Shown here: positions 1 through 64,000 of the stretch, piece after piece
How positions within the stretch are numbered: the stretch's first letter is position 1
Layout of the letters: every line of letters starts with the position of its first letter
IMG/VR virus record: IMGVR_UViG_3300018080_000003
Location: 79,728-143,727 of that record
Strand: one strand, 5' to 3'
Origin: a virus
Length of the DNA: 64,000 bases
Translations under genes and position numbers: made by a program
Notes under the pieces: model-generated
Databases searched by the model: none
What the model was told of the DNA's origin: nothing
Seen by the model: the letters and a program-made list of their open reading frames with translations, nothing else

Positions 1-317
1 ATGGCGGTGTCGGCCAGCTCGAAGGCGAGCTTGGTTTTCAGATCGTCTGAGAGGATCGATTCGTCTGAGAGACCACAGCGGTCCACGAGCCCAGAAGAGT
101 TCTTGATGTCTTCCAGGTCGACTTCGAAGTCACCTCGGAGCACCTTCTTCAGCAGGTTGGCGAACTCTCCTAGCTCGCCCATCGTGGCGAGCGTCCAGCG
201 CTCGGGTGTCCACTTGGCGTCAGGCTTCTGTGCGAGGCCGCCTCGGGCGTTGCGGAAGCGCTTGTTGCGCTTGCGTGAGGCTTCTTGGAGAGCCTTGAAG
301 CTGAGGTCTTTTGACAT
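1..317 (-). CDS. MazG-like nucleotide pyrophosphohydrolase (3' end runs off the window)
   Basis: Manual translation from ATG at 317 gives MSKDLSF...TMGELGEFANLLKK...FELADTA, with the ExxE...ExxD pattern of all-alpha NTP-PPases. Not in the ORF track because it is truncated. Confidence 0.75.
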   Translation of the reverse strand, partial: MSKDLSFKALQEASRKRNKRFRNARGGLAQKPDAKWTPERWTLATMGELGEFANLLKKVLRGDFEVDLEDIKNSSGLVDRCGLSDESILSDDLKTKLAFELADTA

Positions 318-341
318 GCTGGGTGCTCTTTCTTGAAAGAT

Positions 342-444
342 GGGCGCAGGGAGCCGAGGAGGACCGGGTGTCGACACGCGCTGAGGCTTGGCTATCGCTC
401 CAGCGACAGTCGACGATGAGGTCTTTCCTCGGCCCCCTTTGCCC
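342..444 (-). ncRNA. Long irregular stem-loop RNA, unknown family
   Basis: Nested complementary segments in intergenic DNA: 342-345/441-444, 353-360/426-433, 361-365/420-424, 370-375/409-414. Strand inferred from context. Confidence 0.5.
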
Positions 445-489
445 GAGGTATTAGGAGAACAAACAATGCAAACAGCCGGAGATGACTGC

Positions 490-560
490 GGAGGCTGGTT
501 GAGGATTCGAACCTCGAAGAGGGGCGCGCTCTTCAGCTACTCTTCAGCCGGACGCCAGCC
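490..560 (-). ncRNA. tRNA-like RNA (non-canonical cloverleaf)
   Basis: Minus strand reads GGCTGG...CCAGCC acceptor-like stem, GGCT/AGCT D-like arm, GAAGAG-CGCGCCC-CTCTTC arm and GAGG-TTCGAAT-CCTC T arm. No U33 and no variable loop. Confidence 0.55.
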
Positions 561-564
561 AAGT

Positions 565-634
565 GTGTCGAAGGGGCTGTTTCATGTTGGACTACGTGAT
601 GGGATCTCCCCACCCACCATGGCCCCTTCGGCAC
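565..634 (-). ncRNA. Structured RNA at the 5' end of the ncRNA cluster
   Basis: GTGCCGAAGGGGC (634-622) pairs with GCCCCTTCGACAC (577-565) and encloses an inner hairpin. Confidence 0.45.
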
Positions 635-671
635 GTAACTCATGTTACTGCAGGACGCCCTGCCGTTGCAA
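635..671 (-). promoter_or_regulatory. Sigma70-like promoter overlapped by a GTAAC-N4-GTTAC box
   Basis: TTGCAA (671-666), 18 bp, TAACAT (647-642). GTAACtcatGTTAC at 635-648. Confidence 0.55.
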
Positions 672-1151
672 CTCTTCGATGACTTTCTTCGCCATCCGCT
701 TGGTGCGTCGCGAGCCGAGCATGCGCCTGAGCGCTGCTTCTTCCTTTTTGCCAGCAAGCTCGGGTGGCTCGTCGTCGTCGAAGGTGAACCAAGAGCCGAT
801 GTTTCCGTAGACGCTCTGCTCCGCTTTCTGGATGAAGCGGGTCGGGGCGTTCACTTCTGCGCCGACGCGCATGGTGACGACAGTCGCTCTGAGTTCGTTG
901 AAGTCGCAGAACTGGTCGGATCGCTTCGCAAGCTCAGAAGAGATGTCTTTCTTACCTCCCGGTGGCTCGCTGAGACTCTCGCCGAGGCCGAGCCAGTGGC
1001 CCATCTCATGGGCGAGGAACTCCACCAGGTGCCAATTGGGCCAGTCACCCATCCGGTAGTGGGGTTTTTGCATGCGGTGGTACTCGGCGATCTCCGTGAC
1101 GGGCAACCACTCAGCAGCGAGCGCTTCGAGTCTCTCTTGGTTGATCTTCAT
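645..1151 (-). CDS. HExxH-motif protein, putative Zn metallopeptidase
   Basis: LAHEMGHW motif plus a downstream E (NELRA). Confidence 0.55.
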   Translation of the reverse strand: MKINQERLEALAAEWLPVTEIAEYHRMQKPHYRMGDWPNWHLVEFLAHEMGHWLGLGESLSEPPGGKKDISSELAKRSDQFCDFNELRATVVTMRVGAEVNAPTRFIQKAEQSVYGNIGSWFTFDDDEPPELAGKKEEAALRRMLGSRRTKRMAKKVIEELQRQGVLQ

Positions 1152-1159
1152 CTTCGGAC

Positions 1160-1486
1160 CTAGCTCTTTGGTGAGAGCGCCTCCATGTCGTCGAAGACCT
1201 TGAACAGCTCGTGGGCGCTTCTGGTGATCTTCTCTACATGACTCTGTCTCTCGTGGTACTCGGCTTGAACGAGCTTGAAGACGAAGGACCAGAGGTTGTC
1301 GAGGGCATCGGACGGGCTTTGGGACTCTCCTGAGGTCACGAGGAAGGTACCCTCCGGATCTCCCTCGTAGATTTCTCGCACCCGCGCATGCCAGCCTTTC
1401 TCGCCCTCGAATATTTCGAGCTGGAGAGGCTTTGAGAGGGCCAGACTGGCTGCTTTCAAGAGTAGCTCTACGCGTTGGTTGGTCAT
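1160..1486 (-). CDS. Hypothetical protein
   Basis: ORF in a tightly packed - strand run; start moved to ATG 1486. Confidence 0.65.
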   Translation of the reverse strand: MTNQRVELLLKAASLALSKPLQLEIFEGEKGWHARVREIYEGDPEGTFLVTSGESQSPSDALDNLWSFVFKLVQAEYHERQSHVEKITRSAHELFKVFDDMEALSPKS

Positions 1487-1488
1487 GA

Positions 1489-1857
1489 TCAGGGCTCCTC
1501 TCCTTCGGGACCGAAGAACTGTGCGATGGCGCGCGCCCTGCCCCCGGTGAACATGTCGGCGGTCTGCTCGGCGGTGAGACCGAGGCGGATGAGGCATTTG
1601 CCGGTCTTCTTGCTTCGGATCTCGAAGAAGTAGCAGCCGTTGCCCTTCTGCAAGCGCACGACGGCGTCTTGGACGGGCTTGAACCGAACGAGCTTCTCCT
1701 CGTCGTACGAGGGCATGTCGTCGTAGTCGAACTCGCTGAAGCTGGGCGGCTCGGTTCCGAGCCCGATGCGGGTCTGGTTGAGTGCCTGGCGTTGCTCCTT
1801 GGTGGGGAAGCCGGCGAGGGTCTTGTCGAATTTGTCTTCCATGATGTTGGTGCTCAT
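1489..1857 (-). CDS. Hypothetical protein
   Basis: ORF coupled to the upstream gene by an ATGA overlap. Confidence 0.7.
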   Translation of the reverse strand: MSTNIMEDKFDKTLAGFPTKEQRQALNQTRIGLGTEPPSFSEFDYDDMPSYDEEKLVRFKPVQDAVVRLQKGNGCYFFEIRSKKTGKCLIRLGLTAEQTADMFTGGRARAIAQFFGPEGEEP

Positions 1858-2279
1858 TGGTTTTGGATCTCCTCGCGGAGCTTCAGCAGTTGCGCTTGGG
1901 CTACTTCAAGCCTTTCTCGCAGAACTTCGTTGTACTGTTTGGTCTTCTCGATGGCGTACTTCAGCGCTTGGGTGCGCGTGTAGAAGAGCCTGGACACCTC
2001 AGGCTTGTTGAGGCGCCTTTGAATCCACTTCGTGGTCGTACGCCCTGTAGGGCAGTTGTTCTCTGACACCATCCAGTCGTCGATCAGGTCGGCTCCAGCG
2101 CGGCCGGTGTCGTGGGGCGCGTACTCAGCCCACGTGCAGTGCTCGTAGTAGGTGTAGGTATTCTCGAAGACGTGGTACTTGTCGGAGTAGAAGGAGACGT
2201 GAAACAGCGTGAAGCTGTCTCGGTCTTGTGGGTCTTCGAGGATCTTTTTGATCTCTTCTTCTGAGGTCATGCCGTCCAC
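1854..2279 (-). CDS. Hypothetical protein with C-terminal coiled coil
   Basis: ORF in operon; the start could be ATG 2270. Confidence 0.7.
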   Translation of the reverse strand: MDGMTSEEEIKKILEDPQDRDSFTLFHVSFYSDKYHVFENTYTYYEHCTWAEYAPHDTGRAGADLIDDWMVSENNCPTGRTTTKWIQRRLNKPEVSRLFYTRTQALKYAIEKTKQYNEVLRERLEVAQAQLLKLREEIQNQ

Positions 2280-3463
2280 CCGAACAGGTCGCTGTCATCG
2301 TCGAGCGTGCCGTGGTCGGGCTCAGCGTCCTGGCCCACGGGGCCAGAGGGCGGAGCGCTCACGGGCGGAAGCTCGTCGACCGAGGGCGGCGGAGGCGGAG
2401 CCTCCGAAGCGGGCGGCGGGGAGGCGTCCGAAGTGCGCGTCTCCGCGGCGGGCTCCGGCTCCTCCTCGTCGAGGAAGTCGACCACCTGACCCTGGAGCAG
2501 CGAGCGGAAGTGCCGCTGGTAAAGCTCCTGGGTCTCCTGAAGGGGCGTCATGACGCTCGCCTCGATGACCTCCTTGTAGAGGGAGAGCTTGTTGCCGAGC
2601 TGCTGCATGTTCTCCAGCTGGCGCTTGATGTAGCCCTCGCGGCTCTTGGGCTTGCCCTTGGCGGTGAGCGAGGGGCTCTTGGCCTCTTCGATCTCACGCT
2701 GCAGGCGCTCCTTCATCTCGGCCAGCTCCTCGGTGAGCTTGCGCTTGCCGGCGTCCTGCATGACGGCCACGTCGTGGGCGGCGCCCATCGTGGTCTTCGG
2801 GTCGCGCAGGTAGTAGATGCCGAGCCGGACCCGGCACTCGTCCATGAAGGCGTGGAGCGCAGGGGCGTTGTGGTGGATGATGTAGTAGTTGTTGCCACCA
2901 CCGAGGCTCTTGCTGCCTCCGGCCTGCTCGACGGCAGCGCGGAGCGCTTTGCCCAGCTGGCTCGCATCCATGTTCTCCAGCAGGGAGTTGGCCTGTTGGG
3001 CGATGTCTTCGGCACGCTTGCGCGCCTCCTCATCGGGGAAGGTGCTCTGCCCCTCGGGCGGGAATGCGCGGGCCTGGACGATGGTGTTGCCGTCCTCGTC
3101 GAGGCCCAGGTTGCCGATGCGCACGCGGGCGAGGCAGGTGTACTCGTCGCCCGATTCGTCATCGCCGGTGACCTCGGTCACGTGGATGGCCATGGGCGTG
3201 TCTGGGTTGGGGTGCACGAATTCGCGCACCAGGTAGCCCTTGGGGTTGCGCCCTCGCCGCGACGCGGCCTTCAGGGCGCTGTCGGGCTTGGGCGGTCGCT
3301 CGACGAGCGAAGCGAAGCCGTGCTCCTGGAACACCTTGAGGGCGTCGCGGCGCGGGACGTAGACGCCCGTCACGGCGAACTCGATGCGGTCGCCGAGCCA
3401 GGTCGCGCCGTGCTTCTCGCAGCGCTTGCGGGTCTCTTTGATGGTCTCTGATTCGATGGTCAT
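2267..3463 (-). CDS. Conserved phage protein (tentatively DUF6744/DUF3150-like) with coiled coil and Pro/acidic tail
   Basis: 398-aa ORF with strong GC3 bias, GGNNYYI motif and helical C-terminal half. Family call is from recall only. Confidence 0.6.
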   Translation of the reverse strand: MTIESETIKETRKRCEKHGATWLGDRIEFAVTGVYVPRRDALKVFQEHGFASLVERPPKPDSALKAASRRGRNPKGYLVREFVHPNPDTPMAIHVTEVTGDDESGDEYTCLARVRIGNLGLDEDGNTIVQARAFPPEGQSTFPDEEARKRAEDIAQQANSLLENMDASQLGKALRAAVEQAGGSKSLGGGNNYYIIHHNAPALHAFMDECRVRLGIYYLRDPKTTMGAAHDVAVMQDAGKRKLTEELAEMKERLQREIEEAKSPSLTAKGKPKSREGYIKRQLENMQQLGNKLSLYKEVIEASVMTPLQETQELYQRHFRSLLQGQVVDFLDEEEPEPAAETRTSDASPPPASEAPPPPPSVDELPPVSAPPSGPVGQDAEPDHGTLDDDSDLFGWTA

Positions 3464-3690
3464 CAGTAGTCTCCGTCACAGAGCACGATGGCTCGCTTGT
3501 TGGCGTAGTGGTCGGTGCTGTCGTAGACCTCGTGGAGGTCGCTGGCCTTCAGATCGGATCCGTCGAGCTGCTGTTCCTTCAGCTCTTTCTTCAAGATCGC
3601 TTTCGCCTCGACGCGAGACTCGGCGAGCACGATGGCGGCGGTGCCCGTAGGCTGACGGCCTGTGAATGCTGTGCAGGTGTAGATCTTCAT
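3463..3690 (-). CDS. Hypothetical protein
   Basis: AGGAG-AACAACC-ATG start at 3690. Confidence 0.75.
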   Translation of the reverse strand: MKIYTCTAFTGRQPTGTAAIVLAESRVEAKAILKKELKEQQLDGSDLKASDLHEVYDSTDHYANKRAIVLCDGDY

Positions 3691-3893
3691 GGTTGTTCTC
3701 CTTCTTCTTGCTCCCAGTAGGGATCGGGTTGCTCGGGTGCGCCGTACTCCTTGAGCGCACGCTGGGCCAGCCATCGGATAGCCTTCAGGCTCTCGGCAGG
3801 GTTCTGCGTTGTCTCAGTGGCGACCAGGATGCCGCGCATGTACTCGGTCAGCGCGATCGCCTGCTCGCAGTTGCAAAGCTCGTCGGTTGCCAT
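3687..3893 (-). CDS. Hypothetical protein
   Basis: GAGGA RBS, ATG 3893, ATGA overlap. Confidence 0.65.
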   Translation of the reverse strand: MATDELCNCEQAIALTEYMRGILVATETTQNPAESLKAIRWLAQRALKEYGAPEQPDPYWEQEEGEQP

Positions 3894-3894
3894 G

Positions 3895-4242
3895 TCAGTT
3901 GTCCTCGTTGATGACTTTGATGGCCTCGGTCTCGCTACCGTTCCACTCGGTGCGGATGCCAAACTTGCTGAGAGTTCGAACGACGGTGCTCGCGATGTCT
4001 TTGGCTTCGAAGGGAACGCCAGGCGTCTTGCCGTAGTAGAGGTGGAAGTTGTGTCCTTCTGCTTTTCGCTCTCCCTCTTGCTGGTGGAAGAACACGTACC
4101 CGATGCCATCGCGCTTCCCCTCTTCGAGGTCACGTTCCAGCTTGGACAGAGCGCAGCTCTGGCAGCAGCTGTAGTTTTGTAGCGCGATGATCTGCTTTCG
4201 TCGCAGCGCCTTGAAGGCGCGGGTCAGTCTCGTGCTTGTCAT
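3895..4242 (-). CDS. DUF6891-like protein
   Basis: FKALRRKQIIALQNYSCCQSCA and YVFFHQQE motifs; ATG 4242. Confidence 0.65.
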   Translation of the reverse strand: MTSTRLTRAFKALRRKQIIALQNYSCCQSCALSKLERDLEEGKRDGIGYVFFHQQEGERKAEGHNFHLYYGKTPGVPFEAKDIASTVVRTLSKFGIRTEWNGSETEAIKVINEDN

Positions 4243-4353
4243 GCTTGTTCCCTTTCTTCTTCGCGTCTTGAATCGAGGCTCGTCCTCCAGGATTGGAGAG
4301 GAGGACAGGTCGCACAGAAGACGAGCCCCGATTCGAGGCGCGAAGCCTCTGGT

Positions 4354-4383
4354 ATTGTTCGTTACCGCTGTTACTAGTGTCAA
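4354..4383 (-). promoter_or_regulatory. Sigma70-like promoter with a GTWAC-N4-GTWAC box in the spacer
   Basis: TTGACA, 18 bp, AACAAT on the - strand. GTTACcgctGTTAC at 4361-4374. Confidence 0.55.
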
Positions 4384-4394
4384 GCGAAAGATGA

Positions 4395-4739
4395 TCAGCT
4401 TGAAACCTTCACCCACTGGACGCCCAGCTGTCTGGCTGCTTCGACGTCGCAGTTCTTGTCTCGGTAGATCCCTTCTGGGTCCAGACTGGAGGGCTCAACT
4501 GGGTCTCCCGGGAAGAAGGTCCAGACGCTCAGGTCCTCCTCGTTTTCTTCGTCTTCTGGACGCGGGCGTAGTGCTCATGCCCAGTGCGTGGAAGCCAGTG
4601 GAAACAGCGCTTTCACTTCTTTTAGGCGTTCGCCCCTGTAGTGGAACTTCTCAGACAGTCTCTTAGGTCCCCAGAACCATCGAGCCTGAAAGCTGTTCCA
4701 GCATAGGTAGTTTCCTCCGATCGACAAGATCACCATCAT
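4395..4739 (-). pseudogene. Short ORF (4739-4575) with a protein-like in-frame continuation past TGA to 4395
   Basis: The frame stays open for 59 codons after TGA 4577-4575 (...LSVWTFFPGDPVEPSSLD...) with no RBS-supported start of its own. Confidence 0.35.
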
Positions 4740-4850
4740 CCCTCCTCGGAAGTCCCCGAGCCTTGCGGCTGAGGCCCAGAAGGCAGAACAGCGCCCTTCG
4801 GGGCGCCGCGCTGCGTGGCTCATGCGTTCACGTGCTCTAGCGTTCGCGGC

Positions 4851-5702
4851 TCACTTGACGTCCTCCGCGGTCACGGGGCCCTGGTCCTCGGTCAGGCCGC
4901 GCGGGAACATGCTCCGCCGCGTGGGCGGTTGCATCTCGGCGGCGACCTTGGGTAGGTGCTCCTTGGCGGCTGCGACGCTCCGCGGGTCGGGCTCGTAGTT
5001 GTCCTGGAACTCGAAGCCCAGCTGCCCGTCGCCCAGCTCGTTGAGTAGCTGGACGGCTTGCTCTTCGACCTCCGCCTTGAACTCGGCTTCGAGGGCGGCG
5101 AGTCGCTGCGACCAGCGCACGGCTTTCTTGGCCCGCTCGCGAATCACGTTCGCGTACTGGCTGCAGATGACGTTGCCGATGCGAGCACGCTCCTCGGCGG
5201 CCATCAGATCGGCGACCTTGGCGAGGGCGTTCTCGATGTAGCGGGGTAGGTCTTGGTCGATGCCATCGTCGAGGAAAGCGGCGTTCGCCTCTTCTTCGGA
5301 GATGATCTGACTGGGCTTGTCTGCTTTGAATCGTCGGTCGGCGAAGAAAGTCACCTGACGTCCGTAGCCAAAGCCAGCGCTGGACTCGTCTTTGCGACTG
5401 TCGTTCCACCGACTGCTGAATTCTCCTGAGTACTTCTTGCCGTGCTCCTCTTCGAGCTGACGCTCAACGTCGAGCTTGATGAACCACCAGCCACTGACGT
5501 GGCGGTCTTCTTCGTGCTCCACTCGGAAGTACTCGATCGCTCGGTACTTCTCGTCGGTCATGTACACGTCGATGGCTATCGAAGCATGCCGGTAGTAGAG
5601 CTTGTCCTTCCGGTTGTCCTTCGTGTGGGTGTTCCACCGATCGTCGGTGAAAACGTAGTCTGGCTTGTTGGCCATCTCTTGCTTCTCTTGCTGCTGTTCC
5701 AT
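4851..5702 (-). CDS. Hypothetical protein
   Basis: GGAGGACAAC-ATG at 5702; 283 aa. Confidence 0.8.
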   Translation of the reverse strand: MEQQQEKQEMANKPDYVFTDDRWNTHTKDNRKDKLYYRHASIAIDVYMTDEKYRAIEYFRVEHEEDRHVSGWWFIKLDVERQLEEEHGKKYSGEFSSRWNDSRKDESSAGFGYGRQVTFFADRRFKADKPSQIISEEEANAAFLDDGIDQDLPRYIENALAKVADLMAAEERARIGNVICSQYANVIRERAKKAVRWSQRLAALEAEFKAEVEEQAVQLLNELGDGQLGFEFQDNYEPDPRSVAAAKEHLPKVAAEMQPPTRRSMFPRGLTEDQGPVTAEDVK

Positions 5703-5779
5703 GTTGTCCTCCTTTGGTTCACGAATCGTCACCGAGCACGGTCCCGAAGGACCGAGCCCGAGAACGCGCCGTGAAGCGC

Positions 5780-6085
5780 TCAGAATGCGACCGTGACGAC
5801 TTCGCCCCGCTTCGTGCGGGCCGAGCGGTAGCCGTGGGGCCGCTCGATGCCGAGGGCGACCCGCGCCGTCTGCGCGGCGCCCACGGCCGCGGCGCCCCGG
5901 GTCCCGAACGAAGCCCTGAGGCTGAGGTCCAGCAGCTCGTCGTGGTAGTAGACCAGTCTGGTTTCGACCCAGCGCCCGGGGCTGTCTGGGTCCTCGCTTA
6001 CGGCCAGGAAGTACTTGATCCCAGACGGCTGCGCGATGACGGCGACGTTGCCTGACTTGTCGCTGATGAGTCTGCACTCATTCAT
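5780..6085 (-). CDS. Hypothetical protein
   Basis: AGGAG RBS plus ATG. Confidence 0.7.
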   Translation of the reverse strand: MNECRLISDKSGNVAVIAQPSGIKYFLAVSEDPDSPGRWVETRLVYYHDELLDLSLRASFGTRGAAAVGAAQTARVALGIERPHGYRSARTKRGEVVTVAF

Positions 6086-6094
6086 GGCTGTCTC

Positions 6095-6403
6095 CTACAG
6101 GCTGTAGGCCTGGTACTTGGTTGACGTCCCCCGCATCGCGCCAAAGCTCGATCCGGTCCGCCCGAGACGGGCGGCGATGACGAAGCGCCGGGTGTCGGGG
6201 CAGACCTCGGCTTGCTCGACGATCGTGCCCTCGACCACGTCCTCCTCGGGCTCGAATCCCATGCGGATGGCGTAGTCGCGATCGAACTTGGCGTGCCGCT
6301 CGCACAGCACGTCAAACGATCCGTAGCGGTGCGAGAGCGCTGCTGCCACGCGGACAGCGTTGTCGCTGTACTCGCGCGGCATCCCTTGCTTGTAGTAGTT
6401 CAT
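6095..6403 (-). CDS. Hypothetical protein
   Basis: Starts at the ATG of repeat element copy A. Confidence 0.75.
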   Translation of the reverse strand: MNYYKQGMPREYSDNAVRVAAALSHRYGSFDVLCERHAKFDRDYAIRMGFEPEEDVVEGTIVEQAEVCPDTRRFVIAARLGRTGSSFGAMRGTSTKYQAYSL

Positions 6404-6470
6404 GGTTGTTGTCCTCCTCTCAGCTCGCGTACGCGTGCACGCGAGCTGAGAGAAGGGCAGCAAGCTGCCC
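6401..6470 (-). repeat. Two-hairpin/RBS intergenic element, copy A
   Basis: GGGCAGCTTGCTGCCC, then a stem ending in GAGGAG, then GACAACAACC-ATG. Confidence 0.85.
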
Positions 6471-6477
6471 CTGCCCG

Positions 6478-6522
6478 TCATTCCCAGACGGGCATGTCGT
6501 TTTCATCCCAGTGCCAGTCCAT
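6478..6522 (-). CDS. 14-aa micropeptide MDWHWDENDMPVWE
   Basis: AGGAGGAGACC-ATG RBS. Fills the gap between the upstream stop and repeat copy A. Confidence 0.6.
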   Translation of the reverse strand: MDWHWDENDMPVWE

Positions 6523-6531
6523 GGTCTCCTC

Positions 6532-6921
6532 CTAGAAATTGAAGTCGTAGTACTCGCTGCGCTTGCCGAGCACCACGGTTCCCCCGCGTTGCTTGGTCGG
6601 CGTGCCTACGTGCTTGTAGATGTAGCCCTCGGCGTTCGGCCGCTTGCGGCGCGTGACGACCAGACGCTCACCGTCCGGGTTGCGTTCGTAGCGGTACCGC
6701 TGCGTGCCACTGGTGTGGCCCGCGAAACCTCCCGGACTGAACTGCAGCGCATCGGGCTCTCCCGAGCCATGTCCGTTCAGCAGGATGGCGCGGTCGCGCT
6801 GGAGCACGAGCTTGCGCCCGTTCTCCTTCACCTCGATGACAGTGAATGCCTGGCGATCGCTGTAGCAGTACAGCGTCGCGCCCATGCCGACCTCTGGTCG
6901 GACTTCCGTTTCGGTGTTCAT
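6532..6921 (-). CDS. Hypothetical phage protein
   Basis: Starts at repeat copy B; VGMGATL..YSDRQAFTVIEV; ends YYDFNF. Confidence 0.8.
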   Translation of the reverse strand: MNTETEVRPEVGMGATLYCYSDRQAFTVIEVKENGRKLVLQRDRAILLNGHGSGEPDALQFSPGGFAGHTSGTQRYRYERNPDGERLVVTRRKRPNAEGYIYKHVGTPTKQRGGTVVLGKRSEYYDFNF

Positions 6922-6986
6922 GTTGTTGTCCTCCTCTCTAGGCACATGTCGTGCATGTGCCCAGAGACGAGGGCAGCAAGCTGCCC
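6917..6986 (-). repeat. Two-hairpin/RBS element, copy B (70-bp perfect inverted match to 9800-9869)
   Basis: Base-by-base comparison. Confidence 0.9.
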
Positions 6987-6992
6987 CGCGGC

Positions 6993-7727
6993 TCAGTGAG
7001 CCGCAATCCAAACCGACTTGGCCCCCGACGCGTTGCCGCGGCAGAGCCCGCAGGTGGCGCACGTAGCGCGACCCGAGACCGCCGGACAAGACACCTCACC
7101 CTTGGCCGGAGCCGCATCGCGGTCCTCGTCAGCCCGGAAGTAGCGCCAGCCCGCGGCCCGCGCCTCGGTCGCATCCGCCGGACTGTCGCAGCTGGCCATG
7201 AGCCATGCCGCAAGCTCCGGGCGCGAACGCCACGAGTGAGTGTAGCCGGTCCAAGAACCCGCCGCGTCGGCCAGCTCCGCTACCAGCTCCACTGGCAGCG
7301 CAGCCGGGTCACCGTACGCCCCAAAGCGAAGCGCCTTACCGCGCAGACGCGACAGCGCCCGAACCTTGTTGGTCCCGCGGCTGTAGGTCGACGCCCACAC
7401 GCTACGTGGCGCCTGAAAGGCGCGCTTGGCGACGTAGCACATGGTGAGACCGTTCTCCCGGGCCACCGAAGGGCGCCGAGGACAGTCGCCGCAGATCGCA
7501 GCGTCCTCGCCCGTTTTGATCGCCTCATGCGGCGCGACGTCGGCAGGAAGGATCCACAGCTGGACCATGTGGCCCGTCTTAGTATTCTTGCTGTCGGCGT
7601 CGAGACCCGTCAGGACCGCGACGATCGGCTCGCCGTTGAGCCGCGACGGTCCGCGCCAGATCACCTCAGACCGAGGCGTCCGCTTTCGGATCACGTCGCG
7701 CTTGGCGCGAATGTTGATCAATTGCAT
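6993..7727 (-). CDS. Cys-rich conserved phage protein (DUF7227/gp88-like, possibly Fe-S or Zn binding)
   Basis: CGDC, CYV, RFGAYGDP, WTGYTHSW, LMASCDS and CATCGLC motifs. Confidence 0.65.
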   Translation of the reverse strand: MQLINIRAKRDVIRKRTPRSEVIWRGPSRLNGEPIVAVLTGLDADSKNTKTGHMVQLWILPADVAPHEAIKTGEDAAICGDCPRRPSVARENGLTMCYVAKRAFQAPRSVWASTYSRGTNKVRALSRLRGKALRFGAYGDPAALPVELVAELADAAGSWTGYTHSWRSRPELAAWLMASCDSPADATEARAAGWRYFRADEDRDAAPAKGEVSCPAVSGRATCATCGLCRGNASGAKSVWIAAH

Positions 7728-7793
7728 GTTGTTGTCCTCCACTCTGCGCGCATGCGTCACATGCACGCAGAGGGGAGAGCAGCAAAGCTGCCC
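7725..7793 (-). repeat. Two-hairpin/RBS element, copy C
   Basis: GGGCAGCTTTGCTGCTC, stem, GGAGGACAACAAC-ATG. Confidence 0.85.
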
Positions 7794-7800
7794 AGACGGC

Positions 7801-8235
7801 TCACTGCTCGCGCAGCACCGTCATCGCATCCTCGTCGAGGCCCGCGAGGAATTCGTCGACCTTGTCCACGGTCGCGACGCACGCCTCGTAGATGCGCTCT
7901 GCGCGTCGCGAGTCCGTGTCGTACCCAAACTCCGCACAGAAGTCCTCGAAAGACTCGCAGTAGCGAGCCGCGTCCGCGTCGGACATCAGGCTGTGAAGCA
8001 CGTCCGCCGCTTTGGGTTCGTGCTGAAACGCCGGACCCATGTGGAAGCTGGTGGTCAGCGTCCGCATGGCAGGCTTGCTGAAGTGAGGGCCCGGTCCGGG
8101 CCAGCTCAGCGTGACCGTCCAGCTCGTAGACCCAGCCGGCATGTCGCTCGGGGTGACGTCCACGCAGCCCATGACGGACTGCGTGCGGATCCCAAGCTTT
8201 TTGCAGAGCTTGTCTGCGTCAGTGAGATTGTTCAT
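7801..8235 (-). CDS. Hypothetical phage protein
   Basis: Starts at repeat copy D; SFEDFCAEFGYDTDSRRA motif. Confidence 0.8.
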   Translation of the reverse strand: MNNLTDADKLCKKLGIRTQSVMGCVDVTPSDMPAGSTSWTVTLSWPGPGPHFSKPAMRTLTTSFHMGPAFQHEPKAADVLHSLMSDADAARYCESFEDFCAEFGYDTDSRRAERIYEACVATVDKVDEFLAGLDEDAMTVLREQ

Positions 8236-8303
8236 GATTGTTGTCCTCCTGCGGAGCCCCGTTGCGCACGGAGCCCCGCAGGAGAGCAGCAAACGCTACT
8301 CTC
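8233..8303 (-). repeat. Two-hairpin/RBS element, copy D
   Basis: GAGAGTAGC-GTTT-GCTGCTCTC, CCTGCGG...CCGCAGG stem, GGAGGACAACAATC-ATG. Confidence 0.8.
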
Positions 8304-8312
8304 GCGTCGCGG

Positions 8313-8570
8313 TCAGGCCGCGTCCTCGTCGGCGACCATCAGCACCACGTGGTGCCGCGACCCGCCGTCGGTGGTCCCGCAGCAGTCGCACGAGCGCCAC
8401 GAGAACTCCTCGTCGCGCTCCGCGTCGCCGTTGCAGAGCCATCCTTCCTGCGAGAGCGCATCCAGCCCCTCGGCTACCTCGCGCTCGCGCTCGTCGGTGA
8501 TGTCATCCACGTAGCCGTGCGCAATCGTGTGCACACAGTCCACGCAAACCTCTAGGTCGTGAGTTTGCAT
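8313..8570 (-). CDS. Small CxxC Zn-binding protein, first gene of the leftward arm
   Basis: CVDC and FSWRSCDCCG motifs; AGGAGG RBS. Confidence 0.75.
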   Translation of the reverse strand: MQTHDLEVCVDCVHTIAHGYVDDITDEREREVAEGLDALSQEGWLCNGDAERDEEFSWRSCDCCGTTDGGSRHHVVLMVADEDAA

Positions 8571-8862
8571 ATCTGTCCTCCTGTCGCCCACTAGGGCAAC
8601 GCTGACCCCCGTTGCGCTCTGCAGCGCCCCGGGCCGTCGTTCCACCCCCTGCCCCACCGCTGCACCCCGATGCCCCTGGCCTGTGAAGCGTGACGCTAAT
8701 AGTAATTAGCGTCACGTATAACATGGTACGTTACGGTTACTGAAATATCGTCACGCACCACACAACAAGTAAAACGGGGGTCAGCGGTGGGGCAGGGGGT
8801 GACCGGCAGGGTCGAGGCACAACGGGGTGCCGCGATGGTACAGCCGGTGAGAGGACATACAG
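8571..8862. promoter_or_regulatory. Divergent control region with a central 28-bp palindrome and 20-bp flanking inverted repeats
   Basis: Genes diverge here. Palindrome at 8689-8716; inverted repeats 8643-8662/8782-8801 and 8600-8613/8773-8786; core is AT-richer than its surroundings. Confidence 0.8.
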
Positions 8863-9069
8863 ATGACCAAGCTACTTACTAAGAGCATCGAGCGATGGCG
8901 CGCTACGGCGAGTCAGCGTCGCTTGCACGGCGGTGCGACCGTCACGCGGTTCTTCGTCTGCGAAGCGGACGGGGAGCGCCACGGCGAATTCGTCGGTTAT
9001 GGCCGAACGCCTGGCGACCGTAAGAGCTATGCCATGGCTGCCGCCCGCAAAGCGTGGGGGCTGTCATGA
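8863..9069 (+). CDS. Hypothetical protein, first gene of the rightward arm
   Basis: GAGGA RBS plus ATG. Confidence 0.7.
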   Translation: MTKLLTKSIERWRATASQRRLHGGATVTRFFVCEADGERHGEFVGYGRTPGDRKSYAMAAARKAWGLS

Positions 9070-9269
9070 TGCGGCTCTGCTACTACCCAGCGAACGTGGC
9101 TTGGGGGTTCGTCTTTGGCGACACCCCGATCCGCATGGGCGACGGGCCGCTGCTCTACAGCGGGAAGAACGCCAAGGCGAGGGCCAAGGCGGACGCGGCG
9201 CGGCAGGGCCTGACGGTCGTGCTCGGACGCGTGGTTCCCGCGGGGCCTAACCGCGACGCGGCTCGCTGA
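9066..9269 (+). CDS. Hypothetical protein
   Basis: ATGA overlap. Confidence 0.65.
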   Translation: MMRLCYYPANVAWGFVFGDTPIRMGDGPLLYSGKNAKARAKADAARQGLTVVLGRVVPAGPNRDAAR

Positions 9270-9276
9270 GCCGTTC

Positions 9277-9345
9277 GGGCAGCTTGCTGCCCTGCTTTCA
9301 GCTCGCATGCCAGACATGCGGGCTGAAAGGAGGACAACAACCATG
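9277..9345 (+). repeat. Two-hairpin/RBS element, copy E
   Basis: GGGCAGCTTGCTGCCC, CTTTCAGC...GCTGAAAG stem, GAGGACAACAACC-ATG. Confidence 0.85.
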
Positions 9346-9792
9346 AAAACTATCGAGCTGAAACAAGACACGATTCTCGTGTCGGCAACGACGCCCCTCG
9401 GAAGCCCGATCCTCACTGAGGACGACGGCATGGGCCCGCTCTGGGCCTGGAGCGACAACCCCTACGGTGGCGTCTCTGCCATCGTTCGGGCGCAGTCCTA
9501 CGAGAAGGCTCTGGAGATCGTTTACGATCTCCTGCCGACGATCCCGGAAGACGAGGTGCACGAGGCCTATGGCTTCGACTGCGAGGGCGAGTTCCAAGCG
9601 GCCATCTCGCGGGGCGAGCAGCCGGAGCTGATCGAAGGCTACCACGACCAAGCCAACAGGAGCGGCACGGGAATTGTCTCCGTCGACCACTGCGAGCGCA
9701 TGTGGAAGCTGGACCACGAAAACGCAAAGTATGCGGTCCGGCTGAAGGTGCGTCACTTGGACGACGTTCTTCTCGACGACTTGTTCGATTGA
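9343..9792 (+). CDS. Hypothetical acidic protein
   Basis: Starts at repeat copy E. Confidence 0.8.
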   Translation: MKTIELKQDTILVSATTPLGSPILTEDDGMGPLWAWSDNPYGGVSAIVRAQSYEKALEIVYDLLPTIPEDEVHEAYGFDCEGEFQAAISRGEQPELIEGYHDQANRSGTGIVSVDHCERMWKLDHENAKYAVRLKVRHLDDVLLDDLFD

Positions 9793-9799
9793 GATGTCA

Positions 9800-9869
9800 G
9801 GGCAGCTTGCTGCCCTCGTCTCTGGGCACATGCACGACATGTGCCTAGAGAGGAGGACAACAACATGAA
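9800..9869 (+). repeat. Two-hairpin/RBS element, copy F
   Basis: Identical to copy B in inverted orientation. Confidence 0.9.
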
Positions 9870-10140
9870 GTATGCGACAAAACGCTTGCTCGATTCCGTC
9901 TGGACCGTGGCATTCACGGTCACGAAGGATGGCAAGGCAACGATCCACGGCTACAGCCGTGACTGCCAGCTGGGTTACGACCTGGAGGGCGATCTTCCGG
10001 TGTGCCGGCTCATCGAGGGTCCAGGCCGTGAGGTAAAGGCGCTCGACGTCAAGCTCGCGACCGAAGCGGGCTCGCGTTCGACCTTGTATCAGGTGTCGAA
10101 CCCTCGGCACGTATTCAGCTACGGCGAGGTACAGGTATGA
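9865..10140 (+). CDS. Hypothetical protein
   Basis: Starts at repeat copy F. Confidence 0.75.
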   Translation: MKYATKRLLDSVWTVAFTVTKDGKATIHGYSRDCQLGYDLEGDLPVCRLIEGPGREVKALDVKLATEAGSRSTLYQVSNPRHVFSYGEVQV

Positions 10141-10310
10141 CGACCACCAGGCGTGCACGGCGCTTCGCGAACCAATACGGGTTCGGCTCCGATCTTCGAA
10201 AGCTCAAGCGGCCGGCTCGGCGGCGCGAGCGCCGCAACATCAACCAGGCGATCCGACGCGGCGACTACGATGCGGCGATGCGCCCCCTGACAGAGAGGTA
10301 CGTGGCATGA
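10137..10310 (+). CDS. Small Arg-rich protein (57 aa)
   Basis: Manual translation; ATGA overlaps at both ends. Confidence 0.65.
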   Translation: MTTTRRARRFANQYGFGSDLRKLKRPARRRERRNINQAIRRGDYDAAMRPLTERYVA

Positions 10311-10477
10311 ACAAGAACACGGAGAAAGCCGCCAGGTTTCATATCCGCTGCTGCCTGCGACGTGGGCGCAGCAAAAGCCAGGCCTACAACCAGCTGACGC
10401 GAGCGTTCGGCTATGGTCCGGACATCGGTGCACTCATCGACGATGAGTACGAGAAAGCGAAAGGGGACGTGGCATGA
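10307..10477 (+). CDS. Small hypothetical protein (56 aa)
   Basis: Manual translation; ATGA overlaps at both ends. Confidence 0.65.
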   Translation: MNKNTEKAARFHIRCCLRRGRSKSQAYNQLTRAFGYGPDIGALIDDEYEKAKGDVA

Positions 10478-10713
10478 ATCTGAACGGCAACATCAAGCAT
10501 GGCCGCTTCGGCGGCGACGTGTTGGCGGCTACGCGCTGGGAGAAGAGGGAAGGCATGCGAAAGAGTCGTGTCGTCCTGATCCAGATCGCCAGCGAGTGGT
10601 GTACAGCCATCCACTGCGAGGGGGATTATGAGTGGCTGTACGGCAAGTACTTCGTGACCCCGGAAGCGGCGTGGGAGAGCTTCACGGAGCGGGCGCGAGA
10701 CTTGCTCTCGTGA
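10474..10713 (+). CDS. Hypothetical protein
   Basis: ATGA-coupled ORF. Confidence 0.7.
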   Translation: MNLNGNIKHGRFGGDVLAATRWEKREGMRKSRVVLIQIASEWCTAIHCEGDYEWLYGKYFVTPEAAWESFTERARDLLS

Positions 10714-10719
10714 GGCGAT

Positions 10720-10788
10720 AAGACAGCAGGGATGCTGTCTTCCTTTCGGTGCCTGGCATGGGTCAGGCTTCGAAAGGAGGACAACATG
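10720..10788 (+). repeat. Two-hairpin/RBS element, divergent copy G
   Basis: AGACAGCA-GGGA-TGCTGTCT, TCCTTTCG...CGAAAGGA stem, GGACAAC-ATG. Confidence 0.7.
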
Positions 10789-11070
10789 AACACGTTCAAC
10801 ATCAAGACGGACGAGCACGGCGATCAGACCGTCGAGATCCGAAACGAGCAGGGCGACGTGGTGGCTGAGATCATCGCGGTGCCCGTCAGCAAAGATGGCA
10901 TGAGCATCGACGTTCGGCCGATGGTTCACGCCAGGGTGCAGAACATCGTTTTCGGTGTCGATGAGATGGATCGCATGAGCGACCGCTTCGTGTACAACAC
11001 CAAGAACCACAACGGCAACATCAACGATGTTTGCCTCCCCTTCGTGTGCGTGGAGGTCAACCCGTCATGA
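10786..11070 (+). CDS. Hypothetical protein
   Basis: Starts at repeat copy G. Confidence 0.75.
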   Translation: MNTFNIKTDEHGDQTVEIRNEQGDVVAEIIAVPVSKDGMSIDVRPMVHARVQNIVFGVDEMDRMSDRFVYNTKNHNGNINDVCLPFVCVEVNPS

Positions 11071-11447
11071 GACAGCTACCGGCAAACCTTCAGGGAAAGC
11101 TCATCGAGAGCTACTACGACGGGGGCGAGACCCCGCTCGACTACAACCACCCCGACTTCGACGCGACGCGCGTCGCGACCGCCATCGTGCGGCACGCCTA
11201 CGCGATGGGCATCGAGGAGGGGCGAGACCGCGCCGAAGGTCGCTACCCGATGGTTAACGGGAGGATGGGTGCGCGAGTAAAGCATCCTGTGGGGGGAGAA
11301 GAGGTACACGCACAAGACGCGATCGAAGACCTTGATGGCATCCTTTGTGTGATCCTCAGCCATCTGGTCGGTCGTATGCGGTACACGGAGATGGTCATCG
11401 CGCGGGCTCACCAGGAGCTAGAGCGGGCGGTCGTCAAAGAAGCCTGA
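11067..11447 (+). CDS. Hypothetical protein
   Basis: ATGA-coupled; GGAGG RBS. Confidence 0.7.
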   Translation: MRQLPANLQGKLIESYYDGGETPLDYNHPDFDATRVATAIVRHAYAMGIEEGRDRAEGRYPMVNGRMGARVKHPVGGEEVHAQDAIEDLDGILCVILSHLVGRMRYTEMVIARAHQELERAVVKEA

Positions 11448-11546
11448 GAGGGAAGCGCCTTGCTGGCGCCCCTCGGGGCGCACGAAAGTTCAATCCAATT
11501 GAACGTTCGTGCGGCCCGAGGTGCACGAGCACCCAAGGAGACAAGC

Positions 11547-11935
<389 letters not shown>

Positions 11936-11939
<4 letters not shown>

Positions 11940-12151
11940 ACGGCTCTCCCATCTCTGTGGGCAGCAAGGTGCACGTCGGCGAGCCCTACTCGGACGAGTA
12001 CGACGAGGGCACCGTCGTCGAGCGTGAAGGCGACTGTCTCCTGGTCTTCTGGTCGCGCTGCGGCGAGGAGTACTGGGAGGCAGAGGACGTGCTGAACCAC
12101 GGTCACCCTGGCTGCTGGCCGGAGGTGCCGATCGCTGAGCGCGCGAGCTGA
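11936..12151 (+). CDS. Small acidic, possibly SH3-like protein
   Basis: ISVGSKVHV...GTVV...LLVFW pattern. Confidence 0.65.
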
Positions 12152-12279
12152 GCTGAGTTGAGCGTGCAGACTTGAGCGGCCCTCAGGCCGCCGCCGCGCC
12201 CCTTGGGGCGCCGTGTCCACTCTCCGTCCTCCGGGACGGGGCGTGGCCACGGTGCATCAGGCATCGACAGGAGGACGAC

Positions 12280-12630
12280 ATGGAACGACATCAGATCAAC
12301 AACGAGGACCACGACCGCCAGGCGCTCGAAGCCTGTGCGGCATCCCACGAGCAGTTTCTCCATGAGCTGGGCGCCTTCATGGGCATGCTCAAGGAAGATG
12401 CCGAGGCCAAGGACCTCGACCACACCGACGTCTTTCGGCTCATCGACGAGGCGGCGAAGATCCTGGGTCCGAACACCCGGCTCGATCAGCACGTCCAGTG
12501 CACGCAGGAGCTGATCCGAAACCTCGCGGAGGCCGGGCGCTCGCACCGCATCGCCTGGGTTCGCCGCGGGCTGCAGACCGCTTACAACGGCGCCAAGCGG
12601 CACCGCGACTACCTGAGAGGCGAGCTTTGA
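12280..12630 (+). CDS. Hypothetical protein
   Basis: AGGAGG RBS after a structured spacer. Confidence 0.75.
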   Translation: MERHQINNEDHDRQALEACAASHEQFLHELGAFMGMLKEDAEAKDLDHTDVFRLIDEAAKILGPNTRLDQHVQCTQELIRNLAEAGRSHRIAWVRRGLQTAYNGAKRHRDYLRGEL

Positions 12631-12714
12631 GCTGACCCTTCCTCGCTAGGGCCTGAGGAGCTATCTTCTCGGGCCCCTGCGAGGGCGCGTGAGCCCAACA
12701 GAGGAGAACCAAAG

Positions 12715-12948
12715 ATGATCAGAAGGAAGGCAAGCACGGTGCAGCAGTCACAGCGCGAGCGCGAGAAGGCGCGGGCGTATTGGAACACGCTGATGCCTCA
12801 GGACAAGGAAGCGCTCGCGGACGCGATGGTGTTCGGCGAGAACCTGGTCGAGGCCGGGTTCTTCGAGCGGCTTCCGAGCGGCATCTTCCAGGATGAGCTG
12901 GGCGAGCTGATGGTTCAGCGAGAGATCGACTTCATCCCCCGCGCATGA
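12715..12948 (+). CDS. Hypothetical protein
   Basis: GAGGAG RBS. Confidence 0.7.
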   Translation: MIRRKASTVQQSQREREKARAYWNTLMPQDKEALADAMVFGENLVEAGFFERLPSGIFQDELGELMVQREIDFIPRA

Positions 12949-12971
12949 GCGTGGGTCGAAAGGGGACAGAC

Positions 12972-13355
12972 ATGAACGACGACAAGGCAGGAAAGATCGC
13001 GCTGCTCGCGGCGGAGAACGCGGCGGAAGGCTTCATCTACGGCATGGTGCAACATGCAGCGGAGGCCATCAACAAGCTGGCGGAGGATCACTCAGTGAGA
13101 CTCACCGACGCGAAGATCCGACTCAGTTACGGCCGCCGTCGCGGCATGAACGTGAGCTACGGCTGGCGCGCGGAGATCGAAAAGGGCGCCTTCGACGTGG
13201 ATGAGGGCGCCGTCTACGCGTTGCGCGACATCGCGGAGAACGGTCGGAGCTGGGAGTCGGACGGCGCCGTGAGGGCGGTGGAAACGATGATCTCCTGGAT
13301 GGGAGAGGTCTTCCGCGCTGGATCTCGGCGCCCGTCGTGGGAGGACTCAAAGTGA
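12972..13355 (+). CDS. Hypothetical protein
   Basis: AGGGG RBS plus ATG. Confidence 0.7.
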   Translation: MNDDKAGKIALLAAENAAEGFIYGMVQHAAEAINKLAEDHSVRLTDAKIRLSYGRRRGMNVSYGWRAEIEKGAFDVDEGAVYALRDIAENGRSWESDGAVRAVETMISWMGEVFRAGSRRPSWEDSK

Positions 13356-13615
13356 GCTACAAGAGCCTCAGCGACGCGCCCTGGTGCCAGGCCCTGAACG
13401 ACTGGATCGAATCCCAGAACGCTCGGGTGCTCTGGCGCGAGCTGAAGACGGACCGGGAGGTCAGCTGCTACGAGGCGAAGGGTAAGATCTTCGTGGTCGT
13501 CGCCTACGCCCACGGCTGGGAGCTGCTCATTCCTGCGTCCGCAGACAACGACGTCAAGAAGACGCTGGAGGCCGCGGAGGCCTACCTCAACGCACACCAC
13601 GAAGGAGAAAACTGA
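13352..13615 (+). CDS. Hypothetical protein
   Basis: GTGA overlap; GGAGG RBS. Confidence 0.7.
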   Translation: MSYKSLSDAPWCQALNDWIESQNARVLWRELKTDREVSCYEAKGKIFVVVAYAHGWELLIPASADNDVKKTLEAAEAYLNAHHEGEN

Positions 13616-14031
13616 TGCCATTCATCGTAGGCAAAGAACTGCGCGCTGGAGCGCGCCTGACCATCTCAGCACCGCAGGGGGGAGGCGAGAGTAACCCTGG
13701 AATGACCATCTCCGTCTCAGACGACGCTTCTCTGACGGAGGCTTTGGAGATCCAAATCAGCCACGAGGACCTCATGCGGGCGCTGACCGGCCACGGCTAT
13801 ATCCGATGCCAGGCCACCTGGCGCGTGTCCAAGCTCGGGCTCAAGCGCGAGCACAAGGAAGAGAAAGGTGTGACCGAGGAGAACCTTCACACCTTTGAAG
13901 TCGATGGCTGGAAGGGCCGGAAGGAAGACCTCAAGAACTTCCATCGCAGAACCTACGACAAGAAGAGCGGGGAGTACACCGCTCGCGTTGGCTTCGAGCG
14001 CTGGGTTCCGATCGAGGACGAGGATGTATGA
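13615..14031 (+). CDS. Hypothetical protein
   Basis: TGATG overlap; AAGGAG RBS. Confidence 0.75.
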   Translation: MPFIVGKELRAGARLTISAPQGGGESNPGMTISVSDDASLTEALEIQISHEDLMRALTGHGYIRCQATWRVSKLGLKREHKEEKGVTEENLHTFEVDGWKGRKEDLKNFHRRTYDKKSGEYTARVGFERWVPIEDEDV

Positions 14032-14087
14032 GCCTCGGTTCTTCCCTCGGCTGGGGGACGTCAAGCTCATCCAGGAAGGCAAGAGAG

Positions 14088-14117
14088 TTGACTCAGACTC
14101 GTAACAGGCGTTACAAC
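14088..14117 (+). promoter_or_regulatory. Promoter with a GTAAC-N4-GTTAC box
   Basis: TTGACT at 14088; GTAACaggcGTTAC at 14101-14114 overlaps the -10 position. Confidence 0.6.
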
Positions 14118-14140
14118 AGACATCGAAAGGGGAACAACAC

Positions 14141-15343
14141 ATGACTGCCAAGCTCAAGGCTGTGGAAGAACAGCCCAAGACCAACCCACTGCACGACAAG
14201 GTCGTGTCCATCCGCCGCGCCCTTGAGGGCGCCATGCTGGAGCGCGAGGACGCGATCGAAGCGCTCATGCTCGCGTTCGTGACGCAGGAGCACGTCGTCT
14301 TCGAGGGGCCGCCCGGCACGGGCAAGAGCTACTTCGTCGATGCGCTCTTCTCGTGCATGGAGGCCGACAACCGCTACGTGCGGCGGCTCATCCACAAGTT
14401 CATGACCCCGACCGAGTTAATCGGCGGGATGGACCTGAAGCACTTCCAGGAGCACGGCCGGGTGCGCACGGTCATCGAGCGCGGCCCGGCTACGGCGGAG
14501 GCGGTGTTCCTGGATGAGATCTTCAAAGCGAACGGCGCGTGCCTCAACTCCCTACTCAGCCTGCTCAACGAGCGGCTGTTCATGGACCAGGAGCGAGGGA
14601 CCATCGAGGTGCCCCTGCGCATGTGCGCGGCGGCCTCCAACGAATTCCCCGAGGACAAGAGCCTCGCGGCGCTGTACGACCGGTTCCTGTTCCGCTGCCA
14701 GGTGAGCTTCCTGCGGCCCGAAAACCGCAAGCGGCTGCTCATGCGCAAGGCTGGCCAGGACAAGCGGGCGCAGGCCTTCGAGCCGCCCGTTCAGCTCACT
14801 ACCGACGAGTGGGATCAGATCGCCGCCGAGGCCGACGAGGTCACCATCCCCGAGGCCGTCATCGACGCCATCCAGAGCTTGGAGCACAAGCTCTTTCACG
14901 AGCACGGCCTTACCAGCTCCGACCGGCGCTTCGTTCAAGCCCTGCGCGCCATCAAGGCCGCTGCCTGGCTCGATGGGGACGACGAGGCCGACGTCAGCCA
15001 CATCGAGGCCCTTCGCTTCGTGCTCTGGGACACCCCCGAGCAGCGGGAGAAGGTCGAGGACGCCATCGCAGCCATGGACCAGGGTGAGACCAAGGCGCTC
15101 ATCGACGCCATGGACAACGCCCTGCGCGCCTTCCACAGCCGCCCCACCGAGAACGCGGCCCTCTACGAGGCCATCCCGCAGATCCTCGCAGGCATCAAGG
15201 CTGCCGCCGAGCAGGCCCGCGAAGCGGTCACCTCCGGCCGGCTCTCGCGCAAAAACGTCGACAAGATCAAGCGCCGCGGCGCTGAGGTCGCCGAAGCGCA
15301 CAAGGAACTCATCAAGCTCATGCAGTCTGGGGTGGAGTTCTGA
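14141..15343 (+). CDS. MoxR/RavA-like AAA+ ATPase
   Basis: Walker A GPPGTGKS, Walker B VFLDEIFKA, AASNEFP, ALYDRF, SDRRF. Confidence 0.9.
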   Translation: MTAKLKAVEEQPKTNPLHDKVVSIRRALEGAMLEREDAIEALMLAFVTQEHVVFEGPPGTGKSYFVDALFSCMEADNRYVRRLIHKFMTPTELIGGMDLKHFQEHGRVRTVIERGPATAEAVFLDEIFKANGACLNSLLSLLNERLFMDQERGTIEVPLRMCAAASNEFPEDKSLAALYDRFLFRCQVSFLRPENRKRLLMRKAGQDKRAQAFEPPVQLTTDEWDQIAAEADEVTIPEAVIDAIQSLEHKLFHEHGLTSSDRRFVQALRAIKAAAWLDGDDEADVSHIEALRFVLWDTPEQREKVEDAIAAMDQGETKALIDAMDNALRAFHSRPTENAALYEAIPQILAGIKAAAEQAREAVTSGRLSRKNVDKIKRRGAEVAEAHKELIKLMQSGVEF

Positions 15344-15347
15344 GGTC

Positions 15348-15722
15348 ATGACCTACACCCACCAAGTCCCCAGCTACAAGCATGGACCCACGGCCAAGGC
15401 GCTCATCGCGCAAGGCTGGGCCCTGCACGTCGTGGAGACCTACAGCAGCAAGAACTACACGGACCTTCTCATCCGGATCATCCCCGCCGCTGAGACCCTC
15501 GCCGGTCTCGCCGCCGATGAGGGCATCCGCATGCTCAAGCTCGATCGCTACGACATCAATGTCCGCGTCCGCATGGACGAGTCCGCGCCTCCCAGCATCG
15601 ACGATGCCGTCGAGTATGCCTCCAGGTGCTTCGCCAAGAGCATCCACAACACCCTCGGCCGCTACGTCGAGCGCCTTCAGTCCGTCCTCAGCCGTGTCCC
15701 CGTCCCTCAGGAGAAGTCATGA
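15348..15722 (+). CDS. Hypothetical protein between the AAA+ and vWA genes
   Basis: ATG 15348; ATGA-coupled to the next gene. Confidence 0.7.
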   Translation: MTYTHQVPSYKHGPTAKALIAQGWALHVVETYSSKNYTDLLIRIIPAAETLAGLAADEGIRMLKLDRYDINVRVRMDESAPPSIDDAVEYASRCFAKSIHNTLGRYVERLQSVLSRVPVPQEKS

Positions 15723-16846
15723 GCATCGAAACATCCTCTGCCTGGAAGGCTGCCACTGGCGCCTTCAGTCCAGATCCCGGCTCTTGGGCCGAAGCGTTCA
15801 TGGACACGATGCCTCAGCAGTACGCTTCCCTGCTCGCGAGAGGTGGCCCGGCCCTGGACTGCGCCGTCAAGCGGCACAACGAAGCGAAGACCAACATGTT
15901 CTCCCAAGGTCACCGAAGCCCCTTCCACATGCGAGAGACCTGCCGCGAAGCTTGGAGACGCTTCCAGGAAGAAGCAGAGCGGCGTGAGTCTCTCGAATTC
16001 GGCCTCGGCTTCGACCAGTCCGACAGCTGGGACCACAGTTTCCGTGCCGAGCTGCCCCAGAAACTGCGACCCGCCAAGGTCTACGACATCGCCCGGCTCG
16101 CCGGCCGGCTGGTCGTCGCGCTGCGTGGAGAGAAGGCAAAGAAGGTCTCTTCTGTACCCGAGGAGGTCTACGACGTCGAGCTGGGCGGTGACCCCTCCCG
16201 TCTGCTCACCAGCGAACTGATGCACCTCGGGCAACCCACCGAGCTGATGCTCCTCAACCGCATCAACGAGCAGCGCGCCCTGCAGTACAAGCTGCGCGGA
16301 GAAGCAGCCGCCAAGCGCGGACCGCTGATCATCGCCATCGACGAGTCGGGCTCGATGGGCGGAAGCGGCTTCAAGCGCGGCGTCTGGGCCAAGGCTGCCG
16401 CTGTGGCGCTCACCCGTCTGGCCTGGGAGGACGATCGGCCCGTCATCTGGGTCCACTGGTCGACCACCGTCAGCAGCACGGAGATGCCCAAGCCCGACAA
16501 AGACAAGCTCGCCTACGCCATCCGGCACTTCTACGGCGGAGGTAACGACTGCGCAAAGGCGCTTTCCCGAGCAGGCAAGCTTGTCTGCCGGCTCCGTGAG
16601 GCTGGCCATCCAGGAGGAGACGTCATTCTCATCACCGACGGGGTCGAGAAGTGGGGCGAAGAAATCGAGCACGCCATCGACAGCATCGAAGACAGTGACG
16701 CGCGGCTCTGGACCATCGGCATCGAGGTCGACTGTCGCATTGAGGCAGACGCACCCATCCGCGCCCGCGCCGCGGCCTACACGGCCATCAAAGAGGGCGG
16801 TCTTAGCCAGGCTGACCTCGGAAGCGCGAAGGGAGCGGTGCTGTGA
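15719..16846 (+). CDS. ViaA/CoxE-like von Willebrand A domain protein
   Basis: MIDAS motif IDESGSM, GGGND, ILITDG; typical partner of MoxR ATPases. Confidence 0.85.
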   Translation: MSIETSSAWKAATGAFSPDPGSWAEAFMDTMPQQYASLLARGGPALDCAVKRHNEAKTNMFSQGHRSPFHMRETCREAWRRFQEEAERRESLEFGLGFDQSDSWDHSFRAELPQKLRPAKVYDIARLAGRLVVALRGEKAKKVSSVPEEVYDVELGGDPSRLLTSELMHLGQPTELMLLNRINEQRALQYKLRGEAAAKRGPLIIAIDESGSMGGSGFKRGVWAKAAAVALTRLAWEDDRPVIWVHWSTTVSSTEMPKPDKDKLAYAIRHFYGGGNDCAKALSRAGKLVCRLREAGHPGGDVILITDGVEKWGEEIEHAIDSIEDSDARLWTIGIEVDCRIEADAPIRARAAAYTAIKEGGLSQADLGSAKGAVL

Positions 16847-17058
16847 GCCAGCCGCTCGAACTCGGACGAGTCTGCTTCACCAGGCACCGTACGCAAGAAA
16901 CAAACTCAGATCCAGAAGTTGCATCCCCACCAAAGCAAGTCTCCGGTTGCCAGCCTTGGGCCCTGGACCTCGACGCCGGCTTTCAGACGGTCATCATCGA
17001 AGGCGAGTGCTGGGTCGTCGTCAGATGGATCGCCTGGAGATCTGAGGAAAAACAATGA
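16843..17058 (+). CDS. Hypothetical protein
   Basis: GTGA-coupled ORF. Confidence 0.5.
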   Translation: MSQPLELGRVCFTRHRTQETNSDPEVASPPKQVSGCQPWALDLDAGFQTVIIEGECWVVVRWIAWRSEEKQ

Positions 17059-17252
17059 AAATGAAGAAGCTTGAACCCACGTTCGAAAAGAAACTCACCA
17101 TCCCTTACGGTCAGCACGACGTCCAGTACGACTACCAGAAAGACGTCCTCTGGCTCCGACTGAGGGATGGCCACAACGTCATGCTTGGGTCCCTTTCTGT
17201 CTTCAAGGGCAGGGTCGAAGGGATCCTCTCTGACATCGAGAAGCACCGATGA
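17055..17252 (+). CDS. Hypothetical protein
   Basis: Coupled ORF with RBS. Confidence 0.65.
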   Translation: MKMKKLEPTFEKKLTIPYGQHDVQYDYQKDVLWLRLRDGHNVMLGSLSVFKGRVEGILSDIEKHR

Positions 17253-17611
17253 GGCCCTGGTACGAGAACTTGAGCAAGGGCGAGATGCTCTTGTGGGGAG
17301 GATCCGAGGTGTTCGTCATCGAGCCGTGGAACGGCTCCTACCTTCGGGTCTGGGGCCTTTGCTTCAGCGAACGCGGGCCCATGCGCTTCGATGTGAACGA
17401 GCTGGAACTCGGATGCGAGCCCATGGTCGACGACAACAAGCGGCGCGCCGTCCAGCGGGTGATCCTCGAAGGCGGACGCCTCACGCTTCCCGAGGGCAGC
17501 GTCGGGCCCGACGTCACCAAGGAACACGCCTACTCCGGATGGTCCAAAGACCATCTTTCGAACAAGCACTTCAACAAGGCCGACGAGGCCGCATCGTTCC
17601 TCATCCCATGA
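17249..17611 (+). CDS. Hypothetical protein
   Basis: ATGA-coupled ORF. Confidence 0.65.
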   Translation: MRPWYENLSKGEMLLWGGSEVFVIEPWNGSYLRVWGLCFSERGPMRFDVNELELGCEPMVDDNKRRAVQRVILEGGRLTLPEGSVGPDVTKEHAYSGWSKDHLSNKHFNKADEAASFLIP

Positions 17612-17772
17612 GCAAACTCTTCACCCCCGTCGAAGCCATCGCCATCATGCTCCTCGTCGGAGCCATGGCCATGCAGTCGGGACGAGAGCCCGAGGATGCC
17701 CTCGCAGGCATCTTCTACGTCTTCTCCGGCATCCTCGTCGGCATGCGTTGCAGCGAAGAAGGACACCTATGA
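17608..17772 (+). CDS. Small two-TM membrane protein
   Basis: Two hydrophobic stretches; ATGA overlaps. Confidence 0.6.
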   Translation: MSKLFTPVEAIAIMLLVGAMAMQSGREPEDALAGIFYVFSGILVGMRCSEEGHL

Positions 17773-18023
17773 GTAAAAACTCCCCTGACGACGACAGCTA
17801 CTACGTGGCTGCGAACCAAGAGGTCACTGACGCCATCACAGACGTGTACTGGCACCATGAAGAACTCATCCGCAAGTGGGAACGCGTCATGAAAGCCGAA
17901 GAGACCCTGGCCCACTACCACAAGACCCCCGACGCCGAGCGTCAGATCGCTACCGCCGGAGCTGCCACAGCCAAGCAAACCCTGTGCGTACTCCGAGCGC
18001 TCATCCACGAGAACGACCGATGA
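17769..18023 (+). CDS. Hypothetical protein
   Basis: Coupled ORF. Confidence 0.65.
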   Translation: MSKNSPDDDSYYVAANQEVTDAITDVYWHHEELIRKWERVMKAEETLAHYHKTPDAERQIATAGAATAKQTLCVLRALIHENDR

Positions 18024-18505
18024 AGCGCCGCCCCTTCGACGCCTTCGACTTCATCCCGGACGACTACTTGAATCCAAAAGAAACCATCATGAAGGTCACA
18101 CTCCAGTTCCACCACACCGAAGACGCCGCTCCGCCCCCAGACAAGGCGCTCGTGCTCCTCGAAGCCAGTGCCCTTTGTCAAAAAGGCGAGGAGCCCAAAC
18201 GTGTCTTCGAAGAGATGATGCTCGGACGTCGAGTCGACATGGACGATGGCACCTGGGGCTTTGCGCTCGAAGGCTGTGAACCTCAGGACCCAGAAGACTT
18301 CTACGCCTGGGCCGAGCTTCCCGCCATGCCAGCGCCGCGGCCTACCCCGACGGTCGATGATTACGAGAAGGCCGTTTTGGATCTCCTCGTCAAGTACGAG
18401 GAGGGCACGACAGATGATGCATCCTTGGTTCGCTCCGTTGGCGAGCTGTACAACCGTTTCCCTTCGCTCCGCATGCGAGCACGGCGAGAGGCGGCGAGGC
18501 GATGA
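18020..18505 (+). CDS. Hypothetical protein
   Basis: Coupled ORF. Confidence 0.65.
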   Translation: MKRRPFDAFDFIPDDYLNPKETIMKVTLQFHHTEDAAPPPDKALVLLEASALCQKGEEPKRVFEEMMLGRRVDMDDGTWGFALEGCEPQDPEDFYAWAELPAMPAPRPTPTVDDYEKAVLDLLVKYEEGTTDDASLVRSVGELYNRFPSLRMRARREAARR

Positions 18506-18777
18506 TCCCTGGACCCGGTCAGAAAGGCTACATCGGCAGCCTTCAGGCGGAGATCCTATCGGCCATACGAGAGAAGGGCGAAGCCCACGGGATGCTCATC
18601 GCTGACATCATCGACATGGACAAAAACGAGGTCTACCCGCCGCTTCGACGCCTGCTCAAGCGCGGCCTCATCGACCACAAGCCCCCCTTCTACGCCCCTG
18701 AGTCCCGAGGCGTACCCCGCAAGGTTTACTTTCTCACCGAAAAGGGACGGGCGGCGCTAGAACAGCTCGATGTCTGA
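18502..18777 (+). CDS. PadR-family winged-helix regulator
   Basis: VYPPLRRLLKRGLI...PRKVYFLTEKGRAAL. Confidence 0.8.
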   Translation: MIPGPGQKGYIGSLQAEILSAIREKGEAHGMLIADIIDMDKNEVYPPLRRLLKRGLIDHKPPFYAPESRGVPRKVYFLTEKGRAALEQLDV

Positions 18778-19036
18778 CGCCCTGACAGCGCTCCTGGACG
18801 CTCACAGTGGCTGGAACAGGCCCGAGCCCCGCAAGTCGAAGCCAAGAAAGCGGCTCAAGACCTACAAGACCCACTGCCGATTTCAGAGCGTGCGACGTGG
18901 GAAGACAGACCCCCGGTACTGCCACACCTGGGTGCTCTACATGCCCTGCGCCAAGGAGCACGTCAGCCACGCGGCCGAGCCTCCCGAGGACATCGCCTGC
19001 GTCAAAGCGGTCAGCTGCGACCTGAGGAAAGAATGA
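18770..19036 (+). CDS. Hypothetical basic Cys/His protein
   Basis: Coupled ORF. Confidence 0.55.
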   Translation: MSDALTALLDAHSGWNRPEPRKSKPRKRLKTYKTHCRFQSVRRGKTDPRYCHTWVLYMPCAKEHVSHAAEPPEDIACVKAVSCDLRKE

Positions 19037-19263
19037 ACAAGAAGCTCCGGGAAAGCATCAACGAGTGCCTTCGATGCCCAGACCACTGCGAGTCACTTGC
19101 CGACTACATGCACGACATGGGCAATGATGCTCGCAGATGGCTGAAGCAAGCCGAGCGCGCGGGTGACGAGAAAGAGATCGAGTCCTGCAAGAAGCTCGTT
19201 GAAGAAAACGACCTCTGCGAGCGGCTCCTCAGGGCGCTCGTCAAGGCCAGTATAGAGAACTGA
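19033..19263 (+). CDS. Hypothetical protein
   Basis: Coupled ORF. Confidence 0.65.
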   Translation: MNKKLRESINECLRCPDHCESLADYMHDMGNDARRWLKQAERAGDEKEIESCKKLVEENDLCERLLRALVKASIEN

Positions 19264-19264
19264 A

Positions 19265-19534
19265 ATGAAGGACATTGCAGACACCAACGCGACCCCCGAG
19301 TGGTACGACGACATCTATCGAGCAGGTGTGCTCGAAAAAGTCTCCACCATCGCCGCTGAGTACGAACTCACGCTCGAAGAGCTGAAGACGATGGCTCCCA
19401 CGCTCTATGGCTACGTCAACGGCTCCCCGAAGTACTACGGCAAGGCGCTCAGGGAGCTGTGCGCCCTCGTCGCCTGCGCCAAGGTACTCAAGCAGGAGCT
19501 TGAAGAGTACGGGCCTCACATCAAAGAGTATTGA
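19265..19534 (+). CDS. Hypothetical protein
   Basis: Coupled ORF. Confidence 0.65.
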   Translation: MKDIADTNATPEWYDDIYRAGVLEKVSTIAAEYELTLEELKTMAPTLYGYVNGSPKYYGKALRELCALVACAKVLKQELEEYGPHIKEY

Positions 19535-19566
19535 CTTGTTCACGTAACCATGGTTACGTCTAAAAT
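19531..19566 (+). promoter_or_regulatory. Promoter of the ncRNA cluster with a perfect 18-bp palindromic operator
   Basis: TTGACT at 19531, ACGTAACCATGGTTACGT at 19542-19559, TAAAAT at 19561. Confidence 0.7.
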
Positions 19567-19573
19567 GCCGCAA

Positions 19574-19629
19574 GGACGAAACGCTCTGCTGCAGAGCGTC
19601 TGAGGGTATGCACCCTCACTGATGAGTCC
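19574..19629 (+). ncRNA. Hammerhead ribozyme, type II; predicted cut after C19600
   Basis: GGAC-GAAA-[CGCTCTG/CAGAGCG stem III]-TC cleavage site (GUC triplet)-[TGAGGGT/ACCCTCA stem I]-CTGATGA-GTCC. The catalytic core is complete. Confidence 0.93.
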
Positions 19630-19632
19630 CGG

Positions 19633-19825
19633 CTCACGCGACGGAAGCTTTGACCCTCTTCGGAGGCGAGCTGAATCGCGGTCCTGTCTGCTTCTCCGGG
19701 TAGTGGCAGACGAGGGCGACGTGAGGGCGAGAGCATAACTACCTGAGAGCCTTGGTTCCAGCTCTCTCCAGGTGGGCCCAGTAATTGGAACCCTGGGCGC
19801 TGCGTTTAGCTAGCGCGGGCCCAGC
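19633..19825 (+). ncRNA. Unknown structured RNA (multibranch domain plus kissing hairpins)
   Basis: CTCACG/CGTGAG closing stem, cUUCGg tetraloop, loop-loop complement GGTTCCA (19754-60) / TGGAACC (19786-92). Confidence 0.6.
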
Positions 19826-19828
19826 TTT

Positions 19829-19900
19829 GCATCTGTCGCTCAGAGGATGAGCAGCGGCCTTCTAAGCCGACCCACGCAGGTTCGAATCCTGCCAGATGCG
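19829..19900 (+). tRNA. tRNA-Arg(TCT), CCA not encoded
   Basis: GCATCTG/CAGATGC acceptor, GCTC/GAGC D stem, CT-TCT-AA loop, GCAGG-TTCGAAT-CCTGC T arm. Confidence 0.85.
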
Positions 19901-19920
19901 CTCAAGAAAGGGGACCTCAA

Positions 19921-20337
19921 TTGAATCAAGAAGAGCAAGAAGGATGGTGGCTGACCGCTGAACAGTTTGATCCTGTCGACTGTGGCCACGTCGTCCATCC
20001 CTGGAACGGAGAGAGCATCGGAATCCTCTGGGAAGAGAAGGGCGACATCGAGTTCTTCTACAGAGAAGACCTGTCGCGCATCGAGCACTTGCAAGTCGAC
20101 GAACCAACCAAGCTGCTGCGGGCTCTGAAAACCATCATGAAGCTCGGAGGAGAGCACACCTCCGTTCGCATCCACTTCTTCGATCTTCGTCCGCCAAGAG
20201 GAAAAGTCGCAGAGCTGAAAAGCGACGCTGTCAGCAGTCACGTGCGAACGCGTGATGGCAGGAAGGTTTACCAAGATATCGGGCGCGCTGCCGTGCGCTT
20301 CGTCTGCGAAGTCCTTCAGGAGAGAAAGCGTGAGTGA
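19921..20337 (+). CDS. Hypothetical protein
   Basis: TTG start after AGGGG. Confidence 0.65.
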   Translation: MNQEEQEGWWLTAEQFDPVDCGHVVHPWNGESIGILWEEKGDIEFFYREDLSRIEHLQVDEPTKLLRALKTIMKLGGEHTSVRIHFFDLRPPRGKVAELKSDAVSSHVRTRDGRKVYQDIGRAAVRFVCEVLQERKRE

Positions 20338-20560
20338 AGACGCACGCAAGGCTCACCAGGCGAGGGTCGAAGCCGAGAAGTGCCTTCGAAGGGCACATTC
20401 CAACCTGACATCCGCCATCGACAGCGCCGAGAACGACAAGCATAGCTCCGCGCTTGAGGATGCCTCTTGGGCGCTCCAATACCTGGGAGCGGCCGTGATG
20501 CACCTAGGCAACGCCATTTACCACCAGACCAAGTGGGAATGCGCCCCGTACGGAGACTGA
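20330..20560 (+). CDS. Hypothetical helical protein
   Basis: GTG start after AGGAG. Confidence 0.65.
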   Translation: MSEDARKAHQARVEAEKCLRRAHSNLTSAIDSAENDKHSSALEDASWALQYLGAAVMHLGNAIYHQTKWECAPYGD

Positions 20561-20562
20561 GA

Positions 20563-20904
20563 ATGAAAATCGACAAGCCGACCCCAGAAGACGTACTCCA
20601 CACCCTCATGTGGGCTCGTGCCCTCATCAAGCGTGGATGGACAAAGCACAAGTGCACCAACCGAAAAGCAATCCGTAGCGACAAGGTCGGAACGAGATAC
20701 TGCGCCATGGGCGCTATCTACGCGACAACGGATGATTACCAGCTGCAGCAAGCTGCAAGAATGGCGCTCGGCCGAGCCTTGAAGGTGCCAGGCATAGCTC
20801 ACTTCAACGACCACCGAGACACGAAGAAACGTGATGTCATCAACCTCTATGACCGCGCGATCGAGTGCCTGAGCCAGCGCATCAAGCCGAAGAAGAACTC
20901 ATGA
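20563..20904 (+). CDS. DUF6197-like phage protein
   Basis: LIKRGWTK...YCAMGAI...IAHFND...DVINLYDRAI. Confidence 0.65.
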   Translation: MKIDKPTPEDVLHTLMWARALIKRGWTKHKCTNRKAIRSDKVGTRYCAMGAIYATTDDYQLQQAARMALGRALKVPGIAHFNDHRDTKKRDVINLYDRAIECLSQRIKPKKNS

Positions 20905-21164
20905 AAAAGTTGCGAGAAAAGGATTTTTCAACAGCATACGTCGTCGCGACTCTCAACCTCTCTTTGGAGCCTCCTGTCGTCATCGATGTCAGATGCTACG
21001 GCGAGAGCGCTGAGAGGCTAACCATGAGGAGTTCGCGCTATTGCTATGCGACTCTGTTCAGCACGCAGGCCAAGTCCTTCGAGCAAGCATGCCAGCTGGC
21101 GCTCGACACGGCCAAGGCTGCTCCTCACCTCAAATGGGCTGCGTCCTTCTTGGAGAACTCATGA
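20901..21164 (+). CDS. Hypothetical protein
   Basis: Coupled ORF. Confidence 0.6.
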   Translation: MKKLREKDFSTAYVVATLNLSLEPPVVIDVRCYGESAERLTMRSSRYCYATLFSTQAKSFEQACQLALDTAKAAPHLKWAASFLENS

Positions 21165-21496
21165 GCAAAGTCACCGATCTCAAAGGAGCCCTCGGGCTCG
21201 TAAAAATCTGGAACCACGGACACATCCTCGTCTACCCCTCGACCAATCGAGGCTACGTCTGCATCACACAAAGGGGGCACAAAGACCGCAACGGCAAACT
21301 CATGAAGCCCGGCACCGTGGGTCCTTCTGATGGCTTCTTTGGCATGGGTGCCAAGGCGTTCGAGCCGAAGACTTTCCGCCACCCCTTGGTGGGGCCGGGG
21401 GACCTAGACGAGAAGAACAAGCATCTGTTCGATCTCTACGGAGGTCGAACCGCTTCTGTTGAAGAGCAACACGCGTTCGCTCAGAGGAGGCTCTGA
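21161..21496 (+). CDS. Hypothetical protein
   Basis: Coupled ORF. Confidence 0.65.
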   Translation: MSKVTDLKGALGLVKIWNHGHILVYPSTNRGYVCITQRGHKDRNGKLMKPGTVGPSDGFFGMGAKAFEPKTFRHPLVGPGDLDEKNKHLFDLYGGRTASVEEQHAFAQRRL

Positions 21497-21849
21497 TGCC
21501 GCTCATCGACCCAAAAAACCAGCCCCCCATCCCTAAATGGTGGACCAACGTCAAAGTTGGGACGAAGATCGTCGCCGGAGCCGGCCGCGGTATCAGAGCC
21601 ATCGTCATCCAGCCTTGGAACGACGTGTTCCTCGGTTGCGCAAAGCAGGTGTGGAGGACTCCTGCTGCAGCGGGAGCGAATCTACTTCAGCCTCGATGGG
21701 AGATGTTTGCCCTTCGAGAAATTGAACTCTTCGACCAGTTCTGGTTGCCGCTAGACACTGCAGAAGAGCTTCTCACGTCGTTCAGAAGTTGGATCGAGGC
21801 TCATGACCCCGACGGCTTCTTCGAGCCGGAAGCAAGGAAGACACAATGA
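21496..21849 (+). CDS. Hypothetical protein
   Basis: GGAGG RBS; coupled. Confidence 0.65.
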   Translation: MPLIDPKNQPPIPKWWTNVKVGTKIVAGAGRGIRAIVIQPWNDVFLGCAKQVWRTPAAAGANLLQPRWEMFALREIELFDQFWLPLDTAEELLTSFRSWIEAHDPDGFFEPEARKTQ

Positions 21850-22292
21850 CACGTTCTGGATACTCCGACGACTTTGGCTGCGGTGGCCCTGAAGAGATGT
21901 GGGCCAACATCCGCTACCGAGGAGCCGTCAAGTCAGCTATCCGTGGCAAGCGCGGCCAGCGCCTGCTCCGCAACCTTCGTGACGCCCTCGACGCGATGCC
22001 CGTCAAAGAACTGATCGAGATGGAGATGCAGGCCCCCTCAGGGGCCTACTGCGCCCTAGGGGCGCTCGCTGCGCATGAGGGGCGCGACCTGAAGGAGATG
22101 CGCTTCGACGATGAGACCGACGCTGAGCGCATCGCGGAGGATTTCGACGTCGCGACCTCTCTGATCCGAGAGATCGTTTTCGAGAACGACGACGACTTCG
22201 GACCCTACACCAAGGACACGGCCGAGGTCCGAAAGCGGCGCTGGAAGCGCGTGCGGAGCTGGGTCGAGAGTCAGATCCGAGAGAGGCCATGA
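21846..22292 (+). CDS. Conserved phage hypothetical protein
   Basis: RSGYSDD...RGAVKSAIRGKRGQ..L..L..ALDAMP.K.LI...CALG...EIVFEND pattern seen in phage proteins. Confidence 0.75.
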   Translation: MTRSGYSDDFGCGGPEEMWANIRYRGAVKSAIRGKRGQRLLRNLRDALDAMPVKELIEMEMQAPSGAYCALGALAAHEGRDLKEMRFDDETDAERIAEDFDVATSLIREIVFENDDDFGPYTKDTAEVRKRRWKRVRSWVESQIRERP

Positions 22293-22825
22293 CCGACCAC
22301 CGCGTCCCGCTGTTCAACCACCAGCCCGTGCAGAAGTTCCACGTCAGCAACAAGGGCGAGTACGGCATCTTCCTCCTCGATGGCAACACGCTCATCATCT
22401 ACAGCAGCTTCGGGAGCTACGGCCATCACTGGAGCCATCCGGGGGCAGACATCCGGAAGTTCCTCCTCAAGGTCGAGAAGAGCTACTTGCTGAGCAAGCT
22501 CTGTCCCTCCAACTGGTACACCTACTCTCGCACCGACTACGACAAGACCTTCCAGCGCGTGCGTGAAGAGATCCTTCGCGACCGCCGCGACGGCGGTCTG
22601 ACCAAGGAGCAAGCGAGGGAGGAGTGGAAGCTCTCTGAGCAGATCCTAGCGCACCACGAAGGCTACCTCTGGGAGTGGTACGAGCACACGAGGCTGCAAG
22701 ATGCGCACGAGCTGACGGTCATGCAGCCCTACCCCGGACAGCTCGAAGGTCTCTACCGAGATCTCTGGCCCGGGTTCAGAGCCATGCTCCAAGAAGACCT
22801 AAACCCCAAGCAGTACCTCGCATGA
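22289..22825 (+). CDS. Hypothetical protein
   Basis: Coupled ORF. Confidence 0.75.
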   Translation: MTDHRVPLFNHQPVQKFHVSNKGEYGIFLLDGNTLIIYSSFGSYGHHWSHPGADIRKFLLKVEKSYLLSKLCPSNWYTYSRTDYDKTFQRVREEILRDRRDGGLTKEQAREEWKLSEQILAHHEGYLWEWYEHTRLQDAHELTVMQPYPGQLEGLYRDLWPGFRAMLQEDLNPKQYLA

Positions 22826-23007
22826 GGTTCCGCATCAGAGGGGCACGCTGGTTCAAAATGCTCCAGCAGAAGTCTAAGGTCGTCGCGAAGAAGATAGGGC
22901 TCTCGTACCCCAGCGATGACCCCGACATCATGGCCAAGGTCCACGCAGAAGCTGAGCGCCAAATGACGACTCGACTGACCGAAGCTTTCAGGAAGGAGAC
23001 CCAGTGA
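22822..23007 (+). CDS. Hypothetical protein
   Basis: Coupled ORF. Confidence 0.55.
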   Translation: MRFRIRGARWFKMLQQKSKVVAKKIGLSYPSDDPDIMAKVHAEAERQMTTRLTEAFRKETQ

Positions 23008-23369
23008 AGATCAACTACCGCAACATGCTCGAAAAACTTGCCATCCAAGCAAGGCGGGCTCTCGCCACGGCCAAGCCTGATCCTGCCGAAGAGTTTCGGT
23101 GCGAAGAATTCAAGCGCCTCCACCAGATGAGCGAGAAGGTGCTCGGAGAGCTTCAGTCTGAAGGCAACGCACCAGACGAATGGTTCGAGAAGCTGAAGCC
23201 GCACGATGCGATCTACGACAACCACGAGAAGCAGGTCGTCTTCGCTCTCACCAACTACGACCACAACGAAGGCGGCATCTATGTGGAGTGGCGCGAGGGC
23301 AAGAAAGTCCTGCAGACCTTCATCCCCAAGAAGATCCTCAAAGAGGACATGGTCAAATGGAATCCGTAG
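23004..23369 (+). CDS. Hypothetical protein
   Basis: AAGGAG plus GTG. Confidence 0.7.
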   Translation: MKINYRNMLEKLAIQARRALATAKPDPAEEFRCEEFKRLHQMSEKVLGELQSEGNAPDEWFEKLKPHDAIYDNHEKQVVFALTNYDHNEGGIYVEWREGKKVLQTFIPKKILKEDMVKWNP

Positions 23370-23680
23370 ACTTCGAGGCCTACAACCGATTCCTCGCCGC
23401 ACGAGGCAGGTACCTGCGGGAGAGCGGCTGGACCCCATGGATCGATGGGAACCATCTAAACCGCCTTCAGAGCGCAGAGGGGGCGCCCATCGTGCTGTGG
23501 AAGCCACCGCCGTGGATCCATGCCGACCGGCCCTACATGGACACCGAGACTGCAATATCTTGGCAGACCAACGAACACGCCATCGAACTGAAGCACCTCG
23601 GCCGCGCCATCGCCGAGCGCGAGCGCGAGCGCGCCCGGAAACAAAAGAAGAAGTGCCTTGTGTCCTTGGAGGAGAGATGA
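23357..23680 (+). CDS. Hypothetical protein
   Basis: ORF in operon. Confidence 0.6.
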   Translation: MESVDFEAYNRFLAARGRYLRESGWTPWIDGNHLNRLQSAEGAPIVLWKPPPWIHADRPYMDTETAISWQTNEHAIELKHLGRAIAERERERARKQKKKCLVSLEER

Positions 23681-23764
23681 GCCTAAAGCCTGGAGTCGTG
23701 CTCCGCACGCGGAAGATCGACACCTACTCTGACGTCCCGGAAGGAGAGGGAGAGAAAGAAGAAG

Positions 23765-23953
23765 ATGAGTGATCAAGAATACGAGGCCCTCAAGAGCCTA
23801 CAGGCTGCTTCCAGGGCGCTGTCTCGGTGCGCCGAGCGCGTCAGGCTCTACGACTTGACACTCCAGAGCGCGCGCTACGCCATTTCGTCCGACCTCGATG
23901 AGATCGACGCCCACATCCAAGATGTACGAGAGAGGGTAGAAGACGATGAGTGA
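23765..23953 (+). CDS. Hypothetical protein
   Basis: ORF in operon. Confidence 0.6.
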   Translation: MSDQEYEALKSLQAASRALSRCAERVRLYDLTLQSARYAISSDLDEIDAHIQDVRERVEDDE

Positions 23954-24242
23954 CGAAACCCAGCCCCTCCTCCGCGTCGATGCCGTCAACGACACGCTCG
24001 CCGCCTACCGGGTCGACGTCGACCAAGGAGTCACACCAAGCTCCTGGGCACGCATTCTCGCTGGATCCGTTGAAGCCATCGTCTCCGAAACCTTCCGCGT
24101 CGGCGCCCATCCTCCCCACGCGACCCCTGAGCAGATGAAAGCCCTCATCGCGGCACACTTCGTCTCCGAAATGGTCAACCCTCAACACGCCGTCGCCCCC
24201 AACTTCGCCGTCATCGACGGCGGAAAGAGCGAAGAGTCATGA
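23946..24242 (+). CDS. Hypothetical protein
   Basis: ORF in operon; ends with a VIDGGK motif. Confidence 0.65.
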   Translation: MSDETQPLLRVDAVNDTLAAYRVDVDQGVTPSSWARILAGSVEAIVSETFRVGAHPPHATPEQMKALIAAHFVSEMVNPQHAVAPNFAVIDGGKSEES

Positions 24243-24745
24243 AGCCTGCCGTCATGAAGGCGCCCTACTTCTTCTCCACCCGCGATGTGCAAGACTGGCT
24301 CAAGGAGAAGGCAGAAGAGCCTGGCGGGGCCGAGTGTCCCTGCTGTGGCCAGCTCGTCAAAACGTACCGGCGCTCCATCAGTCCAAAGGCAGCCCGATGG
24401 CTGCTGTGGCTGTGCAAATACTACGACGGCATCGTCGTGGGGCAGCCAGACAGACCCGTTGACGAGATTTGGATCAGCACCACCCACTACCCCGTCAAGG
24501 GTGGCGACTACGCCAAGCTCCGCCACTGGGGGCTCGTACGCAAGAAGCCGAAGGACGTGAGCGATAAGAGCCGCAAGGCCGGCATGTGGCAGCCCACGGG
24601 CCTCGGCATCCGCTTTGCGAAGGGACAGGAAAGCGTCCCGAAGTACTGCTACATGCAGCTCGGCCAAGTCATCTCCAAGTCTGTCGAAACCATCCACATC
24701 GGAGACATTCTCAAAGGAGAAGTCTTCCAGTCCCCTGGCCCATGA
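24239..24745 (+). CDS. CPCC Zn-ribbon / winged-helix-like phage protein
   Basis: CPCCGQLVKTYRR...DYAKLRHWGLV...GMWQPT. Confidence 0.65.
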   Translation: MKPAVMKAPYFFSTRDVQDWLKEKAEEPGGAECPCCGQLVKTYRRSISPKAARWLLWLCKYYDGIVVGQPDRPVDEIWISTTHYPVKGGDYAKLRHWGLVRKKPKDVSDKSRKAGMWQPTGLGIRFAKGQESVPKYCYMQLGQVISKSVETIHIGDILKGEVFQSPGP

Positions 24746-24924
24746 AGAGAATCTACCAAGCCGAGTTCGACCACCTGGACCGTCAGATCCAAAGCCTACT
24801 CCTCAAGGCAAGCCAGAGCGGCGACCGAGATGGGCCATCCATCAGCGCCGAGCTGCGGATGATGGTCTACGACCTCGCCAAGACGCAGAAGCGGATGCTC
24901 AAACTGATGGAGCGCATGGCATGA
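24742..24924 (+). CDS. Hypothetical protein
   Basis: Coupled ORF. Confidence 0.55.
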   Translation: MKRIYQAEFDHLDRQIQSLLLKASQSGDRDGPSISAELRMMVYDLAKTQKRMLKLMERMA

Positions 24925-25199
24925 TCATCTACCTCGCCGTCAGGGGCAGCCGTGCCCAGGGCGACAAGCTCTACAACCAGCTCCTCTTCGAGACGTTGCT
25001 CGTCACCGTCGACCTGGAGAAGGCGATCATCGTCGCTCGTGACTACGCCAAGAGATACGGGATGAACGACATGAGCCCCCTGCTGCCCAGAGAAGGCAAG
25101 ATTCGAGCGATTTGGAGCGGAGAAGAAGGCCAGACCTGGGTCGAACGTCACTTGGTCAAAGACCTCATCATCAACCTGGACGACATCGATGACCCTTGA
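24921..25199 (+). CDS. Hypothetical protein
   Basis: Coupled ORF. Confidence 0.6.
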   Translation: MIIYLAVRGSRAQGDKLYNQLLFETLLVTVDLEKAIIVARDYAKRYGMNDMSPLLPREGKIRAIWSGEEGQTWVERHLVKDLIINLDDIDDP

Positions 25200-25374
25200 G
25201 ACGCTCATCGGGATCCAAACCGGCCTCGGCATCTACCTCGGCGTCCAGGCGCTCTACTGGAACTGGCGCCACAGACGACTGAAAGGAGAGCTGGCGAAGA
25301 CGTCCGGCGTCCTGGAAGAGCTGAACACTCGACTGGAAAAGATGAACCAACATCTTCGAAAGAAAAAGAAATGA
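25189..25374 (+). CDS. Small membrane protein with coiled coil
   Basis: N-terminal TM segment. Confidence 0.55.
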   Translation: MTLETLIGIQTGLGIYLGVQALYWNWRHRRLKGELAKTSGVLEELNTRLEKMNQHLRKKKK

Positions 25375-25919
25375 ACTACTACTTCGACACCGAATTCATG
25401 GAAGATGGCAAGACCATCGAGCTGCTCAGCATCGGCATCGTCGCCGAGGATGGTCGTGAGCTGTACCTGGAGAACAGCGAGGCGGACCACTCAAAGGCCA
25501 ACGCGTTCGTCAAGGCGGAGGTGCTTCCCTACCTTGAGCGCTCAGAGGAGGTACTCAGGACGAAGAAGCAGATTGCTAAAGCCGTCCGCAAGTTCTGCCT
25601 TGACGACCTGAACAACCTGCAGCGACAGGCCCAGCACCAGTTCTGGGCCTACTACTGCGCCTACGACTGGGTCGTCATGTGTCAGCTTTTCGGCAACATG
25701 ACCGACCTCCCGGAAGGCTTCCCCATGTGGTGCCACGACCTCATGCAGACGGGTGTGGAAGTCAGAAAAGTTACCCACGAGAAGAACTGCTGGATCGCAG
25801 GCGGCGACGTCAAGTTCCGCATCCCCGGCTTCAACAAGCATCACGCCCTCCACGACGCCCGCTGGTGCAAGCTGGCATATCACGCCATCGAGCAGGTGCG
25901 AGACAAGCGAGGCTTCTGA
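25371..25919 (+). CDS. DEDDh 3'-5' exoribonuclease (RNase AS/Rv2179c-like)
   Basis: YFDTEF..DG.TIELLSIGIV, AYDWV, HHALHDARW. Confidence 0.88.
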   Translation: MNYYFDTEFMEDGKTIELLSIGIVAEDGRELYLENSEADHSKANAFVKAEVLPYLERSEEVLRTKKQIAKAVRKFCLDDLNNLQRQAQHQFWAYYCAYDWVVMCQLFGNMTDLPEGFPMWCHDLMQTGVEVRKVTHEKNCWIAGGDVKFRIPGFNKHHALHDARWCKLAYHAIEQVRDKRGF

Positions 25920-26152
25920 TGAAAATCAGGGAAGGGCTCATCGAGCCCCAGAATGAGCGTGAGAAGGAGATCGAAGCTGAGGAGTCTCTCTGCTTCGAAA
26001 TCCAAGAGCTGATCGCAAAGGCCGTAGAGTCAGCGGATCGTTCCCAGGATGACTACCAACACCTCCTTCATCCAGACGCCGAGCTGACCTTCAGACAGGT
26101 CGCACGAGAACTTCACCACCTCGGCTTCAGACTCATCCTCAGCCTAAAGTGA
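25919..26152 (+). CDS. Hypothetical protein
   Basis: TGATG-coupled. Confidence 0.55.
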   Translation: MKIREGLIEPQNEREKEIEAEESLCFEIQELIAKAVESADRSQDDYQHLLHPDAELTFRQVARELHHLGFRLILSLK

Positions 26153-26261
26153 TCATTCTCAGCATCGCCTTGGCGGTATGTCTCGCCATCGCAGCCAACA
26201 GCATTGCCATCTGGAGCCTCCACAAGCGGCTCAAGGACCTTGAAAAGGAAAGGGAAGAGCC

Positions 26262-26591
26262 ATGAACAAGGGAGACCGCGTCGGTGCCATCCTCGGCGCC
26301 GACTACGACAACGACACCGTCCAAGTGCTCGGGTACGGAACGTTTCAGGGCTACGAAGTGCCGCCGCCTGATGACGGCTGGATTGCCCAGGCGCTTCACG
26401 ACGTGAAGCAGACCAACGCGAAGATCCTCCTCGACACCGGAGAGGTCGTCTGGGGCTGCCAGTGCTGGTGGGGGCTGGAGAACGAGGTGAAAGAGAAGAT
26501 CGACCGCTTCAAGGACAACGGCTGGGAGATCAAACATACAACCATCGCTGCCGCGCTCGAAAAGGCCAAGGCAGAGGAGTCACTCGGATGA
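26262..26591 (+). CDS. Conserved phage hypothetical protein
   Basis: GDRVGAI...GYGTF.G...KILLDTGEVVWGCQCWWG. Confidence 0.75.
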   Translation: MNKGDRVGAILGADYDNDTVQVLGYGTFQGYEVPPPDDGWIAQALHDVKQTNAKILLDTGEVVWGCQCWWGLENEVKEKIDRFKDNGWEIKHTTIAAALEKAKAEESLG

Positions 26592-26860
26592 GAATCTACG
26601 CCATCTTCGGACAACGCAACTGCACCTATGAGGACGAGTACGCGCCCGAGCTTCTCGAAGCCTGGGACGAGTACGCCATCGATGAAAACGAGCAAGGCTG
26701 GGACGAGAAGCTCGACAAGTGGTTTTCGATGCAAGGGCCCAGCAAGGAGTTCTCCAAGATCGAAGTGTTCCACATCGAGGTCGACGAAGAGATGATCTAC
26801 AGGGTGCTGCGCACCTCACCCGAACTCGGCGCTCTCATCCAGAAGGCTCCGGCGTCATGA
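26588..26860 (+). CDS. Hypothetical acidic protein
   Basis: Coupled ORF. Confidence 0.7.
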   Translation: MRIYAIFGQRNCTYEDEYAPELLEAWDEYAIDENEQGWDEKLDKWFSMQGPSKEFSKIEVFHIEVDEEMIYRVLRTSPELGALIQKAPAS

Positions 26861-27282
26861 GCAGCGGCAACAAGTACGTGGACGGTGCCATCATCCGTGC
26901 GCTGGCTCAACTGGCGCGTGACCAGCACCTGATCGATGAGATCATCAACGACAGCATCGACCGAGGAGAGCTGGTTCAGCGAGCCAGTTACGAGCTGATG
27001 TTTCTGCGGGGCGGCTTCCCGAAGCACGTCGTCAAGCAGCGGAAGAAGAAGTGGATCAAGGTCAACCGTCACAACATCGACTTCAACAAGCGCCATGGCG
27101 ACAGCCGGCCTCCCTTGTCGGTGAAGCAGTCTGGAGAGCCCGTCATGAAGGGGCATCAACTCGTCGCCAAGCTTCCCAGCGGCAACGAGGCCTTCCGCGT
27201 CGTCTACAACCCCGACAAGCCCCTGAGCTGCGGGGCGACGGTGTGGATCGAGACCAACCTAGAAATCGAGGTCGTAGACTGA
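26857..27282 (+). CDS. Conserved phage hypothetical protein
   Basis: IKVNRHNI..N...VVYNPDKPLSCGATVWIET. Confidence 0.7.
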   Translation: MSSGNKYVDGAIIRALAQLARDQHLIDEIINDSIDRGELVQRASYELMFLRGGFPKHVVKQRKKKWIKVNRHNIDFNKRHGDSRPPLSVKQSGEPVMKGHQLVAKLPSGNEAFRVVYNPDKPLSCGATVWIETNLEIEVVD

Positions 27283-27283
27283 G

Positions 27284-27490
27284 ATGCCACAGTTTCCAAA
27301 CAAGGGTCATCGCATCTGGGCTGTCTTGATGCTCATATTTGGAGTCTTCCTCCTGCTCCCCCTCGCGGTCATCGTCGTGGCCACAATCTTGAGCCGGTTC
27401 GGAGACACTGGGAAGCTCTTGGCCATCCTCTTCATGGGCGCTGTCCTGGCGCGATGGATCTACAACCTCACAAAGAAGGAGCCGTCATGA
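27284..27490 (+). CDS. Small two-TM membrane protein
   Basis: Two hydrophobic helices. Confidence 0.65.
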   Translation: MPQFPNKGHRIWAVLMLIFGVFLLLPLAVIVVATILSRFGDTGKLLAILFMGAVLARWIYNLTKKEPS

Positions 27491-27813
27491 TGAATCTCTA
27501 CCAGAAGATGCAAGACACCGAGCCCGGCAGGTACGCCGTAGCCATCGCGGAGATCCTCTACGACCCGGGCCGCCTGAACCGGAAGGGCAACGACGAACTT
27601 CGGAAGGAGCTGACCAGGGCTCAGCACTACCTGGAAGCCATCGCACACGAGAAGCTCCGCAAGGAGCACCCCTGGATCGAGGGCTTCATCAGCGCCGCTA
27701 CACGAGAGATGAAAGAGGAGCTTCAGGGGCTGAAGAAAGAGCTTCAAGAGCTGAGAGAAGAGAACGAACGCCTTGAGCTTGAGAGCCGAGGCACCAGCGA
27801 CCTCATGACATGA
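27487..27813 (+). CDS. Coiled-coil hypothetical protein
   Basis: AAGGAG RBS. Confidence 0.7.
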   Translation: MMNLYQKMQDTEPGRYAVAIAEILYDPGRLNRKGNDELRKELTRAQHYLEAIAHEKLRKEHPWIEGFISAATREMKEELQGLKKELQELREENERLELESRGTSDLMT

Positions 27814-28058
27814 ACGGAAGCTGGATCCTCAAGCCCAAACTCTACCGGATGCTCCACGCCATCGGCCACCGCGTAGCCTTCGCCGACGAGGTGGATGGCC
27901 TCGACGACTGGATCATGCACCGGCTCACATGGGTCAAGACGCAAGCCAGACAATCAGGCTGGGATGAGGACCAGATCGATGAAGCCGTCATGGACGGGTT
28001 GGTCACTGGTCGGGCTGCAGCCTTTCAGCACTTGACCCAAGGACCAAGGCGGGTGTAA
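27810..28058 (+). CDS. Hypothetical protein
   Basis: Coupled ORF. Confidence 0.6.
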   Translation: MNGSWILKPKLYRMLHAIGHRVAFADEVDGLDDWIMHRLTWVKTQARQSGWDEDQIDEAVMDGLVTGRAAAFQHLTQGPRRV

Positions 28059-28069
28059 CGTGCGTTACA
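28032..28069 (+). promoter_or_regulatory. Promoter with a TGTAAC-N4-GTTACA box
   Basis: TTGACC, 18 bp, TAACGT; box at 28054-28069. Confidence 0.55.
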
Positions 28070-28082
28070 AAAGGGGAGCAAG

Positions 28083-28334
28083 ATGTCAACGAAGCGCGAG
28101 AGCTTCTTTCTAGAAACCGATCTTACGGTCGACGAGGCCGAAGAGCTAGACGCGGAGATGGCCATCGCAGAGCGACACCTGCTCTTTGCCCTTCAGGTCG
28201 CTCGGCGTGCGCGCCGCAACGACGTCAGCCGCTACCAGAAGAAGCTCCTCGACGATGTGCGAGCCATCCGTCGCATGACCGTCCCCGTCTGCAAGGCTGC
28301 GAAGAAGATTCAGAAGAAAGAACAAGCGAAGTGA
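28083..28334 (+). CDS. Hypothetical protein
   Basis: GGAG RBS. Confidence 0.7.
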   Translation: MSTKRESFFLETDLTVDEAEELDAEMAIAERHLLFALQVARRARRNDVSRYQKKLLDDVRAIRRMTVPVCKAAKKIQKKEQAK

Positions 28335-28804
28335 TCAACGGACCCTTTTCCTTCCGCATCCAGAACCTGCACGTGAAGCACGGCAAGATGACTTGGGTGG
28401 ACTCCGCCGCTGGCGGCTTCTTCAGTCACTTCGAGGACGCCTACAAGTGGGCTAAAGAGCATGCGGGTGACGAGGCCTTCTGGCGCGTCATGCCCTACAA
28501 ACCCTACATCATCGAGGGCCTCAATCCGGAGGCGAACGGCAAGCCTCGCGCACACGACAACGTCATCCAGATGCCAGACCCGATGGATGAAAAGCGAGGG
28601 CGCGTCGTGTTGGCCTTCCGAGAGATGCTCGCGATGGCAGAAAAAGGCGACATCCTCGACTACGTCACCGTCTGGGTCAAGCCAGGCGATCCTGAGTCTG
28701 TCAGTTGGCGCAGTGAGACGTCGAATGGAATCTTCCAACTCCTCGGCGCCATCAGCGTCTTCCGCGACCACATCGCGCGGAGAATTCTGGAGAGCAAGCG
28801 ATGA
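28331..28804 (+). CDS. Hypothetical protein
   Basis: GTGA-coupled. Confidence 0.65.
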   Translation: MINGPFSFRIQNLHVKHGKMTWVDSAAGGFFSHFEDAYKWAKEHAGDEAFWRVMPYKPYIIEGLNPEANGKPRAHDNVIQMPDPMDEKRGRVVLAFREMLAMAEKGDILDYVTVWVKPGDPESVSWRSETSNGIFQLLGAISVFRDHIARRILESKR

Positions 28805-29028
28805 ATGAAGAAGAGAGAAGCGATGACCTTCCTGAGGAGGGCTACTGCTATTGTGGCAGAACGCTGCCGATGTTCGCGTTCAGGCAGATGGAGAGCCAGT
28901 GTGACTCTCGTTACACTCATCGCTGCCTCTGCAAGCGCGTCTACCGCTACCACGCTCCTGAGCGAAGAGTCATGCATGTAAGCAACGACTACGCGGGGCC
29001 TGGAGAGAACCTCTACCTCGTTCACTGA
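28801..29028 (+). CDS. Small Cys-rich Zn-ribbon protein
   Basis: CYCG...CLC. Confidence 0.6.
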   Translation: MNEEERSDDLPEEGYCYCGRTLPMFAFRQMESQCDSRYTHRCLCKRVYRYHAPERRVMHVSNDYAGPGENLYLVH

Positions 29029-29318
29029 TGTTTGAGCCCGGTCGGACGTGGGACGACACCGTCGACAAGCTTGAAGAGCGTGGCCTGCTTCAGCTGGCTC
29101 ACACCATCTGTGAGAGAAACCATGTCACCATCGACGAACTGTGCGGGCGAAGCCGCCTGCAGCACGTCGCGCTCGCGAGGTTTCATCTGTGGTTCTACCT
29201 CTACACGAAAAAGAACATGTCGACGCGAGCCATCGGGTTTCTGTTCGGGATGGATCGAACCTCAGTCATGAACGGCATCAAAGTGTACGGAGAAAGCATC
29301 TGTGAGAACCTTGAGTGA
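29028..29318 (+). CDS. DnaA C-terminal (domain IV)-like HTH protein
   Basis: GRSRLQHVALAR...STRAIGFLFGMDRTSVMNG resembles the DnaA IGxxFGxRDHTTV signature. Confidence 0.75.
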   Translation: MFEPGRTWDDTVDKLEERGLLQLAHTICERNHVTIDELCGRSRLQHVALARFHLWFYLYTKKNMSTRAIGFLFGMDRTSVMNGIKVYGESICENLE

Positions 29319-30000
29319 CAGACAGCTTCTGAGAAAGTACGAGGACCAGGAGTACGGGCTCAGTTCTTCCGAGCGAGAGCGTGTCGCAGTGCTTCTCCGA
29401 AGACGCTACAGCTACCAGTTCATCCAGCGAGAGAATGAGGAATGCACAGCCGGCATCAAGCGACAGCTCGGCATCATCGCGAAAATGAGCGGCTTCACCA
29501 TCAGCTGGGGCATGAAACCAGGCCGCAACTACGACGACGGTTATGGCAAGAAGAAGGTCTTCTCCTACGAAGGGTCTCAGCGCAAGATCGCCGGATCGCG
29601 CTCTGCCAGCGATGTCATCCACGACGTCGCCCACTACCTCGTCTGCAGCGAAGAAAGGCGAGACGTGCACAACTTCGGCCTGGGCCCAGCACCTGACGAC
29701 TTCTCCCGCACGGCAGATTCGCCCGAGCTGGTCAAGGGCCAGGCGGCCTCACACGAAGAAGAGATGGCTTCCCTGCTTGGGATCCTCATCGAAGCACACC
29801 TCGGCGTCCGCTTCACCGGCACGCTCATAGAACACAACTGGGACGAGCACGAGAAGCTCCTGGACATGCTCGCCATCCTTCAGAAGAAGGGCCATGTCCA
29901 CGGGCACATCCCCGTCATCTGCAAGCAAGCCGGCCTGGCCCGCATCAACCACATCAAGCTCACCAAGAAAGCACATCATGATCATTGGTCTATCCGGTAA
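29302..30000 (+). CDS. EpmC/YfcM (EF-P hydroxylase)-like metal-binding protein
   Basis: VIHDVAHYLVCSEERR.V.NFGLG...EE resembles EpmC HEIxHWCIAG..RR...DFGY. Tentative. Confidence 0.5.
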   Translation: MRTLSDRQLLRKYEDQEYGLSSSERERVAVLLRRRYSYQFIQRENEECTAGIKRQLGIIAKMSGFTISWGMKPGRNYDDGYGKKKVFSYEGSQRKIAGSRSASDVIHDVAHYLVCSEERRDVHNFGLGPAPDDFSRTADSPELVKGQAASHEEEMASLLGILIEAHLGVRFTGTLIEHNWDEHEKLLDMLAILQKKGHVHGHIPVICKQAGLARINHIKLTKKAHHDHWSIR

Positions 30001-30634
30001 GGCAGGCTCGGGGAAAGACACCCTGGCACGCATGCTCGCAGAAAGCCGCGAGCAAGCTGTCGTTCGCATGGCCATCGCCGATCCGATGAAGGTCTTCATC
30101 CAGCAACTCTACCCCGGAGCGTTCACCGACGAAGACCTGTGGGGGGCGTCCGAGAAGCGTGAGAAGGTGTATGAACCAGTCGGGAAGACGCTACGTCAGA
30201 TCCTACAGGAGCTGGGCGACAAAGGCCGTCAAATCGACCCGAACATCTGGGCTCGGCCCGCTGTCCGGAAGGCGCAGAGGCTCATCATGAGCGGGCGGAT
30301 TGGGCTTGGGCTCGGCTACTCGCGAAAGAAAGGCGTCTACTACCATGGCGGGCGTGTCCCTTGCGACATCGTCTGCATCACGGACTGCAGGTTCTCGAAC
30401 GAGATCGATCGGATCAAGGACATCGGAGGCATGATGGTGCGCATCAAGCGCAAAGGCTCGGGCCTCAAGGGAGACGGCGCCAGTCACATCACCGAAACGG
30501 CGATGGACGAAGTCCCCGACAAAAGATTCCACATCGTCATTGAGAACGACGGGAACGGTCTCGAAGGCCTTCAGATCGCAGCCGACGTGATCCTCAAGGA
30601 CGCGATGAAGCTCGAACCGGTTCAGGTCGGATGA
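29978..30634 (+). CDS. Deoxynucleoside monophosphate kinase (phage type)
   Basis: IIGLSGKAGSGKDT, ADPMK, RQILQELG, ITDCRFSNE, HITE. Confidence 0.88.
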   Translation: MIIGLSGKAGSGKDTLARMLAESREQAVVRMAIADPMKVFIQQLYPGAFTDEDLWGASEKREKVYEPVGKTLRQILQELGDKGRQIDPNIWARPAVRKAQRLIMSGRIGLGLGYSRKKGVYYHGGRVPCDIVCITDCRFSNEIDRIKDIGGMMVRIKRKGSGLKGDGASHITETAMDEVPDKRFHIVIENDGNGLEGLQIAADVILKDAMKLEPVQVG

Positions 30635-30751
30635 CCACTTCACTGGTCACCAGCAGCGCCTTCACCACACAGCGCTTGCACCAGGGACCCTTCGTCGTAC
30701 GGCCCATAACGCTCTGACAGCGTGCACACTTCTTCATCGGAAAAACTCCTG

Positions 30752-31117
30752 ATGCCTCGAAAGTTGAAAGACCTTACTGGCCTTCGGTTCGACACGCAAC
30801 TCGTCCTCCGAAGGTCTGGAAATGACAGGGTCTACGAGACCGCGACCGGCCCGAGGAGTCAAGTCTACTGGGTCGTTCACTGCGGAGCTTGCAACAGCCA
30901 GCGAGAAGTGCAGGGCAATACCCTAAAACGAGGCGTCAAGTGCCCTTGCCAGCGCAAGAAGAACGCTCGGCGGATGAAGAAAGACACGAAGATTCAAGAG
31001 ATGAGCAGCCGAGCCATCTGCGCTGAGGTCTCGAAGACCCTCGCAGGCAACGTCCCCCCTCTGGTCTACGACCGGATCCTACGACTCATTCTCGAACTAG
31101 ACCGGAGAGCCAATTGA
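30752..31117 (+). CDS. Protein with the N-terminal Cys motif typical of phage HNH/AP2 endonucleases; no HNH domain seen
   Basis: DLTGLRF...WVVHCGAC...LKRG..CPC. Confidence 0.55.
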   Translation: MPRKLKDLTGLRFDTQLVLRRSGNDRVYETATGPRSQVYWVVHCGACNSQREVQGNTLKRGVKCPCQRKKNARRMKKDTKIQEMSSRAICAEVSKTLAGNVPPLVYDRILRLILELDRRAN

Positions 31118-31473
31118 AAGACGAAGAGAAGGAACAGTGCATCGACCTGCTCAAGGAACTCTCCATCGAAGAGTACCTCGACCGCGCAATCACAAGCATC
31201 AACGAGATGACCTTGCCCCCGTTCTTGACCCAGATGGTCAGCACCGCCTCGTGCTGCCCTCTGACTCGCGTCGTCATGCTCGACGCCATCCGTGCCGTCA
31301 TCGTCGTCGAGATGAAGCACTACCTCAAAGACGACGAAGAAAAGCTGAAGCGCTTTGAAAAGCTCTGCGACACCAGCCCCAAGTTCTGCGAAGAGTGGAT
31401 GACTGTCGCGACCATGGCTGAACTCGAAGCTGCAAAAGCGAACCAGAAGAAAGCCAAGAAAGACCTCAACTGA
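31114..31473 (+). CDS. Hypothetical protein
   Basis: TTG start; coupled. Confidence 0.6.
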   Translation: MKDEEKEQCIDLLKELSIEEYLDRAITSINEMTLPPFLTQMVSTASCCPLTRVVMLDAIRAVIVVEMKHYLKDDEEKLKRFEKLCDTSPKFCEEWMTVATMAELEAAKANQKKAKKDLN

Positions 31474-32417
31474 TGACCTTCAAAGCCCCGCAACGTGATC
31501 AGATCACTCGCATCATTAGCCACCGAAGCTGCGCCGACGGCATCGCATCTGCCCTCATCCTTCGCGCTTGCTACCCTGACGCGCGCGTCGAATTCGTCCA
31601 GCACGAAGCGCCCAGTCAGAGGGAGCTAGACCCCAGTGACGGCTGCGCCATCTTCTGCGACATCACGCCTCACGAAAGCAACGCTCAGGCCTTCGCGGAC
31701 GCAGGTCACTACTGCCTCGACCACCACAAGACCCAGAAACACGTCGTCGAGATGTTCGGCGACCACGGTCTCTTCGCCGAAGAAAGCGAACGCACCAGCG
31801 GCGCCGGCCTTGCCTTCAGGGTCTTCGAGCAACGCATGCCGCTCTACGAGCGGAAGGAAGAGCTTCGCGACTTCGCCGAGCTAGCCTGCATCTACGACAC
31901 CTGGGTACGTGACAGCCCTCGCTGGAAAGAAGCCTCAGATCAAGCTGGCTACCTTCACTTCCTCGGACAGGAGCGCGCCATGGCCCGAAAGACCATCGCA
32001 CTGACCAACGAAGAGAAGATGTTCGCCCGAGTCCTCAGTGAGCGCCTGCTCGAAAACGCCAAGAAGGCCTACGAAGAGCGACTTCTGCCCATCGGCAACT
32101 TTGGCGTCTTTGCCGACGACGAAGAAGGGCGACTCATCAACGAAGTTGCCGACCATGCCCGGGCTGTCGGCTCAAGTTACACCGCCATCATCGGCTTCCA
32201 GACGAAGCCCCAAGACAAGGAAACCCTCCGCTACAAGTTCAGCGTCCGGCGAGTTGATCCCACCTACGACTGCAGCAAGGCCACCAAGGTCTTCGGTGGC
32301 GGCGGTCACAGTGGTGCTGGGGGCTTTTCTACCCTAAGCGCCTTCAGCCAAAGTGGATTCGACTTCGTATCCGAAAACTATGAAGGATTCTGCGAGGGTA
32401 TCAAAGGCTGGCGGTAG
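31473..32417 (+). CDS. DHH/DHHA1 phosphoesterase (nanoRNase-like)
   Basis: HRSCADG, FCD, LDHH, SGAGL, GGGGHSGAGG. Confidence 0.88.
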   Translation: MTFKAPQRDQITRIISHRSCADGIASALILRACYPDARVEFVQHEAPSQRELDPSDGCAIFCDITPHESNAQAFADAGHYCLDHHKTQKHVVEMFGDHGLFAEESERTSGAGLAFRVFEQRMPLYERKEELRDFAELACIYDTWVRDSPRWKEASDQAGYLHFLGQERAMARKTIALTNEEKMFARVLSERLLENAKKAYEERLLPIGNFGVFADDEEGRLINEVADHARAVGSSYTAIIGFQTKPQDKETLRYKFSVRRVDPTYDCSKATKVFGGGGHSGAGGFSTLSAFSQSGFDFVSENYEGFCEGIKGWR

Positions 32418-32423
32418 CCCACC

Positions 32424-32645
32424 TCAGGGGGCCGCGCCCACTGCCGAGTCGATCCAACCCGGAAGAGGGACTTCAGCTTCCGAATCCAGCGAGTGGAACT
32501 TCCGAATGATCACCTTGAGGCTGTCCGTCGACTCAGCAGGGGCCGAGCTGAGGGGTGTGCCCTGGTTGATGGCCGTTTCTTGGAGCCAGGTACGCCAGGC
32601 GTTCAGCTCGTCCGTCTCTTCTTGCGTCAGGTTCGGGAGAGGCAT
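32424..32645 (-). CDS. Hypothetical protein
   Basis: GAGGT RBS; divergent from the fibre gene. Confidence 0.55.
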   Translation of the reverse strand: MPLPNLTQEETDELNAWRTWLQETAINQGTPLSSAPAESTDSLKVIIRKFHSLDSEAEVPLPGWIDSAVGAAP

Positions 32646-32731
32646 AGCCCAGAAAGCCTAGCACCTCTCCGTTCGCCCTCATAGCCCCAACCTGGTATCC
32701 TCTCTGGGAGCTACCCGGAGAACCAAAAGAC

Positions 32732-35700
32732 ATGGCAGATGAAGGAAGCTGGGGCTTCAAGGGTTTCGGTGCGCGAGCGCTGGAGCTTCCCTCGGGGCAG
32801 GACGTCGAAGTTTCACCCGCTGATCGAGGGCGCCTGCGTTACAACGCGACGACCAGTCAGCTGGAGTTCTCCGCCAACGGAGGCGCCTACGCCGCACTCG
32901 GCATGGGCGGTGCCAGCCCCTGGCTCAGTGCCGCAGGCGTGACTCGGCTCCAGAACATCACAGACGATGTAGCCATTGGTGCGACCACCATGGCCGGCTC
33001 CGAGAAACTTCGCATCATCGGCGATGTGCGTGTTGAGTCCCAGGTTCAAGTGACTGAAATCACTTCAGTGCCCGGCTCTGCCCTCGATCTCGAAATCTCA
33101 GCCGACACCGGTAACGTCAACATGACGCTCACCGGTGGGTCTGGCTTCCGTGCTCAGAATGGCGTCGGTGACCCTCTCATCCGAGCGGTGCCTACGGGTC
33201 AAATCCTTCTCGGCGATCCTGCGATTCCGCTCTCCGGCGTCGACATCAGCGCTGACATCACGCTCGTGGAAGGCGACGAGCTGAACTACCGCGCCTCCGG
33301 CTCCACCGACAACCTGATCAGAGCTGAAGCGACCACCAACACCTTCAACGTGGGGCAGCTCGCGCCCCTCTTGGAAGTCGATCAGGTCAACGTCGGCACT
33401 CAGGTGCTCAATGCAGCGGCCTCTCCCAACGCGTTCCAGGTCGTCCAAGGCGCCAACAACTACCTGAATATCGACACCGCTGGCGGGGTCATTCAGATCG
33501 GTTCCACCGGCGGCACAGGCTCCACCCTAACCTTCGACGGGACAACCGGGTCCACCACCCTGGACTCTGAGCTGAACCAGGCCGCATCCTTCGTCCTTAC
33601 CGACGGCACCGACGACGCCATCGTCTTCGACGCCACCACCGGTGGTAAAAACCTCTCTCTCGGTGGTCCAAACATCGAGGTCGTCGTTCCCGGAAACAAT
33701 AACATTCGCATCGACGGGGGCTCTCTCTGCCTCGTTGAAAGAGCCACAGATCCGGCGGCCGTCGCCAACGAGGGCAAGGTCTACACGAAGGATGTTCTGG
33801 GCGTCACCGAGCTGTTCTACCGAGACTCAGCTGGCAACGTGCGGCAACTCACACCACCCGCAACAGGCGGCGCTCCGGGTGGCGCGAACACCAACGTTCA
33901 GTTCAACGACGCCGGGAGCTTCAACGGAAACGCCAACTTCACCTTCGATGGCACCAACGTCGACATCGCGACACAGCTCTCGGTGCCTGTCGTCCAAGGG
34001 ACTGGCGCGACTTTGGCTGTCGGAAACGGTGCAAGCGATCTGACGCTTCAAGGTGTCCCCGGCTCTGGAACGCTCTTCAGCTTGAGCGGAACCAACCCAT
34101 ACCTGACCATCGACGACAACACCAACGACATCGTCGTCGGCAACACCACCGACAACCCTGACCTGGAATTCTCCGGGAGCGGCAACGTCGCTCTCACCGG
34201 CGGAAGTCAGATCCTCTTCACCGAGCGCGTGGGTGACCCAACCCCCGCGGCCAACGTCGGTCAGGTCTACACCAAGGACGTCGCCGGTCAGACCGAGCTG
34301 TTCTACATCGACGCCGCTGGCAACGTCCGGCAGCTCACCCCGCCCGCAACCGGAGCGCCTGGTGGCGTCAACACCAACGTCCAGTACAACAACGCTGGTT
34401 CCTTCGACGGCAACAACAACTTCACGTTCGACGGGACTGCTGTCACGATCGCTACGCGTGTTGAGGTGCCCACGGTTCAAGGTACAGCTGGCAGCCTCGA
34501 ACTCGGCAACGGTGTGAGCAACATCACGATGACCGCTACACCGGCGTCGGCTACGGCCATCACGATCGGAACCTCGAACACCTACATCGCTATCGACGAC
34601 GCCGCAGGCAGCATGGTTCTGGGCAACGCACTGTCGAACCCCAGTCTGGAGATCGCAGGCTCGGGCGACATCGCCATCACTGGCGGGACACAGTTGGTGA
34701 TCACCGAGCGCGTCGGCGACCCTGGCGCTGCCGCCAACACCGGCAAGCTCTACACCAAGGACACCGCTGGCACGACCGAGCTATTCTACCAGGACAGCGC
34801 CGGTAACGTTCGGCAGCTCACGCCTGGTGGCGGTGGCGGAACGCCTGGTGGCGCCAACACTCAGGTCCAGTTCAACAACGCAGGCTCCTTCGACGGGAGT
34901 GCCAACTTCACGTTCGATGGAACCACCATCACGCTCGGGCCCGTCTCGGGAGTCTCGACCATCGAGACCGACATCAACATCGCGGACAACACCAACAACG
35001 CGTTCCTCGTCCGCGAAAACATCAACAACTACATCGAAATCGACACCTTCACCGCTGCCGAATCGATGTCATTCGGCAACGGTGGCGCTAACACCCCCTC
35101 GATGCTCTTCACGATCCGTGCAGCCAACAACAGTTGGCGGATCACTGAAGCCGGTACGTCGCGAGACTACATCAACATCAACGCAGGCGGCTCGAACAAC
35201 ATCGAGCTGGGAAACATCACCGGCGCTCCGAGCGTCGACATCGTTGGTGACGGTGGCCTGTACCTCCGTGGCGACAACCTCAACGATGGTTCGTTCCTCG
35301 ACATCCGAGAGCGCACCAGCGGACCTCCCCCCACGGCAGCTCAGCGTGGTCAACTCTTCACACTCGACGTCTCGACGGTGACCGAGCTGTTCTACCAAGA
35401 CAACACAGGAGCCAGCACTCAGCTCACGTCCGGAGGTGGCGCAGTTGTCGGCTCCACAATCATCATCAACGACAACCAGACCCAGGCCTTCAGCGTTCGT
35501 GAGGCCGCGAACAGCTACATCGACGTCAACACCACGAACGGGGCAGAGGCGATCACTTGGGGCAACGGGAATACCGATCCGTCCTTCTTCTTTGCAGGGG
35601 CGCCTGGACCCATCGACATCGACGTCTCTCCGGCCACTCCAGGTGCCAACGTCGACATGTGGACGGCCAACGCCGGAAGTCTGACCATCGGTAACACTGC

Positions 35701-36055
35701 TGGTGGCGGACCCACCACGATGCTGTCTACGACGGGATTCCTCTTCGAGACGACCGGTACCGTAGCATTCGATGTCACCGCAGCTGCGACGGGCAACAGC
35801 GTGAACCTGTTCACCGGCAACGCTGGCAACGTATCGATCGGCGTCTCCGGGCTCCAGACCCAGGTGTCGAGCAACTTCCGCGCAAACGAGAACGCGATCA
35901 TCGCTGGAGCGGCGACAGACACTGTCGGGTTCTATGGTGCAGCTGGCATCACGCGACCTACCGTCACTGGCTCTCGGGGCGGCAACGTCGCTCTCGCAAA
36001 CCTTTTGACTCAGCTAGACAACATGGGCTTGATCCAAAACAGCACGACGCCCTAA
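32732..36055 (+). CDS. Repeat-built fibre/spike-like virion protein (1107 aa)
   Basis: Gly/Thr/Asn-rich. Three full and one partial copies of GKVYTKD..G.TELFY.D.AGNVRQLTP..PGG.NT.VQFN..GSF.G..NFTFDG; C-terminal VGFYGA...L..LL..L...GLI. Confidence 0.75.
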   Translation: MADEGSWGFKGFGARALELPSGQDVEVSPADRGRLRYNATTSQLEFSANGGAYAALGMGGASPWLSAAGVTRLQNITDDVAIGATTMAGSEKLRIIGDVRVESQVQVTEITSVPGSALDLEISADTGNVNMTLTGGSGFRAQNGVGDPLIRAVPTGQILLGDPAIPLSGVDISADITLVEGDELNYRASGSTDNLIRAEATTNTFNVGQLAPLLEVDQVNVGTQVLNAAASPNAFQVVQGANNYLNIDTAGGVIQIGSTGGTGSTLTFDGTTGSTTLDSELNQAASFVLTDGTDDAIVFDATTGGKNLSLGGPNIEVVVPGNNNIRIDGGSLCLVERATDPAAVANEGKVYTKDVLGVTELFYRDSAGNVRQLTPPATGGAPGGANTNVQFNDAGSFNGNANFTFDGTNVDIATQLSVPVVQGTGATLAVGNGASDLTLQGVPGSGTLFSLSGTNPYLTIDDNTNDIVVGNTTDNPDLEFSGSGNVALTGGSQILFTERVGDPTPAANVGQVYTKDVAGQTELFYIDAAGNVRQLTPPATGAPGGVNTNVQYNNAGSFDGNNNFTFDGTAVTIATRVEVPTVQGTAGSLELGNGVSNITMTATPASATAITIGTSNTYIAIDDAAGSMVLGNALSNPSLEIAGSGDIAITGGTQLVITERVGDPGAAANTGKLYTKDTAGTTELFYQDSAGNVRQLTPGGGGGTPGGANTQVQFNNAGSFDGSANFTFDGTTITLGPVSGVSTIETDINIADNTNNAFLVRENINNYIEIDTFTAAESMSFGNGGANTPSMLFTIRAANNSWRITEAGTSRDYININAGGSNNIELGNITGAPSVDIVGDGGLYLRGDNLNDGSFLDIRERTSGPPPTAAQRGQLFTLDVSTVTELFYQDNTGASTQLTSGGGAVVGSTIIINDNQTQAFSVREAANSYIDVNTTNGAEAITWGNGNTDPSFFFAGAPGPIDIDVSPATPGANVDMWTANAGSLTIGNTAGGGPTTMLSTTGFLFETTGTVAFDVTAAATGNSVNLFTGNAGNVSIGVSGLQTQVSSNFRANENAIIAGAATDTVGFYGAAGITRPTVTGSRGGNVALANLLTQLDNMGLIQNSTTP

Positions 36056-36147
36056 GATGAGGGCAGACTCCTAGCGAGGCACGAACACCAGACGCCGCAG
36101 TTTGGCTGCGGCGTCACGGCGCCCGCTTTGCTAGCGAGATTGCGAGA

Positions 36148-36195
36148 GCCAGGGAGGAGTATCAGGTGTTCCTTTTTCCCTGGCTCTCCCCTTTT
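36148..36195 (+). terminator. Probable intrinsic terminator after the fibre gene
   Basis: GAGAGCCAGGGA/TCCCTGGCTCTC stem followed by CCCTTTTG; a second GC hairpin lies at about 36091-36115. Confidence 0.5.
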
Positions 36196-36235
36196 GTGCG
36201 CTAGTATGTTACGGTCGTAACTTGAAAGGGAAGAC

Positions 36236-43533: not shown

Positions 43534-44765
43534 CTCTTCGGCAGGCAACTAGTTCACCTACAGTAAAGAGCCCCGAAGGGCCTGCCCCGAAGGGCTTTCC
43601 TGCTTCACAGGGATGCCAACGCAAGAACCCTCCACAGGCAGGGCCGAGGCGTTCCCACGGCCTAGAATGATGGTAGCGGCATTCAAGTCCGCTTGCGAGT
43701 AGAAGCCACACGAAGTGCAGAAGAAGTCCTCGCCATCACGAGAGGCCTCGTCCGTGTAGCCGCACACCGAGCAGGTCTGAGAAGTGTAGGCAGGCTCCAC
43801 TTCGATCAGCTCCCCGCCGTTCCACTCCAGCTTGTACGCCAGCATCCCCCGGAACTGGCTCCAACCCGCATCTGCGATGTGACGAGCGAGAAAGGGATTT
43901 CGGATCATGTTCCTGACCCGAAGGTCTTCGATAACGACCCGCGAGTAGTTTCGAGCGTAGAAGGTCGAAAGCTCATGCAAGAAGTGGCGGCGCTGCTGCC
44001 GCACACGACGATGCAGTCGCGCAAGCTTCTTCTTCTGCTTCAAGAAGTTCGCCGAGCCCTTCTTCTTGCGACTGAGCTTCTTGTGCGCACGGCGAAGCTG
44101 TTCGAGCGAACGCTTGAGTGGACGTGGGCTCTTGATGAGACGACCGTCGCTGTCAGCTGCAAAGTAGGTGATGCCTCGATCGATGCCTATCGAGCGCTCA
44201 TCCGAAAGCCCTGGTGCACCGTGCTCGACCTCAGACAGCAAGCAAGCGTACCAGTGATCTGCGTCCCGCACGATGGTCACGCTCTTCATCTTCCCTTCGA
44301 AGGGACGGTGAACCACGATCTTCATCCTTCCCACCTTCGGGAACTGAAGCCTCGAACCTTCAAGCTTGCACGCGCGAGGCTCCGTCATGGCCATGCGATG
44401 GCGGCCCTTCTTTTTGAAGCGGGGCGCCTTGCTCACGCCTTTGAAGCAGCGCTTCCAGGCCTTCTCCAGTGTCATGAGCGTCTGTGTAGCAACGTCACGA
44501 GGGACGTCACGGATCCAGTCATGCTCTGCGCGAAGGTGCTTCAGCTGCTTGATCTGGTCGAAAGCCGTGGGGTACACCTTCTCCCCTTTGCAGCGGCGCA
44601 TGCCCATCAAATGCTGTTCCAGTGCAAGGTTCCACAAGAAGCGAAGGGTGTTCTCCCAGGAGAGCAGTCTCTGCTCCTGTGCTTCATCGGGATAGACCCG
44701 ATACTTGAAGGTCTTGTAGACCGGCACGGTCAAAGGCTAACCTATCTCTTGAGACAGGAGCAAGA
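43530..44765 (-). mobile_element. Non-autonomous tnpB-only element with a putative omega-RNA at its 3' end; boundaries approximate
   Basis: No tnpA present. Tandem cUUCGg hairpins at about 43569-43597 overlap the 3' end of tnpB. Confidence 0.55.
43558..44733 (-). CDS. tnpB: RNA-guided endonuclease TnpB (IS200/IS605 family)
   Basis: N-terminal HTH (KTFKYRVYP), RuvC GIDRG / VIEDL / ADLNAA, Zn finger TSQTCSVCG..CTSCG. Confidence 0.93.
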   Translation of the reverse strand: MTVPVYKTFKYRVYPDEAQEQRLLSWENTLRFLWNLALEQHLMGMRRCKGEKVYPTAFDQIKQLKHLRAEHDWIRDVPRDVATQTLMTLEKAWKRCFKGVSKAPRFKKKGRHRMAMTEPRACKLEGSRLQFPKVGRMKIVVHRPFEGKMKSVTIVRDADHWYACLLSEVEHGAPGLSDERSIGIDRGITYFAADSDGRLIKSPRPLKRSLEQLRRAHKKLSRKKKGSANFLKQKKKLARLHRRVRQQRRHFLHELSTFYARNYSRVVIEDLRVRNMIRNPFLARHIADAGWSQFRGMLAYKLEWNGGELIEVEPAYTSQTCSVCGYTDEASRDGEDFFCTSCGFYSQADLNAATIILGRGNASALPVEGSCVGIPVKQESPSGQALRGSLL

Positions 44766-44791
44766 ACCTGTGGAAAACTTGAGGAGACATT

Positions 44792-45148
44792 GTGAACCGC
44801 TTCGCATTCCCAGGTGAGAAGAACGTCCTCTTCCCGCGCCTCGATCCCATCGATGACACGAGAAGGCTCGATCCCAACGCGCCGGTGCTCGAAGCCTACC
44901 TTGGCGGCAGAAGGGTGCTCCTGGCTCGACCAGACCCGAAGACGAGACGACCTGGGATGCCAGTAGACCTGACCATCCCTCTATCGGTCTCACGCTACCG
45001 CTATGCTCGCGACATCGAACGTGATCGCGCTACAATGCCCTTTGAGCCCACGCCCATCGTCGGGTTCGAGCAAGACACCACGCCCCTCTGGGCAGCGCTT
45101 GCCGTAGCTGGCGCCATCGTCGGCCTCACCCTCTACTTGGCCCCCTGA
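44792..45148 (+). CDS. Protein with C-terminal TM anchor
   Basis: GAGGAG plus GTG; LWAALAVAGAIVGLTLYL. Confidence 0.7.
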   Translation: MNRFAFPGEKNVLFPRLDPIDDTRRLDPNAPVLEAYLGGRRVLLARPDPKTRRPGMPVDLTIPLSVSRYRYARDIERDRATMPFEPTPIVGFEQDTTPLWAALAVAGAIVGLTLYLAP

Positions 45149-45149
45149 G

Positions 45150-45335
45150 ATGCAAGAACGAAAGATCCGAACCATCACTGGAAAGCAGAACCCGGGAGGG
45201 CTCTTCGTTCCGCACACGCCGGCCCCGTCCTACCACGGCTACCATGGCGTAGAAGCCATGAGCGACGACAAGGCCATCCTCTTTCTCATCATCGGAGTCG
45301 GCCTCGTCATCGCTGGCGCGGCGACGATGAAGTGA
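45150..45335 (+). CDS. Small protein with C-terminal TM anchor
   Basis: ILFLIIGVGLVIAGA. Confidence 0.65.
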   Translation: MQERKIRTITGKQNPGGLFVPHTPAPSYHGYHGVEAMSDDKAILFLIIGVGLVIAGAATMK

Positions 45336-45339
45336 AACC

Positions 45340-45555
45340 ATGAGTGGCGTTCGAATCACCCGGAGCCAGCTCCGGAAGAGGAAGAAGAAGGCCTTGGCGA
45401 GTGCGCCCTACTGGGTGATCTGGCGAGACGAGAACATGCGCTGGATGGCCGAGTTCAACGGCGACTTCTACGTCGAGCTGGAAGCGTCTAGCCACGATGA
45501 GCTGATGGCCAACATCAACTTCATCACCGACACTGGACAGACTGAAGTCAACTGA
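45340..45555 (+). CDS. Hypothetical protein
   Basis: ORF in operon. Confidence 0.65.
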   Translation: MSGVRITRSQLRKRKKKALASAPYWVIWRDENMRWMAEFNGDFYVELEASSHDELMANINFITDTGQTEVN

Positions 45556-45611
45556 GTCAGACTATACGTAGGCGTAGCCTACGAGGTCACCCCTGCCCAC
45601 TGGTGGCCACC

Positions 45612-45652
45612 CTGAAGCCAGCGTGTCTCGATCCACGCTGGCTTCAGCTTTT
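45612..45652. terminator. Hairpin terminator between convergent genes
   Basis: 14-bp perfect stem CTGAAGCCAGCGTG/CACGCTGGCTTCAG followed by CTTTT. Confidence 0.7.
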
Positions 45653-46052
45653 AGATCCCAAAGCTCGGGAGTGAGCTGTTGTGAGGGTCCTTCGGGTCGA
45701 CGTACTGCATCGCCAGCACCTTACTCTTCGCGAAGACCGGAGGACACTTGGTCTGGTCCTGAGCCACCTCCCACTTGCGCACACGCCACATGCCTCCTGG
45801 CGTGTTCGGCTTGAGATGCTTCGGGACGATCGTGGCCATCAGCTGAAAGACAAAAGTCATCTCTTGAGCACGGTTCATGCCTAAAGGCAGCGTACGCGTC
45901 TCGTACAGCTGCTCGCTCTCTGACCCTCCGTCAGGATGAAAGGTCAGTCCGAGCAAGGTCTCTACTGGCTTGCACGTCTCCTTCTTCTTCTTGTGGTAAA
46001 CGACAGCGCCGCCACCAAGGGCGAGCAGAATGGCTGCAAGGATGGGGTCCAT
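45651..46052 (-). CDS. Protein with N-terminal TM anchor
   Basis: ILAAILLALGGGAVVY-KKKK; AGGAG RBS. Confidence 0.7.
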   Translation of the reverse strand: MDPILAAILLALGGGAVVYHKKKKETCKPVETLLGLTFHPDGGSESEQLYETRTLPLGMNRAQEMTFVFQLMATIVPKHLKPNTPGGMWRVRKWEVAQDQTKCPPVFAKSKVLAMQYVDPKDPHNSSLPSFGI

Positions 46053-46060
46053 GGGATCTC

Positions 46061-49000
46061 CTAGAGGATGGCACCCCAGAGATGAACGGGGGTGGGAAGG
46101 TCGAAAGCGTTGCCGTTGCGACGGTAGTTCTCCCGGAAGATATCACCGACGAACTCTTGCTGGCGAGCAGAGGCAAACTCCTCGTTGAAGTCGTCGAACA
46201 TGCTTTCAGCGAACGTCGGCTCGACCACGGTAGAGCGCTCTCGGATCGACTCGTACGCTCGGATGATGCCTTCAGGGCGCTCCAGGCTCATGCCTTGGCG
46301 CCGAAGCATGCGACGAAGCTCGTCTTCCTGGGCAGGGGCGCAAGGCACCTTGTAGCTCTTCATGATCTCAACCAGGAGCGACGTGAACTCAGGACGCTGG
46401 ATGTACTGCTTGCCCTTCTGGCGCCCCTGGATGATCTCCCAAAGCCGCCGCGCGATCCGGCGCGCAACACACTCAGAGTGGGCCTGATGCCGGAGCGCGA
46501 AGTCTTCCTTGAAAGCCATCGTGTGCACAATGGTCTGGCTCTCGATGTTGAACAGCTCACGGAACGCCGACAGAGGAGCCTTGTCACACAGGGCGACGAG
46601 TCTCAGGGCTCTGTCCTCGGCGGCTTCTTTGCCAAACAACTTTCGCACCTCGTTCAAGTAGAACCGCTGACGCTTGCCGCCGGCTCCCACCGTCTGAAGC
46701 TCCCCCTTCTTCCGCTTCTTGATCAAAGCCATCGCGTCATACCCAGGCTGGTTGGCCACCCTTGAGACGAACACCTCCAGCTCGTCAGAGACGCGCTGCG
46801 CAGCAGCCTCGAAGCTCCGCGTGTTGACCTGACCTCGGCTTCTCGCCTTCTCCTCTTGCAGCTGATCTAGCGAACCATCGATGCTGCAAAGCGCGTCGAT
46901 GAACTTCGCGACGTCTACACGAGAGAACCGATCGAACTGACGCTTCATGCTGCGGACGGGCTGATTGGTCGCAGCAGCCAGCCAGTCCAGCATCTCCTCG
47001 CGCTCGTCAAACGGAAGATCGTAGACCGGGTCACTGTCTGCATACCAAGCCGGAGCCAGATCGCTCATGGGCTGCGGCGTCTGCTGCTTCTTCTCCCAGC
47101 CCTCTGGCGTGCCTGGTGTCGTGCGGTACTGGCCGCCACGGACGCGGAACCAAGCGATGATCTCCTCCGGAAGGTGCTCCCGAAACACCTCACGCGGCTC
47201 AGGCGCCCTGAAGCTACCTCGAAGCTTCGTCTCCGGCCACGGCGCCTCAGGCGCAACGAAGCGTCCCTCTCGGCCCGAAAGAACGTCTTGGACCTGCGCC
47301 GTCACCTTCAGCGACTCTTCGATCCACTTCTCCAGCGCGAGTACGCGGGTGAACTTCCCTGCATCAGAAGCCCACTCCATCCAAAGCTCAGACAGACCTC
47401 GGCACACACCATCATCTGGTCCGCAGTCTCCGACCTGCCCGGGGCTCATCACTGGCATCGCGGGGGAAAGCTTTCCGTCCGTGCCAAGCCACCAGTTGAG
47501 CCCGCTCTCCTTTCCGGAGAAGACCCAGTTGGCCAAGTCCAGACCAGCGGGGCCGTAGAGCCTCCCGTCGTCTGCTCTTGCACGCTGACGCTGGCGCGCT
47601 TCTTCGATCTTCGGGTCAAGCACGATCGGTTCATCATCCGGCTCGTCAAAGCGACCCACCAGCTTGCCGAAGTCCTCGAAGCTTAGATCCTCATCATCCT
47701 CATCTTCATCGAAGTCCTCGTCGAACTCACTTTGGTTCGGGATGAACTCCATCTTGGAGACCAAGCTCTGCTTCTTGCGGCCTCCGCTCTTGATGAGCTG
47801 CTGCCGGTTGCCCTTCTCGCCCCAATGGACCCGGTAGATGATGCAGAGCCGTCGAATCGACTCGGCGTCCAGACTCAAGCAGGTTTGAATCTTCGTATCC
47901 TCGCCGCTCGTCAGACGCTTGCCTCGACGCTTCTCGATGTTCTGGATGAAAGCTTCTTCGCTCGAAGGCCCTGGCGCGCTGCCCAGATCCTCGAACTCCA
48001 CCGCCTCGACCGGCTCAACTTCTCGGGTTTGAGGTCGCGCTGGGCGACGTTCCTCGGCTTGAGGTCGCGCCGGGCGAAGACGGGGGCGCGGCGCCTCGGG
48101 GACACCCATGGGCTCGATGTCCTCAGAAGAGATCGTCGGCACCTCAGGCTCAGGCGGAAGCTCACGGAACGAACGCCCAGGTACTGTCGCCCTGGGGGCG
48201 ACGCGGGCCCCCGATGGGGCCTCGGGCTGGGGCCGGAGCCGGAACGGCTCCGCGATCATCTTCTCCTCGTCGAACTCCTCGATGTAGAGGCCCGTCGTCG
48301 CAACACTCGTGTGGCCGAGCATCTTCTGAACCCGGTTCATGGGCGTTCCGCCTTCGATGGCGATGCGCGCGAACAAGCCACGCAAACCATGAGGGTGCGC
48401 TCGCTGGAAGTCCGGGCTTCCCGGCTCGATACCAGCCTTTTCCGCTCGACGGCGAAGCATCATCGCGATCCCCGGGCGCGTGAGACCTGCCTCGCCCGTG
48501 CCCGCGTTCGCGCCCCAGTAGGCAACGGCCGGGATGAGAGGCGCATCGTCGCGGCTCAAGAGCGACGCCGCGCGGCTCTTGCCCTGGTAACGGAGCTGGT
48601 GCTCTGCCATTTTCTGGATGCGGACATCCATCTCCACCAGGGCACGCTGCGCAGCAGGAGGCACGATCACCTTGCGCTTCTTGTTCCGCTTGCCAAGCAG
48701 CGTCACCATCGGCCGGTCGTAGTCACGACGCTTCAGGCGATGGACCTCCACCGAACGCGCACCCGTCTGCGCCATGAAGATAAGCAACGCACGATCCCGG
48801 ACGTCCTTGAACGTCGGCTCTCGCCCTCGGATGGGCGGGGGCACAGGACGGCCCCAGAATGCAGCCTCTGCCGCTGCCAAGGCACCGCCGCCGTGCGTTC
48901 GTGTGAACGTCGTAGCCAACAGCCGCAGGAAGAACGTCAAGGGCGTCTGCTTGGCCTTGCGCGCCTGCTGTCTGAAGCTCGGTGCCTCACTGAGCACCTG

Positions 49001-49729
49001 CTTCAGCGGCGGCGTCCAGATGTTGAACCGCAAGAGCGGCTCCTCACGACCCGGCACGTTCTCCGTGCTGCTCGTGATGAAGTACTTCCAGAGCGAGCTG
49101 AGGGCGCTCAAGCGCGTGACCATCATGGACGCACGCTCGGCGCCTGAAGGCGCCTGGACCTTCGGGACGTAGTACCGAAACACATCCTCAGGAGGCCGAA
49201 TGACAGCGCCTCCGTTCGCTCGTCGATATTCTTCAACCGTGGGTGTCCTCACCAGGGTCTTGGCTCTTACCAGACAGCCCAACCGCTTCACGTACCAGTC
49301 GTAGCTGCGCGTCATGAAGGTCTTGGTACGCAAACCCTCCAAGTTGATGCCAGGGTTGTCCTTCACGACCTCGAAGATGATGAGATCATCCCGGCGACTC
49401 GGGTCAGCACGCAACCGCTCCTCCGTCAGAGGGTCGTCGTGCTCACGCAGCCACCGAGCGAACTCTACCGCATCTGCACGCCGCACTTGGTCGGGAGTGA
49501 CGATTCGACCCTTCTCTTTACGGTACCACTCGAAGAACTGGAGAATGGAAAAGCTGTAGCTTCTCAGGGTGTTACGGCTCCTGATCGCACGAAGAAAGTC
49601 CACCAGCGCCGAAGTGAAGGCCTGACCACGAGGCTGGTACTTCCACTCCTGTCCGATCTGACCGAGGGTCAGCTCCGTTCGGGTCTGCTGATCCTGCGGC
49701 TTGTCGAGGCTGATGACACTCTGGGCCAC
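46061..49729 (-). CDS. Giant tyrosine recombinase (Xer/integrase catalytic domain plus about 700-aa unknown C-terminal region)
   Basis: Core-binding SRNTLRSY...LSALSSLWKYF; RDRAL..TGARSVE (R), LGKRNK (K), HPHGLR (HxxR), LGH, TTGLY (Y). Confidence 0.9.
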   Translation of the reverse strand: MAQSVISLDKPQDQQTRTELTLGQIGQEWKYQPRGQAFTSALVDFLRAIRSRNTLRSYSFSILQFFEWYRKEKGRIVTPDQVRRADAVEFARWLREHDDPLTEERLRADPSRRDDLIIFEVVKDNPGINLEGLRTKTFMTRSYDWYVKRLGCLVRAKTLVRTPTVEEYRRANGGAVIRPPEDVFRYYVPKVQAPSGAERASMMVTRLSALSSLWKYFITSSTENVPGREEPLLRFNIWTPPLKQVLSEAPSFRQQARKAKQTPLTFFLRLLATTFTRTHGGGALAAAEAAFWGRPVPPPIRGREPTFKDVRDRALLIFMAQTGARSVEVHRLKRRDYDRPMVTLLGKRNKKRKVIVPPAAQRALVEMDVRIQKMAEHQLRYQGKSRAASLLSRDDAPLIPAVAYWGANAGTGEAGLTRPGIAMMLRRRAEKAGIEPGSPDFQRAHPHGLRGLFARIAIEGGTPMNRVQKMLGHTSVATTGLYIEEFDEEKMIAEPFRLRPQPEAPSGARVAPRATVPGRSFRELPPEPEVPTISSEDIEPMGVPEAPRPRLRPARPQAEERRPARPQTREVEPVEAVEFEDLGSAPGPSSEEAFIQNIEKRRGKRLTSGEDTKIQTCLSLDAESIRRLCIIYRVHWGEKGNRQQLIKSGGRKKQSLVSKMEFIPNQSEFDEDFDEDEDDEDLSFEDFGKLVGRFDEPDDEPIVLDPKIEEARQRQRARADDGRLYGPAGLDLANWVFSGKESGLNWWLGTDGKLSPAMPVMSPGQVGDCGPDDGVCRGLSELWMEWASDAGKFTRVLALEKWIEESLKVTAQVQDVLSGREGRFVAPEAPWPETKLRGSFRAPEPREVFREHLPEEIIAWFRVRGGQYRTTPGTPEGWEKKQQTPQPMSDLAPAWYADSDPVYDLPFDEREEMLDWLAAATNQPVRSMKRQFDRFSRVDVAKFIDALCSIDGSLDQLQEEKARSRGQVNTRSFEAAAQRVSDELEVFVSRVANQPGYDAMALIKKRKKGELQTVGAGGKRQRFYLNEVRKLFGKEAAEDRALRLVALCDKAPLSAFRELFNIESQTIVHTMAFKEDFALRHQAHSECVARRIARRLWEIIQGRQKGKQYIQRPEFTSLLVEIMKSYKVPCAPAQEDELRRMLRRQGMSLERPEGIIRAYESIRERSTVVEPTFAESMFDDFNEEFASARQQEFVGDIFRENYRRNGNAFDLPTPVHLWGAIL

Positions 49730-49734
49730 GAGTC

Positions 49735-49751
49735 GATTCTACTGTAGAATC
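49735..49751. promoter_or_regulatory. Palindromic -10/operator directly upstream of the recombinase start
   Basis: GATTCTAC-T-GTAGAATC; TAGAAT lies 6 nt before the GTG on the - strand. Confidence 0.55.
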
Positions 49752-49756
49752 CGCGA

Positions 49757-49942
49757 TCAGTCTTCCGCTGAGCGCATCTGGGTGATGACATCGCCTTCAG
49801 ACTCGAACAGCGCAGCTTTCGCGTTCTTGTACAAGACTTCCGCAAAGACCTGCTCTCCGATATTCATGCACATGTCCCCGAATTCAGTAAGAGTCTTTGC
49901 GCTTCCCGTTCGGATGGCTCTCTCCGCTACTGAGGTCAGCAA
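49757..49942 (-). CDS. Hypothetical protein
   Basis: ORF in operon; start uncertain. Confidence 0.5.
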   Translation of the reverse strand: MLTSVAERAIRTGSAKTLTEFGDMCMNIGEQVFAEVLYKNAKAALFESEGDVITQMRSAED

Positions 49943-49965
49943 CCGCTTGAGCGAGGCTTCCGCGG

Positions 49966-50226
49966 TTACCTGTTACACGCCGTCACCTCCACGTCTAGAT
50001 CTCGCTCCGGCGCCTGTCCCGGTTCTTCCGGGCCTGGCGGCATATCGGGCCCGGGGATGAAATGGATCGTCAGCGTGACGAGCTGCCCGTCCTCTTGCTG
50101 AGTCCAGCTCATCCCATGGACAGAGCAGAGGTTGATCCCCATTTGGTTCGGGATGGCGTCGATTGGAAGCGGCGCCAGCTCGGGGTGGGCGATCAGCTCG
50201 TCAATGGTCTTGGTGGTGTGTTTCAT
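49966..50226 (-). CDS. Hypothetical protein
   Basis: ORF in operon. Confidence 0.65.
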   Translation of the reverse strand: MKHTTKTIDELIAHPELAPLPIDAIPNQMGINLCSVHGMSWTQQEDGQLVTLTIHFIPGPDMPPGPEEPGQAPERDLDVEVTACNR

Positions 50227-50434
50227 GATAGATCTCTTCGCTCTCGGTGATGCCCAGCCGCTTCGCGGCGGCGAGGGGACACATGGTTACCGGGTCCTCG
50301 TCCTCTTTCCGGCGTTTGTCCCACTGGTAGTGTCGATACTCGATGAGCCCCTTGTGCAAGATCGCAAGCAGCAAGTAGACAACCGCCAGAGCGATCAAGA
50401 CCAACCCCGCCAGCTTCAGGACAGTCCAGATCAT
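50201..50434 (-). CDS. Small membrane protein
   Basis: N-terminal TM segment; ATGA-coupled. Confidence 0.6.
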   Translation of the reverse strand: MIWTVLKLAGLVLIALAVVYLLLAILHKGLIEYRHYQWDKRRKEDEDPVTMCPLAAAKRLGITESEEIYHETHHQDH

Positions 50435-51120
50435 CTCTTCTTTTTCGGCTTGTCCTTCACGGTCTTCGCTTCCAACTCGCGGTGATACTGCTTGATGAGC
50501 GGGTGCCAACGCACAGAGCGGCCCGGAGGAGCCTTCTCCTTCTTGCGAGCCTGGCTCACCAGCGCTTCCTTGCCCGACTTGCTGCGCATCAGGCGCTGAA
50601 TGACGCTCTTCGGCAGACAGAGCCGCTTGCGACCTCCAGAGAGGCTGTTGCTCGGAGCGCCACACTTGTCCGAGTAGTCCACGTCACCGCCACGCTTGAC
50701 GATGACCACGCGCCAGTCCTGCGTCGTCCAAGCGTAGCTCTGGTAGCCCGGAGCCCGGTTCTCGCGGTACCCGTTCAGCGTGTAAGCATTCGCTTCGAAA
50801 TCCCCCGCCTTGTACTCGGCGAGCGTCTGTTCAGCCCAGTCGCGACCAGAGTCGCCGCCCCACAAGAGCCACGCCTGGTAGCCCTTGCTGTCGACGCCCC
50901 AGCCCTTCCCCTTCTTGTCGACCTCGTGACGCGCGAAGTAGCTCACCATCCGCTTGATGGTCGAGAGCGACACCCGCTGCTGATTCGCGAGTTGAGAGCC
51001 CCGACGGATCCCCACTGACGTGCAGCAACGGCGACTCTGAGGCAACGAGTTCCGCAAGTCGATGCCCTTCTGGGCCTCGCGAGCGACCTCAAGCGGCGGG
51101 ATGAAAGACGGCTCAGACAT
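50431..51120 (-). CDS. Two-domain basic phage protein (head-associated-type N domain plus DUF5872-like C domain)
   Basis: SLSTIKRMVSYFARH...AWLLWGG...W; then WTTQDW...CLPK. Tentative. Confidence 0.65.
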   Translation of the reverse strand: MSEPSFIPPLEVAREAQKGIDLRNSLPQSRRCCTSVGIRRGSQLANQQRVSLSTIKRMVSYFARHEVDKKGKGWGVDSKGYQAWLLWGGDSGRDWAEQTLAEYKAGDFEANAYTLNGYRENRAPGYQSYAWTTQDWRVVIVKRGGDVDYSDKCGAPSNSLSGGRKRLCLPKSVIQRLMRSKSGKEALVSQARKKEKAPPGRSVRWHPLIKQYHRELEAKTVKDKPKKKR

Positions 51121-51337
51121 GGGCTAGGTGGTCGGGATGAATATGAAAGGCGCCATGATCATCCAAGTCTCTACCAGTGCGAGTGTCAAAACGGCGAGAC
51201 CAAGACACCTCAGGCCGAAAGGGACCTGAACGCCGAACAACTCGCTTGAGTGTAACGACGTGCAAGCGCTTCTTGACGACCGAAGCCTGCAGAACATGAG
51301 AAGGGTCGGCGTTCTCAACGAGACGGATCGTCATCAT
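51113..51337 (-). CDS. Hypothetical protein
   Basis: GGAGG RBS; coupled. Confidence 0.55.
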   Translation of the reverse strand: MMTIRLVENADPSHVLQASVVKKRLHVVTLKRVVRRSGPFRPEVSWSRRFDTRTGRDLDDHGAFHIHPDHLAHV

Positions 51338-51771
51338 GCCTCCCAAGGTCGGCCGAACGCCTGCTCGAACTTTCGCTCGATGACCTCGTACATCGGAAGT
51401 TGAAGTGTAGCAGACTCGCGCTTGATCCAATCCCGGAAAGGCTTCGTCACCTTCATCGAGGTGAACGTCATCGCCTGCCGCTTTGCCTGCGCATCATCTG
51501 GGAGCTTGAGCCACAACGGCAGCTTGCCATGCCGCGCCACGTGTCCGATCAGGTTGCACAGCTCATCCGTCGGGCTGAACCAACCAGAATGCGTGTGACA
51601 CGACGCGAAATAGGACCGGAGCGCGACCTCCGTCCTGACCGTGCCTTCAGCTGTCGCAGTCAGCTCGATAACCCGAGGACTGAACGACTGTATCGTCGCC
51701 ACGCGCTCCTGCGGGTTCTTGGCGTACCCGATGAACACACGCCCGCAGTCGCTGCCCGCAAAGAGGATCAT
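51334..51771 (-). CDS. T5orf172/GIY-YIG-like protein
   Basis: VFIGYAKNPQERV..IQ..SP...E..L...F......GWF; possibly degenerate. Confidence 0.65.
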   Translation of the reverse strand: MILFAGSDCGRVFIGYAKNPQERVATIQSFSPRVIELTATAEGTVRTEVALRSYFASCHTHSGWFSPTDELCNLIGHVARHGKLPLWLKLPDDAQAKRQAMTFTSMKVTKPFRDWIKRESATLQLPMYEVIERKFEQAFGRPWEA

Positions 51772-51794
51772 CTTGGGTAGAAAGTCTACCCGAA

Positions 51795-52529
51795 CTAGTA
51801 GAGCATATCCAGCAGCTCGCGGTCCTTGTCCGAGAGCGTGCCGCGCTTCTTGCCTTCCATTAGGTCCTGGAAGGTGTTGTCGTCGAGGATGGCCCAAACG
51901 TAGGGCTCATCAGCCAGCAGTGAACCGAAGGCGCGATGGTTGCCGTCACGGATGGTGAATGACCAAGAGCCGAGATCGCCTTCCTCGTTCTCCACCGCAT
52001 CGCGAAGAGCTTGTTCCATCTCCTCCTTCATCTCCTCGTACTCTTCCTCGCCAGGCTCGCCGTAAGCGCTGAGGTACTCGCCTGGATCAACGAGGTACTC
52101 ATCCAGGTCATCATCCCCCGTTGAGTACGGCTCATCCATGTCGTCGCCACCGGAGCCATGGTACTCGATGCTCTCCTTGACGCTCTGGAGATCGATCTTG
52201 CTGGCCGTCCCATACGGCGCGATGAAGTAGACCTTCTCAGGGTGGTGGATGACGCCCTGCATGACCGCGTTCAGTTTCTCGGGATAGAAGATGTTCCCCT
52301 CGATGTGAAGCGCGTAGTCAGGGTCGACCCGGAGCATGCGACCCTTGTCTCCGATCCAGATCACATTCCGGCCAGTGTAGAGATTCTCAGGTTCGCGCTC
52401 TTCGGCCTCTTCCCCCAACTCACCAGAAGCGGAGCCAGGATAGTATTCCTCGAAGTCATCATACGACGCACTGTCATCCACCAACGACTCCAGCGCCGGA
52501 AGATGGCCCGGGTTCATGCTGTATTTCAT
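51795..52529 (-). CDS. Acidic protein with a ParB/Srx-like motif
   Basis: IRDGNHRA. Confidence 0.55.
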   Translation of the reverse strand: MKYSMNPGHLPALESLVDDSASYDDFEEYYPGSASGELGEEAEEREPENLYTGRNVIWIGDKGRMLRVDPDYALHIEGNIFYPEKLNAVMQGVIHHPEKVYFIAPYGTASKIDLQSVKESIEYHGSGGDDMDEPYSTGDDDLDEYLVDPGEYLSAYGEPGEEEYEEMKEEMEQALRDAVENEEGDLGSWSFTIRDGNHRAFGSLLADEPYVWAILDDNTFQDLMEGKKRGTLSDKDRELLDMLY

Positions 52530-53371
52530 GACCGCGTGAATACCCTGAAAAGAAGGAAAGCTCCAAGCGCTACACCGCCAACGATGAGCATCTCGTCACC
52601 ACCCAGCGTGTTGATGATGCTTGGCCGAGGCTGGCCGCTGCCAGGGTCTATGACCGGGAGGCCCATCGGTGAATCGATGGGTCCCTTCCCCTTGTCCACC
52701 CAGCGCTGGATGGGACCTTGCCAGACCTGGTCGGCGATCTTCGTATGCCCATGGCCCAGCGGGTACGAGGGGAAGTGGGCCAAGATGACGTTCCCTAGCT
52801 GCCAGACCTCCTCAGGCGCCGGTGTGATCCCAAAAAAGTCGCTCCGGCGCGTGAAGAGCTGTCCCGTTCGGTCCTCGACTGCGGCCTGAATAGCCTTCAG
52901 GTTCTCGATACCTGTCGCCCACTGACCGTTGGGGTTCGGAGAGGCTGTCGCGATGAAGAGCTTGTCCCCGGGCCCCACGACGGTGTCGACCGCAAACTGG
53001 GTGAAGCCCTCGATCGCAGGAGGGACACGGCCCTGCTTGTTCACCCAGGTCGACGTGTACGTAGCGTCAGCCAGATGGACCGCAGCCGTGCGCTTGCGAT
53101 AGTTGTCATCAAGCAAGCATCGCTTCACAAGGCTACCGCCCGCGCTGAAAGCGCCCCAGTAGATGTCCTCCACCTCGGCGCCAGGGACGTTCACCTTCGT
53201 GAAGAGAAGCTCCGGGGCCAACATCAGCTGCTCGCCGATATTTGGGCAGTCCGGGCGGCCCGTCTTTCGGCCATCACCAGTGCAGCTGATAAACTTGCGC
53301 GTCGACCCCTGAAGCGTGGCCCCAGGGACCTGGAATTCTGCAACCGGTCCTGTCCAAACGACGAGCTTCAT
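52526..53371 (-). CDS. Alpha/beta-hydrolase-like protein with C-terminal TM anchor
   Basis: WGAFSAGG nucleophile elbow, LAD, GH; LIVGGVALGAFLLF. Confidence 0.55.
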   Translation of the reverse strand: MKLVVWTGPVAEFQVPGATLQGSTRKFISCTGDGRKTGRPDCPNIGEQLMLAPELLFTKVNVPGAEVEDIYWGAFSAGGSLVKRCLLDDNYRKRTAAVHLADATYTSTWVNKQGRVPPAIEGFTQFAVDTVVGPGDKLFIATASPNPNGQWATGIENLKAIQAAVEDRTGQLFTRRSDFFGITPAPEEVWQLGNVILAHFPSYPLGHGHTKIADQVWQGPIQRWVDKGKGPIDSPMGLPVIDPGSGQPRPSIINTLGGDEMLIVGGVALGAFLLFRVFTRS

Positions 53372-53979
53372 GATCCGATGCCAAGTTCTCGCACTTCGTT
53401 GCCGTTGACGACCAAGTACTCGAAGAAAAGGTCTTCCAGGCCATGGCCCCAGACTCCGTAGTAATCAGGCTCCTCGTAGATCTTCTCGTAGGCCCGAGCA
53501 AGCGACCAAACAAGCCAGCCCACCGTCATGCAGTAGTAAGGACTGCGCCGCGCCAGATCATATGGCTGGACTTCGACACCCACCGCTTGGTTGAGCGGAT
53601 AGTCGATGTTTGCTCGCATCGCCAAAGCATCTGGACTCCTGTGCCTGCCGTAGCTTCCAGTGACCACCTTCTCCATGTAGCGAACAGAGGAGGTTGCACG
53701 ACGAGGCTTGCCGTTCACTCTCACCGCCACCTTAGTGGCCCCGGAAATGAGAGCATCGGCAGCATGCGGGCCGAAACGAAGCACATCGATCAGCTTCAAG
53801 TCCAGAGAGATGTTGCGAGATGACAGAGCACTAGGCTCCTCTGCCATCTTGAATCGCTTGTCCATCAGCTTGGGCTCAGGCACAGACACCCAGTCAGGAG
53901 ACGGCTTCGTGTCCCAATTGCCCATGAACTTCGCACGCAGCTCCTTTGGAGCTTTCAACTCTCTCGGCGTAACCATCAT
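53368..53979 (-). CDS. Hypothetical protein
   Basis: IDYPL...YEKIYEE...YGVWGH..EDL motif; AAGGAG RBS. Confidence 0.7.
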   Translation of the reverse strand: MMVTPRELKAPKELRAKFMGNWDTKPSPDWVSVPEPKLMDKRFKMAEEPSALSSRNISLDLKLIDVLRFGPHAADALISGATKVAVRVNGKPRRATSSVRYMEKVVTGSYGRHRSPDALAMRANIDYPLNQAVGVEVQPYDLARRSPYYCMTVGWLVWSLARAYEKIYEEPDYYGVWGHGLEDLFFEYLVVNGNEVRELGIGS

Positions 53980-54197
53980 CGTCTCCTTGGCGTCAAGCCA
54001 TGCGCGTGCATCATCCCGTAGCGCATCCCATGCTGAGGCGCGCGCTGCGGGCTACTGCAAGGCTTCATCGACACGTCTCCACAGCGACTACACCGAAACA
54101 CCAGCCAAAGCTGGCCCGACTGGTCATACGCACTGCCCATCAACGCGTACGGATGCGCCCCGATGGGCGCTGTGGGAACCTGCCGATGGTCGATCAT
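53976..54197 (-). CDS. Small Zn-finger protein
   Basis: CSRC...C...H; coupled. Confidence 0.6.
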   Translation of the reverse strand: MIDHRQVPTAPIGAHPYALMGSAYDQSGQLWLVFRCSRCGDVSMKPCSSPQRAPQHGMRYGMMHAHGLTPRRR

Positions 54198-54691
54198 CGC
54201 GTGTCCTGAAGATGGCGCGGAAAGCGTCCCCGAGGATGGCGCTGACGGTAGTTCTTGCGAGCCGTCCGAAGGGCGATGGCCACCGCCTGCTTCTGCGGGA
54301 AACCTTCGTCCATGAGCATCGAGATGTTGTCGCTGATCATCTCACGCGACCAGCCACGTCGCAGCGGATTCTTCTCGTAGGGCGCATGAAAGTTGTACTC
54401 GTCTGTCACATCGCCACGATGGTTGACGACACGAAAACGGCCCTGCCAACCGTAATCCTCCTGAGAAGACTCAAGACTCGAAACCGCTTTTTTGCGAGAA
54501 GAGAAAGGCTGGTCAAACCAAGCTCCAGTGCTGACCCACCCTTCCCCAGGGATATGTTGCTCGATATACCAGAGGGGCTTCCCGGAGTTCGCGATGTAGA
54601 AGTCCATCGCGCCCCCGTGCTTCAGCAGCTCTTCTCTCGACACATCGATCGTGACCGTGTCATCATGCTTCTTACGCCTACGCTTCGCCAT
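54194..54691 (-). CDS. Two-domain protein; C-terminus resembles the small basic phage protein PLKKG.S...IS.NI......G.PQKQAVAIA
   Basis: NPLRRGWSREMISDNISMLMDEGFPQKQAVAIAL. Confidence 0.7.
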   Translation of the reverse strand: MAKRRRKKHDDTVTIDVSREELLKHGGAMDFYIANSGKPLWYIEQHIPGEGWVSTGAWFDQPFSSRKKAVSSLESSQEDYGWQGRFRVVNHRGDVTDEYNFHAPYEKNPLRRGWSREMISDNISMLMDEGFPQKQAVAIALRTARKNYRQRHPRGRFPRHLQDTR

Positions 54692-55073
54692 CTTCCTTCA
54701 TCACCTGTTCGTAGATATCCAGAGGGGGCTCCGACTCCATCAGGTCTTCACCAGTGACGGCCGGCATCGACGGTTGGGTGTCCGTCTTCGGGACAGTGTC
54801 GGGCTCCGTGTCCGGAGGTGGAGGGACGGATTGCCTGAAATTCCTCAGGATCCATTCGTCCCATCCCTTGTGGATCTCTTTGACCCCCTTGTCAGATCCA
54901 AGAATCCGCTGAATCTCGCCAACCGGATCACCCCCGGCTGCCGCGATACCCTGCGCTGCCTTCAGAGCGATCGACGTGATGCTCGCGACGATCCCTGCCG
55001 GGCCCGGAGCGGCTGACGCCGCCTTCGCTACCTCCGAGGCCTGGCCCAGTGCTTCCGCTACTTCCTTGCTCAT
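54678..55073 (-). CDS. Hypothetical Ala-rich protein
   Basis: GAGGA RBS; overlapped by the tail of the upstream gene. Confidence 0.7.
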   Translation of the reverse strand: MSKEVAEALGQASEVAKAASAAPGPAGIVASITSIALKAAQGIAAAGGDPVGEIQRILGSDKGVKEIHKGWDEWILRNFRQSVPPPPDTEPDTVPKTDTQPSMPAVTGEDLMESEPPLDIYEQVMKEDGEA

Positions 55074-55509
55074 CTTTCTGTTCCTCGCACTTGATGATCC
55101 CCAAGGGGATGACAGGGAGCTTCTTCGGGAAAATCAGCCGAAACTTGCAGTACGCATCCTTCAACTCCCGAAGAGCCGTAGTTGTATCAGCCCCTTCCTC
55201 AAGCATCGTAGCCCATTTGTCATGAGCAAGCTGAAGCGAATCCCACGCCTGCCAAACAGGCTTCCAGGCACGCTTCACGTCGTTGATCGCAGCCACGGCT
55301 TCGAGACGACCCCCACCGGCAGCCTTGACCGCCTTGAGCGCATCCATGCCGTCTTCATTGTAGCTCTCCAAGATCCAAGGAAGCATGTCGTTGGTGCTCT
55401 GCGCGATGGCGTTCGCCGTCTGAGCCTGAACAATGCGAGCCTGAGAACTGCAGCCCATGCTGCCAAGCGACAGCAGGACGACCAACAACACCACAAACTT
55501 CCTGAGCAT
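54928..55509 (-). CDS. Putative lipoprotein
   Basis: MLRKFVVLLVVLLSLGSMG-C signal peptide and lipobox. Confidence 0.65.
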   Translation of the reverse strand: MLRKFVVLLVVLLSLGSMGCSSQARIVQAQTANAIAQSTNDMLPWILESYNEDGMDALKAVKAAGGGRLEAVAAINDVKRAWKPVWQAWDSLQLAHDKWATMLEEGADTTTALRELKDAYCKFRLIFPKKLPVIPLGIIKCEEQKDEQGSSGSTGPGLGGSEGGVSRSGPGRDRREHHVDRSEGSAGYRGSRG

Positions 55510-55877
55510 CAGAACTTCTCCTCGATGATCTCTTCCAAGCCAGCCGGCGTCAGCCACCGCTTGTCCAGATCCAACAGATGAAACACCGCAAACGTCCCAC
55601 CGATGGCGCCGATGTAGAGGGGGAGCTTTTTCGCAGCTTCCTTCTCCTCTTCCGTCTCAGCGCCCTCTATCAAAGCCTTGATGATGATGGCGCCGATCCC
55701 AATCCCGCCAGCCACGCCGGCAGCTACGTACAGCTGCATGTCACGTCGGTCGATATCGCGCTGGACCTTGTCCCACAGCTCCGGCGTCTTGTGCAGCGGG
55801 GGAAGGGAAGTGTCGTCACCGATCATCGCAAGCCTCGGGGACGCGCCTTCTGGCCACTGAAACACTGCAACATGCAA
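55509..55877 (-). CDS. Two-TM membrane protein (likely start ATG 55826)
   Basis: Gly-rich hydrophobic helices. Confidence 0.65.
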   Translation of the reverse strand: MHVAVFQWPEGASPRLAMIGDDTSLPPLHKTPELWDKVQRDIDRRDMQLYVAAGVAGGIGIGAIIIKALIEGAETEEEKEAAKKLPLYIGAIGGTFAVFHLLDLDKRWLTPAGLEEIIEEKF

Positions 55878-56461
55878 GGCCCACAGTAGGTGATGGGCAT
55901 CCCGGTCACAGTATACGCGATCGAGTCTGCCGCCATCTCGACTTGATCGTCACTCCGCTGGTTCCAGAGCTTGAACCACTTGCGGGTGTACTTGTCCGGC
56001 TCTCGGTCCCCAATCCAGATCGCTTCTTCGTCCCCTCGGTCAGGTGACACCCACATGCCTGGGTACATGAAGTCAGCCGCATGCCCGAACTCATGCGTGA
56101 TGATGGCGACAAGCGTCTCTAGCGGCAGCTCAGCCGCCTGGGGCGCTAGGATGATGTACTTCCCGTCCGTGCGGCAAGCTGCATAGTGACGGGGGCTGTC
56201 ACGAACAGCCTCGTCTACGATGAGCTGGACCTTACAGAGCTTCTTGAGTGGATTCCCACCGTTCGGGCGATACTCCGCAAAGACGTCTCTTACAGCGTCG
56301 AAGTGCGGCTCTAGGACGGCCGCGGCAAGCTCCAGATCATCCGCCACTTCACCTAAAGAACCGCGCCCCTTTGTGACGCTTCTGGATCTGAGACTTGGCA
56401 GCTTTTCTCGTTCTCGCTCGGACGTGACCGGCAATGTCGCCGTCCTCGCTCTCGAACTCAT
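55823..56461 (-). CDS. HExxH zincin-like protein (true start probably near 56347)
   Basis: IITHEFGHAAD...EMAAD. Confidence 0.6.
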   Translation of the reverse strand: MSSRARTATLPVTSEREREKLPSLRSRSVTKGRGSLGEVADDLELAAAVLEPHFDAVRDVFAEYRPNGGNPLKKLCKVQLIVDEAVRDSPRHYAACRTDGKYIILAPQAAELPLETLVAIITHEFGHAADFMYPGMWVSPDRGDEEAIWIGDREPDKYTRKWFKLWNQRSDDQVEMAADSIAYTVTGMPITYCGPCMLQCFSGQKARPRGLR

Positions 56462-56552
56462 ACAGAGTTTCGCCTACACCCCAGTATCGGCCAAACTCAT
56501 CATACCCACCTCGATCCAAGCGGACCTGGCGCAAGTAGAACTTTTCACCCAT
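56349..56552 (-). CDS. Conserved small phage protein
   Basis: RVRLDxGGYD..G.YWG...VRARTRKAAK pattern. Confidence 0.7.
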   Translation of the reverse strand: MGEKFYLRQVRLDRGGYDEFGRYWGVGETLYEFESEDGDIAGHVRARTRKAAKSQIQKRHKGARFFR

Positions 56553-57024
56553 GACGGCGGACTGCCTGGCCCTGTTGGGCCATCTGGGCACAGCGAGCAC
56601 TCACTTGCTGCTCACCCGCCGGGTTGATGTAGCCGCGGCTCCGTGCCTCGCTGAGGTGTCGCTCACACTCCCCACGCTCGATGCGAAGCGGAAACTTGAA
56701 GCCACAGTTCCGGCACTTGAGCTGGTTCGGGCACCAGGCGTTCTCGTGCGGGAGGTACATCCAACTGGTAGGCTCACGAACGAACTGCGTGCCCCGGAAG
56801 GCGATCGCCGGGTTCACGCCGTACTTCATCGAGACCAGCTCGGGGTACTCCACCATGAGCTGGCTAGGCGTGCCGCAGCCCTGACACTCGAAGGTCAGCG
56901 CGCAGCCCTGAGGCGTGATGTGAGTCTTGACGGCGTCATGCCGCTTGAGCCCATCGGCACCCTCGAAGACGCCGTTGAAGCTCTGGATGACATCCGTGAA
57001 AGTGTCGTAATTGCTCGAACTCAT
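56545..57024 (-). CDS. Zn-ribbon protein
   Basis: CQGC...CRNC. Confidence 0.7.
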   Translation of the reverse strand: MSSSNYDTFTDVIQSFNGVFEGADGLKRHDAVKTHITPQGCALTFECQGCGTPSQLMVEYPELVSMKYGVNPAIAFRGTQFVREPTSWMYLPHENAWCPNQLKCRNCGFKFPLRIERGECERHLSEARSRGYINPAGEQQVSARCAQMAQQGQAVRRHG

Positions 57025-57025
57025 C

Positions 57026-57340
57026 TCAGCTGTCTCCCTTTTCGTCGAAGCTCACAGGAATCTCCTCTTCTTCCTCTTTCTTGGGCTTTTCGACCAGAGG
57101 AGAAGTAGCGAGGATCATCTTCAGCCTGCCGGGCACCTTGTCCCGAGTCAAGAAGCTCGCGCGATCGATGATCTCCCACAGGCGAGCCTGCCAGCCCGTC
57201 ATCTGAGTGTGGTCTTTGCGCGGAGAGATGTTGACGATGAGGTAGAGCGTCACCGCGATGGCGACCTCGGGGTTCGCCTGGACCCAGGCCCAGGCCGCAG
57301 TGAGGTACTGCGATACATTCATAAGAAGAAGGGTGAACAT
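57026..57340 (-). CDS. Small membrane protein, holin-like candidate
   Basis: One TM segment and a charged C-terminal tail. Confidence 0.5.
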   Translation of the reverse strand: MFTLLLMNVSQYLTAAWAWVQANPEVAIAVTLYLIVNISPRKDHTQMTGWQARLWEIIDRASFLTRDKVPGRLKMILATSPLVEKPKKEEEEEIPVSFDEKGDS

Positions 57341-57344
57341 GTTC

Positions 57345-58385
57345 TCAGCCTGCTGTCAGTAGGTTTCGGAGGAGGGTGTTGACCTGAGCGAGCGTGAGAT
57401 CTTGCGACTCCAGCGTCGTCAGTAGAGCTTGGATGGATGCTTGGTCCGCGGCCTTGGCGTCGAGGACGGCCTGCTCCCCTGCGGTGGGAAGCGTGGGAGA
57501 GAACCCACTGGGCGTAACAAGAGTAACCTTTGTGATGCTGCCATTCAAGAGCGCTGCGTACCAAACGCCCGCGCCATCTGTGTACTGAATGGGGACAACC
57601 TCTGCGCCGACCTCCGGCTCGAAGTCGAATTCTGCCGGAACCGTGGGATCTGGCCAAAGAATAGCGCCAGGCGGAAGCGTCGAAGCGTCAAAGCCGACGG
57701 GGACCTCAGGCGTCGGGAAGGATGCGGGGTCTGCTACACCAGCAAGCTCCTCATCCATCGCCGCAAACAATCCAGGAATATCAACAGCTTGGGAATATGC
57801 TCCGGTCGCATACAGGTTGCCCCTCAAGGGGTTCTGCGTTCCGAAGGAGCCCCAAAAGAGAGGGTTTGGATGCGTTCCTTGCCCCACCGCGATGCTTCCG
57901 ACCGGCGTGACAGCATCGTCGAAGTAGATCGTCGCGACGCCAGCGTCGTAGACCACCGCAACCTTGTAGTCCTGGTTGTTCGAGACGGTGGCCACGAACT
58001 GGAGGCTGCTGCCATTCCACAGGTAGAGCGTACTGGTGTCCCGGTAGAGAGAGAACTCATCCCCATCAGGAGCGCTGTCTGCCCAGACGTTCTGGAAGCC
58101 ACTGGCTACCGTAAAACGGAACAAAGAAAAGAGCGTGACCGTGCTCTGTCCCGTCAGATCGAGGCCACTATCATAGCCAGCGTCGGCGGCCGTGATCCCA
58201 GCAGCAGGACCGGAGCCGTCCCCTAGTGGATCAGCCAGGATGTCCGGGGCCGCACCAGCGTCTGCGAGAGACGCGTCATTGCCAGCATCGGAAGAATCCT
58301 CCCAACCAGACGCATTCGGGCCTCCCGTCGTGCGAAGGAGGAGCTGCAGAGCAGTTCCGAGCGTTGTGAAAGATGAGAGGGCCAT
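57345..58385 (-). CDS. LamG/concanavalin-A-like virion protein
   Basis: Beta-rich; YKVAVVYDAGVATIYFD...LFWGS...GNL pattern. Confidence 0.6.
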   Translation of the reverse strand: MALSSFTTLGTALQLLLRTTGGPNASGWEDSSDAGNDASLADAGAAPDILADPLGDGSGPAAGITAADAGYDSGLDLTGQSTVTLFSLFRFTVASGFQNVWADSAPDGDEFSLYRDTSTLYLWNGSSLQFVATVSNNQDYKVAVVYDAGVATIYFDDAVTPVGSIAVGQGTHPNPLFWGSFGTQNPLRGNLYATGAYSQAVDIPGLFAAMDEELAGVADPASFPTPEVPVGFDASTLPPGAILWPDPTVPAEFDFEPEVGAEVVPIQYTDGAGVWYAALLNGSITKVTLVTPSGFSPTLPTAGEQAVLDAKAADQASIQALLTTLESQDLTLAQVNTLLRNLLTAG

Positions 58386-58388
58386 GGG

Positions 58389-58973
58389 TCAGGAGAAAGT
58401 CGGGACGCGGAACAACGTGAACTCACTGTTCGGTCCAATTCCGGCTCCGAGATTGGAGACGAGATCAAAGGAGGTGATGTTCGTCGCACCGATGCCAGAA
58501 AGCTTGGTGGTGAAGTCACCTACACGCTCAGTGAGCGCAGGGAGGTAGTCCTCTTGGGCAATCAGCGTGCGAATGAACCGCGGAGCACCTCGGATAGCGC
58601 TGCAGCTGATGTAGGACATGAACAGCCCCTTCGCGCTGAAAGATCCGTTCTGAGACTGGGTGTCGATCAACCGCAACGTGTTCGAGAGGAAGTTATTCTC
58701 GGTTGTCAGGCTGTCATTGATCCTACGTTGGAAAGAGGTATCTCCAGCAACAGCAGGGATGCCGTTTGGCAGAAAACTCAGCCTGACGTCTCCGATGCCA
58801 GGGCGCATCGCGTACTGGCCGACCAGGAGCCATGCGCCGTCCGCGTTCCCGTCCAACCCCGAGAACGTGACACTGGTCACGAACCCTCCGGTTCGGATCT
58901 GCTGCAGGCGCTCAAAAGGCAGACCCCCGCGCTGAATCACGCCTGCCACCATTGTCAGAAAGGGGTCTGCCAT
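58389..58973 (-). CDS. Beta-sandwich fibre-tip-like structural protein
   Basis: SVTFSGLDGNADG...NITSFDL...IGPNSEFTLF. Confidence 0.6.
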   Translation of the reverse strand: MADPFLTMVAGVIQRGGLPFERLQQIRTGGFVTSVTFSGLDGNADGAWLLVGQYAMRPGIGDVRLSFLPNGIPAVAGDTSFQRRINDSLTTENNFLSNTLRLIDTQSQNGSFSAKGLFMSYISCSAIRGAPRFIRTLIAQEDYLPALTERVGDFTTKLSGIGATNITSFDLVSNLGAGIGPNSEFTLFRVPTFS

Positions 58974-58981
58974 GTCCTACC

Positions 58982-59425
58982 TCAGTTGGCTCCCGTCAGC
59001 GTCGTGAGCGCCGAAGGAGAAACCGGCTCGTTGGTGAACTCCATCGAGTCGAGCTTCAGTCGCCACGGGTTCTCGACCTGCTCCTCGACGTTGATGCCGT
59101 GGGAGTTGGCCATCATCTTCACGACACTGACGAACTGCTTCCCCATGTCGTCGATGGCCTTGGTGCGAGTCTCCATGTCCTCCTTCAAGGCACGAAGCTG
59201 GCTCCGGAGGTCGGCGGCTCGCATCGCTTGGTTCGCAAGCTGAATCTTCTGATTCGCCATCTGCTGGTCCAAGTCTCTGAGAGCCATCTGCTGGTCTTCC
59301 GTGAGGGAGACCGTCTGGTAGTTGGGTGCCGCGGATGCGGTCCCATTGCTCTTCGACCGAGAAGAGGTCTTCTTCTTGGTCGGAGTGCGCTTACGAGTTG
59401 TCGTCTTCTTCTTTCTTGCAGTCAT
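58982..59425 (-). CDS. Coiled-coil protein with basic N-terminus (possible fibre chaperone)
   Basis: GAGGT RBS; heptad pattern. Confidence 0.6.
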   Translation of the reverse strand: MTARKKKTTTRKRTPTKKKTSSRSKSNGTASAAPNYQTVSLTEDQQMALRDLDQQMANQKIQLANQAMRAADLRSQLRALKEDMETRTKAIDDMGKQFVSVVKMMANSHGINVEEQVENPWRLKLDSMEFTNEPVSPSALTTLTGAN

Positions 59426-59527
59426 ATTCCACCTCAAAACAAAGGTGGCGATCACGCTCGGTCGAGCGGAGGTGGACTCGCTTCCCCTAGCGCGATCACC
59501 GTTGACGCCACCTTGCCAGATGAAACA

Positions 59528-64000: not shown

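Follow-up and report, generated by a model that had tools for sequence, protein, structure and literature searches.

A repeated two-hairpin element between early genes

The window, which is the whole 64-kb stretch of DNA analysed here, belongs to a 143.7-kb phage genome and carries early genes in two arms that diverge from a central hub. An element of ~70 nt is found seven times among these genes, at 6401-10788, and a covariance-model search of the whole 143.7-kb genome gives no further strong match in the rest of it. An earlier sequence-only reading had listed seven copies at these positions, and the covariance-model matches, with scores of 50-84 bits, confirm all of them (Table 1). All copies lie between a stop codon and the next ATG, without promoter or terminator signals, and share the sense of their flanking genes (7/7). 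The element is most likely an intercistronic module of two divergent early transcription units in an uncultured ~144-kb phage.

The copies share one build. Hairpin 1, a stem of 6-8 bp that mostly reads GGGCAG-CUUG-CUGCCC, begins 6-9 nt after the upstream stop codon (the earlier reading had put it at a few nucleotides) and abuts hairpin 2 with zero linker in every copy. Helix 2 is near-perfect and free in sequence, with a length of 16-18 bp in the window and 14-18 bp, mostly 16, across the family, and its apical loops have no common motif. The 3' base of helix 2 is the GGAGG of GGAGGACAAC(AAC)AUG, and the 8 nt between GGAGG and AUG form a structure-free spacer of A and C that contains no G. The ends of the element are GGGCAGC and GGAGGACAAC. 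Both the fold and the alignment agree with the proposed succession of hairpin 1 and a second hairpin of variable sequence and kept pairing. Each window copy folds with a z-score of -5.4 to -7.0 relative to dinucleotide shuffles. Hairpin 1 of copy 4 is the variant GAGAGUAGC...GCUGCUCUC, and that of copy 7, the most diverged copy, is AAGACAGC...GCUGUCUU. The GGAGGACAAC block occurs eight times in the 64-kb window, always within 5703-10785, where 0.11 occurrences are expected, and is absent from the remaining genome.

Table 1. Element copies, related spacers and the hub in the window ("before" and "after" follow the sense of the element)
Feature	Position	Strand	Support or description	Before	After
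Copy 1	6401-6472	-	77.2 bits; -44.9 kcal/mol, z -7.0; GGAGG at 6413-6417	14-aa micro-ORF	102-aa gene (6095-6403)
Copy 2	6919-6988	-	covariance model and fold	244-aa gene	129-aa gene (6532-6921)
Copy 3	7725-7795	-	covariance model and fold	144-aa gene	244-aa gene (6993-7727)
Copy 4	8233-8303	-	84.1 bits	86-aa gene	144-aa gene (7801-8235)
Copy 5	9275-9345	+	covariance model and fold	67-aa gene	149-aa gene (9343-9792)
Copy 6	9798-9867	+	covariance model	149-aa gene	91-57-56-79-aa block (9865-10713)
Copy 7	10718-10788	+	50.5 bits (model match 10722-10788), z -6.4		94-aa gene (10786-11070)
Degenerate relative	5700-5785	-	12.4 bits		283-aa gene
Structured spacer	11448-11547	+	short, long and third hairpin, then free ribosome-binding site
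Structured spacer, multi-hairpin	12152-12279	+	fold
Structured spacer	12631-12714	+	fold
Divergent hub, origin of both early arms	8574-8862	.	conserved in related phages

The degenerate relative retains GGAGGACAAC-AUG behind a different upstream hairpin. The looser structured spacers described from the sequence are also borne out: those at 11448, 12152 and 12631 are strongly structured and show 97-99% identity in a related phage (99% to L096 for 11448-11547), compared with 77-95% for the flanking genes.

Sense-strand RNA structure and the ribosome-binding site

We aligned 25 copies from four lineages, the window phage and three related metagenomic phages. In this alignment, 12 of the 16 helix 2 pairs are changed on both sides, and 96.5% of helix 2 cells can pair, compared with 43-54% when the partners are slid. 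G.U pairs are found in 36 cells, spread over 10 columns, compared with 2 cells in a single column for A.C, and the sense fold is stabler than the antisense fold in 22 of the 22 copies tested, with a mean difference of 6.3 kcal/mol. Wherever orthologous copies differ in a stem, the pairing is retained. RNAalifold independently recovers the same fold and lengthens helix 2 over the GAGG of the ribosome-binding site, which is paired with CCUC in the consensus. Because of the covariation, the excess of G.U over A.C and the greater sense-strand stability, the element is a structured RNA of the sense strand, in line with the RNA-level device that the sequence-only reading had proposed from covariation. 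No Rfam family is matched at the gathering threshold, with only sub-threshold matches to microRNA-like hairpins; the copies represent a well-supported structured RNA family absent from Rfam, in a phage lineage for which metagenomes are the only source.

We found no sigma-70-like promoter in 4500-13500, no element-associated terminator between genes and no sigma factor encoded in the phage genome. A T7-type polymerase was also searched for, but the control genomes gave no match either, so that this search carries no information. These results bear on a reading of the elements as transcription attenuators or terminators, in which either of the two hairpins would halt RNA polymerase or make it pause. 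Stable G+C hairpins directly past stop codons would suit such a role, and the stem-loops of T4 PeSLs do terminate transcription (PMC2839356), but neither hairpin is followed by a U-run, and neither a promoter that could restart downstream genes nor a phage sigma factor was found, which makes this reading highly improbable.

The ribosome-binding site had been described as buried. Part of GGAGG does pair in helix 2, but the occlusion is confined to the helix base and is only moderate: opening GGAGG is computed to cost 4-9.5 kcal/mol in the elements and 0.3-5.8 kcal/mol for other early genes, which led us to reject a firmly locked site. The moderate occlusion also weighs against a translational timer or switch, in which the anti-SD/SD helix would silence early cistrons until it is opened by a phage or host factor, for example a helicase or a protein that binds the RNA at the conserved hairpin 1. 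The CCUC-GAGG pairing, the conserved sequence of hairpin 1 and the competition of its basal pairs with the helix 2 base are in keeping with a switch; the helix 2 loops, however, have no common motif, and the neighbouring genes encode no recognisable RNA-binding protein, with no Pfam match for any of the ten flanked proteins. We therefore regard a switch as improbable.

The modest opening cost fits an uncut insulator or stabiliser, whose self-folding hairpins would shield the ribosome-binding site from upstream coding sequence, block exonucleases and provide a uniform strong leader. The position of the ribosome-binding site at a fraying helix base, the spacer without G and the free ribosome-binding site of some analogous spacers are all consistent with this. 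We nevertheless consider it rather unlikely, though a serious possibility, because it leaves unexplained the length of helix 2 (~-30 kcal/mol), its regular size and its constant abutment to hairpin 1.

Related phages, gene order and breakpoints

The same element family is present in the three related metagenomic phages. The order of shared genes differs among all four phages, elements lie between most of the rearranged genes, and each of the breakpoints mapped at the nucleotide level falls at an element edge. Between L096 and the window, blastn block edges lie at w7730, w10716, w9272, w9343 and a shared 70-bp copy. The hub segment is inverted in L096 relative to the window, and the junction is the 70-bp copy 2/copy 6, two copies that are 100% identical and inverted relative to each other in the window (6917-6986 and 9800-9869). 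Logan contigs end at the 70-bp copies. We found no inversion isomers of the window phage; all long contigs among nine that carry the 129-aa gene keep the window order. Samples that contain this phage include ERZ27256796, JGI 3300017963 and SRR27364936. As a counter-case, there are individual genes whose shuffling took place at overlapping stop/start junctions, where no element lies.

Individual copies show how the modules differ between phages. At the place of copy 3 in L096, hairpin 1 has stayed with its upstream gene but is followed by another helix 2 and another gene. The copy 4 ortholog in L096 has a 1-nt difference, in the spacer. The place of copy 5 is taken in L096 and L101 by a different two-hairpin element, and the L101 copy of the same type as copy 5 differs from it by three compensatory pair changes. 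Orthologs of copy 7 are present in both L096 and L101. In more distant relatives, equivalent places hold pairs of a short and a long hairpin that are unrelated in sequence, and one of these pairs hides GGAGG in a 21-bp stem. Since most early genes in both arms are bordered by this one module, the elements offer homology for gene exchange, loss and gain and for hub inversion. The earlier reading had called the genes swappable cassettes and had named a comparison of breakpoints with relatives as a check; this comparison could have spoken against the idea and did not, as gene-content and gene-order breakpoints in three relatives fall at the elements.

Breakpoints at the elements could also reflect a DNA-level, structure-specific recombination site of attC-like or REP-like type, in which the sense strand of the DNA, when single-stranded, would fold into hairpins for a recombinase to cut; this strand would be the template for lagging-strand synthesis if replication begins at the hub. 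Pairing is kept despite sequence variation, G.T pairs stabilise DNA hairpins too, and a tyrosine-recombinase domain, the only one found, occurs in a phage protein of 1222 aa (46061-49729, ~36 kb from the array). The alignment, however, shows neither inverse core sites nor extrahelical bases of the attC type, the genome has no Y1 transposase (RAYT; no PF01797 match), the strict tie to stop codon, ribosome-binding site and AUG and the CUUG tetraloop indicate RNA, and ordinary homologous recombination is satisfied by the perfect 70-bp identity. Such a site has very little probability in our view. Highly doubtful, too, is a phage-dedicated system of structure-specific cassette exchange, in which a phage recombinase would cut and rejoin sense-strand hairpins on the two divergent arms of an integron-like array; if it existed, early genes could move between arms and phages with expression kept. 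A CAACGGGG motif near the hub gave 4 matches where 1.9 are expected, which is not significant.

DNA similarity searches gave nothing relevant among plasmids or in a phage collection, where the sole match, of 111 nt, was to Xylella phage Salvo. An exact-pattern scan gave 0 matches in viral contigs and 22 in metagenomes, nearly all of which arise by chance from Glu-Glu-Asp-Asn codons in coding sequence. L081, considered as a carrier, holds at best one doubtful copy and was rejected. The element is absent from IMG/VR relatives of the 244-aa gene (n=56), and a search for helicase relatives found no close kin. Matches of the 244-aa protein are scattered over Mycobacterium, Synechococcus and Acidobacteriota at 38-45% identity and assign no host; the non-acidic proteome (median pI 6.6) indicates that the host is not a salt-in halophile.

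A candidate processing module and its known counterparts

On our leading reading, which we hold tentatively with a probability of roughly 0.45, the element is a module that is processed between cistrons, probably by RNase III, and that doubles as a recombination linker. The earlier reading had suggested RNase III-type processing too, alongside a translation switch opened by a phage factor. Stacked coaxially, the two hairpins could reach ~22-25 bp, and RNase III of the host would cut the long helix, helix 2, and separate the cistrons. Hairpin 1 would then remain as a 3' cap that protects the upstream message, the ribosome-binding site of the downstream message would be freed, and each gene would be expressed from a standard leader independent of its context. 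As homology, the same module would allow early genes to be exchanged, lost and gained and the hub segment to invert. The regular helix length and the loops without a common motif fit a dsRNA enzyme that reads length and is blind to sequence. Neither an RNase III nor a dsRNA-binding domain is encoded by the phage, which would leave any cleavage to a host enzyme. Good RNase III substrates typically span about two helical turns; against such cleavage, helix 2 alone has 14-18 bp and reaches 22-25 bp only if stacked on hairpin 1. Release by cleavage is possibly unnecessary, given the moderate occlusion.

The element joins two usually separate subjects, how phage early operons are punctuated at the post-transcriptional level and the mechanics by which genomes evolve as mosaics, in that one 70-nt unit would both standardise the leader and mark the site of gene exchange. 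With diverging arms, recombination at the elements can invert a control hub while expression stays unbroken. This provides a testable model of how newly acquired phage genes of unknown function stay expressible, and the elements may serve as natural compact cistron insulators for operon design.

Among known systems, processing would resemble that of the T7 early precursor, in which RNase III cuts five sites and some messages are translated better (PMC4858673). In both cases hairpins lie between cistrons of an early multi-gene unit, identified here from the sequence, and the proposed outcome is the same, namely that the messages are separated, the upstream RNA keeps a hairpin at its 3' end and downstream translation improves. 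However, T7 sites are irregular, have an internal loop and are cut once, while the helices here are near-perfect, and T7 sites are neither repeats of one another nor known as recombination linkers. REP/BIME and integron attC sites are likewise structured intergenic repeats, and attC sites keep structure as sequence varies and bound mobile cassettes. The present elements differ from REP/BIME in having no RAYT/Y1 transposase and no GTAG head, from attC in having no inverse core sites at their ends and no extrahelical bases, and from both in their tie to translation signals.

The closest counterparts are the PeSLs of T4 and the SAS/ESAS of mycobacteriophages. The T4-type PeSL is a repeated intergenic module of ~70-100 nt that extends from the stop of one gene to the ribosome-binding site and ATG of the next, with a stem-loop inside (PMC2839356, PMC4122927). 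As found here, PeSLs flank small early-region genes of unknown function, carry a stem-loop in this interval between stop and start, ahead of the ribosome-binding site, and are where insertions, deletions and replacements between related phages are located. A PeSL, however, has a strong sigma-70 promoter, compared with 0 promoter-like sites here, and its stem-loop is a terminator, while the missing U-run argues against a classical terminator in our elements; two abutting hairpins, the second free in sequence and covarying, and two divergent arms whose recombination inverts the hub are further differences. In Cluster K, SAS/ESAS have an asymmetric conserved sequence at the place of the ribosome-binding site, preceded by an inverted repeat (PMC3203893, PMC12699233), and they share with our elements the restriction to a subset of non-structural genes, the gene orientation throughout and the upstream inverted repeat. 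The 13-bp SAS, GGGATAGGAGCCC, does not stand at the ribosome-binding site here, where the conserved block is GGAGGACAAC(AAC). The 17-bp imperfect inverted repeats of ESAS have a subcluster consensus and, according to the authors, who favour a DNA-binding protein, no compensatory changes (PMC3203893, PMC12699233), whereas the arms here have no consensus and 12/16 pairs are changed on both sides. The element is closest to T4 PeSLs and mycobacteriophage SAS/ESAS and is distinct from both.

Copies and structure of the two-hairpin element

The window is the final 64 kb of a 143,727-bp IMG/VR virus with direct terminal repeats, which is rated complete and has a G+C content of ~60%. A covariance model was built from the copies of the ~70-nt element themselves and run on the whole genome. 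All seven copies that the sequence-only reading had located were recovered at their positions (50-84 bits), with no further strong match anywhere in the whole genome. The window has eight occurrences of GGAGGACAAC, all of which lie within 5703-10785 (0.11 expected), and the rest of the 144-kb genome has none. Every copy is far more stably folded than its shuffled versions (z -5.4 to -7.0). Read in the sense direction, hairpin 1 starts 6-9 nt after the stop codon of the upstream gene; it has 6-8 bp and reads GGGCAG-CUUG-CUGCCC in most copies, while two variants keep AGC...GCU. Helix 2 abuts hairpin 1 without a linker and has 14-18 bp (mostly 16), a loop of 3-7 nt and no sequence common to the copies; its 3' base leads into GGAGG, then ACAAC(AAC), then AUG. 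Copies 2 and 6 (6917-6986 and 9800-9869) match each other at every position, in inverted orientation.

In an alignment of 25 copies, which was fitted to the model, both sides are changed in 12 of the 16 helix 2 pairs, and 96.5% of the helix 2 cells pair, compared with 43-54% with slid partners; the observed covariation score is reached by none of 500 shuffles. RNAalifold independently gives the same fold, with helix 2 prolonged across the GAGG of the ribosome-binding site and two basal pairs of hairpin 1 lost. Pairing is kept across orthologous or same-type copies: the changes include one C-G to U-A double change, changes from G.U to G-C and, in a copy of the related contig L101, three compensatory pairs. 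Because a DNA palindrome would yield the same covariation, the two strands were compared for asymmetry. G.U pairs occupy 36 cells spread over 10 columns; A.C, the wobble that the opposite strand would show, occupies 2 cells, both in a single column, and the sense strand is more stable in 22/22 copies tested, by a mean of 6.3 kcal/mol. On these comparisons we take the element to be an RNA structure, in agreement with the RNA-level action proposed earlier. No Rfam family matched it.

Exchange of early genes among related phages

We found no close kin in public phage, plasmid and IMG/VR collections, and three more lineages were found in a large protein database via the 244-aa, 68-aa and 144-aa proteins. 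In blastn of the window against one of them, L096, blocks end at window positions 7730 (3' part of copy 3) and 10716 (5' edge of copy 7), and also at 9272 and 9343, the two edges of copy 5, at whose place L096 has a different two-hairpin element. L096 11050-11123 matches both 9796-9869 and 6986-6913 of the window; therefore, the outer arm parts are exchanged relative to the hub, the central divergent region where both early arms start. The exchange junction is the element present in the window as a perfect inverted repeat. A new 130-aa gene of L096 lies between two elements; in the window, one arm has the 244-aa gene and the other a 91-57-56-79-aa block. Copy 3 is chimeric, its hairpin 1 staying with the upstream gene and its helix 2 and ribosome-binding site travelling with the downstream gene. 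Before the 102-aa gene, the L096 copy has a helix 2 of another type than that of the window, which indicates gene conversion among copies. Gene order also differs in L090, with the 244-aa and 68-aa genes on one arm, and in L101, where the opposite arm carries the 149-aa gene beside the hub, and the 68-aa gene shares its arm with the 144-aa gene.

Repeat-induced misassembly of L096 is ruled out, as no two of its own copies have as many as 31 identical bases in common. Independent long assemblies also show the window gene order. The sequence-only reading had suggested comparing relatives for gene gain or loss at the elements, and the L096 breakpoints do fall there. Elements are not used in every shuffle, as two single genes moved at overlapping stop/start junctions. 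From these contig comparisons, recombination is the best-supported functional consequence of the elements. The more distant contigs L061, L067 and L092 have short-plus-long hairpin pairs, unrelated in sequence, in the same kind of place, and one such pair holds GGAGG inside a 21-bp stem. A different repeated hairpin element, listed below with its start TGACGGCGCGTTTTCGCGG, precedes early genes in a relative, and leader-element families appear to be exchanged among related phages.

The ten element-adjoining genes have no Pfam matches. The hub with its palindrome is likely a divergent early control region or origin. Around it, CAACGGGG occurs three times, at 8257 (-), 8607 (-) and 8820 (+), each in the sense of its own arm; its enrichment is not significant (4 matches overall vs 1.9 expected).

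Features of the window and of related contigs
Feature	Position (strand)	Description
Conserved hub	8574-8862	Small genes leftwards on minus strand, rightwards on plus strand
AT-rich palindrome in hub	8689-8716	Kept with flanking G+C repeats in L096 and L090; palindrome itself also in L067
14-aa micro-ORF (MDWHWDENDMPVWE)	6478-6522 (-)	Own ribosome-binding site; between 129-aa gene and copy 1; kept in L096 and L101, each differing by two to three amino acids (GTG start in L101); 3' half also forms a hairpin
Weak Hammerhead_II match	19577-19625 (+)	25.3 bits vs a gathering score of 37; precedes tRNA-Arg(TCT) (19829-19901)
~450-480-nt repeats	33725-35428; 59937-61630	Inside 1107-aa ORF (+) and 965-aa ORF (-); 70-91% complementary to each other, so repeated modules common to two large proteins on opposite strands
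Predicted tRNA-Ile	37355-37434 (+)	Anticodon AAT (unusual)
1222-aa protein	46061-49729 (-)	Tyrosine-recombinase (integrase) domain, residues 309-491
L066/L090		8.7-kb contig, microbial-mat metagenome; 10 copies; protein identity of common genes 68-81%
L096		82.9-kb contig; 5 strong copies; common genes mostly 75-96% identical (full range 44-96%)
L101		4.1-kb contig; 3 copies
Repeated hairpin element starting TGACGGCGCGTTTTCGCGG	L067 1329-1390, 2565-2630, 3040-3100; L061 9921-9980	5' of early genes; 244-aa protein of a relative with it 79% identical
TnpB-like (Cas12f1-like_TNB) gene	L061 497-2179 (-)	Ends early arm

Possible processing of the early transcript

The ribosome-binding site had been described as buried; GGAGG is indeed within the helix, but only at its fraying base, and is less buried than claimed. 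Forcing GGAGG open costs 4-9.5 kcal/mol at the elements versus 0.3-5.8 for other early genes, and a translational switch, in which a factor would open the site, is improbable. No promoter-like sites or U-tract terminators are associated with the elements, and an attenuator is very improbable.

Helix 2 varies little in length, is free in sequence, has motif-free loops and always abuts hairpin 1, all of which fits a sequence-blind dsRNA enzyme; the two helices could possibly form a 22-25-bp stack. Host RNase III cleaves the T7 early precursor at five sites, from which translation of some messages benefits (PMC4858673). Because of this geometry and the T7 precedent, we favour processing by host RNase III, with a probability of roughly 0.45. 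We infer that processing at the element would separate the cistrons, leave hairpin 1 behind as a 3' cap and free the ribosome-binding site. Left uncut, the element could instead serve as an insulator and stabiliser, which we consider rather unlikely. Searches of the phage genome for an RNase III, a dsRNA-binding domain, a sigma factor and a Y1 transposase were all negative. A site-specific system working at the DNA level is the least probable reading.

Comparison with known systems

The closest systems are the T4-type PeSLs (PMC2839356) and the Cluster K SAS/ESAS (PMC3203893). The element resembles the PeSL in its position, its ribosome-binding end and its part in shuffling, whereas a PeSL is a promoter plus terminator (PMC2839356). 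It shares with the ESAS the tie to start sites but has compensatory changes, which the ESAS lacks according to its authors (PMC3203893). The element has the defining features of neither, and we file it within the known category of repeated regulatory linkers of phage early genes.

Follow-up and report, generated by a model that had tools for sequence, protein, structure and literature searches.

A type II hammerhead ribozyme, a conserved non-coding RNA and a tRNA-Arg gene form a compact cassette in an uncultured phage

Background

Besides its tRNAs, the tRNA operon of phage T4 encodes RNAs C and D (also called species 1 and 2), which are small, stable and of unknown function; they are co-transcribed with the tRNAs and released by the tRNA-processing machinery; host RNases alone carry out this processing, and no ribozyme takes part. 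Two other RNA elements, HK022 put and EAR, are antiterminators. When a hammerhead ribozyme cleaves itself, the 5' piece ends in a 2',3'-cyclic phosphate and the downstream product begins with a 5'-OH, which at the locus described below would be carried by U19601. Most type II hammerheads have a pseudoknot between the stem I loop and the 3' tail (Perreault et al. 2011, PMC3088659), and ribozymes of this type cleave in vivo in Desulfovibrio vulgaris (PMC8782182). The theta (HDV-like) ribozymes adjoin phage tRNAs, with tRNA 3' trailers as their proposed targets (Kienbeck et al. 2024, PMC10879173).

Here we describe a locus in an uncultured 144-kb phage (IMG/VR virus record IMGVR_UViG_3300018080_000003) in which a type II hammerhead is followed by ~195 nt of non-coding sequence and then by tRNA-Arg(TCT), the whole being a compact unit of ~400 nt. 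The window referred to throughout is the 64,000-nt stretch that was analyzed (positions 79,728 to 143,727 of the record). Three questions can be tested on this cassette: whether a ribozyme serves as the 5'-end maker of a stable RNA, what a 5'-OH does to the fate of that RNA, and whether the RNA body controls read-through into the tRNA.

Results and discussion

Layout of the cassette

The features of the locus are collected in Table 1. A first-pass annotation made from the letters alone had reported a hammerhead, a non-coding stretch and a tRNA-Arg in this order, and its observation is confirmed by sequence, predicted fold, ARAGORN and Rfam searches and an ORF check; the tRNA-Arg(TCT) in particular is real, its RF00005 score lying far above the cut-off of 29 bits. 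Since one related phage, L148, keeps the same layout, the cassette is probably functional.

Table 1. Features of the cassette and its flanks (window coordinates)
Feature	Position	Strand	Basis or remark
89-aa ORF	19265..19534	+	ORF list; TGA stop 19532-19534 overlaps TTGACT
Conserved control region: TTGACT 19531-19536, palindrome ACGTAACCATGGTTACGT 19542-19559, TAAAAT 19561-19566	19508..19566	+	
Type II hammerhead ribozyme	19567..19633	+	sequence, MFE fold, RF02276, viral pattern matches, L148 conservation
Predicted self-cleavage site, 3' of C17 in GUC	19600..19601	+	hammerhead numbering applied to sequence
Non-coding middle RNA	19634..19828	+	no ORF, no Rfam family, L148 alignment
Candidate helices in middle RNA	H1 19637-19680; H2 19681-19717; single-stranded joiner 19718-19740; H3 19741-19773	+	
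H3 loop GGUUCCA, 5' half of possible 7-bp loop-loop (kissing) interaction	19754..19760	+	complementary to 19786-19792
Hairpin H4a (GCCCAG/CUGGGC), loop with UGGAACC 19786-19792, candidate anti-terminator	19776..19798	+	sequence, folding
Terminal GC-rich hairpin 19793-19824 plus CUUU, abutting tRNA	19793..19828	+	folding, L148/L155 comparison
tRNA-Arg, anticodon TCT (reads AGA), no encoded CCA	19829..19901	+	ARAGORN; Rfam RF00005 56.9 bits
Ribosome-binding site AAAGGGGA and 138-aa ORF, TTG start 19921	19908..20337	+	sequence, ORF list

The upstream 89-aa ORF has no PHROG or Pfam match. A scan of positions 19000-20400 of the window detected no terminator-like site and, as no terminator separates this ORF from the cassette, the hammerhead may also cut read-through transcripts coming from it. 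Within the control region, L148 has the same TTGACT and the same 16-bp palindrome core, but its spacer differs and TAAAAT has become TACAGT. The palindrome is a recurrent element: GTAAC-N4-GTTAC occurs four times exactly in the window and seven times when one mismatch is allowed (0.24 expected for the one-mismatch search), and the palindrome is present at two syntenic places in L148. The locus had been credited with an operator-bearing promoter. Its palindrome is indeed real, recurrent and conserved, but the sole promoter-like match is a sigma-70-like TTCACG-16-TAAAAT that agrees at 9/12 hexamer positions and is lost in L148. A PadR gene (18502-18777) was considered as the source of a palindrome binder but finds no support, being absent from the syntenic place in L148 although the palindromes are kept there.

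On the other side, the 138-aa ORF starts about 19-20 nt after the tRNA and so is probably co-transcribed with it; ribosome-binding sites of the same type also stand after tRNA-Thr and other genes. No RtcB gene (for 5'-OH ligation) was found in the phage.

The hammerhead and its subclass

All core nucleotides and the three helices of a hammerhead are present, as the first-pass annotation had it: GAAA (19578-19581), GUC (19598-19600, with C17 = C19600) and CUGAUGA (19619-19625). Stem II is GGAC/GUCC (4 bp); G19626 pairs with C19577 (G10.1-C11.1) and A19581 with U19599 (A15.1-U16.1). Stem III (19582-19598) is closed by the loop CUG and stem I (19601-19618) by the loop AUGC, whereas stem II is open, which makes the ribozyme type II. 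An outer helix GCCG/CGGC (19567-70 with 19630-33) extends stem II across a CAA bulge that could serve as a tertiary contact. Both the MFE and the centroid structure of the 67-nt element are the canonical three-way junction (-30.4 kcal/mol, z = -3.5, none of 200 shuffles as stable); this fold has a frequency of 0.37 in the ensemble of the isolated element and is also retained in a 262-nt context. By every sequence criterion the hammerhead is genuine, and cleavage after C19600 is predicted.

The covariance search proposed with the first-pass annotation gave a match to the type II model RF02276 (25.3 bits, E = 0.006 local and 4e-4 for the whole genome), the sole credible one in 144 kb, but one that falls below the Rfam gathering score of 37 bits. 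Does this cast doubt on the assignment? Thirteen viral loci of the same subclass, with ~20 hammerheads, were scored for comparison and none matches at gathering, nor do the clear type I hammerheads of two metagenomic loci, L130 and L135, have an Rfam match at gathering, so that this cut-off does not discriminate among short forms. A second RF02276 candidate, upstream of tRNA-Thr, was rejected: it scores 12.9 bits, reads CUGAAGA at the core motif and lies inside a Cys-rich ORF. Inspection of the 3' tail directly after stem II revealed no complement to loop I (AUGC); the sole loop I match is GCAUA at 19733-19737, a chance-level match 100 nt away.

The same core plus 4-bp stem II pattern is found in more than 119 viral IMG/VR contigs, making the subclass, as defined by this pattern, very common in phages. 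Typical features of the subclass, which the window hammerhead fits, are an A before GGAC (131/134), a stem I of median 7 bp and a loop I of 3-5 nt. Almost every copy lies in the gap from a stop codon to the following ribosome-binding site; median distances are 5 nt from the upstream stop to the start of the hammerhead and 26.5 nt downstream to the next start codon. Such a placement fits the cutting of polycistronic mRNAs and tells little beyond that. In the window the same ribozyme, which begins 33-40 nt beyond the stop codon of ORF 19265-19534, heads a conserved non-coding RNA. None of 147 subclass copies examined has a tRNA within 400 nt, and neither blastn nor nhmmer detected similarity between the middle RNA and 119 hammerhead-bearing viral loci.

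Relatives of the cassette

A search of ~15 billion proteins yielded one relative with the cassette: a homolog of the 89-aa ORF (P0003, 81% identical) led to the Logan contig L148, in which TTGACT, palindrome, hammerhead, RNA, tRNA-Arg and ORF follow in identical order. The tRNA-Arg is 100% identical there. The hammerhead is identical at 64 of 67 positions (95.5%), and all three substitutions fall in the stem III loop; at the rate of the middle RNA, the remaining 64 nt would stay unchanged with P = 0.008. As the helices are the same in the two phages, the hammerhead has no covariation to offer. Identity falls to 65-78% in the adjacent ORFs and to ~60% at their third positions; the 138-aa ORF is 77.6% identical at the nucleotide level (83.5/90.6/60.4% by codon position). 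Synteny breaks just upstream of the cassette, at ~19508, and along the two phages identity varies from 80% to 95% per block.

Other searches added little. L005 is uninformative because its cassette copy is identical. A blastn search of 50,697 GenBank phages retrieved the tRNA part only, and the helicase of the phage is less than 30% identical to that of any cultured phage. Four protein-seeded IMG/VR scans (upstream ORF, downstream ORF, MoxR ATPase, helicase) brought up no relative. The downstream 138-aa protein as query recovered itself only, L148 being missed because its homolog had been called on the wrong strand. For MoxR, the 90% cluster consists of two members; more distant relatives are mostly on short contigs, and L155 was the only informative one among these relatives. 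A TnpB-based search for the host gave only matches of 33-45% identity, to two archaeal MAGs and one uncultured bacterial MAG.

Metagenomic cassettes of similar design do exist. In the L130 family, L135 and L137, a hammerhead is followed by ~130-190 nt of non-coding sequence and a tRNA, which in the L130 family is again tRNA-Arg(TCT). Local alignment of the middle RNA with these bodies gave scores equal to the mean for shuffled sequence, so what is common to them is the design, without demonstrated homology. A metagenome search with the pattern 'hammerhead 3' half, 234-264 nt, tRNA T-arm' returned 16 loci, none related to the middle RNA, and these were set aside.

The middle RNA

No credible ORF lies between 19535 and 19920. 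The possibility that the gap encodes a protein was discarded, as it offers just a 38-aa (+) and a 58-aa (-) ORF, both without a ribosome-binding site, and the substitutions relative to L148 have no third-position bias in either candidate frame. Likewise, a search of 19634-19828 with 4227 covariance models at E up to 10 (including riboswitches, T-box, tmRNA, 6S, RAGATH and GOLLD/ROOL) found no Rfam family. The stretch of about 190 nt reported earlier as non-coding is thus 195 nt long and devoid of a credible ORF.

It is also conserved. There are 14 substitutions in 195 nt between the window and L148, an identity of 88-92% (88% counting indels), whereas in the next ORF 60% of third codon positions are the same (P about 1e-12 for the comparison, Fisher test). 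Unconstrained promoter positions differ at 9/37, again more than the middle RNA at 14/195 (P = 0.004), and the module is therefore not simply young. These comparisons indicate that the non-coding stretch is under purifying selection, contrary to one refuting outcome named in the first-pass annotation, a middle RNA that lacks conservation. Phage genomes are mosaics, and the cassette could be a more recently exchanged segment, which would inflate the apparent conservation. With the window phage and L148 as the only two genomes that have the cassette, the power to detect covariation is minimal.

The middle had been described as highly structured, a description that finds no support beyond base composition: 19634-19828 has z = -0.5, no gain in stability over shuffled sequence, and the entire cassette z = -1.3. 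Nor is the middle RNA's fold uniquely determined, RNAalifold preferring a different one. Over the whole cassette, substitutions avoid paired positions (P = 0.009 in an ensemble test, about 0.001 on the MFE); in the middle RNA alone such avoidance is not significant (P = 0.11-0.28; P about 0.4). A search of the phage genome for antisense targets of the middle RNA gave best matches of 12 nt, at chance level (E = 1.5). The four matches of a 16-mer from the conserved joiner were rejected as chance occurrences within coding DNA.

The 3' hairpins

The 3' part of the RNA contains two mutually exclusive pairings. H4a (-8.6 kcal/mol) forms when the 3' strand of the terminal hairpin is absent, and its own 3' strand, 19793-19798, doubles as the 5' strand of the terminal hairpin, which makes H4a a candidate anti-terminator. 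In keeping with this arrangement, GGGCCCAG occurs both at 19774-19781 and at 19817-19824. The kissing helix between the H3 and H4a loops was proposed before the relative was known; one double compensatory change was then found in it, C19759 being U and its partner G19787 being A in L148 (C-G to U-A), where also A19760 is G and can still pair with U19786 as G-U. In the two phages the kissing pair has energies of -9.6 and -7.3 kcal/mol. A shuffle control for its covariation was uninformative (247/500).

The terminal hairpin has 13 bp with one bulged G in the window (-21.3 kcal/mol), followed by a U-tract, CUUU, that is too short for the terminator scan criterion, and termination in this phage may consequently be weak or absent. 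In L148 an indel removes the bulge to give 13 perfect pairs (-25.0 kcal/mol), and T8 follows directly before the tRNA; the structure is terminator-like by scan and, judged by pairing and U-run, is a full canonical intrinsic terminator (13 bp + U8). In the distant relative L155, a hairpin plus U5 lies flush against that phage's own tRNA-Arg(TCT). Two cuts, after 19600 and at 19828/19829, had been suggested to release a defined RNA, and the arithmetic holds, as they would give 228 nt; however, the 3' end carries a conserved hairpin of the terminator type. Termination, and not RNase P alone, probably defines the 3' end of the RNA, in which case the tRNA and downstream ORFs would depend on read-through, which may be regulated. 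The first-pass interpretation accordingly keeps its ribozyme, its conserved non-coding middle and its tRNA, and loses RNase P as the sole maker of the 3' end.

A model and its alternatives

We favor, by a modest balance of probability, the view that the cassette is a conserved non-coding transcription module that works as follows. Transcription would start at, or pass through, the control region with TTGACT and the recurrent palindrome. The hammerhead would then cut after C19600, removing a short 5' piece and leaving a 5'-OH on a downstream RNA of ~225 nt (19601 to ~19825-19828) made up of the hammerhead 3' half and the conserved 195-nt body. The 3' end would arise by termination at the GC hairpin or, on read-through transcripts, by RNase P cleavage at the first base of tRNA-Arg, and tRNA-Arg(UCU) and the downstream ORFs would be expressed only by read-through of the hairpin. 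Finally, the terminal hairpin would compete with H4a, whose loop would kiss that of H3, and in this way the RNA body may tune read-through. A 5'-OH evades the 5'-monophosphate sensing of RNase E; in Bacillus subtilis, RNase J1 degrades the product of the glmS ribozyme, which also carries a 5'-OH. The protective value of the 5'-OH end thus depends on the host.

Is the middle RNA a product in its own right or does it act only in cis? Because the terminal hairpin shares a strand with a hairpin whose loop can kiss a neighboring loop, an attenuator-like cis role is, on these modeled pairings, a live alternative to a free-standing ncRNA. Taken to its limit, this would make the middle RNA purely a cis leader (an attenuator or a processive antitermination element) with no role as free RNA, the hammerhead merely trimming the 5' end or splitting off the upstream mRNA. 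We hold this to be unlikely, and just as doubtful its detailed form, in which early H4a, locked by the H3-H4a loop contact, blocks the terminator until a contact-breaking factor causes termination. The common strand 19793-19798 with the duplicated GGGCCCAG, the formation of H4a without the terminal 3' strand and the covarying kissing pair all suit a leader of this kind, although the terminator is far stronger than H4a (-21 to -25 versus -8.6 kcal/mol). L148 has a full terminator with genes behind it that must be expressed, whereas the degenerate U-tract in the window perhaps leaves little to regulate, and L155 retains hairpin and tRNA without any leader. The sequence of promoter, conserved RNA, terminator and genes resembles that of HK022 put and the Bacillus EAR element, yet there is no riboswitch, T-box, put-like or EAR match in Rfam at E up to 10 and no known ligand or factor.

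Alternatively, the hammerhead could be an intercistronic cutter, as its subclass seems to be elsewhere, that parts the upstream mRNA from what comes next. The 195 nt would then be a long 5' leader of the tRNA together with the upstream operon's terminator, functionless in itself and conserved in appearance through recent modular exchange between the two phages. The position of the ribozyme agrees with this (33-40 nt after a stop with no terminator between, against subclass medians of 5 nt after the stop and 26.5 nt to the start codon), as do the unremarkable stability of the middle fold, the variation in identity from block to block and the break in synteny with L148 immediately upstream of 19508, which would make the cassette boundary a recombination junction. 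Recent exchange, however, sits poorly with the more frequent changes at free promoter positions (9/37 versus 14/195) and with an ORF after the tRNA that has diverged by 40% at third positions; nor does lack of function account for a compensatory change and a helix-repairing indel in predicted helices, and, phage genomes being tightly packed, a 195-nt leader with no function would be out of the ordinary. We therefore consider this improbable. That the hammerhead is inactive or held off by alternative pairing, the conserved region acting as DNA (for example as binding sites or a recombination site), seems to us very improbable indeed: the RNAalifold consensus does swap stem II for a small competing hairpin, inspection against the description in PMC3088659 found no loop I-tail pseudoknot, and the upstream palindrome is a DNA-level element, but no catalytic nucleotide is altered, the canonical structure is the dominant one in the ensemble of the element taken alone (frequency 0.37), and 64 core and helix positions are unchanged in L148 with the three substitutions confined to the stem III loop (P = 0.008).

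The module model with ribozyme, conserved RNA and gated tRNA can be carried further. The cassette might represent a new phage riboregulator, a ribozyme-capped leader in which a kissing-stabilized antiterminator gates the tRNA and the genes behind it and the terminated 5'-OH RNA doubles as a stable small RNA; we regard this as a long shot. A lead for this reading is the H2 loop, which resembles an anti-SD sequence and may target ribosome-binding sites, for example that of ORF 32732.

Comparison with known systems

The window hammerhead shares with the type II hammerheads of RF02276 (PMC3088659, PMC8782182) the catalytic core and the permutation with stem II open and stems I and III capped. It differs in that no pseudoknot between loop I and the 3' tail was found and that a second helix extends stem II across the CAA bulge. 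Like the short-stem subclass members sampled, it scores below gathering. With the phage subclass it has in common the GGAC/GUCC stem II and the phage intergenic site just after a stop codon, but it precedes a 195-nt non-coding RNA and a tRNA and not a ribosome-binding site.

As in the theta ribozymes, a small self-cleaving ribozyme is linked to a phage tRNA with a proposed part in defining RNA ends; the ribozyme is of another class, however, and ~230 nt that include another RNA separate it from the 5' end of the tRNA, which is downstream. RNAs C and D of T4 are alike in being small RNAs beside phage tRNAs, but there is a hammerhead here and none in T4. Intrinsic terminators and antiterminator leaders share with the cassette a GC hairpin and U-run (complete in L148) and an upstream hairpin competing for one strand; unlike them, it has its hairpin flush against the first base of a tRNA, a U-run that is CUUU in the window, and no sensor-domain or family match.

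The nearest counterparts in design are the L130 family, L135 and L137, which differ in having type I hammerheads and AT-rich bodies with no detected similarity to the middle RNA. To this design of ribozyme, unnamed RNA and tRNA, otherwise seen with type I hammerheads, the present cassette adds a type II example. That the design recurs suggests that phages have a general, undescribed way of building transcription units for a small RNA and a tRNA.

A hammerhead ribozyme at the head of the cassette

The element at 19567-19633 is, judged by its motif, a complete type II hammerhead. From 19574 it runs GGAC-GAAA, stem III, GUC (ending at C19600), stem I, CUGAUGA and GUCC; stem III is a 7-bp hairpin with an A-U closing pair and the loop CUG, stem I is a 7-bp hairpin with the loop AUGC, and stem II is lengthened beyond a CAA bulge by GCCG (19567-70) and CGGC (19630-33). 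The predicted cut falls after 19600, the same position that the first-pass annotation had given for a type II ribozyme. For the 67 nt, the three-way junction is both the MFE and the centroid structure (-30.4 kcal/mol, z = -3.5), and the hammerhead fold is also retained within a 262-nt context. The window's copy is a member of the type II hammerheads (PMC3088659), a class for which in vivo activity is known from a bacterium (PMC8782182). The proposed covariance-model check gave a divided answer: with the Rfam type II model this copy is the sole credible match in 144 kb (25.3 bits, E = 4e-4 genome-wide), but its score does not reach the gathering score of 37.

Does the low score count against the ribozyme? 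A short-stem type II subclass (A-GGAC-GAAAC ... CUGAUGA-GUCC-A; loci L006-L124) is very common in phage contigs, a single contig often having several copies; the pattern used to search IMG/VR (GGACGAAAC, gap, GTC, gap, CTGATGAGTCC) matches at least 119 contigs. Among the matches listed, the base 5' of GGAC is A in 131 of 134 distinct copies, which have a median of 7 pairs in stem I and 3-5 nt in loop I, and the window's hammerhead agrees with the subclass on all three. Rfam at the gathering threshold finds no hammerhead in any of the 13 subclass loci tested, so a score below threshold characterises the subclass and does not count against the window's copy. Subclass ribozymes begin a median of 5 nt past a stop codon and are followed by a start codon at a median distance of 26.5 nt (60 nt or less in 82%), again among the matches listed; in the few long-distance copies, small ORFs are mostly hidden in the gap. 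A tRNA within 400 nt was found for none of the 147 copies among the matches listed. Features and setting together make the window's copy a typical ribozyme with an unusual downstream neighbour. A 3' tail, AUCAG, able to pair with the core CUGAU, is present in 31/134 copies among the matches listed.

Conservation of the cassette

The window takes up the right-hand 64 kb of an IMG/VR record that is 143,727 bp long, with direct terminal repeats and 60% G+C. No close cultured relative of the phage was found (its helicase is <30% identical to any from a GenBank phage), blastn with the cassette region gave tRNA matches only, and protein-seeded scans of IMG/VR found no relative. With the upstream 89-aa protein as query, one homologue, 81% identical, was found on an 82.9-kb Logan contig (L148). 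This contig is syntenic with the window over about 16 kb (nucleotide identity 80-95% per block) and has the same cassette order: TTGACT, palindrome, hammerhead, RNA, tRNA-Arg(TCT), RBS, ORF. In about 15 billion proteins, no phage but these two contributes to the MoxR 90% cluster, so the pair is all the close comparative evidence available.

Identity between the two is 95.5% for the hammerhead, 100% for tRNA-Arg, and 88% with indels (about 92% for substitutions only) for the middle RNA, the stretch between them. The ORF after tRNA-Arg is 77.6% identical, the following two 65-68%, and third codon positions of neighbouring ORFs about 60%. Compared with these third positions, the middle RNA is far better conserved (Fisher P about 1e-12, or 5e-9 when indels are counted). 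It has also changed less than the unconstrained positions of the promoter part (14/195 vs 9/37, P = 0.004), which argues against the cassette being simply young. In the hammerhead, three consecutive bases of the stem III loop are substituted and nothing else; at the middle-RNA rate, the probability of no change would be 0.008 for the remaining 64 nt and 0.004 for tRNA-Arg. On this comparison the middle-RNA sequence is clearly constrained, and the novel RNA of the first-pass annotation is a conserved one. It is also non-coding, as proposed: no coding-like sequence was found between 19535 and 19920, and substitutions relative to L148 have no codon-position pattern in either of the small ORFs across the gap.

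Control region

GTAAC-N4-GTTAC is a genuine regulatory palindrome. The window has four exact copies, and seven with one mismatch allowed vs 0.24 expected; two lie 7 nt past TTGACT, at the same spacing, and two directly before an RBS. In L148 it is found at two syntenic positions, one at the MoxR site and one in the cassette. Copies (window 635, 14101, 19544, 28055; L148 4937, 11641) recur where transcription units start. Of the suggested operator-bearing promoter, the palindrome is thus recurrent and conserved, but the promoter predicted by the scan (TTCACG-16-TAAAAT, 9/12) is not conserved in L148. PadR (18502-18777) is not supported as the palindrome binder, the gene being absent at the L148 syntenic place where the palindrome is kept. 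No terminator was found between the upstream ORF and the cassette, so the hammerhead may also cut read-through transcripts.

Fold and 3' end of the middle RNA

Features of the cassette and of the phage genome (window coordinates)
Feature	Position	Strand	Description
H1	19637-19680	+	candidate helix, UUCG loop
H2	19681-19717	+	candidate helix
Joiner between H2 and H3			single-stranded (candidate fold)
H3	19741-19773	+	candidate helix
H4a	19776-19798	+	candidate helix
Terminal hairpin	19793-19824	+	candidate helix
tRNA-Arg(TCT)	19829-19901	+
Two tandem tRNA-like units	37089-37349
tRNA-Ile(AAT)	37355-37431
Histidine kinase	40394-41449	+	HisKA + HATPase_c
TnpB/IS605 OrfB-type gene	43558-44733	-	OrfB_IS605, Cas12f-like TNB, HTH
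1222-aa protein	46061-49729	-	sole recognised domain: phage-integrase catalytic domain

The candidate fold is putative and not established. An 80-pair model is 98% compatible with the window and L148 sequences. The loop-loop helix 19754-19760 : 19786-19792, first proposed from the window sequence alone, contains the only pair changed on both sides (C19759-G19787 to U-A); in the same helix A19760-U19786 becomes G-U. H1 is two pairs longer in L148 via two substitutions, one H2 pair is disrupted, and the remaining substitutions are mostly in loops or bulges. With structure predicted from the window alone, substitutions strongly avoid paired positions over 19567-19768 (P about 0.0004-0.001) and, by ensemble pairing probability, over the full cassette (P = 0.009); for the middle RNA alone the avoidance is not significant (P = 0.11-0.28; about 0.4 in another test). 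RNAalifold favours a different fold. Stability does not exceed that of shuffled sequence (z = -0.5), so the description "highly structured" is not supported beyond base composition. The H2 apical loop (UUCUCCGGGUAG, 19692-19703) has a perfect 12-nt complement at 32711-32722, the ribosome-binding region of a 1107-aa ORF starting at 32732; genome-wide, such a match is expected by chance (E = 1.5), yet this one falls on an RBS.

The expected tRNA-Arg(TCT) does follow the middle RNA. Before it stands the 13-bp, GC terminal hairpin (-21.3 kcal/mol), then CUUU, then the first base of the tRNA. In L148 an indel pairs the single bulged G; the resulting 13 perfect pairs (-25.0 kcal/mol) are followed by eight U, and a terminator scan scores this as terminator-like. 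The much more distant relative L155 (MoxR 42% identical) is without hammerhead and middle RNA, yet a hairpin (-25.7 kcal/mol) with U5 directly abuts its tRNA-Arg(TCT) (L155 18880-19008); in this phage group, a hairpin of terminator type next to tRNA-Arg may have been the earlier layout. These hairpins mean that the RNA 3' end could be made by termination, in which case tRNA-Arg and the ORFs behind it (RBS 7 nt past the tRNA, TTG start at 19921) need read-through.

It is very likely that a conserved non-coding RNA headed by a ribozyme does lie upstream of tRNA-Arg; its cleavage, ends, stability and function are all predicted or putative. What changes in the self-processing cassette first proposed is the 3' end, for which the terminator-type hairpin is probably responsible along with RNase P. 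A cis-regulatory role of the middle RNA has to be weighed seriously against that of a free small RNA. Nucleotides 19793-19798 belong to both hairpins, as the 5' strand of the terminal one and the 3' strand of H4a; GGGCCCAG is present twice (19774 and 19817). H4a with the loop-loop contact is thus, by its anatomy, a possible antiterminator.

Other features of the phage genome

The best genome matches of the TnpB gene, 33-45% identical, are in two archaeal MAGs and one uncultured bacterial MAG. The two tRNA-like units lie directly 5' of tRNA-Ile(AAT): the first, about 174 nt, has a tRNA-type acceptor, D-arm, T-arm, encoded CCA and a large internal insertion, and the second, 86 nt, is a weak tRNA-Sec match (18 bits). 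ARAGORN calls neither.

Comparison with other ribozyme-tRNA units

Two stable RNAs whose function is unknown are also encoded in the T4 tRNA operon. For phages, a link between ribozyme and tRNA has been published with HDV-like theta ribozymes, whose proposed action is on tRNA 3' trailers (PMC10879173); a literature search found no paper on a hammerhead + ncRNA + tRNA unit. Metagenome contigs have a second tRNA-linked family (L137 and L140; hammerhead-like element, about 170 nt, tRNA-Tyr), which has the 9-mer UUUCGGCAC in common with the L130 type; L135 is a further contig cited with both. A metagenome scan identified the L130 family, in which a type I hammerhead is followed by about 150 nt and tRNA-Arg(TCT). 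In its marine contigs (L130, L132, L134, L138, L143, L144; e.g. L130 2168-2529) the order is tRNA-Met, type I hammerhead, an AT-rich RNA of about 150 nt with a closing long-range helix and U-run, and tRNA-Arg(TCT). None of these metagenome hammerheads reaches the Rfam gathering score. Although no similarity was found between their RNA bodies and the middle RNA, the type I cassettes have the hammerhead, RNA, tRNA order of the window.

Follow-up and report, generated by a model that had tools for sequence, protein, structure and literature searches.

A phage cassette combining a predicted type II hammerhead, a folded RNA with candidate kissing hairpins, and tRNA-Arg

Many folded RNAs adjoin tRNA genes in phage genomes, where their purpose is obscure; GOLLD and ROOL are the best known of them. 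In MALAT1/mascRNA and in engineered ribozyme–RNA–tRNA cassettes, a tRNA or tRNA-like unit recruits RNase P, and the upstream RNA is freed with a structured, protected 3′ end. The put RNAs of phage HK022 place two adjacent hairpins ahead of a terminator. Loops of neighbouring hairpins pair intramolecularly in the X-Y domain of enterovirus 3′ UTRs and intermolecularly in phi29 pRNA. GOLLD and ROOL are often found near tRNA genes, and a ROOL kissing loop first read as a tertiary contact turned out by cryo-EM to be quaternary (bioRxiv 10.1101/2024.12.08.627333). Theta (HDV-like) ribozymes also adjoin phage tRNAs; they cut directly at the tRNA 3′ end, and a role in place of trailer processing has been proposed for them (Kienbeck et al., 2024, PMC10879173). 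Among hammerheads, most of the type II class pair loop I with nucleotides directly following stem II on its 3′ side, forming a pseudoknot (Perreault et al., 2011, PMC3088659).

Here we describe a phage cassette that joins several of these elements. The record is a complete 143,727-bp genome of an uncultured phage from IMG/VR with direct terminal repeats, and the window, that is, the whole stretch of DNA analysed, is its right-hand 64 kb. The cassette fills a 386-nt gap between two small plus-strand ORFs (19265-19534 and 19921-20337), which is part of a long rightward run of small genes. It consists, in order, of a type II hammerhead, a folded RNA of ~225 bases and a tRNA-Arg(UCU). Its features, in coordinates of the window, are as follows.

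19539..19566, + strand: promoter-like site (TTCACG, 16-nt spacer, TAAAAT)
19574..19629, + strand: type II hammerhead (from the Rfam RF02276 alignment, the core pattern and the stems)
19633..19725, + strand: domain 1, a putative three-way junction (from the sequence and MFE folds)
19633-37/19721-25, + strand: P1 of domain 1 (from the sequence and MFE folds)
19638-79, + strand: P2 of domain 1 (CGCGA/TCGCG, AGCUU/GAGCU and a CCUC-UUCG-GAGG cap)
19681-19717, + strand: P3 of domain 1 (GTCTGC/GCAGAC and a 14-nt loop, UUCUCCGGGUAGUG)
19741..19773, + strand: hairpin A (stems 19741-44/19770-73 and 19745-50/19761-66, 3-nt bulge, 10-nt loop)
19776..19798, + strand: hairpin B (GCCCAG 19776-81 with CUGGGC 19793-98, 11-nt loop)
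19793..19824, + strand: 3′ hairpin (13 pairs, one bulge, -22 kcal/mol), followed by CUUU
19829..19901, + strand: tRNA-Arg, anticodon UCU (Rfam tRNA model, 56.9 bits; ARAGORN call)
19921..20337, + strand: first downstream ORF (138 aa, TTG start, RBS AAGAAAGGGGA, 19 nt after the tRNA)

The reading that we prefer, and which may well be right although we stop short of calling it probable, is that the cassette yields a discrete, stable non-coding RNA whose 5′ end is cut by the hammerhead and whose 3′ end is set by a hairpin or by RNase P.

The core of the hammerhead is complete (CUGAUGA 19619-25, GAAA 19578-81 and GUC 19598-19600, with the A15.1-U16.1 pair and C17 at the cleavage site), and its three stems comprise an open stem II of 4 bp (GGAC 19574-77 with GUCC 19626-29), a stem III of 8 bp (19581-88/19592-99, loop 19589-91) and a stem I of 7 bp (19601-07/19612-18), which is capped by a loop. 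Cleavage is predicted at the GUC site, after C19600. The score against RF02276 was 25.3 bits (E 0.006), which lies below the gathering score of 37 because the local alignment, covering model positions 4-56 of 66, drops stem II. The core pattern is expected by chance 0.01 times per window. A second, weak hammerhead match (12.9 bits), which falls within a Cys-rich ORF upstream of the genome's tRNA-Thr, was discarded as a false positive. The earlier note had suggested, from the amount of tertiary design, that the folded domain downstream might be a ribozyme, an aptamer or a protein decoy. That domain is outside the hammerhead itself, and the only ribozyme identified at the locus is the predicted type II hammerhead just upstream of it. 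The earlier note covered neither this hammerhead nor the promoter-like site, the 3′ hairpin and the tRNA-Arg.

In IMG/VR contigs, a pattern scan for type II hammerheads that share the GGAC/GUCC stem II gave at least 147. Their stems I are of 6-8 bp, their loops I are short, and an RBS and ORF start follow within about 15-25 nt downstream. No tRNA was found within 450 nt of any of these 147, and searches of the domain against the 147 hammerhead loci with blastn and nhmmer gave no match. In these phages, a type II hammerhead routinely marks the 5′ boundary of a gene cassette; here, the cargo is an RNA plus a tRNA.

A diverged relative was spotted by placing Logan contigs on the stretch. This relative, L133, is an 82,872-nt Logan contig from a microbial-mat run that was retrieved through its 56%-identical DUF6197 neighbour, and the alignment confirmed every difference described below. 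Between the window and L133, 16 of the 228 positions of the RNA (19601-19828) are different (7.0%), versus 302 of 1028 (29.4%) at the four-fold degenerate sites of 21 orthologous genes within ~6 kb. Single-gene four-fold divergence ranged from 12% to 73%, and even the lowest values (12-14%) exceed the 7.0% of the RNA. Therefore, the RNA is under purifying selection. Its flanking elements are also well kept: the hammerhead differs at 3 of 60 positions, all in loop III (19589-91), with an unchanged core and 19/19 standard stem pairs in both the window and L133, and the tRNA-Arg shows no difference in its 73 positions. In total, 140 of the 142 pair cells still pair in L133.

The cassette is narrowly distributed. 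In L133, 1403 nt are inserted right before the promoter-like site, and more distant relatives reached through a MoxR ATPase (80% and 47% identity) had no hammerhead, RNA or tRNA within 9-10 kb. Therefore, the cassette is an accessory module confined to one lineage. The RNA is known from two or three genomes; further copies came from JGI and ENA contigs, but these match the window with 100% identity. No homologs were recovered when neighbouring proteins were used as IMG/VR probes or when the phage's hairpin-RBS module was used as a DNA pattern. Likewise, patterns for the hammerhead/P1 junction, the P3 loop and the tRNA-Arg (two patterns) retrieved no homologs from viral, metagenome and genome collections, and among GenBank phages only the tRNA was matched. 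One candidate, IMGVR_UViG_3300020203_000008, was rejected as a true relative, since the hammerhead is absent from it and its tRNA-Arg is part of an ordinary tRNA array.

The earlier note had proposed a multibranch domain closed by CTCACG (19633-38) and CGTGAG (19720-25) and containing a cUUCGg hairpin and a GTCTGC/GCAGAC arm. The closing helix was found where described, the cUUCGg hairpin occupies 19658-63 on a CCUC/GAGG stem, and GTCTGC (19686-91) pairs with GCAGAC (19706-11). The multibranch fold built from these helices is plausible, but it is weakly supported, as two of its pairs break in L133 with no compensatory change. The two are A19646:U19672 and C19688:G19709, the latter becoming a C.A mismatch in the GTCTGC arm (G19709A). 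L133 also loses the innermost pair of the closing helix, G19638-C19720, through C19720A; G19638 is therefore more likely part of the helix that follows, CGCGA/TCGCG, the helix of P2 in which A19674C and A19675G add two pairs in L133. The UUCG tetraloop is UUAG in L133. Within the RNA, P2 is the most variable part (6 of 44 nt changed, versus 1 of 37 nt in P3 and its loop), and conservation is highest across 19676-19758 (3 of 83 nt changed), a stretch that takes in P3 with its 14-nt loop, the junction and the linker.

Two adjacent hairpins, A and B, follow domain 1. Their loops had been reported to carry complementary 7-mers, and GGTTCCA (19754-60) and TGGAACC (19786-92) are indeed present and perfectly complementary, so that A and B may form a 7-bp kissing helix or pseudoknot. 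The earlier note would have taken a lack of conservation of this loop–loop pairing as a refutation. In L133 the pairing is conserved: C19759:G19787 is replaced by U:A and A19760:U19786 by G.U, and 0/7 kissing pairs are broken. When 16 random substitutions were placed, the probability of at least one compensatory change together with no break in the seven pairs was 0.015. When two changes were placed in each loop, all seven pairs stayed unbroken in 16% of random trials. The covariation support for the putative loop–loop helix is real but thin, as it comes from a single diverged homolog and one covarying pair. The calculated energy of the kissing duplex is -9.6 kcal/mol in the window and -7.3 kcal/mol in L133. 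In the window, a single locus combines adjacent hairpins with a loop–loop complement of at least 7 nt, and only 1 of 30 dinucleotide-shuffled windows contained any. In hairpin A, A19741G keeps its pair as G.U, and the bulge takes up both T19767C and a 1-nt insertion; the putative extension 19741-44/19770-73 is compatible with these changes. The stem of hairpin B shows no variation in L133.

We infer self-cleavage, the ends of the RNA, its stability and its action in trans as follows. Transcription would begin at the promoter-like site or enter by read-through from upstream. The promoter scan found one such site, with 0.5 expected from shuffles. Its spacer contains a perfect 18-bp palindrome, ACGTAACCATGGTTACGT (19542-59), which is unique in the window, with 0 chance matches expected, and which looks like an operator as judged from its sequence; L133 keeps the 16-bp core of the palindrome and the TA...T of the -10 element. 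A start ~7 nt past the -10 element would fall at ~19572-74, at the first base of hammerhead stem II. The hammerhead would then cut after C19600, removing ~28 nt and leaving a 5′-hydroxyl at U19601.

At the other end, the tRNA-Arg begins 4 nt after the 3′ hairpin. The 5′ end of a tRNA is the expected site of RNase P, and a cut there would at the same time fix where the RNA before it ends. The 3′ end would lie at ~19825-28, formed either by the hairpin 19793-19824 or, in read-through transcripts, by RNase P at the first base of the tRNA-Arg. The product of ~225 nt would comprise the hammerhead remnant, the three-way-junction domain and the two hairpins with their 7-bp loop–loop helix, and its ends would resist both 5′-end-dependent and 3′-exonucleolytic decay. 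Such a stable, structured RNA would act in trans as a decoy for a protein or RNA, or as a scaffold, with the conserved P3/junction region and the kissing-hairpin domain as its functional core. Antisense action in trans was considered and rejected: the P3 loop has a 12-nt perfect complement at the RBS of a 1107-aa ORF (32711-22), and many sites were equal or better in duplex energy.

The 3′ hairpin raises the alternative of a switch that acts in cis. Both it and hairpin B use CUGGGC (19793-98), and there are two copies of the 8-mer GGGCCCAG, at 19774-81 and 19817-24; therefore, hairpin B and the 3′ hairpin are mutually exclusive. A cis-acting switch accounts for this exclusivity no less naturally than an RNA acting in trans does. 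In such an attenuator, hairpin B, stabilised by the kissing helix, would sequester 19793-98 as an antiterminator; otherwise the terminator 19793-19824 would form before the tRNA-Arg and the operon, and domain 1 would be the sensor. The energetics are suitable, as the hairpin-B state and the full-3′-hairpin state are ~2 kcal/mol apart, against -7 to -10 kcal/mol for the kissing duplex. The best-conserved stretch of the RNA, 19676-19758, also lies just upstream of the would-be switch. In L133, an inserted C makes the 3′ hairpin a perfect 13-bp stem, and G19824T, C19825T and an added TTT create a run of eight U ending at tRNA position +1. The L133 hairpin is a predicted intrinsic terminator of canonical, textbook form, placed right before the tRNA. 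However, the U-tract is not conserved (3 U in the window, 4 in run X7, a partial relative, and 8 in L133), and with just 3 U the window copy of the hairpin was not called by the terminator scan.

The genes downstream bear on the same alternative. The sequence and the promoter scan gave neither the tRNA-Arg nor the ORF 19921..20337 a promoter of its own; therefore, the ORF would depend on read-through of the cassette. No homologs of this ORF were found outside this phage lineage. Against a switch, no known aptamer class matches, and the strand in loop A could pair with 19786-92 in both states, so that the kissing helix need not discriminate between them. Furthermore, hairpin B, with its invariant stem, gains no independent support from the comparison, and the 5′ hammerhead has no obvious role in a switch. 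A leader-peptide version of the attenuator was rejected for want of a plausible small ORF containing Arg codons. We know of no precedent for a leader that regulates a tRNA together with phage genes. Taken together, we regard cis-acting attenuation as a serious but doubtful alternative to the discrete, hammerhead-released RNA.

A further possibility is that the loops pair not within one RNA but head to tail between molecules, giving dimers, closed rings or cages, in the manner of phi29 pRNA and of the quaternary kissing loops of ROOL, GOLLD and OLE. Geometry suggests that a 7-bp intramolecular helix would be strained if the extension of hairpin A forms, since A (10 pairs plus the bulge) and B (6 pairs) would then be only 2 nt apart. 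Covariation cannot separate intramolecular from intermolecular pairing, as illustrated by the ROOL loop that proved quaternary, and the position beside a tRNA gene recalls ROOL and GOLLD. The steric argument is nevertheless not decisive, given that enterovirus 3′ UTRs accommodate an intramolecular kissing helix of 6 bp. In addition, the RNA shows no similarity to the GOLLD, ROOL or pRNA models and is three to four times smaller than GOLLD and ROOL. Self-assembly is thus quite unlikely on present evidence.

The RNA might also be a functionless leader or spacer of the tRNA, with hairpins arising from GC-rich sequence, a coincidental loop complementarity, and only the hammerhead and the tRNA functional. 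The folding energy of 19633-19828 is ordinary for its composition (z = -0.66; 44 of 200 dinucleotide shuffles fold as well), and z is -0.56 for the reverse strand. The whole model loses 2 of its 52 pairs in L133, versus 4.9 expected (p ~0.07, ranging from 0.07 to 0.2 by model). These values would suit a spacer, as would the 16% of random trials in which two substitutions per loop break no kissing pair and the restriction of the cassette to one phage lineage. On the other side, the stretch evolves about four times more slowly than the synonymous sites of its neighbours, the loop–loop arrangement is rare in shuffles, and the insertions and substitutions of L133 improve P2 and the 3′ hairpin rather than erode them. 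The other tRNA examined in this genome, tRNA-Thr, directly follows an ORF and has no comparable leader (the RBS AAGAAAGGGGA follows both tRNA-Arg and tRNA-Thr); therefore, the cassette RNA is not a generic tRNA leader. A functionless spacer accordingly seems very unlikely.

Finally, domain 1 might be an insertion in an extended hammerhead, placed between stem II and GCAUA (19733-37), the complement of loop I UAUGC (19607-11); its folding would position this strand for the loop I pseudoknot usual in type II hammerheads (PMC3088659) and would make the ribozyme allosteric or assisted. Loop I has no partner within 30 nt past stem II, and its sole 5-nt complement lies beyond domain 1, 8 nt past the closing helix. 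We consider this reading highly improbable: a 4-5-nt match in 230 nt is expected by chance (estimate 0.2-0.6), 127 of the 147 hammerheads with the same stem II do without the pseudoknot and have equally short loops I, L133 shows no variation at loop I or 19733-37, and the kissing-hairpin domain is left unexplained.

Returning to the discrete non-coding RNA, the whole unit is shorter than 400 nt, its ends would be defined by the ribozyme on the 5′ side and by a hairpin or the tRNA on the 3′ side, and its RNA is under selection, which makes it a tractable case that fits a single construct. As a decoy or a self-assembling scaffold, it would be a compact addition to the ornate RNAs of phages; as a switch, it would be the first known leader gating a phage tRNA. 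Bolder versions, in which the hammerhead-released RNA assembles head to tail into a ring or cage, or a ribozyme–switch tandem gates the phage tRNA and operon, are long shots. If true, a ring or cage RNA (a miniature counterpart of ROOL, GOLLD or pRNA) or a ribozyme–switch tandem would represent a new class of phage RNA device. The locus also indicates that the abundant type II hammerheads of phages, usually found ahead of protein genes, can head an RNA gene, which fits a generic 5′-end maker for cassettes.

The hammerhead is a member of a known family, and the domain downstream belongs to no catalogued one. The earlier note did not recognise the family, and in agreement with this, Rfam 15 gave no match for the domain either at gathering thresholds or at E <= 10. 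Degenerate tRNA genes were likewise rejected, with no match of the tRNA model in the domain at E <= 10, and a Ro/Y-RNA link to a nearby vWA protein was dropped since the protein has no TROVE domain. Like other RF02276 hammerheads, the ribozyme has the conserved core, capped stems I and III, open stem II and GUC site. The 147 that share its stem II precede an RBS and ORF; here, what follows the ribozyme is a non-coding RNA of 228 nt and a tRNA. Riboswitch and T-box leaders resemble the cassette in having a structured leader followed by two mutually exclusive hairpins, one of them a terminator in L133, but no known aptamer or T-box model matches and the U-tract of the window is weak. Like the HK022 put RNAs, the cassette has two adjacent hairpins before a terminator-type hairpin. 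Its likeness to the enterovirus X-Y domain and phi29 pRNA, in which loops of neighbouring hairpins form a Watson-Crick helix of 4-7 bp, is architectural only, as the sequences and hosts are unrelated. With GOLLD and ROOL it shares the situation of a folded phage RNA beside a tRNA gene, and kissing loops are key contacts in both; in contrast, it matches neither model, measures ~225 nt rather than ~600-800 and is found in one lineage only. As in theta ribozymes, a small self-cleaving ribozyme sits within a phage tRNA transcription unit; however, the cut expected from the hammerhead falls 228 nt ahead of the 5′ end of the tRNA and cannot contribute to tRNA maturation. A parallel in logic is offered by MALAT1/mascRNA and the engineered cassettes, which are eukaryotic or synthetic: the cassette described here is natural and belongs to a phage, and in it a downstream tRNA would free the 3′ end of the RNA while a 5′ self-cleaving ribozyme would define the other.

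The tRNA-Arg(UCU) gene of the cassette and the tRNA-Thr gene located elsewhere in the same phage genome appear to sit inside operons as 'tRNA + RBS' units. A start codon follows the RBS by approximately 6–8 nt behind tRNA-Arg and behind tRNA-Thr. The short linker with its RBS is near-identical 3' of the two genes (CTCAAGAAAGGGGAC and TCTAAGAAAGGGGAA, respectively), and a small Cys-rich ORF stops 5 nt 5' of tRNA-Thr. A Hammerhead_II match inside this ORF was weak (12.9 bits) and was rejected as a false positive. The features of the two regions are as follows:

Window 19902–19923: tRNA-Arg linker and RBS.
Genome 75100–75124 (about 1105–1129 of L132), minus strand: tRNA-Thr linker and RBS.
Genome 75200–75570 (L132 1205–1571), minus strand: small Cys-rich ORF with many CxxC-like spacings.

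Comparison with L133, an 82,872-nt Logan contig from a diverged relative carrying the cassette, revealed a 1403-nt insertion (L133 7544–8965, versus window 19498–19508) immediately 5' of the promoter-like site of the cassette, and several additional genes, including an acetyltransferase, were called within this stretch. No match to the window's upstream PadR-like gene (18502–18777) was found in L133, although the operator-like palindrome in the spacer of the promoter-like site is retained there.

Within the folded RNA of the cassette, the conserved P3 loop (19692–19703), carried by an arm of domain 1, has a perfect complement further along the window:

Window 32711–32722: 12-nt complement of the P3 loop, CTACCCGGAGAA.

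This site overlies the Shine-Dalgarno region, 10 nt 5' of a 1107-aa ORF (ATG at 32732), and was no outlier in rank in a genome-wide duplex-energy scan.

The rightward arm begins with a gene pair that is conserved at 47–88% identity across an uncultured phage family (L134, L139–L141), whose members sharing the pair come from microbial-mat and sediment metagenomes:

Window 14141–16846: MoxR-type AAA ATPase and vWA protein genes.

In one relative, the MoxR and vWA genes are separated by an RNA ligase gene.

The stem II pairing GGAC/GUCC is common to at least 147 type II hammerheads in other phages (IMG/VR loci L007–L124), often with several per contig. One example is the following:

L103 (IMGVR_UViG_3300044638_008212), about 2533 of the minus-strand read: hammerhead.

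It is followed by CCCAGGAGGACAACAACAT, the same RBS motif, GGAGGACAACAACATG, as in the window phage, where this motif closes the repeated hairpin-RBS modules at 6.4–10.8 kb; no proteins similar to those of the window phage were found in this 13.7-kb contig. Each of these hammerheads (at least 147) lies approximately 15–25 nt 5' of an RBS and start codon; the pattern as a whole suggests that they act as cassette boundaries or insulators across many unrelated phages.
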